Shown: positions 1 to 64,000 of the stretch, piece by piece | Position numbering within the stretch: position 1 is the first letter of the stretch | How the letters are laid out: each line of letters begins with the position of its first letter | From: Phaeosaccion multiseriatum | Taxonomy: Eukaryota > Protista > Ochrophyta, other classes | Direction: 5' to 3' | Length of the DNA: 64,000 nucleotides | Assembly (NCBI GenBank): GCA_965112735.1 | Contig: OZ218950.1 | Coordinates: 4,092,001-4,156,000 of the forward strand | Made by a program: the position numbers and the translations under genes | The notes under the pieces: model-generated | Seen by the model: only the letters and a program-made list of their open reading frames with translations | Database searches by the model: none | What the model was told of the DNA's origin: nothing

Positions 1-1204
1 TCAGATTGCAGATGCAGAGAAGCAGCTCCAGCTCTTGGAGGATGGACTCGCAGAGCAGGCTCAAGCCGCGAGCAGGGAGCTAGAGCGGTGCAGAGAGGAG
101 CGCGCAGAGCTAGAGCGCATTGTGGCTGGGCTGGAGGCCGAGTGGGAAACCAAGAAGAGGCAGGAGGGAGAGCAAGCCAAGGAGGAGGAGAAGCACGAGC
201 TTGAGTTGCGGAAGCAGGAAGCGTCGGTGTGGGCACCGGCATCAGACGAAGCGAAACTCATTGCGACTTGCCTCCTCGCCCAAGCCAAAGGAGCAGCGTC
301 GGCTCGCGATGGCGATGGCGATAGTGGTGATGGTGATGGTGATTGCGATGGTGATGGTGACAGTGATGGTGGTTGTGATGGTGGTGGCTGTGTGACCCTC
401 CTCGAGGCGGCGCTGTCGGCCAAGAGAGACAAGATGCGGGTGGAGAGGGAGCGGATGGAAAAGCAGGCGCGAGTGACGGAACAAGACCTCGAGCAGCAGC
501 TGAGGAGAGCCGACGCAGAGAAGGCAGAGCTCGAGGCGAAGGTGCAAGCCTTACAGAAGAAGGCTCAAGACAGGCTGGGCAAGGCTCCGAAGCAGCAGCA
601 CCAGCAGCAGCAAGGGGCAGCAGTGCAACCGAAGAAGAGGAAGGAGAAGAAAGGAGACGCAACCCTTGCCGCCAAGCAACCACCGCACGCTCCCAAGAAA
701 TCGACGAGCCACGGCGGCTCCACTCTGTCTGCTGCTGGCAGTAGTACTGCTCCTCGAGGAAGAACAAAGGCTGCTGTGGGGGGGGCGACGGCTCGCGGCC
801 GCAGCAAGGGGGCTCGGTCCGGTAGCGGCGGCAGAGGCGGTGGTACCGAAGGGGCCGACGGGGCCGGAGGGGCGCGGACGACCGGAAAGTCGAAGGAGCC
901 GCACCGAAAGAGACCCAAGAGCCTCAGCACCTCGCAGCCCCCGCAGCAGCAACAGCAGCAGTTGGTGGCACAGCCGCGGCAGCAGCAGGTGGTGAGACAG
1001 CAGCGGCGACAACAGCAGCCGCAGGAGTCGCACCCGTACAAAAAGACCGCCCAGCAGCAGCAGCAGCAGCAGCAGCACCGTCATCACCGCGAGAAGGAGA
1101 ATCAGCCTCAGCAGGCCACGGGTATGCCAGCTATGTCGCGTCAGTCGCTGCCCAAGCTCAAGATTCGCAAGAAGAGTAGGAAGAACGGGCCAACGTCAGC
1201 CTGA
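1..1204 (+). CDS. 3' part of a coiled-coil / low-complexity (Gln-, Lys-rich) protein; 5' end outside the window
   Basis: Long ORF running from the window edge to TGA at 1202-1204, with E/K/Q/R heptad-like segments (ELERCREERAELERIVAGLEAEW; EQDLEQQLRRADAEKAELEAKVQAL). No family motif recognised. Confidence 0.6.
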   Translation, partial: QIADAEKQLQLLEDGLAEQAQAASRELERCREERAELERIVAGLEAEWETKKRQEGEQAKEEEKHELELRKQEASVWAPASDEAKLIATCLLAQAKGAASARDGDGDSGDGDGDCDGDGDSDGGCDGGGCVTLLEAALSAKRDKMRVERERMEKQARVTEQDLEQQLRRADAEKAELEAKVQALQKKAQDRLGKAPKQQHQQQQGAAVQPKKRKEKKGDATLAAKQPPHAPKKSTSHGGSTLSAAGSSTAPRGRTKAAVGGATARGRSKGARSGSGGRGGGTEGADGAGGARTTGKSKEPHRKRPKSLSTSQPPQQQQQQLVAQPRQQQVVRQQRRQQQPQESHPYKKTAQQQQQQQQHRHHREKENQPQQATGMPAMSRQSLPKLKIRKKSRKNGPTSA

Positions 1205-1671
1205 TGCCTTGAGGGTCAAGGAGCCGCGAGGGGGGGAGGGGGCGAGTGTGGTGAGTGAGCGATGGATGGCTGCGTTTCCGAGTCCAGCGGGGAAGGAAGG
1301 AAGTGGCAGCAGCGCCCAATGCGGACTCGACTGCTGCTGCTACTGGTGGCCGCTCGAGGGGCGTCTCTGCAGCTCCCCCCCCCTCTCCCTCCCTCTCTCT
1401 TCCTACCTTTAGACCCCAGGAAGGAGTAGAATAGAAGGCCAGCATGGATAGATCAGTGGATCGCTTCATCTGGATAGATGGCACTAGATGGCACAACCGG
1501 ACCAGGGGAGGTCAGCTGAAGGCTTTCGTTTGGATCGCCCTCTCCCCCTGCCCCCCGACTCAGATTAGAGAGTAGCAGCGGCATTTGATTGTTTTATTGG
1601 GAAGAGGAAAGGCTGATCTATCTTCGTGTGGAGGCACAGCCCCCATCTCTCTCCTCTCCTTACTGTATGCA

Positions 1672-3107
<1,436 letters not shown>

Positions 3108-3479
3108 TCTCTATGTTATCTCTGGAGAAGGTGGCGTGGAGGAGAGAAGGGGAGGGGATGGGCGATGTGAGGGGCGTGTGCTTTTGCTTCATTACAACAA
3201 AAAACTGAGCCCTCTCCTCTTGCGCTCTGGGCGCCCCGGCCCGCCCTGAATCCTCCCTGACTTACTGAGACTTCGACCGATCCGCGACGACAATTGCATC
3301 GCGGATCCATCGATCCATCCCGCGATTGAGCCATGTGTGGTTGAGTGTAATAAAAGCGAACGCTCCATCTTGCACTGACTCTCAGGGAGTAGACGTCATC
3401 AGAGTAGCGCAAGAGGAGGAGTGGCGCGGGGGGAGCGGCGGAGGGAAGTTCGTTGCGAGTTCCGTAAGAGTGGCACACG
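3108..3479. promoter_or_regulatory. Divergent (bidirectional) promoter region between the RPA34-like gene and VPS13
   Basis: Head-to-head ATGs at 3107(-) and 3480(+), about 370 nt apart. No specific element identified. Confidence 0.5.
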
Positions 3480-28019
<24,540 letters not shown>

Positions 28020-28321
28020 ACAAGGAGAGGAGAAGAGCAGCGCTAGAGAGTAATTATACTTGAGAATAATTAACATCGCATATTTCTAATCTTGCGCACC
28101 CTCTCACTTTCCCCTCCGTCCGGTGTGACGAAGAGAACAAAACAAAAAAGCAAAGGTCTGAACCGCCCTCCTTTTCTGTCCTCTCTAAAGAAAAAAATGC
28201 GATGGCGAGTAAAGTTCGCATGGAGAGTTGTCCCTCTCTCTCAAGAGATACACCCTCGTGGCTGGCCTTGCCTCCCTCCAAACCAGGGCATGCCACATTG
28301 CTCGGTGGCGGCTCCTCTCTC

Positions 28322-29522
28322 TCAGGCAGAGGGGTGTGCTCGGGTGGCCCAACGGAAGGCGGCTCCGATGACAAGAAGGAGAGGGGCCAGCAGGCCGTGG
28401 AGGCCCATCCAGGCAGGGCCTTCCTCGCCGCCAGGAGGGAATGCGAGCACTGGTGGTAGTGGTGTAAAGGGGGCGGTACAGTCGGGGGTGAGAAGTCGGC
28501 GAGTGACACACGGGCCTCACTCTCTCTCCCTCTCAGGCTCTTACCTCGCCTGCCGGTGGCCTCGCACGCAAACTCGATGGGCTCGGCGCTCTTGCAGGCG
28601 GAGGCCGCCACACAGCCAAAGTAGGCAGAGAACTCGGGGCTGCTTGCCAGGCAAGTGGTAGTGGTGTTGATGACCTGGGAGGGCAGGGGGTCGCAGGCAA
28701 GGGAGGGATCCTGCGCGACGGCATCACAGCTGCCCTGGATGGACTCGAGGGAGGTGTTGTTAAAGAGGCCACCGAGGTACGAGAGGGTGAGTGGGACACA
28801 CTCGGCACAGCTCTCAGTGTCCAGGCAGCTCTGCAAAGGGTCTTCGCACCTGCGGCCAAGTATTATTGTTTGTACGGAGGAAAGGTTGGGGTGGGTTGGT
28901 GTTTAGTATGCCGGCCGAACACAGACAAGCACACAAGACAAACTCACGTGACGGCGTATGCACTGACGAGGCTTGTGTCGCCGACGTCCTCGCACTCGAA
29001 CACAAAGGGTTCCGACTCCTGAAGAAAGCGGCGCCCACCAGCTCCGGCAGCTCCACCTGCGCCGCCAGGGCCTCCACCTCCTCCTCCGCCGTCGTCGCCA
29101 GCTCCAGCGCCAGATCTGACAGGCTCGACGACACCCGCCTCAAGCTGCGAGCAGAGGTCACCAAAGATGCAGCCCACGGCATCCAAAAAGGGGCCGTTCG
29201 AGAGGCAGGTCGCCGGAATTTGCAGGAGGTAGGAAAACATTTCACAGCTCTGCGGGCTCTCCCTCCCCTCAGGGTCAAAGTAGTGGCAGTAGGCTGCGAG
29301 CGGGGGACCGCCGAGCTCCTCGCCTTCCTCCAGATCGGGGGGGGCTTCGGGCTCTTCGCCGCCCGCCTCCTGAAGGAAGCGGCGGAGAGTATTGCCGGCA
29401 GCATCGCCACCAGCATCGCCACCAGCATCACCACCAGCATCGCCACCCCCTTCGTCCTGCTGGAAGCAGGTCAAGCAGGCCTGATCAGCCTGGCAAGCCG
29501 CGAGTTGAGTAGAACATGCCAT
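28322..29522 (-). CDS. Cys-rich, acidic protein with C-terminal hydrophobic anchor, copy A (3 exons)
   Basis: Exons 29522-28948, 28849-28545 and 28449-28322 splice in phase. Two C-x6-C-x5-C-x2-C modules (CSTQLAACQADQACLTC; CEDPLQSCLDTESCAEC). Ends WMGLHGLLAPLLLVIGAAFRWATRAHPSA*. Confidence 0.75.
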
Positions 29523-30122
29523 GGTGCAAGAGCTTGGTGATAGTGGTAAGCGAGGGTTGTGGGAGAGCGATACACCCTGACACCCGTGTCCAACACGAAG
29601 AAAGTCAAGATGGAACCTTTTTCTCGAGAACTTTTCTTTCCCGCGTACTTAAAAGTCCCGAGGGTGGCAGGGTTTAGGCGTCCCTTTTAGAGTGCCTCAT
29701 GAATGCTGGAAAATGCGAAGCTTACTCGAAACTGTGTGGTGAAGCATAAGCGATGGCCTTCTCCTGCTATCTACGTGCGTGTCTGTGTGCATGTGTGTGT
29801 GTGCGTGTGTGTGCGCGTGTGCGTATGTTTGTGTGTGTTGGCGCCTACTTGTGGAGCAGTGAGTAAGACGCAAGACAGCCTCGTCACGGAGAAATATGGA
29901 AGGTGTTGTCTCCATCAAATACTGTAATGTACTTCGAAGTACAGGATTAAAACAAAGACGTCGTACATACGTAACGTCCTCCAGCACACCCAAGACAGGG
30001 TCTCGAGTTGGTAGAGAGAGTGTGAAACACCTCCCTTTGTCACAATGCCACTGCCCTCGTGGCTGGCCTTGCCTCCCTCCAAACCAGGGCATGCCACATT
30101 GCTCGGTGGCGGCTCCTCTCTC

Positions 30123-31207
30123 TCAGGCAGAGGGGTGTGCTCGGGTGGCCCAACGGAAGGCGGCTCCGATGACAAGAAGGAGAGGGGCCAGCAGGCCGTG
30201 GAGGCCCATCCAGGCAGGGCCTTCCTCGCCGCCAGGAGGGGATGCGAGCACTGGTGGTAGTGGTGTAAAGGGGACGGTACCCGCGGGGGTGAGAAGTCGG
30301 CGAGTAAGGCATAGGCCTCACTCTCTCTCCCTCTGGCTCTTACCTCGCCTGCCGGTGGCCTCGCACGCAAACTCGATGGGCTCGGCGCTCTTGCAGGCGG
30401 AGGCCGCCACACAGCCAAAGTAGGCAGAGAACTCGGGGCTACTTGCCAGGCAACTGGCACTGGTGTTGGTGACGCGGGGGGGTAGGGGGTCGCAGGCAAG
30501 GGAGGGATCCTGCGTGACGGCATCACAGCTGCTCTGGATGGACTCGAGGGAGGTGCGATTGAAGAAGATGCCGAGGTACGCGAGGGTGAGTGGGACACAC
30601 TCGGCACAGCTCTCAGTGTCCAGGCAGCTCTGCAGAGGGTCTTCGCACCTGCGGCCAAGTATTATTGTTTGTACGGAGGAAAGGTTGGGGTGGGTTGGTT
30701 AGTATGCCCGCCGAACACAGACAAGCACACATGACAAACTCACGTGACGGCGTATGCACTGACGAGGCTTGTGTCGTCCACCTCCGCGCATTCAAATACG
30801 AAGGGCTCCACATCCTCCACCTCCTCCGTCTCCTCCGCCTCCTCATTCTCCCCGCTGTCAAGCTGCCCACAGAGGTCCCCATAGATGCAGCCTGTGGCCT
30901 CCATGAAGGCTTCGATCGCGAGGCAGGTCGCCGGAACTTGCAGGAGGTAGGAGAACATTTCACAGCTCTGCGGGCTCTCCCTCCCCTCAGGGTCAAAAAA
31001 GTGGCAGAGGGCCGGGAGTCCGCCACCGGGGCGGCGGGAGGGGGACTCGTCGGCCCCTTCCATATCGGAGTCTTCGCCGTCCGCCTCCTGAAGGAAGCGG
31101 CGGACGCCACCCTCGGCAGCATCGTCAGGAGCAGCCTGCTCTACACCAAGGCAGGTGGAACAGGCCTCAATAGCTGTGCATGCCTCGATTTCAGTCGCGC
31201 ACGCCAT
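30123..31207 (-). CDS. Cys-rich, acidic protein with C-terminal hydrophobic anchor, copy B (tandem paralog, 3 exons)
   Basis: Same exon structure and splice sites as copy A. Starts MACATEIEACTAIEACSTC; the 3' two-thirds is near-identical to copy A. Confidence 0.75.
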
Positions 31208-31772
31208 GTTGTAAAGGGTTGGGAGGGATGGAGGGCGAGAGGAGAGAGCCGAGGGGGTGACGTACGCCCAGGAAGTAGGAGCATTCTTGGTGGGTGTCAC
31301 GAAAAAGGTTCGAGTCGATTTTTGCCCCCCCCCCCCCCGACTAAACCTAGCCAATCGCCGCCTTTGTGCTTTCTCAGGGCGAGACGAAGCTGAGACGAAG
31401 CGTTGTGCACACATGCACGAGCCAATACAAAGCCTTTGATATTCTATTTGGAGCGAGCTGGTCTGTCCCCGCAAAATACATTTCGACACTATAGCTATCG
31501 CCGTTGGAGAAAAAGGACCCCGAGGTAATAGGGATCAGGACATCAATGTCAGGAGAAAATGTGGCTCACAATGCCACATACGACTCATCAGAGAGGACGT
31601 AGGAGAGAGCCTAAGATGAATAGGAGACCTACAGAAGGAGTGCAGAGCTCCGGTAGTCCATTCTCCAAAAAACCCCTTAGCGCTATTTCGCGGTCTTCAG
31701 CGTACTATGTCCAACGGCGCTGATCTCCTACTCCCCATCGACTAATGACCACATCATGCGCTTCGCTCACTC

Positions 31773-32714
31773 TCAGACGTGAGGTCCTCCCGCCAAGTCA
31801 CTCTGCGTGGGCGGTGCCTCTCTCGCATCTTCTCCTGCGTCCTTCTCTGGCATGGTGGACTTGGCTGAAAAATCGGTGTGGCCGTTATGGGAGGCGTAAA
31901 AGAGAGAACTACGTCCGTCCTCTTCGCCTGCGTTGACACTGGTACTCGCACCGATGAGCAGACGCACCACGGCCGCATGCCCATTTTGAGAAGCCACGTG
32001 CAATGAGGTAACACCACTCGCATTGGCTGCGTCGACGCTTGCTCGCGCGGAGAGGAGCTGCTGCACGACGGAGAAATGCCCCCTCTGGGAAGCGCACTTT
32101 AAAGGCGTCGCCCTGGCGAGATTGACTTGGTCGACAGAGGCTCCGACGTCCAGCAACCGCCTCACCACCTGAGAGTGCCCATTTGTGCTTGCGCATGTCA
32201 AGGGTGTGTCGCCGAAGGGTCCGCCTCTGCCACGGATGGAGGCCCCATTCTCCAGTAGAAGGTCCACCACATCCAGTCGACCGTACATCGCAGCCCACAT
32301 AATAGCGGTAAAGCCTTGCTCGTCGATAGGCTGCTGTAGGCTTGCTCTGCCGTGCTTGGCGATGAGTCTCTTCAACAGCGCGCTAAGTAGTGTGAAGCTC
32401 TCGCTTCTCGTGATCGCCTGGTGGAGGCACCGCCCCTGTTGTGTGGGGTGCAAAGAGTTCGACGGAGGCGGAGGGGTGCTTTAACATGCACGGGAGCCAG
32501 GAGTAGCAGCACGAGCCTCCCAGGATGTAAGCTGGTTGAAGCAGCCAGCAGTATCCTTCCCTCGCAGACCTAAGTACTGCATCGCTGCCTTCAAGACTCA
32601 ACTATTTCCTCCACAAAAAGCATCTTGACAAACGGGCAGTTCATACGGCACTGCATGGCCCGCAGCCCTTACCTCGGGGGACACTGCCTGCGGCATGCTC
32701 AGCCGAGATCCCAT
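31773..32714 (-). CDS. Ankyrin-repeat protein, short copy (~4.5 repeats; possibly truncated or pseudogenising), 2 exons
   Basis: Exon 1 is 32714-32673 (MGSRLSMPQAVSPE|GTAAG) and exon 2 starts at 32435. Repeats GDTPLTCASTNGH, ATPLKCASQRGH, VTSLHVASQNGH; the 5th repeat breaks off after NGHT. Confidence 0.75.
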
Positions 32715-33487
32715 AGCTGGCGTTAAGAGGGGGGCGCTGAGAGAGGGGAAAGCACAGCCCCCACCCCATCCTTTAGGCGTGAAGAGCTGTGGTGCAGACA
32801 AGGAACGATGCAGCGCAGATGCCCTAGCTGTCACAGCCTACCGCTCCTGACTTGGGTGGCTCCAATCGCGCCTGCAAAGTGAACGAAACGCGTTGCTTGG
32901 CCACTATTCGCGGAACGAAGTTTTCCCCAGGGGACACAACAACCACCTCCTCCCCTCCCACTGGTTTGAGCATACCGCAACGTGGGCAACGGGGATCAGC
33001 AATTTGTCGGAGGAGCTGCCCAAGGGGAGAGGGTTGTGACAAATGAGACCAGCTTTCACTCCCTGAAAAAATGAAAGAAAGAAGAAATCAACGAAGACAC
33101 ACAACATTGTGCGAGACGTCGGGGAAGGCGAAAAAAGGTGTGGCGACTGGACAACGGACGCATTGCAAAGAAGGAGGGGTGGATCTGGCTTTGAAAGCGG
33201 ATTTCGAGCCTGCCCGTGGGTCGACCAAGGTCTATGTCAGGGTTCGACTTTCCTGGGCACCCAGGAAGTCGGGGGGGGGTTGGTGGGCGAGTCATTCAAT
33301 GGGGAAGTCAGTGCAGTGAGGAGGGGCCATTGGCCATTGGTTTCTCATCAGGCAACGGGGGTGGAACTCCATGTATCGACAGTAAGGTACATTGCTGCGA
33401 CGCTGCAATGGCAAAAAAAATGAGAACGATCCAACTCTTCGTATTCTGGAACCTTTAGAGTGAGCGGCAGTCGCAAGGCCAAACCCT

Positions 33488-33543
33488 GAGAGTGGCAGAC
33501 GCCGAGAGTGGCAGACGCCGAGAGTGGCAGACGCTGAGAGTGG
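33488..33543. repeat. 16-nt tandem repeat GAGAGTGGCAGACGCC x3.5
   Basis: Seen directly; intergenic. Confidence 0.9.
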
Positions 33544-34028
33544 CCAGCAAGGGCATGTCATCATATAAATAAGTAGGGTGGGATACGAACGAGGCGTCAA
33601 CACCTGTTTTGAGGGGTAGTTTCGAGCGTTCGCGAGATGTTGGATGAGAGAGAAAGGCAGAGGGGGAGAAGAGAGGAAGAGGGGGCGATACGAGTAAGAC
33701 AAAGGGAGAGAAACGAGAGAGGAGGAGAGAGAGAGAGGTAAGTAAGATGAGTGAGGCGCGTGTTAAGAAGCGATCAAGGAAGAGAGGGGGGGGAGGAGTG
33801 ATTGGCCTGCACAACACACGACACGTGTCGAAACCCTCCCCCACCCCTCCATACACACACGCACTCAACATGCCCCTTTAGAACAGAGACTCTGCGAGGT
33901 CCAAACATGACCGTACCTGTCCTTCTTGGTCCTTCTTGGTGTTGTACCTCACGCCAGCCCACCTGTTCTACTCCTGGGCCTCGAAGTAGCATCCCTCCCA
34001 CCTCGCCCCGTCAGACACAGCCGCCCCT

Positions 34029-35549
34029 TCAGCGCATTTCCTCCGCCATGCTCTCCCACGTCTCGCTCTGCACGCCCCAGGGCCTCTCCAGCGGCGGCAT
34101 CCCCCTCTCCTTGCCGAAGGTCGGATCGGTCCTTCGCATCCAGTCCAACGCGCTTTGAGAGCGGAAGACGGCTGCTGCTAAGTCTCTGAGTCGCTGTCCA
34201 ATCTCGGGGCCTATTCCAGTCCACTGCACCCACGTCAAGGCCTTGTCCACCGACGCATCGGCCGCGAGGAGCTGCCGCGCAGTGCCGCGCTGGTTTTTGT
34301 TGATGGCGAGGAATAGAGGAGTGGCGCCATTCAACTTGTGAGTATCGATGGGAGATCCCGCAGAGATGAGACGAGCGACGACAGCCTCGTGCCCATTGCT
34401 TGCTGCAAGGTGGAGAGGTAAACTGCCGAGGATCGTGATCGTCTCCGCCCTTGCTCCCGCAGAGAGAAGACGTTTCACCACGGCGTCGTGACCTCTTTCA
34501 GCGGCGTGGTGAAGAGGAGTAAAACCTTGGATGTCAGGCACGGCTACGTCTGCTCCGGCCGACAACAGCTTGTCCACCACCACCAAATGCGCCTTCTGAG
34601 CAGCGGCGTTGAGGGGAGTAAACCCATCGTTATCTCTGATATTCGCGTTGGCATTCATATCGAGAAGCTGCTGCACGACGGAGGCATATCCTCCCAACGA
34701 GGCCATGTGAAGGGGAGTCTTGCCACTGTTATCAGTCTCCTCGATCCTGGCATGGGCCCTGGTAAGCTGCCGCACTATGCTTCCACGCCCCCATGTAGCC
34801 GCTGCTATGAGCGGAGTCTGTCCTTCATTGTTTTTCCCCCCTACATCCGCTTGCGCTGAAATGAGCTGCTCTACAATGGAGGTGTGCCCGTTCTGAGAGG
34901 ACAGATAGAGCGAAGTAAACCCGCCCTCACAAGCTGCGTCTATACTGGCACCCGCACGGATGAGTAGACGCACCACGGCTGGAAAACCACATTCAGAAGC
35001 CGCGATAAGAGGGGTGAGGCCAATCGCATTGGCTCCGTCGACAGCGGCTCCAACGTCCAGTAGCCGCGCCACAATCTGGTCATGCCCATACGTGCTAGCC
35101 CCCAAGAGTGGCGTGTCCCTATCGGGTTCGCGTCCACTGCTGATAGACGCCCGCTTCTGCAGCAGAAGGTCCACGACATCCAGCCGATCGCACTTCGCGG
35201 CGCAAACCATAACAGTACTGCCCCCCTCCTGAATGGGCTGTTCCAGGCTCGCTTTGCCGCGTTTGGCAACGAGCTTGATAACCAGCGCCTTAATAGAGGC
35301 CAAGCTCTCCCCATTGTTCAGGGCAAAAAAGATTCGCTGCCCCTGTGGAGCGCGCAGCGAGGGTGGAAGGGGAGAGGGAAGGAGACGTGTCAGGGGGGCA
35401 CATTCCGGACTTTGGAAGCCTAAGACTCCACTTTCTCAACCTCACTGAGACGCTGAGACGCTCTTCTCTCCCTTTCGACCTTACAACCCATCCCAAAGAT
35501 AAGCGGTTCTTACCTCGGGCGCTATGGCCTGCCGCTGCATACTGGCCAT
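34029..35549 (-). CDS. Ankyrin-repeat protein (~10 repeats), 2 exons, paralog of 31773-32714
   Basis: Exon 1 is 35549-35514 (MASMQRQAIAPE|GTAAG) and exon 2 is 35342-34029. Ten TPLxxA..G-type repeats. Shares intron position and N-terminal KxGxASLxQPI segment with the short copy. Confidence 0.88.
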
Positions 35550-35860
35550 GCAGCGGCAGCAGACCTCCGGCCCTAACCTCCCCCCTCCTCCTCAACAGAT
35601 AGCGAGAGCTCTCTCTCCTCCCACGTGATGTATCTTTCTCTCTGAAGATCCTCTGAACTCTGAACGTGGCAAAAGTAAAGGGCGAATACCTGAAAGTGGA
35701 AACTGCATCGCCAACTGGAGGCACCGAAGAAACGAGGTTCCGTTCCGCGGGCGAGTTCAGCAGAGTGGCAGGGCACAGAGCGACCCATTGAGCCTAAGGC
35801 GTACCCAGCTCTCCTCCTTCCTCTGTTGTCTTCCCTCCCCTACCCTCTCCTTTCGTATTG

Positions 35861-37810
35861 ATGGTGGCCCCTGGAAGAAAGAGGCCAAGGCAGCGGAGGA
35901 GATGGCCGATGTGTTGTCGACAAGCACTGCTGCTGCTCCTTGCCAAACTGCAGTGGCAAGGGGCACGCTCGGTGCTACCGACAGGGACAGTGGTGGTGTC
36001 CTCAGGGGAAAGCACGTTCATCTCGTTGGCCAATTTTGGGACCTCCCTCTTGGAGAAGGCGCAAGTGGGCCCTCCTGTTCCTCTGCTGCTGCCGTTGTCA
36101 TCCACGGATGGGTGCGATAGCATGGGGCTGGTGGACTCGACCGCCGCCGACGGTTTTGTGCTGGTGGTGGAGAGGGGGAATTGCAGTTTTGATTGCAAGG
36201 CGGCAGCTGCGCAGGAGGCTGGGGCTTCTGGAGTGATCATCGTCAACACCTTGGAAGGCATATACGCAGGCAGGGAGTATGCGGAGGCAGAGACGGACTA
36301 TGAGTGCGGCAATGGGCAGGGCTGGTTGCCCGAGGTGGCTTCTCCCGTGTGGAGTGACGCCAATAATGTTCCGGCGTGCAGCCTGGACGACAGATGCGCG
36401 AGTGGTGCCTGCCTGCTCACTGAGGTTGTGGACAGCGTCCAGGGCACCAAGGTGTGTTGCGCGTGGGATTTATTTGTGACGCCTGGCTACTCGGACGCTG
36501 AAGTCGCGCAGAGTGTTCATATTCCTGTGGCGTTTGCGACCATGGGCGGTGGCTCTGACTTGCGGACATGGGCGGCGGGAGGGATGGAAGGGAATGAGTA
36601 CGCCCGCCCCCGCAGCAACGTGAACATCAGTTCCTTCCTTCTATGGGCGCTCGGCGTCGCCACGGCAATAACTGCCGCCTACTGCAGCGGCGATGAGTTG
36701 CGGGCATTGACCTCGCAGAAAGCTTCACCAGAGCTGGGACGAGCGCAAGACGAGACAGAGACAGGAGGCCGCGGTGGCAGCGAATTGGATGTGGGACTGT
36801 ATCACACGGTGGGGTTTATCTTGCTGGCCAGCTGCGCTCTCCTGCTGCTGTTCTTCTTCGACCTGACTCTCATCATCACTCTTCTATACACCGCAAGTGC
36901 ATCTGGCGCTGTGGTGACCGTGCTGCTTGTGCCTTTGCTAAGCAGAGTCATGGACCCCACCAGAACGGACAGCATCCACAACCGGGTGTGCCCCCTCCCC
37001 AGAGTAAAGCTTGTGGCCTACGTGCTGGCGGGGGCTCTGGCGCTGTGGTGGTTCTCTGTGAGAAATACGGCTTCGTACGCGTGGCTGCTGCAGGACTTTT
37101 TCGGCTGCTGCCTGTGCGTGTTCTTCCTCAAAATGATTTGCATCAACAACGTCAAGGTGGCCAGTGCACTGCTCTCCATGGCCTTCGTTTACGACATCTT
37201 TTGGGTCTTCATCAGCCCCTTCCTCTTCTCGACCAGCGTCATGGTGGAGGTGGCTTCAGGTACCAGGCCGACGAAGGACCCCACGTACTGCGAAAAGTAC
37301 CCGAGTGACGGCGGCTGCGTCTCGTCTTCCCTGCCCATGCTCCTCACCCTCCCACGCATTGGCGACTACATGGGGGGCTACACCATGCTGGGGTTGGGCG
37401 ACATTGTCCTCCCGGGCCTGCTCCTCAGCTTCGCTCTGCGCTACGACACTTCCGTCAGACTCCCCTTGCACCACGGCTACTTTGCCCCCACGGCTGTGGG
37501 GTACGCAGTCGGGCTCATGGCGGCCGATGTTGCCGTGTATGTCATGGACATGGGCCAGCCCGCGCTGCTATACCTCGTACCGAGCACCTTGGGGGTGTTC
37601 CTCTTGATGGCGCACATGGATGGTACGCTGCCCCTCATGTGGGAAGGGCCGCCGTCTCTGAATGGAGGGCCGTGGGACTTTTCTGCGAGAAGCACGTGCC
37701 CGGAGGAGGAGCCGTTGGTTGTTGGGCGCATCCTTAGGGGGGCGCAGCAGAGCGGGGCGAGGCGCACGGCAAACCCTCGGCCCGAGGGAGATGGAGTGCT
37801 GCTGCTGTAA
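35861..37810 (+). CDS. SPPL: Signal peptide peptidase-like intramembrane aspartyl protease (peptidase A22B, SPPL2-type with PA domain), intronless
   Basis: PA domain (LVVERGNCSFDCKAAAAQEAGASGVIIVN), multiple TM helices, catalytic YD (FVYDIFWVF) and GxGD (LGLGDIVLPG), and QPALLY. Start is at 35861 or 35909 (MCCRQALLLLLAKL, signal-like). Confidence 0.95.
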   Translation: MVAPGRKRPRQRRRWPMCCRQALLLLLAKLQWQGARSVLPTGTVVVSSGESTFISLANFGTSLLEKAQVGPPVPLLLPLSSTDGCDSMGLVDSTAADGFVLVVERGNCSFDCKAAAAQEAGASGVIIVNTLEGIYAGREYAEAETDYECGNGQGWLPEVASPVWSDANNVPACSLDDRCASGACLLTEVVDSVQGTKVCCAWDLFVTPGYSDAEVAQSVHIPVAFATMGGGSDLRTWAAGGMEGNEYARPRSNVNISSFLLWALGVATAITAAYCSGDELRALTSQKASPELGRAQDETETGGRGGSELDVGLYHTVGFILLASCALLLLFFFDLTLIITLLYTASASGAVVTVLLVPLLSRVMDPTRTDSIHNRVCPLPRVKLVAYVLAGALALWWFSVRNTASYAWLLQDFFGCCLCVFFLKMICINNVKVASALLSMAFVYDIFWVFISPFLFSTSVMVEVASGTRPTKDPTYCEKYPSDGGCVSSSLPMLLTLPRIGDYMGGYTMLGLGDIVLPGLLLSFALRYDTSVRLPLHHGYFAPTAVGYAVGLMAADVAVYVMDMGQPALLYLVPSTLGVFLLMAHMDGTLPLMWEGPPSLNGGPWDFSARSTCPEEEPLVVGRILRGAQQSGARRTANPRPEGDGVLLL

Positions 37811-38045
37811 ATGACTGAGTGACTGACGGAGTGAGTGGTGGTGCTTCGACTCGTTATTTGTAATACACGTGCACTTTGGCTCTCTCTCTCTCTTGCACTT
37901 GATGAAGTGGATTGAGCGCACTTTCTGCAGCGCAACGCTTTACAAGGTATCGTATTTTGCCTAAAAAAAAAATATTAAAATAAAAAGAACGAAAGCAAGA
38001 CGACAGTAATAAGAGTGCCGCGCCCCCCCACTATCCCCAAAACAC

Positions 38046-41000
38046 CTAACAGCCCACGCCCTTCCCCAGAGTGAGCCTGCCCAGCAGGAGCTCCTCCTGC
38101 CCCTCCTTAGGCAGGGCCGCTGCCCATACGCTGCCATCCGCACATCCCAGCACCACATCGCTGCCCCTGCTGCTGAGGCTGATGCTGCTAATCTCCGTGC
38201 CCCTCAGCTGCGCTCCGACATTGGCCACACACACGGTCTTGAAGCCTCCTCCAGTGCCGCACCCTTCCTCCAGCTGGCGCAGCACCGAGAGGGTGCCCGA
38301 GGCGCCGACCAACACGACGAGGCCAGAGGGAGAGGCCCCCGCCACCGTCGTCGCCTCTCCTTCGCCAACAACAATAACAACAGGAGGAGGAGGCGGCGCA
38401 GATTCCCCCTTGCTGCTGCTGCCACTACTATGTACCGGCGGTGGGACACTTGCCTTCGCCGCAGTGAGCTCCCCCCTTCCTCCACACGCCACCACGTGGT
38501 CACTTCCCGTAGCGACGAGGTGAGCAATCTCGTACGGGGTTCTTAGCACCTCCTGCGCGTGGTACAGCTGCTGCAGCTGAAGCATTTGGGGAACAGGAGT
38601 CCCTCCTCCTTGCCGCGATTGGGTCCAATCGGGACTCATCCCAAGCGGACCCGACACACGCGCCGTGTACTCGAGACTCCACAGCTTGACGCAGCGCTCC
38701 TCCGCGGTGGCAAACACGCAAAGACGCGAGGAGGGCGCGCTCCCATCGTCCCAGGGAGCTTGCTCCCCTCCTCCTTCTTCCCCTACTTCTCCTCCTCCTT
38801 CTCCTGCCCCCCTTGCAAAGGGAAGTACCACCATGTCCCGGACCGGGGATGGAAGCGTGACTCCACACACAACCTTGTGGCGGTGCGGGTCGAACACTGT
38901 CACCTCCTTCCCACCGCAGGAGAGAAGGTAGCTTGGCCCCGAACCGTCCGCAGCTTGCACAAAGCGCAGAGCGGCCACTCCGGTAGAGTCATGTGTATGC
39001 AGCTCCGCAAGCAGTTCCCACTCAGAGTGAAGCAACCCACCTCCATCTGCTCCTCTTCCGGCAGTCTTTTCCTCTCCTCCCCCCGATCCCGAGCTGCTAC
39101 TTGTCTGCCATACCGTAATGGCGGCCGTGGGCTCCGAGCCCCCCACACTGAGTACGCTGGGCCGCTGAATGGCTCCCGTGCTCCCGCATGCCACCATCGT
39201 GCCGTCCGCAGACATGGCCACCACGTCCCCCACGAGGGTTTCCGAAACGACAAACTGCTGATGGCTCGTCTCCAGCTCCTCCACGATGATCGCAGAGAAG
39301 CACGGTGCGTAGTACGCGAGCCGGCCGGAGCTCTCGTGCCAGACAAGGCCTTTGTTGCCGCCGCTATAGTAGCCCTGCTCCGTACGGATGCGACTGGTCA
39401 TGGTGAAGGTCGCTGCGGCTACGGCTGCTCGCGCCACGTCGCCGGTCGCACCGTGCCCCGCCTCGTGTGCTTCTTCTTGCCCGCGGGACCCTCCCCGCAG
39501 CCTCTCTTCCCCCCCCGTCTCCGTGCCAAAGGCACCACCACCGCCGCCATTGAGACGCCAACGCCCACCCTCTTCGCCGTCGCGGTCGTCGTTGTCGCCG
39601 TCCCCCACCTGCATACCGAGTTGCATGGACAAGCTCATATCGCTGGAGCCGGTGAGGCTAAACACAAGGTCGTCCACTCCCACCCCCCCCTCGCTGCCGC
39701 CCCGAGTGCTCCCACTCCTCCTTTTCTCTTCGCCTTCATCCAAACTCTCCTCGATTGGCGTGAAGCCTTCCACACCGAGGCTGCGTAGCTTGCCGATCAC
39801 TGTCGCCGCCGCCGCAACCTGGGGAGAGTCCCTCCCCGAGATGTTGAGCATCCCCGCTCCTCCTCCCCTCGACAAGGTGTTCTCAATTGAGGTTGTGAGT
39901 TGCACATAGCGATGCTCCATCTCCCGAATAGTTCGCGCCGCCTCTACTGCCAAGCTCATTGCGGCCTTCACTTCCTCGTCACCCTCCTCTCCCTCCTCAT
40001 CGTCGTCATAGTCGTCGTCGTCCTCCTCCTCTTCTTCCTCGTCGGCGTCCTCCTTCCCTTCCTCCACTTTGCCCTGACCTTGTCCATCCTCCCCGTCCCC
40101 CCCTCGGGTCAGGGCTAGGTCCGAGAAAGGAGAGGGCGGGAAGAGAGACCTCATAGCCGTTGGTCCGCTCCTCGCATCACCCCCACCTCCATCATCGTCA
40201 TCGCCAGTACCAGGGCCCTTCTCCTCGTCGTCCTCGTCCTCCTCGTCCTCCTCCTTGAGCCGCCGCTGCTGCTCGAGTCCGCTTGAGGGCGGCATATGCT
40301 GCAGAGCACTAAGTCCATCTGAAAAGATGCTGCTCCCCCCCGGCTGAGTGCTCTCCAAGCTCCTGCTAAGGCCCGTCGCGTACGACACGTTCGAGGCTCC
40401 TGCAGGGGTGGTAGTCGCAGCTACAGCAGGCCGTGCGTCACGTTCATCATCATCTTCATCACCATCATGTTCGGGGCCCGTCGTATGTAACTGTAGGCCC
40501 TCGTTCTTCCACAGCATCATCACCCCTCCCTCGTCCGCTGTGAGCATGCTCGTCGCATCGCGAGAGAAGGCCGCCGCTGAGAGAGGGTGAAAATGCCTCG
40601 TGAGAACCTGGGGCGCCGACAGGGACAGCTTTCCGGAAGCGTCCGGCGCAACTCGACAGATGTACGTTGGCTGCCGCTGCTCCGCTCCTGGTCCTCCTCC
40701 CCCTCCTCCCCCTACTCCTCCTCCTGCCGTCCCCCACACTCCTGCGCCTCCAGTCCGTCGCCCCCCGCTTCCCCCCGTGCCCTCTGTTGGGTCGTTCGCC
40801 GACAGGCAATGGGAGGAAGACGAAGCCGCCATGAGGCTTGCAGTAGCCATGGCGGCGTTAGAGACAGCTCCGGGCCGCGGCAAGGACGACCCGATGCCTC
40901 CATAGCTGCTGCTGCTGCTGCTGCTGCCGCCGCTACCTGTCGCTCCGCCTGTGGCCTCCAAAGGCTCTGGCACAAGCACTACGAACCACTGGCCTGACTT

Positions 41001-44000
41001 GGGCAGCACGGTGTGCAGTTTGGACACTCGGCAGGGAAGGAGAGCGGACCAGGGGAGGGAAGGGGCCTTGCTGCTTCCGCGGCTGAGGAGAACAGAACGG
41101 TTCAAGGTGGGGGAGCGAGAACAAAAACAATGGTTTTGGAGCGGGGTGACAGAGGAGGGCTTGAGTGCAGGACAGCTGGGAAAGATTGGGGAGAGCGAAT
41201 GCGAAGATTTACACCTCTGTGCCAAGTTGGAAATCCCAGAAGGTGACACATATACACACACACAACCTCTCTCTCTGCCGCACGATAGGGGGAGGGGGGG
41301 GGGGACTCACGTGCGCAGCGGGAAGCGGAAGAGCTTCGTGCGTGTGGAGGCCACCAAATCTCGGCCGTCCTCGCTGAAGGCAAGGTGCACGAAGTGGTGC
41401 AAGGGCTTGCCATTTGAGGATGAGGAGGAGGAGGAGGAGGATGATGATGGTCCGTCCCCCACCAGGCCGCCGAAAGAAGATGAAAAAGAGGAGGAAGCAG
41501 CGGTGCCGCCACCACCAGAGCCGTTGTTCTTGGGAGAGAGAACTGAGCCGCCGCTCAGAATGGCCCGCCCCCCTCCTCCTCCTGCTGCTGCTGCTGCTGT
41601 TGCTGCCAGTGCTGCCGCCATGGCACCGCCGCCCTTGCCGGTGCCGACGATGCTCACGGAGCTCCCTGTGGCTGCCGCTGTGGCTGCCGCGATGGCCACC
41701 GCATCGCCACTGTTCGCCAACTGCTCCTCCTGTGAGGGGCACGGGCGGACGGGAGAAGAGGGAAGGACGCGAGGGAGGGGGGATTAATAGGCAAGCGAGT
41801 GAAGGGAAGTGAGAAGCTTCCAGCTACGAAGGGTGGTGGGGACACAAAAGTCGGCGAAGCGAAGCTCTTGGGGAGGGGGGGGGCTGCACTCGTGCCCTAT
41901 GTGGGGAGGATGCGATTACTTGGGCATTGGAGAAAACCACGTCCCCTTTCTCTCTCTCGCCTTGGGGTGTATCGTACCTGTAGCCAGGCCGCCATGTTCG
42001 CTCCGCCCTCCGAGAGCCTCTTGCTCTTGATGCGGCGCACAAGCTCAAAAGAGTGCGCGTCGTAGAGCATGATGCAGGCGGGCTCGGCACCGGCCACCGC
42101 CAGAGTGCCGCTGTCAGGAGAGATGGCAATGACCAGGTGCACAGAGAGGGGAGGGCCTTCGATACCCACCATCTTGACGGGCTGTGGGGGGGAGGGAGGG
42201 AGGAAGGGAGGGGGGGGGAGGAGGGAGGGAGGGAGGGAGGGAGGGAGGGAGGGAGGGAGGGGCAGGATGTGATGTGAGGAGCTGACTGCAAAGCGAGGAA
42301 AGAGAGAGACGGAAGATAAAGATGAAGTGATGCGAGCGGGTACGCACCCACCCCCTCTAACCACCAAACTAGTCACCAAACTAGTCTACCCAACGACCCC
42401 CAACACCTCTTCCTTCCAGCCACGTAACCAACCTTATAGTCTCTCTCTACGTCGTAGGCGAAGATGGCCCCGTCGGACCCCGCGCTGAACATCCTCTTCC
42501 CATCCGGCGAGTGCAGCACTTGTCGGACTCCGGAGCGGTGCTAAGCAAAGCAAGCAAGCAGCAAAGGCGGCATAGCAATACAAAACAGACAAAGAGTTGA
42601 GAGAAAAGCGCTTTCGAAACGCAATAACCACGCATGCATTTACGCACAAACACAACACACGCAAGCACGCACGCACGCACACACGCACGCACGCACCCTC
42701 ACAGCTGTTTGTCTGATCTCTTGAGTGACACCCGTGAGCATTGGATGGTACTTGGCAAGGTCTAACCCCAACCCAAACCCAAACGGAAACTCAAACTCAT
42801 GCCTTGTCCGACCACACCACCGATACCCACACATATGCGCGCACCTGTGAGTACTCATACACTGTGCTGGTGCTCTCCACGTCGAAGACTCGCACACACC
42901 CACTGCTAAAGCCTACGGCAATCAGGGTTCTTCTATTGGTCCCTCTCCCCTGCTTGCTCTCTTCCTCTTGTTCCGTGTCCGCATGCGGCAGATAAGAGAT
43001 GCAGAGAGGGTCGTCGTCTGGAGACATGAACTCATAGCGTTGCTGGCCCGAGTCGCAGTCCCAGATACGGATACTCCCGTCGATGCCCGCCGAAGTGAAT
43101 TCATCGCTGGAGGGGGAGGGGTCAAAGGCCACGGCCAAAATCTCGCCGCTGTGGGAGCGCATGCCTAGAGAGAGAGGAGAGGAGAGGATCAGGCAGGTGT
43201 GTGGGAAGGGGGAGGGGGAGGGGGAGGGGAGAGGGAGGATGAGAGATGGAAGAAGGACGTGCGCAGGTTGGTGGATAGAGAGATGGTGGGGAGAGAGTCG
43301 GGAAGAAGAGCAGAATGGCGCATGGCAGCATGCGATATGTGTATGGCAAGCGTGCTTCCCTCCCTCCCTCCCTCTCTCCCTCCCCCCCTCTCCCTGCCTG
43401 CCTGCCTGCCTCCTCCACCCACCGGTTGCGTAGTTGTGGCTCATGACGTCCAAGGCTCCGACAGACCCGTTCTCCGTGCCCACAGCGAGGCTCAATCCGT
43501 CCATGCTCAGGGCCACACTGCTCACACCACTCTCGTGCTGTGCCTCCATGAGGAAGTCGCTAAAGTCCAGAGGCCATAGGCGGAGGAAGCCGTCGTCCGA
43601 TCCTGGAGGGAACAGATGGAGGGAGGGAGGGAGGGAGGGAGGGAGGGAGGGAGGGAGGGGGGGGGCGAGGGGAGGGCAATTCTAAGTAGAAATCAAGTGG
43701 GGCAAGGAAGGAAAGGAATGACCAACGAAGGGCCACGTGAATACATGGGACAAATATGACTGACACTGACCAGTGACAACGAAGCCTTCGTTGACGGACA
43801 CGCAGTTGATGGCGCTGTCGTGTAGACGCAGCACACAGAGGAGATTCCGGGTCTGATAGCTCACTTGCAGCAGAGTGCCCGCCTTCGTGCTCACGTACAC
43901 ATTGCGCGGCTGTGGGTGGGTGTGGTGTGTGTGGTGTGGTGTGGTGCAGTGGAGGAGGAGGAGCAACGCGTGTGGTGAGTCGCCAAGACGGGGGGGGGCT

Positions 44001-45059
44001 TGCGGAACTAAGGTGAGTGCTTGTGCTGCGGTACCCTCCCCCTCCCCCTCCCCCACACCCCATTCCACCCCACCCCACGCACTCCGACACACACAAGTGG
44101 CTTTCTACAAATGAAAGAAAGACTCGACACAAAGACGAATGCAAAAGGCGAAATGAAGCAAAACACACACACGCACTCTTAAATGTACCTGCTGCGCCGG
44201 CTCTGTCATTCCATAGGCCGCTTCAAACGCTAAATCCGTGCACTCCAACCCCCGGGCAAACTCATTTAGCACCGCGGGGCAGGCGGGTAGGTGTGCCCTC
44301 TTGATCCTCCAGAAACGCACATTCTCCCTCCCACACGATACCAAGCGGAGGTGCTCAAAGGGGGAGAAGCGTATGCGCGTGATGGGGAACTCGCTCATCT
44401 GCTTTGCAAGGATGGCCATGCCTCTGGTGATGGCTCCTCCTCCTCCCCCTGCTGCTCCTACCCCTGCAGCTGCCGCCCCCCCCCCTCCCCTTCGGGCCGC
44501 ACAGAGCATACCGACGTCCCACACCACCACCTGCACGTTGTGCCAGTTACGTAGTGGGTACGTAGATACATGATACATCATTAGTGCATGTAGAAGGGAA
44601 GATGGACAGACAAATGATAGCAACACCTGTAACTCACTCACGTACTCACTCACTCACCTGTGTGCGTCTGTAGGCGTCGCCCCCTACCGTGCAGAGGAGG
44701 CGGTCGTCCGAGCTCCAGCACATGGACGTGATTCCGCTGCTGTGCGCCACAAAGTGGGCCACGCAGCCTGCCGAGGCCTTGGGATTAACTCCCTCCCCTC
44801 CGCCTCCTCCTGCTGTATCACCAACTGCTGCTGCCGCCGCTGCCGCTGCTGCTGCTGCCGCTGCCCCACTTACGCTCCACAGTCTGACCAGCGCCTCCGC
44901 AGCTCCTCCCTCGGGAGCCCCTCCCTGCGCAGTTGCCAGGAGTTGCCCACCGCTGCTCAGCTCCAGCAGCGTGATGGTGTCGCTGTGGCCTGTGAGAAAC
45001 ACGTGCTGGTTCTTCTTGGGCGGGGGCGGGGGGGCACTCTTCTCGTCCCCTGCGCTCTC

Positions 45060-45097
<38 letters not shown>

Positions 45098-45380
45098 TCT
45101 GCTGCTTGTCAGCCCACAGAGGATCAGTCACCAGCACCACTGTATTGTTGCTTGGGAAGGCGACGCGTCGCCCCGCTCCGGCTGCTGCTACTCCTCCAGC
45201 CGCCGCTCCTGTCCCCCCCGGTGATGCGGATGCGGATGTGGAAGGCAGCTCCTCCACCCAGGCCACGGTCCTGCCCCCGCTGTACCCGAGTACGTTGGTG
45301 AGCCGCATGCAGGGCTGGGGGAGGGAGCGGTCTGGTCGGAATGCATACTCGTTGGATGGCCGAGGCGCCTTGGTAGTAGC

Positions 45381-45417
<37 letters not shown>

Positions 45418-48277
45418 GCCCGCCCTGCCTCGTCCTTCTCATCCTTCCCAGCGCCGCCCGGGCCTTCGTCTTGGTTTCTTCCCTCCTCCTCGTTCCCCTC
45501 CTCCTCCTCGTTCGCCTCCTCCTCCTTTCCATCCTCTTTCTCATCGTGTGGTGCACGCTGCGAGGACGTTGAGGACCTCCTTCCCTCGCCTCCTCCTCCT
45601 CCTCCTCCTCCTCCTCCTCCTCCTCCTCCCTTCCCTCCCACCAGGGTGATTCCTCGCCGCCCCACACCGGCAGAAGAGGGGCCCGCTGTGGGTGCCCCTG
45701 ATCTCGCTACACTTGCGCGCCTCTCCTTCCCGACTGTCCCTCGACTGCTTGCACTTGTTACTGTTTTCATTGTCGTCGCGGGCTTCGTGGCAGGGGCATT
45801 TCTGCCCGAGGATGATGACAGGTCGGACACCACTGCCCCGGCACCCTTGCCGAGCCTTTCCGTGGCGCCTGCTGCCGACCCCAACCCGAGCTCCTCGCCC
45901 AGACTGGAGACGACGTGGAAGTGGCGCCGCTCCTATGGTAGTAGTAGTAGTAGTAGAAGGAGGAGGAGGAGGAGGAGGAGGAGGAGGAGGAGGAGGAGGA
46001 GGAGGAGGAGGAGGAGGAGGAGGAGGAGGGGGGGGAGGAGGGGGGGGGGAGGAGGAATCGAGACGAAGGACGTTCGACGAGCTATGGTTGTCAGCCACAT
46101 GTCGATGCGTGGTGCGCTGATAGAGAACCCTCTCTCTCTGTCCTGACACCCTCTCTCTCTCTGTCCTGACACCCTCTCACCCTGCCTGTCTATATGACCC
46201 CATCTCTCACTCCCAGCTTCAACAACATACAGCGATCCTCTGCGTGTCGGAAGGGCAGAAACCTCTTACGTGGAGAATCCATCTGCATCATCACCACAGC
46301 AATTTCCTTCCTTCCTTCCTTCCTTCCTTCTAACCTTGTGTGGCAAGTTGGCCCCTGCTTGGTCCACCCAGGGGTTCTGCGGTGAGCTTCTGTGCTGCCA
46401 GGAGGAGTGAGCAAGCTCTGCTGAACCGAAAGAGGAGGCGGAGGGTAGCCCCTGTCGTCCATCGCATGAAACACCAACACGAACAGAGCACAGGGGCAAG
46501 GCAAGGCGTGGCGTAGGTGCGGTGTGTGGCAACGTACAAGGACGTCAATACGCGCTGGCTACTGACCACTCACAACTGACAACTGACCTGCCACTCATAG
46601 GTCTTGCTCCACTCCTTCCTCTCGCCCCCAGCGGGAGAAGACGCGGTATTGGAAGAAGAAGCAGGAGAAGAGTCCACCCCGGGGAGACGCATGTCCTTTG
46701 GTAGAGTGCTGGGTTCGAACGCGAGGTCGGAGGTGAACACGTCCCTCACCACCATGTTGGAGCACAGCTTGACGCTCTTCAAGTGGTGGTACTGCCAGCT
46801 TGACCCTGACCCTGACCCTGACCCTGACCAGCGAGACCCTGACCCTGACCCTGCGGGGGCGGAGGAGGCAACCACCCGTCTGGCCTTCTCGTGCTCTGCG
46901 ACCATGGCAACCATGTCTATGGCGATGACGACCCAGTCGGAGCTGCGGCCCCCCTGGAAGCGCAGCGGCTGCTTGATGAGACGATCTTGAGAGAGAGGGG
47001 GGTGGGGGGGCGGGATGGGGTGCGGGAGGGCAGGGAGTATGAAGTGACGTGAGAAGCATGAACAGTGAAAGTATACCAACGAGTATCAAGAACGAGAGAG
47101 CATAAAAACTGGGGGGTGAGACGGAAAGAGAATTGAGTGGGGAGCAAAACATTGGAGCGGGTATTGAAGGGGGCAGTCCAGCTCTATGCCACTCCTCCTC
47201 CTCTTCCTCTCTCACCCGTGTGCTTGGTTTCGCTATACAAAGTACTGAAGGACATTCGCAGAGGTTGGATGCTGCTGCCTGCCCCTCCTTCCGCCACCTC
47301 CGTCTCTAGGTGGAACATCATGACTCGCTCTCTGAGGGGGCGCAGCTGCACGTAGACATATCGTCCGGTGAGATCCAGAGAACGCTGCTGCTGCGCGTGT
47401 GCTCTTTGTGTTTGGCGAGGTGGAGGGAGAGACAAGAGAGACGCAGCAAGGCCACAATGAAAGGGTGGGGAAATGAAGCGGCAGAGGGAGCTAAGTCAGA
47501 AGGGACATCAGGAGAGCGGGCTGCACAGGTGTGAATGCCTAAGCGCACATAACAACTGGGTATCTCACAAGCTCGCCCCAATACCGTTGAAGCATGGCAC
47601 GGGAGGGGAGGCGCACTACACTCACTCACCCTGGCACCGCCACGGCCCGCCCTCCAGTAAGGCCCTTGGAAGAGATGGAGCTGTGCTTGGTTGGCGGTAC
47701 CAGGCCGCTCTTCTCCTTGCCCCCGCCTGTCCCTGGGGCCAAGATGAAGTTGTTGGACGAGATGGAGCCTCGAATGCGATACACCCTCTTTGCGATACTC
47801 TTGTCCTGAGGGCGAGGGAGAAGGAGGGTAAAGTAGGGTGGTGTATTAGACAGGGTGAGATGGAGAAGATTCTTGTGCGTATCAGCAGGATACGTTTGCT
47901 CTACCGCGAAGAGAAGACCACAAGGGAACGTGGTGCCGCTTTCACCTCTCTCCTTCCAGTATCTGGTGTACATGGAAAAGCGATGTGTTCCCCTCGCTAG
48001 ATCCTTCCCCCCCTTCTCTCGGCTACAAAGGTTGGCACCCGATGGAAGTCTTCTTCCAGTGTCCCTCTCAGTGCTCTCCCCTCCGCGCACCATCCCCCCT
48101 CCCATCCCTTTCTCCCCTCCCTCATACGGCAGTTGGGAAAATACTCACCAAAATCGCCGCTACATCCCCCCCTCTGGCTGCGTCTGCGTTGTGCTTCCAT
48201 GCATCCACTCCGCAGAGCTTAAAGACAGAGACGAAGGGCTGCTGCCAGGCCGCGCTGCGGCCGCTCCTCTCGCCCAT
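38046..48277 (-). CDS. WDR90: WDR90/POC16 centriolar protein (N-terminal CFAP20/DUF667 domain + WD40 repeats), ~14 exons
   Basis: Exon 1 (48277-48149) WQQPFVSVFK...GDVAAIL joins DKSIAKRVYRIRGSISSNNFI. Also LTGRYVYVQLRP, LKSVKLCSNMVVRDVFTSD, LVSCGRENVRFWRIK, GSDDGFLRLWPLDFSDFLMEAQHE, SAGIDGSIRIWD. Some internal splice sites are approximate. Confidence 0.9.
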
Positions 48278-48394
48278 CCCCTATTTTTTGTTTGTTTTGT
48301 TGGAGGTGTGGAAATTAAAAAAAATTAGAGTAGCTCTACATTCAAACTCGATGTGTTTAACTGCTGAGATCAGCTCTCTCACCTCAATCGCTCT

Positions 48395-48838
48395 ATGGAG
48401 GATATAGGGAAGGCCGTGGGCCTCAGCGACACTGAGGTGTGGGCGATTTCAGTCATCCTTGTCACTCTTTCGGCCATTACTCTTGTCGTCCTGTACAGGT
48501 GAGCTGTTGGTGTCCCCCGAGCTTTGCTTCCTTCTTCCTTTGTCGACCGCCCCCCCCCCCGATACTCACACATGCATTGAATCGCGTGCCCGATGTCCGT
48601 GTGATGTTCTCGCAGGATCTGGTTCGGCTATAGAGGCTTGGGCATTGGGAAGGGATACTTTAGTAAGGCGCATCGAGGGGTGGGGAGATTTGCGTACGAC
48701 AATCTCGATGAGCCCAGCGGCTCTGACACTGCTCTAGAAATGACGGACCTCAGTGACAAGCCGAACCCATTGGTGTGGGGCGGAAGGGAAGATGAAAGCG
48801 GTCACTTGTGTGATGTCCTCCTGCCGCAAGGCTACTGA
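48395..48838 (+). CDS. Small single-pass membrane protein (~108 aa), 2 exons
   Basis: Exon 1 is 48395-48498 (AG|GTGAG) and exon 2 is 48616-48838, in phase. Sequence MEDIGKAVGLSDTE-VWAISVILVTLSAITLVVLY-RIWFGYRG..., a TM helix followed by basic residues. Confidence 0.6.
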
Positions 48839-51110
48839 GAGGCGCTTGGGCATTGGCATTACAAAGCTGGACAAGACAGACACTCACAATCCTTATCTAG
48901 GGTCAGTCTTATATGCTGCGGGATGTAGGTAGCAGCAGTTGCGAGAAGGGGGGGCGTTCATTGGCGAGGGTGGAGGAGGCCACCAGAAGCCGAGTTTTCC
49001 CATCTCTCCACAGAGGCATCTGCGGAAGAGGGCGGTGATTGCGATGGCACGCTCTGTGAAGAAGGGGGACATGCGTGTATGTCGCATCGTAGGGCAAATC
49101 CCGACGAGGTGAGCTCTCCTTTCGGCGAAGCTATTGGACTATGCAGGTGCCTTCCAGGGTCTTTTCTTTCCTCAACTACAGAGTCCTAGTACTGACAGCT
49201 GCGGCGGGCTAGTAGGTACACCCGCTCCCTGTCATAAGGCTGCCCTACGGACAGCAAGCAGCGAGCAAACTATCGCAATGCTTACTTTCTTTGAGCGGAG
49301 CTGGACGCCGAAGAGAGACCTTTGAAAGGCGGCACTGCTGACTGCCTGGAGAGGACTGCTGCGAATGCTCCCTATTGCCAGTGAGAAAGGAGGAGCCGCC
49401 GGAACAGTTTGTGAGATAGAGCAGGCCTGGCAAAAATGATGCATTGAGTAGTTGCCGGAGCTGATTGCTTGCCAGAAGGCCGGAGGGGGCGGGCCCTGGA
49501 AGAGGAGAGACGGACACAACCCAGTCTTTGCGGTCCGGGAGCATTCGTTACGTGCAAGAGCGAGATGTAAGGGGCGGATGAGTGAAGAGTAGCGAGTTGG
49601 TTGCCGGCAGCGTTTGGGCCCTTGGGAAAGTTCGGTACGCAGCTACTTGGTAGGGGATGGGGAAGGAGACGAACGAAGAGCTCTCCTGAGTCATCGTCGG
49701 GTGTAGCTCAACAGAAGCGCACAGGTGTATTCGTGGACAGGAGTCCTGTGGTCATCTCGGCCAGCCCCGAGGCTCCCGGGCAGGCACTCTACACGCTCTG
49801 GCACACCCCTTCCCTCCCCCAGTCTGTCTGGGGTGATCCGGACCGTCAGTAATGAAGCTCCGATCATTCACATATAACCTAACCTCTTTACCCCACACAC
49901 TTGTGGAATCTAACAGATCAGTCGGTGCCTCTATTTCTCTATGGCTGCCGCCTCTCATCCTCTCGCCTCCCCAGCCATGCTCATGCTGTATCATCAACTG
50001 CTGCTTTTCCTCGGCTGTCCGTAGCTCAGCAGGCTGCCCGCCTCTCCTGCCCATCAGCACCTCTACCGCGCCTGGGGGGGTCCGTGAGAGCTCACCTGAC
50101 CCCAACCTACGCACTCGCCTGAGGCGTGCTCCTCCTCCTCCTCCACCACCACCACCACCACCACCTCCTCCTCCTCCTCCTCCTCCTCCTCCTCTCCCTC
50201 TTGTGCGTTGTCTGCCGCGACCACTCATCAATGAGACGATGCGACATGCTGCATCACTGTCACTCAGCGCCGGTAGCAAGACCATGGCAAGAGAGAAGGA
50301 ATGCAGCAGCACTCAACTGCAAGAGAGAACCGAAGCCCAACGGGAGGGATGGAAACGCTCCCGTCTCTGCCTCTACAAGAGATGTCTGGTGACGGCGCCG
50401 GCTCGCTGAGTGATACTTCTCTCCTTTGTGGCTGGGCTGGGCCCTTCTGATCGCGCTCCCTCGTGCCTTCCCTCTTGCCCCTTGTTCCCAAGAGGCTTTA
50501 ATCGGTCGGCGCTGCTGCTCCCCGCCCCCGCCCCCCACTTACCCCGCAGCACGCCAACAAGAAGCAGAGATGGAATGGCATGCCCCCTTGCCACTCTGTA
50601 TCCCTCGTTCTTTCCCGTCATCCTTCACCACCGAGGGTAGGACAGCACGTGCATGAAGAGGGCAGGCTGGGGGGGGGGGGGGGTGGAGGGCAGACCACAC
50701 GGGTAGCGAGCAGATTCCTCCGGGGGACTTGCACCCACACCCTCTTCCTTCAGTAAGGCGGTTGGGCGGGGGTGTCTAAGGCAGTGATCGAAGGACGACT
50801 TCCTCGCGTTGTGCAGTACGTGGGCACCGCAGACCCTCGCTTCACACCCTGTCGGTACCCTTGGATGATGTCTCCCTCGGCAGTGCCCTCGCCGCCTGGC
50901 CCAAGGCAGACAGGCAGACAGGTGGAAAGGGGGAAGAGAAGGGCCACAAGACAACAGAGACCCGCCCCTGGTCGTGCTCCGCGAACCGTCAGCTGCCATT
51001 CCCCTCCAATGCCTCGGCCTCAAATGTGCCGGTCTGACTGATGGAGGGTCCGACCCACCGATTCACCGCCCCTCTTGCCATCAGCTGTCATCCCGCCCTT
51101 GGCGGGAACC

Positions 51111-52991
51111 TCACGACGCAGTGCAGCGTGTGCTGACGTACGTGGACAAGTCTGCAGCACGAATGATCCACAGAGTCTCGTCGCCTGCGCAGCCATGCGG
51201 ATGAGGAACACACAGCAATGGAGGGGAGAGGGAGGGGAGGGGAGGGAAGGAGGGAGGGAGGGAGGGAGAGAGGGTCACAGGCAGGGGGCGTATATCTGGA
51301 GCACAGTACAGCAGTGCAAAGTACATCTCCAAACGCTTCCCCTTCCTTTCTCACTCACTCACTCACTGGCTGACTCACTGACTCACTGACTCACTGACTC
51401 ACTCCTCTGACCCCTGACCTACTCACAATACACAGTGTCGAAGAAGCCGGTCCTCTGTGCGAAGAAAGGAAAGGGGATGCGGAAAGGCGGTGCAAACTTC
51501 ATCACTTCAAAGCCCGCCAGCGCCTGTGCGTGTGGCAGGGGGAGAGGGAGAAGACGGTTACGGGTCCGGGGACGGTAAGTGCAATTACAGGGGCAGGGAG
51601 ATTCATTCACAACAGAAGAGAAAGGGCCTTCGGTGAGCCAGGAAGGAAGGGGAAAGCACGCCTTCTTCCTGCCTCCATCCCACGTCAGGACACCTGCCCT
51701 CGCATAGCACGGCTTGCTAGACCCCGGCCTCTGCCCCACCGACCTTGGGCTGGAAGGTGATGCCCTTGACCGTCCGTTGTATGCGCGTGCCGGACTCCAC
51801 CCTTCCCCTCAGCTCGATGACGCAGAGAGTGCTCGAACCTCGACCTCGCAAGGGGGAGCGCGGCAACAGCGGCAGGCCCAGGCGAGCAGCGACGGCCCCT
51901 GGCCCCGAGGGGGGAAGCAGCTCGATTGTGTTGGTGATGCTGCGAGCGTCAGTGCTGACTTCTTGGAAGATGGGGCCGAGGGTGAAGCCTGGGGCGAGAG
52001 CGAGGGCGACAACATCTGCGGCGTCCGTCCACAAAAGCTCCCACTTGCCAGCCACGAGGGACGTCCCAGTCTTGAAGCCTCTGCAAGCCACAGGGGAGGG
52101 AGGTTGTACGTGTTGTCATTAAGTCAGGTAGTGGAGGTAGTTGGTTATTACACAGGTGGTGCATTTGAGGGGATGGCGAGAGTTGGCACGCAAGCGCCGT
52201 TATTTGATACGGAGAGGGAGGTGAGGTGATGTCGTTTCCTTCTCCTTCTCGTTGTCTGGTGGTATGTACGATAGTGTTGGAGAGGAGGGGGAGGTAGCGT
52301 GAAATCCACGGCACTGACAGGACCTCTCGACACCTCTCCACCCCTCTTCATCTCCACCTCACCAATGCTTTCAGTCTATACACGATCGATACCTGCAGGG
52401 CTCCGGGATGGGGTTTTCCTGCACGAGCTTGTCGATGGTGCGCTTTATCCGGACCTTCTTCGCGGGACTGCCGCTTAGGCCCTGCTTCAGATCACTCGCT
52501 GCAGGGGAGTGAAAGAGGAAAGTAGAAAGGGAGGGTGTGTCTCAATCGGGCTAGCAGAAGGAGAGTCGCGACAACATATTCGCTCGTGCATAGAGCAGAG
52601 ACGTTTGTCAAAGGAGCACCCAACCCCCGCAAACCGCACCTTCAGAGATTAAGCGCTGCTTAAGGATCGTCGCCCTCCTGCGGCGCTCTCGTTCCTCCTT
52701 TTCTAGCAATATTCTTTCTGCTTCAATTTCCATGTCTGTCATGTATACATCCTCCTCGGCATCCCAATCGAGCGGGGTCTTCGCAAGACGGCTAGCCCTC
52801 CTTTTCTGGCGATGACGGGGCCCGCTGAAGCTGTCGCGCCCTCTCACTCCTGTACGAATACTGCCGAGGACTTTGCAAACTACATTCGCTCCTCCTATTC
52901 TCTCTCCTCGGTGCATGGGACCAACTGCAAAGCCCTCCACGCTTACTAGAGGAAGTATAGCTACGAGAGGAAGCAGGCAGGAAGAGAACAT
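51111..52991 (-). CDS. Plastid-targeted PAP/fibrillin-family protein (~5 exons; last exon uncertain)
   Basis: Signal peptide MFSSCLLPLVAILPLVSVEG-FAV (ASAFAP-like). Fibrillin motifs IDKLVQENP, LVAGKWELLWT, IFQEVSTDARSITNTIEL, GFFDTVYCDETLWIIR. Confidence 0.82.
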
Positions 52992-53431
52992 CTCAGTCCC
53001 AGACAATCCAGAGAAGAGCAAAGGAGGGGCTATTTGGGGTGTGAGCACCTCCGTTTGGACAAAAGCACAGGACCTGTTTATGATAATCGGATAGTTAAGT
53101 GCCATCTGAGTGAAATTGGGGACATACAGGCCCAAACAAGGTCAGGCCAAAAAAAAAAAAAAAAAAAAAAAAACGCTTTTTCATTTGTCGAACAAAACAA
53201 GCGCAGGAACAAAACGCAGGAGGCGCAAGTTTCTTCTTCTTCTCGCGCTGCCGTAGTCTAAACCAGTCGGTACATAAGCGATGTGATGATGGTCTATGGG
53301 TTTATGGCCTACTACCAAACACTGTAGGGTGGTGGTCTGTATGGCCTGCCTACATACCGTACGTGGCCGGGCCCAGGTACAATGGCAGCCCCTCAATTGA
53401 AGCGCTTTGGCAGTAAGGCAAGTCACAGACA

Positions 53432-55459
53432 TTAGGAGCCAGCGGGTAAACCATCCTTCAAAGAAGAGCCTTCGCGCACCAGCAGAAGCCGATCCAGCTC
53501 GCCTCTGAGCGCCGCGTACAGCGTCTTCCTCTCCTCGTTCATGGCTGTGACAGTCGCAATGTACTCGCACACGTCTTCGTACCTCTCCCTCCGGAACACG
53601 AACGCATCCCCATCCTCCGCCTGGCCCGAGCCCGAGGCGAGGTGGTCGCTGCTTTCCATGCAACTGTCTTGGCGGTTGCCCGCCAAGGCGAACTCCTTGG
53701 ACACTGTCTCCAGGTCCAGCTGGAAGGAACGCTGATGCGCTGCGATTACCGCGTGGGCCGCCCGCTCCTTCGCATTCAACGTCTGCTGCTGCCGCTGCTG
53801 CTGCCCCGACTCCCCTCGGCCTCCTGCCCTCGTTGTGCCCTTCGGGCCGCTCCTGGAAGAGCTGCTGCTGGTAATCCTGCGGCTCGAGTCCTTCTTCAGA
53901 AAAGCGCCCGCTGTTTTCGCCCGCCGATGCTGCTGCTGGTGGCCTCCTGCTCCTCCTCCTGCCCTGCCAATGGACGAGTCATCAGGGCTGCTTCTACTCT
54001 TCTTGGACGCAGACATGCCGGAACTTGACGAGGGGTCTTTCCGAGGAGTGAGCGGCTTGCGCACGAGCCGGCTGTGACTCATATAGTCGCTGCCCCTGCT
54101 GCTGCCGGCGTCGTTGATGCTGTCTGCTTCACTCCCTAGAGCCCCTACCGACAATCGCAAGGGAGATACCACCGCGCTTGCCGTCGAGGCACGATGGTGC
54201 TGCTGCCTGGGCTGCTGCTTTGAGAGAGACGGTCGACGGGAGGAGGAGGAAACGCGCTCCGTAGGAGCGCTAGAGAAGGAAGATATGGCGGATGCCAGAG
54301 AGTGAGTGGGCGATGATGCCGGGGCAGAAGCCCCCCCCAGCCTGGACGACGGAGGCGATGCCGATGCGAGAGCTAGCGCCTTGTCCCTCTTTCCCCCCTC
54401 ACCCCTCCGGCTGCTGCTGCTGCCTCTGGTGGTGTTCATCGTCCTTGCCGCTTGGTGGTCAGAGCTGTGGATCGGCGGAGTACACAGGCCTAGGCCACTG
54501 CGTTCCTCAGTGCTGCCAGGAGGGGTTTTGTTGCCCATGCTGTTGCGGCTGTTCACCCTCTGCAGTACGGCCTGAGACTGAGCGGATCTGCGCCGAAGGC
54601 GGTCTCTTCTATGATTGCCACTGTTCGGAGTGCTCACTGCTGCTGCTTGTGCTGTACCCGAGGAGGGCGTTGCCTTGGGGTGCTCCACTGGCCGCTGCTG
54701 CTCCTGCCCAAAGATTGGCGACACCGCCAGAGTTCTTGTACTTGTTGGCGTTTGAGAATCATCAGCGACAGCCGGGGCCAAGCGGCGTCGAGAGGGGCTC
54801 GACTGACTGCTGCTGCTCCCTGTCACACTTTCTGTCTCCTCCTCTTTGCGCACTTTCCCGTCGCGGCGGCGGCGACGGTTGCTGCTACTGCTGCTGCTGC
54901 TGTTGCCGTTCCTTGGCCTGTCCTTGAGGGCTTCCTCCGTGAGCTCCGTCGTTGCTGGCCACGCCTTTGAGGCAGTCGCTGATGACACGGGGGAGTGTCC
55001 CAGAGGCGCACGCCGCAAGACGTGGAAGGGCTGCTCTGCGGTAGAAGCGTCACATCTGTCCGTATCACCATCGCCCGCAGGCCTAAACTCGTCTTCCTGT
55101 TGCGGCGCCCTCACATCCTCGATGGGGCGGCCTGCTCCCTCAGCGGCGGGACTTCCCCTGCTGGTGGTGCTCCTGCTGCTGCCGCTGTCGCTGCTGCCGC
55201 GTCTCCGCTGATCCTTCTGCTTCTTCTTCTTCTTGCTGTCGACAGCAAGCTTAATCCTCTGGACCAAATAAAATAGCTTCTTCCTCTCCCCACTATCCTT
55301 CACCCCCAGACACTCAAAGTCCTCGAGGGTGAGGGCCGCCACTTTGGCTGGGGTGGTCACAGAGTGGGCAAGAAAGGCGGGCACGGCATAAGTGAGGCCG
55401 ATGGACTCCAGCCAGATCCGGACTTGTTCCTTCTGTCGCAAGGTCGTTCCACCCCCCAT
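53432..55459 (-). CDS. Intronless SAM-domain protein with kinesin-13-like C-terminal coiled coil but no motor domain
   Basis: N-terminal SAM (VRIWLESIGLTYAVPAF...EDFECLGVKDSGERKKLFYLVQRIK), ~490 aa Ser/Arg-rich disordered linker, and C-terminal helices (VIAAHQRSFQLDLETVSKEFAL...EYIATVTAMNEERKTLYAALRGELDRLL). First ATG at 55459. Confidence 0.75.
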   Translation of the reverse strand: MGGGTTLRQKEQVRIWLESIGLTYAVPAFLAHSVTTPAKVAALTLEDFECLGVKDSGERKKLFYLVQRIKLAVDSKKKKKQKDQRRRGSSDSGSSRSTTSRGSPAAEGAGRPIEDVRAPQQEDEFRPAGDGDTDRCDASTAEQPFHVLRRAPLGHSPVSSATASKAWPATTELTEEALKDRPRNGNSSSSSSSNRRRRRDGKVRKEEETESVTGSSSSQSSPSRRRLAPAVADDSQTPTSTRTLAVSPIFGQEQQRPVEHPKATPSSGTAQAAAVSTPNSGNHRRDRLRRRSAQSQAVLQRVNSRNSMGNKTPPGSTEERSGLGLCTPPIHSSDHQAARTMNTTRGSSSSRRGEGGKRDKALALASASPPSSRLGGASAPASSPTHSLASAISSFSSAPTERVSSSSRRPSLSKQQPRQQHHRASTASAVVSPLRLSVGALGSEADSINDAGSSRGSDYMSHSRLVRKPLTPRKDPSSSSGMSASKKSRSSPDDSSIGRAGGGAGGHQQQHRRAKTAGAFLKKDSSRRITSSSSSRSGPKGTTRAGGRGESGQQQRQQQTLNAKERAAHAVIAAHQRSFQLDLETVSKEFALAGNRQDSCMESSDHLASGSGQAEDGDAFVFRRERYEDVCEYIATVTAMNEERKTLYAALRGELDRLLLVREGSSLKDGLPAGS

Positions 55460-56310
55460 TGCTCTTGGTCCCCTCCAATCCAATCTGGGCAGCTACACGA
55501 CACCTTCCTTGGCTCTCGTCAGGACAGCTCCGGCATGAGGGCCAGCTTCCCCATCAATCCTCTCCTGATTCTCCTGTTGCTGCTCCTTCTTCTGCAGACC
55601 TGTTGCTGCTTCCGCTGAAGAGGTCAGAGAGTGAAGAGGCTTCAGTAACGTAATGTTTAAGGATGGGGTTTCCCAGCCTAAAACAACTCCATGCCAAAGT
55701 CACTGAGACTCTATCAGACTCAAACCAACAGCAGTAGGGCTCTTCTACCCGGCAGAACACTGTCGGTGGTGGAGGGAGCAAAGAACTCCAATACTAAATA
55801 CCAAACAAACACCCAAACATCATCGTTTGGATTTTTGGCCAAACAAACTGAAACTGAAACTCGCCATCAATCATCTCATGTCCCAGTGGCATATTTTTTG
55901 ACAAAAGAAAAAATTCCTCATTGCGCCCCCCCAGAGGACTATTGCTCCCTTTTGGTGCAGCCAGTGGACCTGCTCTGCTGATCTATAGACTCAGTGCAGC
56001 TGCTGTGGCAGAGAGAGCCATTACTTGCGAAGGTGGGTCACGAAAACGCCGGCGGAATAGCTCAAAAAAGACCCGAGGAGCTGGTAGGAGAGAGAGGGAA
56101 AGAAAAGGGGGAGAAGATGAAGCCAGTGGAGTGACCTAAAAATTTGAGAAGATGATGCGAGGTCTGACCCTCATTGCCCTCTTCCCCGTCGGGTGTCCGC
56201 CATTGTCGAATACCTTCCTTCAATCCTTTTGTGTGTGTTGTGACACCCTTTCCCTTTCTCTCCCTAATGCTCCCTGTGGTACAGGCGCTTCATAAGTGGC
56301 GACGAGTTCC

Positions 56311-56960
56311 ATGACGAGATGTGCGTTTCCCGCGGCGTGGGTGCTTTCCCTGCTGCTGCTCATACAGCAGCAGCAGCAGCAGCAGCAAGGGGTGGTACAG
56401 GCGAGGCGGCAAGACATCATTGACCTCATCCCTGACGACTTTGTTTGGGGCTTCGCGAACTCCGCCTTTCAAGTGGAGGGAAACCTCGAAGAAGGTCGGT
56501 CCACAAAGGCGGTGCTTTTTTTACGCTTTCCTTGCGCGTGACTCTTTCGAAGCTCTGCTCGCCGGATTCCCTCTGACACCCCGCGGCCACCCTCGTTTGC
56601 TTCCCTTCACATGTAGTGGGGGAATAGCATGTAGTCTGGCCATTCCCCCCGTTCCCCTTTCTCGGAGCTCACGATTCTCCCCTGACTCACATCAGCCTCC
56701 TCCTCCTCCTCCTCCTCCTCCTCCCGACCCTCTCTTGTCCCCTTACTGCCCTCCACCCACCGCCCTGTCCCCCCTCCTCCGCAGACGGTCGCGTACCGTC
56801 CATTTGGGACACATTCCTGGACACGAGGGGAGACGAGGTCTGCGATGCCGTAACGCCGAACATCGTCACGCCTACCACCTCTGCTGATTTCTACACCAGA
56901 TACCAGGAGGACATTGACGACATGGCAGCCATGGTGTGTGCGTGTGTGCGCGTGTGTGCG

Positions 56961-57027
<67 letters not shown>

Positions 57028-59023
57028 TCGTGTGTGTGCGTGTCAGTGTGTGTGTGTGGAGGGGAGGGTGGGTGGGTGGAGAACGCCCACCGTCTAGGCA
57101 GATACGAGAGTGGAGTAGTACGGGAATGCAATTCATCCCCTGCATTTGACGAAGGAGTTGGAGCCCCTCTTTACCCCGCCTCTCCCTGCCCCCCCCCCCC
57201 TCTGTGCCTTAAGGGTATGGATGTGTTTCGCTTCAGTATCTCGTGGGGTCGTGTGATGGGAGAAGGCAACAGCGTTAACCAAGGTGAGCCGCTCTTCCTC
57301 CTCCTCCTCCTCTTCTTCTTCTTCTTCTTCTTCTTCTTCTTCTTCTCTTTCTCTTCCTTCTCCTCTTCCTCTTCTGTGGAGCCTGCCCATGTGGCTCAAG
57401 CGTGCATGTTATGTTCTGTGCCACTTTGTACCTCCCCTCCCCCCCCCCCTTGCACTGCAATGCAGCTGGCGTGGCCCACTACGATGACGTCATCGACGCC
57501 TGCATCTCGGCCGGTCTTACCCCATACGTGACGCTGTACCACTGGGACTTGCCCGAGTGGCTCAGTGACGGCGCGGGGTATGGCTGGACCAACAACGACA
57601 TCGTTGACTTCTTCGTGGAGTATGCAGACTTGTGCTTTGAGAGCTTTGGAGACAGAGTCAAGCACTGGATTACTTTCAACGAGCCCGCTACCTTCATCCA
57701 CCTCGGGTGAGTTTGTGAGGGAGTGGAGGGAAGGAGACAGTGAGTGAGTGAGTGCGTGAGTGAGGGTGGAGGGGAGGAGGCAGTGGGAGAGTGAGTGAAT
57801 GAGTGATTAGTGAGTGAATGAGTGAAGCGAGTTAGCGAGTGGCGTCCCAGGGTCCACCCCCCTCACACCATTTCCCGTAACCTCTTTCAGATGAGCCGAA
57901 CCGGAGTGCCACACACACACACACACACACGTACACACACAACACACGTCACACCTGTTACCCTCCTTGCATCTCTATACTCTCTCTGATCCCCCCCCCT
58001 ACGTCCCTGCCGGCTTGCTTTGCCTGCCTCCCTTCCTCCCTCTCTCGCATCCATCCATCCATCCAGCTACTCAAGCGGCTTCTTCCCCCCGGGCATCAGC
58101 GGGGAGGCCATCCCTGCAGGCCACAACATGCTGTTGGCGCACGCTCATGCTGTGGACTCGCTCCGTACTAACTTCGCCTCGCAGAACGCGCAAGTGTCGC
58201 TGGTGCTGGGGAGTGACTTTTCGTACCCGCAGGACAGAACGAAAGACTCGGACTGGTGAGTGAGTGAGTGAATGCGTGCGTGAGTGAGTGCGTGAGTGAG
58301 TGAGTGAGTGAGTGAGTGAGTGAGTGAGTGAGTGAGTCGAGGGAATGCGTGATTGAGTGAGGGAGTGAGTGGGGAGGGGGGGAGAAGGGGGCGGGGCTCT
58401 AAGGGCTTTAAGTCTCAAGTTACGTGCGTGTCTCCCCTCCCCCCTTGTCTTGTACCGTAGTGTCTTACCAAACCTGACCGTACCCTGACCATACCTGCAT
58501 GTTCGATGCCAATGCTATGTACAGGACGGCTGCTGAGACCAACATGGTATGGGGACTAGGCTGGTTCGCCGACCCGCTCTACACTGGCACATACCCGCAG
58601 GTACGTTAAGGGTATTGGAGAACAACGGCCTTACGTTACATGGCAGGCAGTCGCTACGTGTGTTCTCAAGTGTAGTCTATTGACAGCCCCTTCGCTCTTC
58701 GCTTGCTTTCATTGGTACTAACCCTCTCTCTCTCTCTCTTTCTCCCTTTATCTCTTCCCTTTCTCTCTTCCCTTAGCTCATGAAGGAGAGTCTCGGCGAC
58801 AGGCTGCCCGACTTCTCCGCCGAGGAGATGGAGCTTCTCAAGGGTTCAACGGACTACTTCGCCTTGAATCATTACACTTCGCAGTACGCATATGTCGGCA
58901 CCGTGGACAATGACAGAGACGGGGAGCCGGACACCATCAGCACGCCGTACGACACGGATGGGAATGCCATCGGCCTCCAGTCAGGTGGGTGGTATGAGAA
59001 GTCGTTAGAGAGAGAAAGAACCA

Positions 59024-59061
<38 letters not shown>

Positions 59062-59774
59062 TGTTGTCTTGTGTCCATTGCCCATTTGCTCCCCTCCCCG
59101 TCTCTCTCCTCTGTGTGCCGATGTGTGCCGAAGTCGCAAAGACCCGTCTGTTCCTTTACCGAGCGAGGGGGCGAGGGGGTGTCTAGGGACACGCACACCC
59201 TCCCAGAGAGAGAGAGAGCAGTTGTTGACGGCCGCCACTTGCTTGTCGCGTCCGCTCCACGTATGGCTTGCATTGCTCGCATTCATTAATCACTTTGCTT
59301 GCTTGCGTGCTTGCTTGTCTGCTTGCTTGCCTCGTTTCGTTTCCATCCGGCACGGACTACTTGACTTGACTATGTTGGATACCTCAGGGGCGGGGTGGCT
59401 GTTTGTGGCTCCGGATGGCTTCAAGGACCTGCTCATCTGGGTCACGAATCGGTCAGTCATGAATGAGCTTCCGCGCTGCCAGTACGAAGGCGCCTCACAA
59501 GCGGGCGATGCCTACAGCTTCACAACACATGCCTGCCGTCCTCCTCCTCCTCCTCCTCCTCCTCCTCCTCCTCCTCCTCCTCCTCCTCCTCCCTCCTCCT
59601 TCCCCTCCTCTCTTCCTCGTGCTGCTGCTGCTGCTGCTGCTGCTGATGTGACATAGATAGACGGGTAGAGGTGTGTCCCTCCTGTTGCTTCCTTCCCGTC
59701 CGCATCGTCCTCATCGTGCTCATCCTCATCCGCCACGTCACCTCTCCCCTTCCCCCTCATCACACACACACACA

Positions 59775-59822
<48 letters not shown>

Positions 59823-60892
59823 CACACAGATATCTGACTCCGCCCATCGTCATCACCGAGAACGGAGTGGCTGTGCCTGGAGAGACCGAGGTGGACATGG
59901 AGTGCGCTGTCCAAGACACATACCGAGTGGCCTTCCATCACGACTACCTCAAGGCCATGGGGGAGGCCATCACGGAGGGGGCAAACGTCATTGGGTACAT
60001 GGCCTGGACCTTCACTGACGCCTTCGAGTGGAGGTACGCGTGGAGTGTGTTTGTGTTTGTGTGGGGGGGGTGCGTGTGCGTGTATCTCCGCTCATGTTTT
60101 ATCAGCCTCATCTCTCCGTCCCGCGTTTTTGTCTCCCTTGTCTCACTCCCTCACCCACTCTCTCACTCTCTCCCTCCCTCCCTCACTCCACCCACTCTCT
60201 CACTCTCTCCCTCCCTCTCTCACTCCACCCACCCACTCACCCAATTCCATTCCACTCCACTCCACTCCCTCAACTCATGCTCTCCTTATTATAGGGACGG
60301 CTTCTGCGACACCTTCGGCATGGTGCACGTCGACCTCACAGGCTCCAACAGTGACCAGACACGCACCCCCAAGACCAGCGCCCACTGGTACGAGGCCCTC
60401 GTCAAGCTCTACAAGACGGGGGACGAGGAGAGCACCAAAGACCCTGAGACAGGCGCAAGAGTGTACGACGTTGGCGACGGTTTCGCTTTCGCCTCGGAAT
60501 GCGCATCGGGTGCCGTGGCCATGGCAGCGGGGTGGTACTTCGACGACGGCTCTGGAGGCTCCTCGTTCCTCACGACCCCTGTGTTGGTCGGGGCGATTGT
60601 GGGCGCCGTGCTAGGCGGGGCCTTTCTCATATGCTGCGTGTGCGGTTGGCTCACCAAGCGCCGTGTCAAGGACCAGGAAGCACAGCGTAAGGCCAAGGAC
60701 GCCCGTCTGGCCCAAGGAGGAAGGCTCCCTGGTGAGGAGGACGGACGGCCTGGAGACTACGGGGCGCATGGGGTGGAGGCCAAGGAGGAATCAGAGTCAG
60801 AGTCAGAGTCAGAGTCAGAGTCAGGGGAAGAGGACAGCGAAGAGGAAGGGTCTGTTGTTTCCTCCAAGATGCACCAGCAGGCGACGATTTAG
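56311..60892 (+). CDS. Glycoside hydrolase family 1 beta-glucosidase, type I membrane-anchored, 10 exons
   Basis: Signal peptide; [31 protein letters not shown], catalytic TFNEP and ITENG. C-terminal [26 protein letters not shown] followed by KRRVK. Exon starts 56311, 56785, 57214, 57466, 58067, 58525, 58777, 59388, 59830, 60295. Confidence 0.95.
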
Positions 60893-62025
60893 CCTTGAGC
60901 TAATAGTTGTAGCTTAGCTCAAAGGGGTGTGTGTTGTGTTGCGGAGGTGTCAAAGAGGTGTCAAGAGTGGAAGTGCTGTCAGTCCACTGGGAAAAAGGGG
61001 TTGCTTTTCTTCCATGGTTGGGATTATTTTTTGTTGTGTGGGGTGTTGTGGTGGTAATTTTTATTCTTCTGTGCTGTCCTTTCTTTCCCATGAGCAGTGG
61101 GGAAGGGGGGGGGGGGGTAGGAGGCAAGTCTGGGCAGGTAGGTACGACCATGGAGGGGGGTTACGGGCAATACGTAGACAGTCACGCGTCCTGTGCGAAG
61201 GCGCTCCTCGCAGCACAGGCGCTGAGGGAGGGAGGGAAGGAAACACACACATCAGAGAAGAGAGGGAGGGAGAGAGAGGGAGGGGCTGTAGGTGTCTCTA
61301 TCTGTCTCTTCTCTGCCGATCTGCCACAGACGGGGCTTGGCTTGCGAGCGCCAAAGGGCAGGAGGCGCGAGGAGGGATGGGTGTGGGTATGCGGGGGAGA
61401 AGGAGGAGGTGGGAGCATATTCAACGGTAGAATAATAGGTGGGCGGGCGCGTTTGCGCCCTTGGAGCGCCAGCGAGCCCCTCCACTGCTCAACACATCAA
61501 ATATACTTTTACCTGCGTCTTGAAAGTGTTAATAGTTGTTTTTGGTCTTCATACTTCGCTCCCCTCCGCCGGTACTTGGGATTTTCTCCTTGGCTCCCCT
61601 TACTATACTATACCATGTGTAAACATATAATCGATTCTTAACGCTGTCTGTTTACAACCCGCCCCTATCCTGTGTCAAGTTAATCATCAGCCTCCGTCGT
61701 GCTCTCCTTATTCTCCTGTTGCCTCTATGTACGATTCCCCGCCCATTTGTAATGCCCGCCCCCCGTATATGCCCGTACCCTATCTCTATCTACACAGCCG
61801 TGACTATTTCATAAACGATAAAAAAAGTCTAAAACGTCGCTCGTCGCTACCTACATACAAACCCCAACTCCTTGACCGCTGCCTGCCTGAGCGTACTTGA
61901 AATTCCCTCACCTGTAGAGTCCTCATATCTCCTATGTATCCCCACTGACTCCCCCGCCACTCATAAATCTTCACACCCTCCCACCCATCCCCCTCTCTTG
62001 ACGGATACACCTCTCCCCGCCCGAT

Positions 62026-63221
62026 TCAAGCGAGCTGGTAGAGAGCCTCGATATTCGTCTCCTCGTCGTCGTAGAGAGCCTCGATATTCGTCTCCTCGTC
62101 CTCCTCCACCCCGTCGCCACTGCTGATGCTCATCGTTCCGCCCCAACCCCAACCTGAGTACACCGCCGGCCACCCGCTGCCTTCGATCATCTCCTCAACA
62201 CTTTGGCGCGAGGGCCTCGCCACTCTCTCTTCCACTTCCATGGCGCCGGGAAATAGCCGGCTCTGGCCTTGTTGCTGTCCTGGCTGCTCCTGCTGCTGCT
62301 CCTGCTGCTGCTGCTGCTGCTGGGACACCTCGCCCGTGTGGTGGGTGGGGGGTGCCAAGACCATGCCTTCGGGTACGAGGGCAGAGCCCACCCCTTCCCT
62401 CCGCTCGCAAAAGTCGTGAAGGTCTCGGCCCGTTAGACAGCCGGGTGTGGTCCCTGCGTATCGAGGGGGGTGAGGGACGTGGGGTGGAGTGGGGTGGGGG
62501 AGAAGGGGGGTCAGGGAAGAGAGAAGAAGGGGCCAGAACGACGAGAGAAAGAAGAAAGAAAGGGGAAGAAAGCGCATCTGCAGAGACAACCAAACACGTA
62601 CGGAAAAAACACTTACGGAAAAAGCCCACTTGCTGCAGGGCCACTCCGTAGTCCACCGCCTGCTGTTCCGTGGAGAAGGCGATGATAATTGCCTTCCCTC
62701 CCTCGTACCGGGAGTAGACACTCGGAGTTGAGGAACGGCCCTGCCGAAAAGGAGACACAGACAGTACAAAAGAGACGAGAAAGGCAGACACGGTGAGTAA
62801 GGCAGAAAGGAATCACGAATAGAGCATGCTACGGTCTGCCTTAGACAAGGAGTGAGTGCCACAAAAAGGAAGTGCGAGTAGAGCATGATACAATGTGCCT
62901 TACCTCGCTGGTGCCGTCGATAAGCAGAACCCAGGCCCGCTGTTGAGGTAGTACTTGCTGTTCAGCGAGGGAGGTTGCTTTCTTCCTCTCGGCCCATCGC
63001 TCCTCCTCATTCCCCCAGCGCCGCCTCTTCTTGTTGAAGATGGGGCTACGGGCCTCCCCACTGAGTGTACTACTCAGGCACACGCTTGGGCGAAGGGCTG
63101 ATGCTCTGCCGAGCGAGGGTGACGTTCCGGGAGACGGGTTGAAGGACGCTGTGGAGAAGCCGCTCGAGAAGGGAAATACGGAGAACAACCCGCACCCCAC
63201 AACATAGAGACTACGGCGCAT
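62026..63221 (-). CDS. Plastid-targeted DUF3110-like protein (cyanobacterial-type), 3 exons
   Basis: Exons 63221-62904, 62740-62617 and 62453-62026 splice in phase. Presequence MRRSLYVVGCGLFSVFPFSSG-F. Core AWVLL...IIIAFSTEQQAVDYGVALQQ...LHDFCE...LVPEGMVLAPP resembles DUF3110. Confidence 0.7.
62038..62100. repeat. 33-nt coding tandem duplication (DEETNIEALY x2)
   Basis: gtagagagcctcgatattcgtctcctcgtc repeated exactly. Confidence 0.95.
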
Positions 63222-63527
63222 GAATGGCGTTCTTCTGAATACTTCTACTGCTATATATATGCTTATATCGTTGTTATATCTCGGCGCTCGCTTATTGGAA
63301 ATTGGGAAGTTAGCGAAAGCGCTGCCTTTTTTCTCTCCCCCGACAGAAACTCCCGGGGGGTGTTCGGAGCCCCCGAAATTGCTCCCTTCTCGACCCTTCC
63401 CTTCCCCATCCTCACCATGCAAGATGTGGCTCGCTCCTTCTTGGGTTGGGTCGGCTCAACCGCGGAGCAGGTCCTGCCCTCCCTCTCCCTGACCCAGAGA
63501 GGGAGTAACAGGCCCTCCCGCTGGCCC

Positions 63528-63580
<53 letters not shown>

Positions 63581-63686
63581 ACGCACACACACACACGCAC
63601 ACACACACACACACTCGCGCACACACTTCCAGTTTCAGTTATAAGGTGATTCCTATTAAGTCATTTCCCCCTTTTTTCCTTCTCCC

Positions 63687-64000
63687 TTACACACCGAACT
63701 TGAATCCCCCCGCCCCACTCCCACTCGACCCCCCTGCAGGAGCAGGAGAAGGCTGACCGAAGCCGAACGAAAAGCCACCACTACCGCCTCCAGTCCCGGC
63801 GGCTCCTGAGGCCCCTCCGGCCGGGAAGGAGGGAGAAGCCCCGAAGGAAAAGCCGCCTCCAGTAGTGCCTCCGGTGCCAGTGCTGCTGCTGTTGGTGACA
63901 CCTCCCCCCCCCAACGAGAAGCCCCCTTGGCCGATCGAACCTGCAGGCGGTGTCACCTGTGCTCCTCCTCCTCCCCCAGCACTGTCTCCCTTGCTGAGGC
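63687..64000 (-). CDS. Partial FG-repeat (FxFG) protein, nucleoporin-like; 5' end outside the window
   Basis: GGFSLG, GGFSFG, GGFSFGFG and GGFKFG in a Gly/Ser/Thr linker. It ends at TAA 63687-63689 or splices at GT|GTAAG there. Confidence 0.55.
   Translation of the reverse strand, partial: LSKGDSAGGGGGAQVTPPAGSIGQGGFSLGGGGVTNSSSTGTGGTTGGGFSFGASPSFPAGGASGAAGTGGGSGGFSFGFGQPSPAPAGGSSGSGAGGFKFGV

Follow-up and report, generated by a model that had tools for sequence, protein, structure and literature searches.

A probable motor-less descendant of kinesin-13 in Phaeosaccion multiseriatum, with similarly built proteins in brown algae

Kinesin-13s set the length of spindle and flagellar microtubules, and little is known of how they are regulated outside animals. 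One way in which a kinesin can be modified is found in yeast, where Vik1 and Cik1, motor-less or ATPase-less relatives, pair via a coiled coil with the true kinesin Kar3 and alter its behaviour; Vik1 retains a motor-like fold that binds microtubules. The described kinesin-13s closest to the locus presented here are the SAM-bearing ones (human KIF24 type), which correspond to the "Kinesin-13A" of Wickstead et al (PMC2990766), and the KVD finger and the KEC motif are specific to the kinesin-13 family (PMC2990766). In Trypanosoma brucei KIN13-5, deletion of either the SAM domain or the C-terminal coiled coil alters the oligomer state in vitro (PMC10863849), and for this reason the two are treated here as association modules.

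Here we describe an open reading frame (ORF) on the minus strand of a 64,000-nucleotide stretch of Phaeosaccion multiseriatum DNA ("the window"). In the ORF listing of the window the frame extends over 53432–55483 (683 aa from a TTG), and its first ATG, at 55459, yields 675 aa, the length reported by the first-pass annotation. The complete coding sequence (53432–55459, minus strand) comprises 675 codons plus the stop codon at 53432–53434 and needs no intron, and the protein ends coincide with those of its homologues, the SAM starting at residue 10 and the tail ending at the C-terminus. An exact look-up of the ORF product in protein records returned no entry. ORF listing, Pfam, composition and a model of the tail agree with the earlier description of a single intronless ORF with an N-terminal SAM, a Ser/Arg-rich linker and a helical C-terminus. 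As a whole, the locus is best explained as a SAM-bearing kinesin-13 descendant that has lost its motor and would join, or compete with, kinesin-13 oligomers, a reading that we regard as probable. Its origin from kinesin-13 is the firmer part and very likely correct, while the hetero-oligomer or competitor mechanism is a tentative proposal to which we give somewhat less than an even chance.

Like SAM-bearing kinesin-13s, the ORF carries the SAM at its extreme N-terminus, followed by a long Ser-rich, probably disordered linker of similar length, and ends in a tail of two helices that shares the invariant His, Glu, Tyr and Leu. Unlike them, it has no motor, P-loop, switch motifs, KVD-type finger or KEC/KEV motif, is devoid of their SxIP-containing linker motif and contains a 26–29-residue insert in the tail loop. 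KIN13-5, to which it is likened by the SAM and coiled-coil modules, belongs to a distant lineage; its central motor is functional, and it bundles microtubules. The ORF also differs from Vik1 in having lost the entire globular domain, and its pairing with a kinesin is putative.

The SAM domain (55235–55432, minus strand; residues 10–75) belongs, according to Pfam and library matches, to the SAM subtype with which kinesin-13 (KIF2/24-type) proteins begin. Pfam SAM_1 (PF00536) matches residues 10–70 with an E-value of 7.5e-8 (33.1 bits vs a gathering cut-off of 23), SAM_2 matches too, and the Pfam search of the ORF returned nothing beyond these two even at E ≤ 10. In the PDB this domain matches those of caskin and of Eph receptors. 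Relatives were sought among 1.84 billion representative proteins; all 129 matches align via the SAM alone (residues ~13–80), and a kinesin motor (PF00225) is present in 46 of the 54 matches of at least 500 aa. The nearest relatives are the N-terminal SAMs of motor-bearing KIF2/24-type kinesin-13 proteins with 51–59% identity (51% over 69 aa for P0001, a SAM + kinesin protein, and 59% over 61 aa for P0010), so that the kinship of the SAM to kinesin-13 suspected in the first-pass annotation is upheld. Family assignment by PDB matches was made for one motor, that of P0016, which best matches KIF2C, Klp10A and KIF2A (E 1e-95 to 1e-91), other kinesin families reaching 1e-53 or weaker. Two clusters of motor-bearing matches, P0086 and P0091, are called "kinesin family member 2/24" by JGI; P0010, P0016, P0037, P0091 and the L001 gene represent the stramenopile-type proteins of this kind.

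Between the two end modules lies a linker of 485 residues (53780–55234, minus strand; residues 76–560), defined by composition and motif scan and matching nothing in Pfam. It is rich in Ser, Arg, Ala, Gly and Pro (20, 12, 10, 9 and 7%, respectively) with just 11% hydrophobic residues, is probably disordered, contains no remnant of a motor, and shows no similarity to the linkers of its relatives. A conserved SxIP-containing linker motif occurs in 35 of the SAM matches, most of them motor-bearing. Neither the ORF nor the motor-less set described below has it, and the ORF product is therefore probably not a tracker of microtubule ends.

The absence of motor, P-loop, switch and KVD motifs noted earlier was confirmed by three approaches. 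Pfam detects no PF00225 in the ORF at E ≤ 10, leaving it without the motor that would make it a kinesin-13 proper. A motif scan of the ORF finds no P-loop (G..G.GK[ST]), KVD, KEC, DLAG or SSRSH, so that both kinesin-13-specific elements, the KVD finger and the KEC motif, are missing; in motor-bearing relatives a K/RVD precedes the P-loop by ~51 residues. Finally, tblastn with five full-length kinesin-13 proteins detects no motor in the 64-kb window, the matches being to the SAM and, weakly, to the tail (for P0063 at 53462–53620).

The tail consists of helix 1 (53663–53773, minus strand; residues 563–599), covering HMM positions 4–39 and retaining the invariant His and Glu, and helix 2 (53459–53575, minus strand; residues 629–667), covering HMM positions 43–79 and retaining the invariant Tyr and Leu-Arg; both are placed by hhalign, and helix 1 also by alignment. 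The loop between them holds the insert (53576–53662, minus strand; residues 600–628; length ~26–29 residues), which is missing in all relatives. A model folded with an alignment predicts two long helices at residues ~557–607 and ~617–667 (pLDDT 83.5, pTM 0.65), both running into the insert at lower confidence. The insert region also contains one in-frame GT..AG pair (90 nt) with a weak donor, a candidate intron.

The first-pass annotation had suggested looking for motor-less counterparts, and proteins of the same build proved to be conserved across brown algae. They include Ectocarpus siliculosus CBN76472.1 / D8LAW3 ("expressed unknown protein", "SAM domain-containing protein"), Ectocarpus sp. 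13 CAM9245003.1, Ectocarpus sp. CCAP 1310/34 CAB1102753.1, Nemacystus decipiens g1339.t1 and Choristocarpus tenellus CAM9881114.1. Like the ORF, these proteins of 557–729 aa have a SAM, a linker (~390–575 residues), a kinesin-13-type tail and no motor. The motor-less SAM-linker-tail build was also found in two metagenome eukaryotes, and no kinesin motor was detected in the 19 motor-less relatives or at loci L002 and L003. Against a kinesin-13 tail profile, built from 18 motor-bearing tails only, the brown-algal proteins reach E-values of 1e-10 to 3e-13, and full-length kinesin-13 tails match the brown-algal loci in tblastn at 1.4e-5 and 1.8e-4. Choristocarpus and Ectocarpus share 62% identity in the SAM and 54% in the tail vs 18% in the linker; judged by these alignments, SAM and tail are conserved in the brown-algal proteins and the linker is not. 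Because brown algae carry the same build, it looks like a real protein type and not an accident, and the interpretation given in the first-pass annotation is strengthened. No paper on a motor-less kinesin-13 relative was found in the literature library searched; what is new here is this build in brown algae and two metagenome eukaryotes, in proteins previously unstudied.

The ORF shares 48% identity with the brown-algal proteins in the SAM and 20–26% in the tail, and its SAM is unsplit whereas theirs is split by an intron. No synteny was found with the Ectocarpus and Choristocarpus loci. In a tree of SAM plus tail the branch of the ORF is long (~1.9–2.0 changes per column), and the best tree puts it apart from the brown-algal proteins; forcing them together lowers the log-likelihood by 3.1 units (p-AU 0.084 and 0.092), so that the tree does not join them but does not separate them firmly either. 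In another eukaryote (L004), SAM and tail form a mini-protein of 177 aa. A kinesin lies beside it, and the possibility that the two are halves of a split gene was rejected; with ~33% identity to kinesin-13 motors and no tail match, this kinesin was taken as unrelated.

On the reading preferred here, a SAM-type kinesin-13 of the KIF24-like, widely distributed subfamily would have lost its entire motor domain while retaining the N-terminal SAM, an extended, probably disordered linker rich in Ser and Arg, and the two-helix tail at the C-terminus. Since SAM and C-terminal coiled coil are self-association modules in KIN13-5, the protein would most likely join, or compete with, oligomers of motor-bearing kinesin-13 or its docking partners. 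Microtubule depolymerisation at the spindle, centriole or flagellum would then be tuned by a protein without microtubule contact of its own, which may act as a decoy, a dominant-negative partner or an adaptor. If true, a natural, conserved protein consisting of nothing but the two association modules of kinesin-13 would amount to a built-in competitor or regulator and form a cytoskeletal parallel to dominant-negative splice forms. The idea can be put to a direct test in Ectocarpus, whose orthologous-looking gene, CBN76472.1, has no annotation beyond "expressed unknown protein", and the unnamed brown-algal proteins thereby gain a name and a hypothesis. A bolder generalisation, which we consider rather unlikely, is that motor-less kinesin-13 derivatives of ochrophytes are conserved and possibly repeatedly evolved regulators that co-assemble via SAM and tail and set the number of active heads per oligomer, for example in flagellar assembly or resorption or at the spindle; the gene in the window would then either belong to this class as a diverged member or have arisen independently.

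The strongest competing view, to which we give about one chance in five, accepts the kinesin-13 origin and holds that the protein is now an independent, SAM-driven and phosphorylation-regulated scaffold whose function no longer involves motor-bearing kinesin-13. The linker, unlike those of kinesin-13s and without their SxIP-containing motif, would fit such a scaffold, as would the strongly diverged, insert-bearing tail and the existence of the 177-aa mini-protein. However, the modules that have been conserved are exactly the two that mediate oligomerisation in a SAM-kinesin-13, and there is no other conserved part able to carry a new function.

Half as probable is that a duplicated kinesin-13 gene lost an internal segment and now drifts without function, expressed or not. 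The long branch and the weakening of the tail motifs, in which the invariant Met has been exchanged, are what such a relic might show. A close orthologue was not found in the protein library (0 matches at E < 1e-30), and the search for sequencing runs containing the locus returned four DNA runs and no RNA run. Yet the frame of 675 codons is intact, and its low-complexity stretch of 485 codons is free of stops, for which the chance is ~1e-6 by a rough estimate at this base composition. GC3 is 0.71 in the SAM and 0.78 in the tail, well above GC2 (0.41 and 0.44), next to flanks of 0.49–0.52 GC, and the base composition of both modules is accordingly read as coding-type. Decay is further opposed by the SAM, which is still 48–59% identical to its relatives, by the retention of most invariant tail residues and by the brown algae, which keep the same architecture with module-specific conservation.

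The sequence evidence that the tail of the ORF is a kinesin-13 tail is moderate. The profile of motor-bearing tails scores 11.1 bits with the whole ORF (E 2e-5 for one target) and 17.4 bits with the tail alone, and matches the tail in two colinear pieces. In hhalign the ORF tail aligns with kinesin-13 tails over 79 columns (E 3.4e-4, probability 38%), and four of the five invariant residues (H, E, Y and L) are kept, the invariant M being replaced by F. To this moderate degree, profile, hhalign and invariant residues support the earlier claim that the tail fits the kinesin-13 pattern. The contrary reading, in which the protein is an ordinary one with a SAM domain and its helical C-terminus looks like a kinesin-13 tail by chance or through shared amphipathic-helix composition, we regard as very improbable. 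It draws on the pairwise comparison of tails, in which BLASTP of the ORF with L001 yielded no significant match, and on Foldseek of the tail model against the PDB, which gave no match at E ≤ 0.001 and generic helical hairpins only. A word search with the tail was blank and the library search returned no match through the tail. A PDB profile search with the tail alignment gave only chance coiled-coil matches (E ≥ 0.019), and the ESM Atlas features of the tail lead to unnamed clusters only (0.90–0.91, inside the stated noise). None of 5000 shuffled tails reaches the score of the ORF (shuffle maximum 9.2 bits), a test that flatters helical matches because shuffling destroys helical periodicity. 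Against chance, the profile match is colinear over both helices with the invariant positions kept, and the reversed tail scores 0.6 bits. Of 1018 six-frame pieces into which the window was cut, the ORF tail is the sole profile match, all others staying at or below 4 bits (runner-up 4.0 bits), and the SAM carried by this protein is, on separate evidence, of the kinesin-13 subtype.

A motor segment collapsed out of the assembly, or hidden in unrecognised exons, is hardly credible: the linker is repetitive and of low complexity, of a kind that assemblers can collapse, and the four DNA runs matching the locus are of one sample, possibly that of the assembly, but a single contig in each of the four reaches from 53184 to 55945 or beyond, with 0 differing letters, 0 gaps and no supported alternative joints inserting sequence across the ORF, the frame is uninterrupted from SAM to tail, and no motor-like sequence occurs in the 64 kb. 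The collapsed or missing motor segment about which the first-pass annotation had cautioned is thus not seen in the reads. The neighbouring ORFs encode a GH1 glycosidase, a small product without Pfam match and a WD40 protein, none of them a kinesin motor.

The open reading frame (ORF) lies on the minus strand and runs from a TTG at 55483 or the first ATG at 55459 to the stop at 53432-53434; from that ATG it encodes the same 675 residues that the first-pass annotation had given. Pfam places SAM_1 at residues 10-70 (E 7.5e-8; 33.1 bits, above the cut-off of 23), also matches SAM_2 and finds no other domain in the ORF even at E<=10. In the PDB, its sequence is matched by the SAM domains of caskin and of Eph receptors. 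Residues 76-560 form a linker of S (20%), R (12%), A (10%), G (9%) and P (7%); hydrophobic residues make up 11% of it. The tail, the last 120 residues, comprises two long predicted helices (residues ~557-607 and ~617-667), modelled at pLDDT 83.5 and pTM 0.65 with an alignment and at pLDDT 59.5 without one. GC3 is well above GC2 in both the SAM (0.71 versus 0.41) and the tail (0.78 versus 0.44), and the flanks of the ORF fall to a GC of 0.49-0.52. Residues 1-6 (window 55442-55459, minus strand) read MGGGTT, and a MGLVSTWL start is common among the relatives (N-termini of 35 of 130 SAM hits); both match Gly2 plus Ser/Thr6, which would fit a candidate N-myristoylation-type start.

The motor domain, reported missing in the first-pass annotation, was likewise not found by Pfam, by a motif scan of the ORF for the P-loop, DLAG, SSRSH, KVD and KEC, or by tblastn of the 64-kb window with truncated and full-length SAM-kinesins, which matched the SAM and no kinesin motor. 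The tail of one relative, P0063, weakly matched window 53462-53620 in tblastn. A collapsed or missing motor segment, the assembly artefact considered at that earlier stage, does not agree with the reads, which are continuous across the ORF in four of four runs with nothing collapsed. The locus is present in four public runs from one sample of one study, all stored as DNA contigs, and in no RNA run; in each of the four a single contig spans 53184 to at least 55945 without a gap or a differing letter, and because the sample may be the assembly's own source this is a read-consistency check and not an independent replication. Breaks in the short-read contigs are confined to the poly-T tract 53138-53183, where all of them break, and to microsatellites of the neighbouring gene, and the listed "joints" have sides of 20-24 letters within low-complexity repeats and insert no sequence.

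The SAM head connects the ORF to kinesin-13. A word search matched two proteins, each opening with a SAM 51-52% identical to that of the ORF and continuing through a Ser-rich linker of ~500 residues into the start of a kinesin motor. The first of them extends at its locus (L001) through two further exons that contain the remaining motor and a C-terminal tail; these exons were translated and used separately. When 1.84 billion representatives were searched exhaustively, 129 matched at E<=1e-3, and all of these align solely to ORF residues ~13-80. None reached E<1e-30, and the library therefore holds no close orthologue. Among the 54 matches of at least 500 amino acids, the SAM and linker are followed by a kinesin motor in 46, and several of the other eight are N-terminal fragments of motor-bearing genes. 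Motor family identity was checked on one relative, P0016, whose motor matches KIF2C/MCAK, Klp10A and KIF2A at E 1e-95 to 1e-91 and other kinesin families at 1e-53 or weaker, which assigns it to kinesin-13 by similarity. Two further motor-bearing clusters (P0086 and P0091) are named 'kinesin family member 2/24' by JGI, and a motor-bearing SAM hit (P0083) comes from the chrysophyte Chromulina. In the Wickstead scheme, the KIF24-containing subfamily is widespread and probably ancestral, with flagellar and mitotic roles (PMC2990766; PMC6068341). Judged by these relatives, the ORF SAM head is a kinesin-13 SAM, as had been proposed.

The second proposed link, a kinesin-13 pattern in the tail, is borne out with moderate strength. 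Twenty motor-bearing hits share a conserved C-terminal segment, ~75 residues long, in which His, Glu-Met, Tyr and Leu are invariant. The ORF tail drew no match in pairwise BLAST against one of these tails or when used in a word search. A profile HMM whose seed comprised 18 motor-bearing tails and nothing else aligns colinearly with the ORF over two stretches, residues 563-599 and 629-665. The score is 11.1 bits for the ORF as a whole (E 2e-5 with one target) and 17.4 bits for the tail by itself; the reversed tail scores 0.6. None of 5000 shuffles reached the real scores (maxima 7.3 for the ORF and 9.2 for the tail), a generous test because shuffling destroys helical periodicity, and for this reason the colinearity and a six-frame control outweigh it. 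In that control the ORF was the sole match among 1018 stop-to-stop pieces of the window (E 0.021, runner-up 4.0 bits), and adding two brown-algal tails to the seed brought it to E 4e-4. Alignment of 16 sequences against the ORF tail with hhalign gave E 3.4e-4 over 79 columns at a probability of 38%. In the joint alignment, the ORF tail still has the His, Glu, Tyr and Leu-Arg, shows Phe in place of Met and carries an insert of 26-29 residues exactly at the interhelix loop. We consider it likely that the two tails are homologous; for the window gene itself the tail statistics are modest, which is a main weakness of the analysis. The same alignment shows an acidic 'SF(D/E)DL' at the extreme C-terminus of six motor-bearing kinesin-13 tails (P0016, P0091, P0115, P0025, P0104 and P0018), an end that is absent from the ORF and the motor-less proteins.

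Three motor-less SAM hits end in a kinesin-13 tail: P0014 from Choristocarpus tenellus (CAM9881114.1), P0036 from Ectocarpus sp. 13 (CAM9245003.1) and P0058 from a Tara Oceans metagenome scaffold. P0006 (L004:2217-2750, plus strand), the fourth such protein, is encoded on a gene-dense eukaryotic metagenome contig and has just 177 residues, in which a short linker joins a SAM to a truncated kinesin-13-type tail. Against the motor-bearing profile, the tails of P0014, P0036, P0058 and P0006 give E 1.7e-14, 1.3e-11, 1.1e-10 and 4.3e-7, in that order. At the two brown-algal loci, tblastn with full-length kinesin-13 tails gave matches (1.4e-5 and 1.8e-4) and with kinesin-13 motors none. The P0058 tail is split by an intron just past the conserved Glu-Met of helix 1 (L005:5001-7200, plus strand), where the gene model ends; the second tail exon is readable downstream in frame 2. 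A kinesin at L004:4526-6079, 1.8 kb downstream of P0006, is read as belonging to another family because its identity to kinesin-13 motors is just ~33%. Using the Ectocarpus tail as a word-search query brought up 16 brown-algal proteins (377-729 amino acids), none with a kinesin domain, among them Ectocarpus siliculosus CBN76472.1 / D8LAW3 ('expressed unknown protein', 'SAM domain-containing protein') and proteins of Ectocarpus sp. CCAP 1310/34 and Nemacystus decipiens; under the annotation rules for Ectocarpus, 'expressed' in a label means transcript support. Identity between Choristocarpus and Ectocarpus is 62% in the SAM, 54% in the tail and 18% in the linker, and between Ectocarpus and Nemacystus 98%, 85% and 40%, so that selection retains the SAM and tail while the linker drifts. 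The SAM-linker-tail build without a motor in brown algae and two metagenome eukaryotes is new and its database members are unnamed; the literature searched held no description of a motor-less kinesin-13 relative or of the Ectocarpus accessions.

The ORF and the brown-algal proteins are 48% identical in the SAM and 20-26% in the tail. The brown-algal SAMs carry an intron, whereas that of the ORF does not, and no synteny was found between the loci. In a tree of SAM plus tail (142-143 columns), the ORF sits on a long branch near the motor-bearing P0010, without support, and forcing it to join the brown-algal proteins costs ~3.1 log-likelihood units (p-AU 0.084 and 0.092). The P0058 row of the first tree joined the protein end to a 44-residue translation of the next L005 exon, and the tree was repeated without it; placing all motor-less rows in one clade gave p-AU 0.048 with P0058 and 0.127 without. 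The motor may have been lost once or several times, both being compatible with the tree.

A linker motif (approximately '...RTGKxLSxIPSExxAPMSPL') is strongly conserved and common to 35 SAM hits, mostly motor-bearing and including P0001, P0002, P0016 and P0018, and lies roughly 90-230 amino acids before the motor where one is present. Within it is an SxIP with basic residues on either side, a kind of motif through which MCAK binds EB1. Neither the ORF nor its motor-less relatives have this linker motif, which hints that the motor-less protein is more than a kinesin-13 minus its motor.

In Trypanosoma brucei KIN13-5, deletion of the SAM or the C-terminal coiled coil shrinks an approximate octamer to smaller forms; in the authors' reading, the SAM is responsible for dimerisation and the coiled coil for tetramerisation (PMC10863849). 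A protein with only two association modules and a flexible, probably phosphorylated Ser/Arg-rich linker would probably act, we infer, in one of two ways: by joining the kinesin-13 oligomer so that its active heads are diluted, or by competing for the sites to which SAM and tail dock. Specialists on the cytoskeleton would find this moderately surprising, and Ectocarpus offers a direct test of it.

Within the window, the ORF has an intron-containing GH1 glycosidase gene as divergent neighbour (Pfam E 2e-31); downstream lie a small ORF with no Pfam match and, beyond it, a WD40 protein. No kinesin motor occurs among the neighbouring ORFs. The tract at 53138-53183, a run of ~26 T on the minus strand, separates the 3' flank of the ORF from the next downstream ORF. 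Long (TG/CA)n and (GAA/TTC)n microsatellites at 56900-57080 and 57130-57400 lie amid pieces of the GH1 ORF, probably in introns of that gene. A large ORF piece at 44646-45884 (minus strand) carries poly-Gly, poly-Gln and poly-Ala runs; after these come WD40 repeats, which show a faint similarity to the beta-propellers of the microtubule-associated EML proteins.
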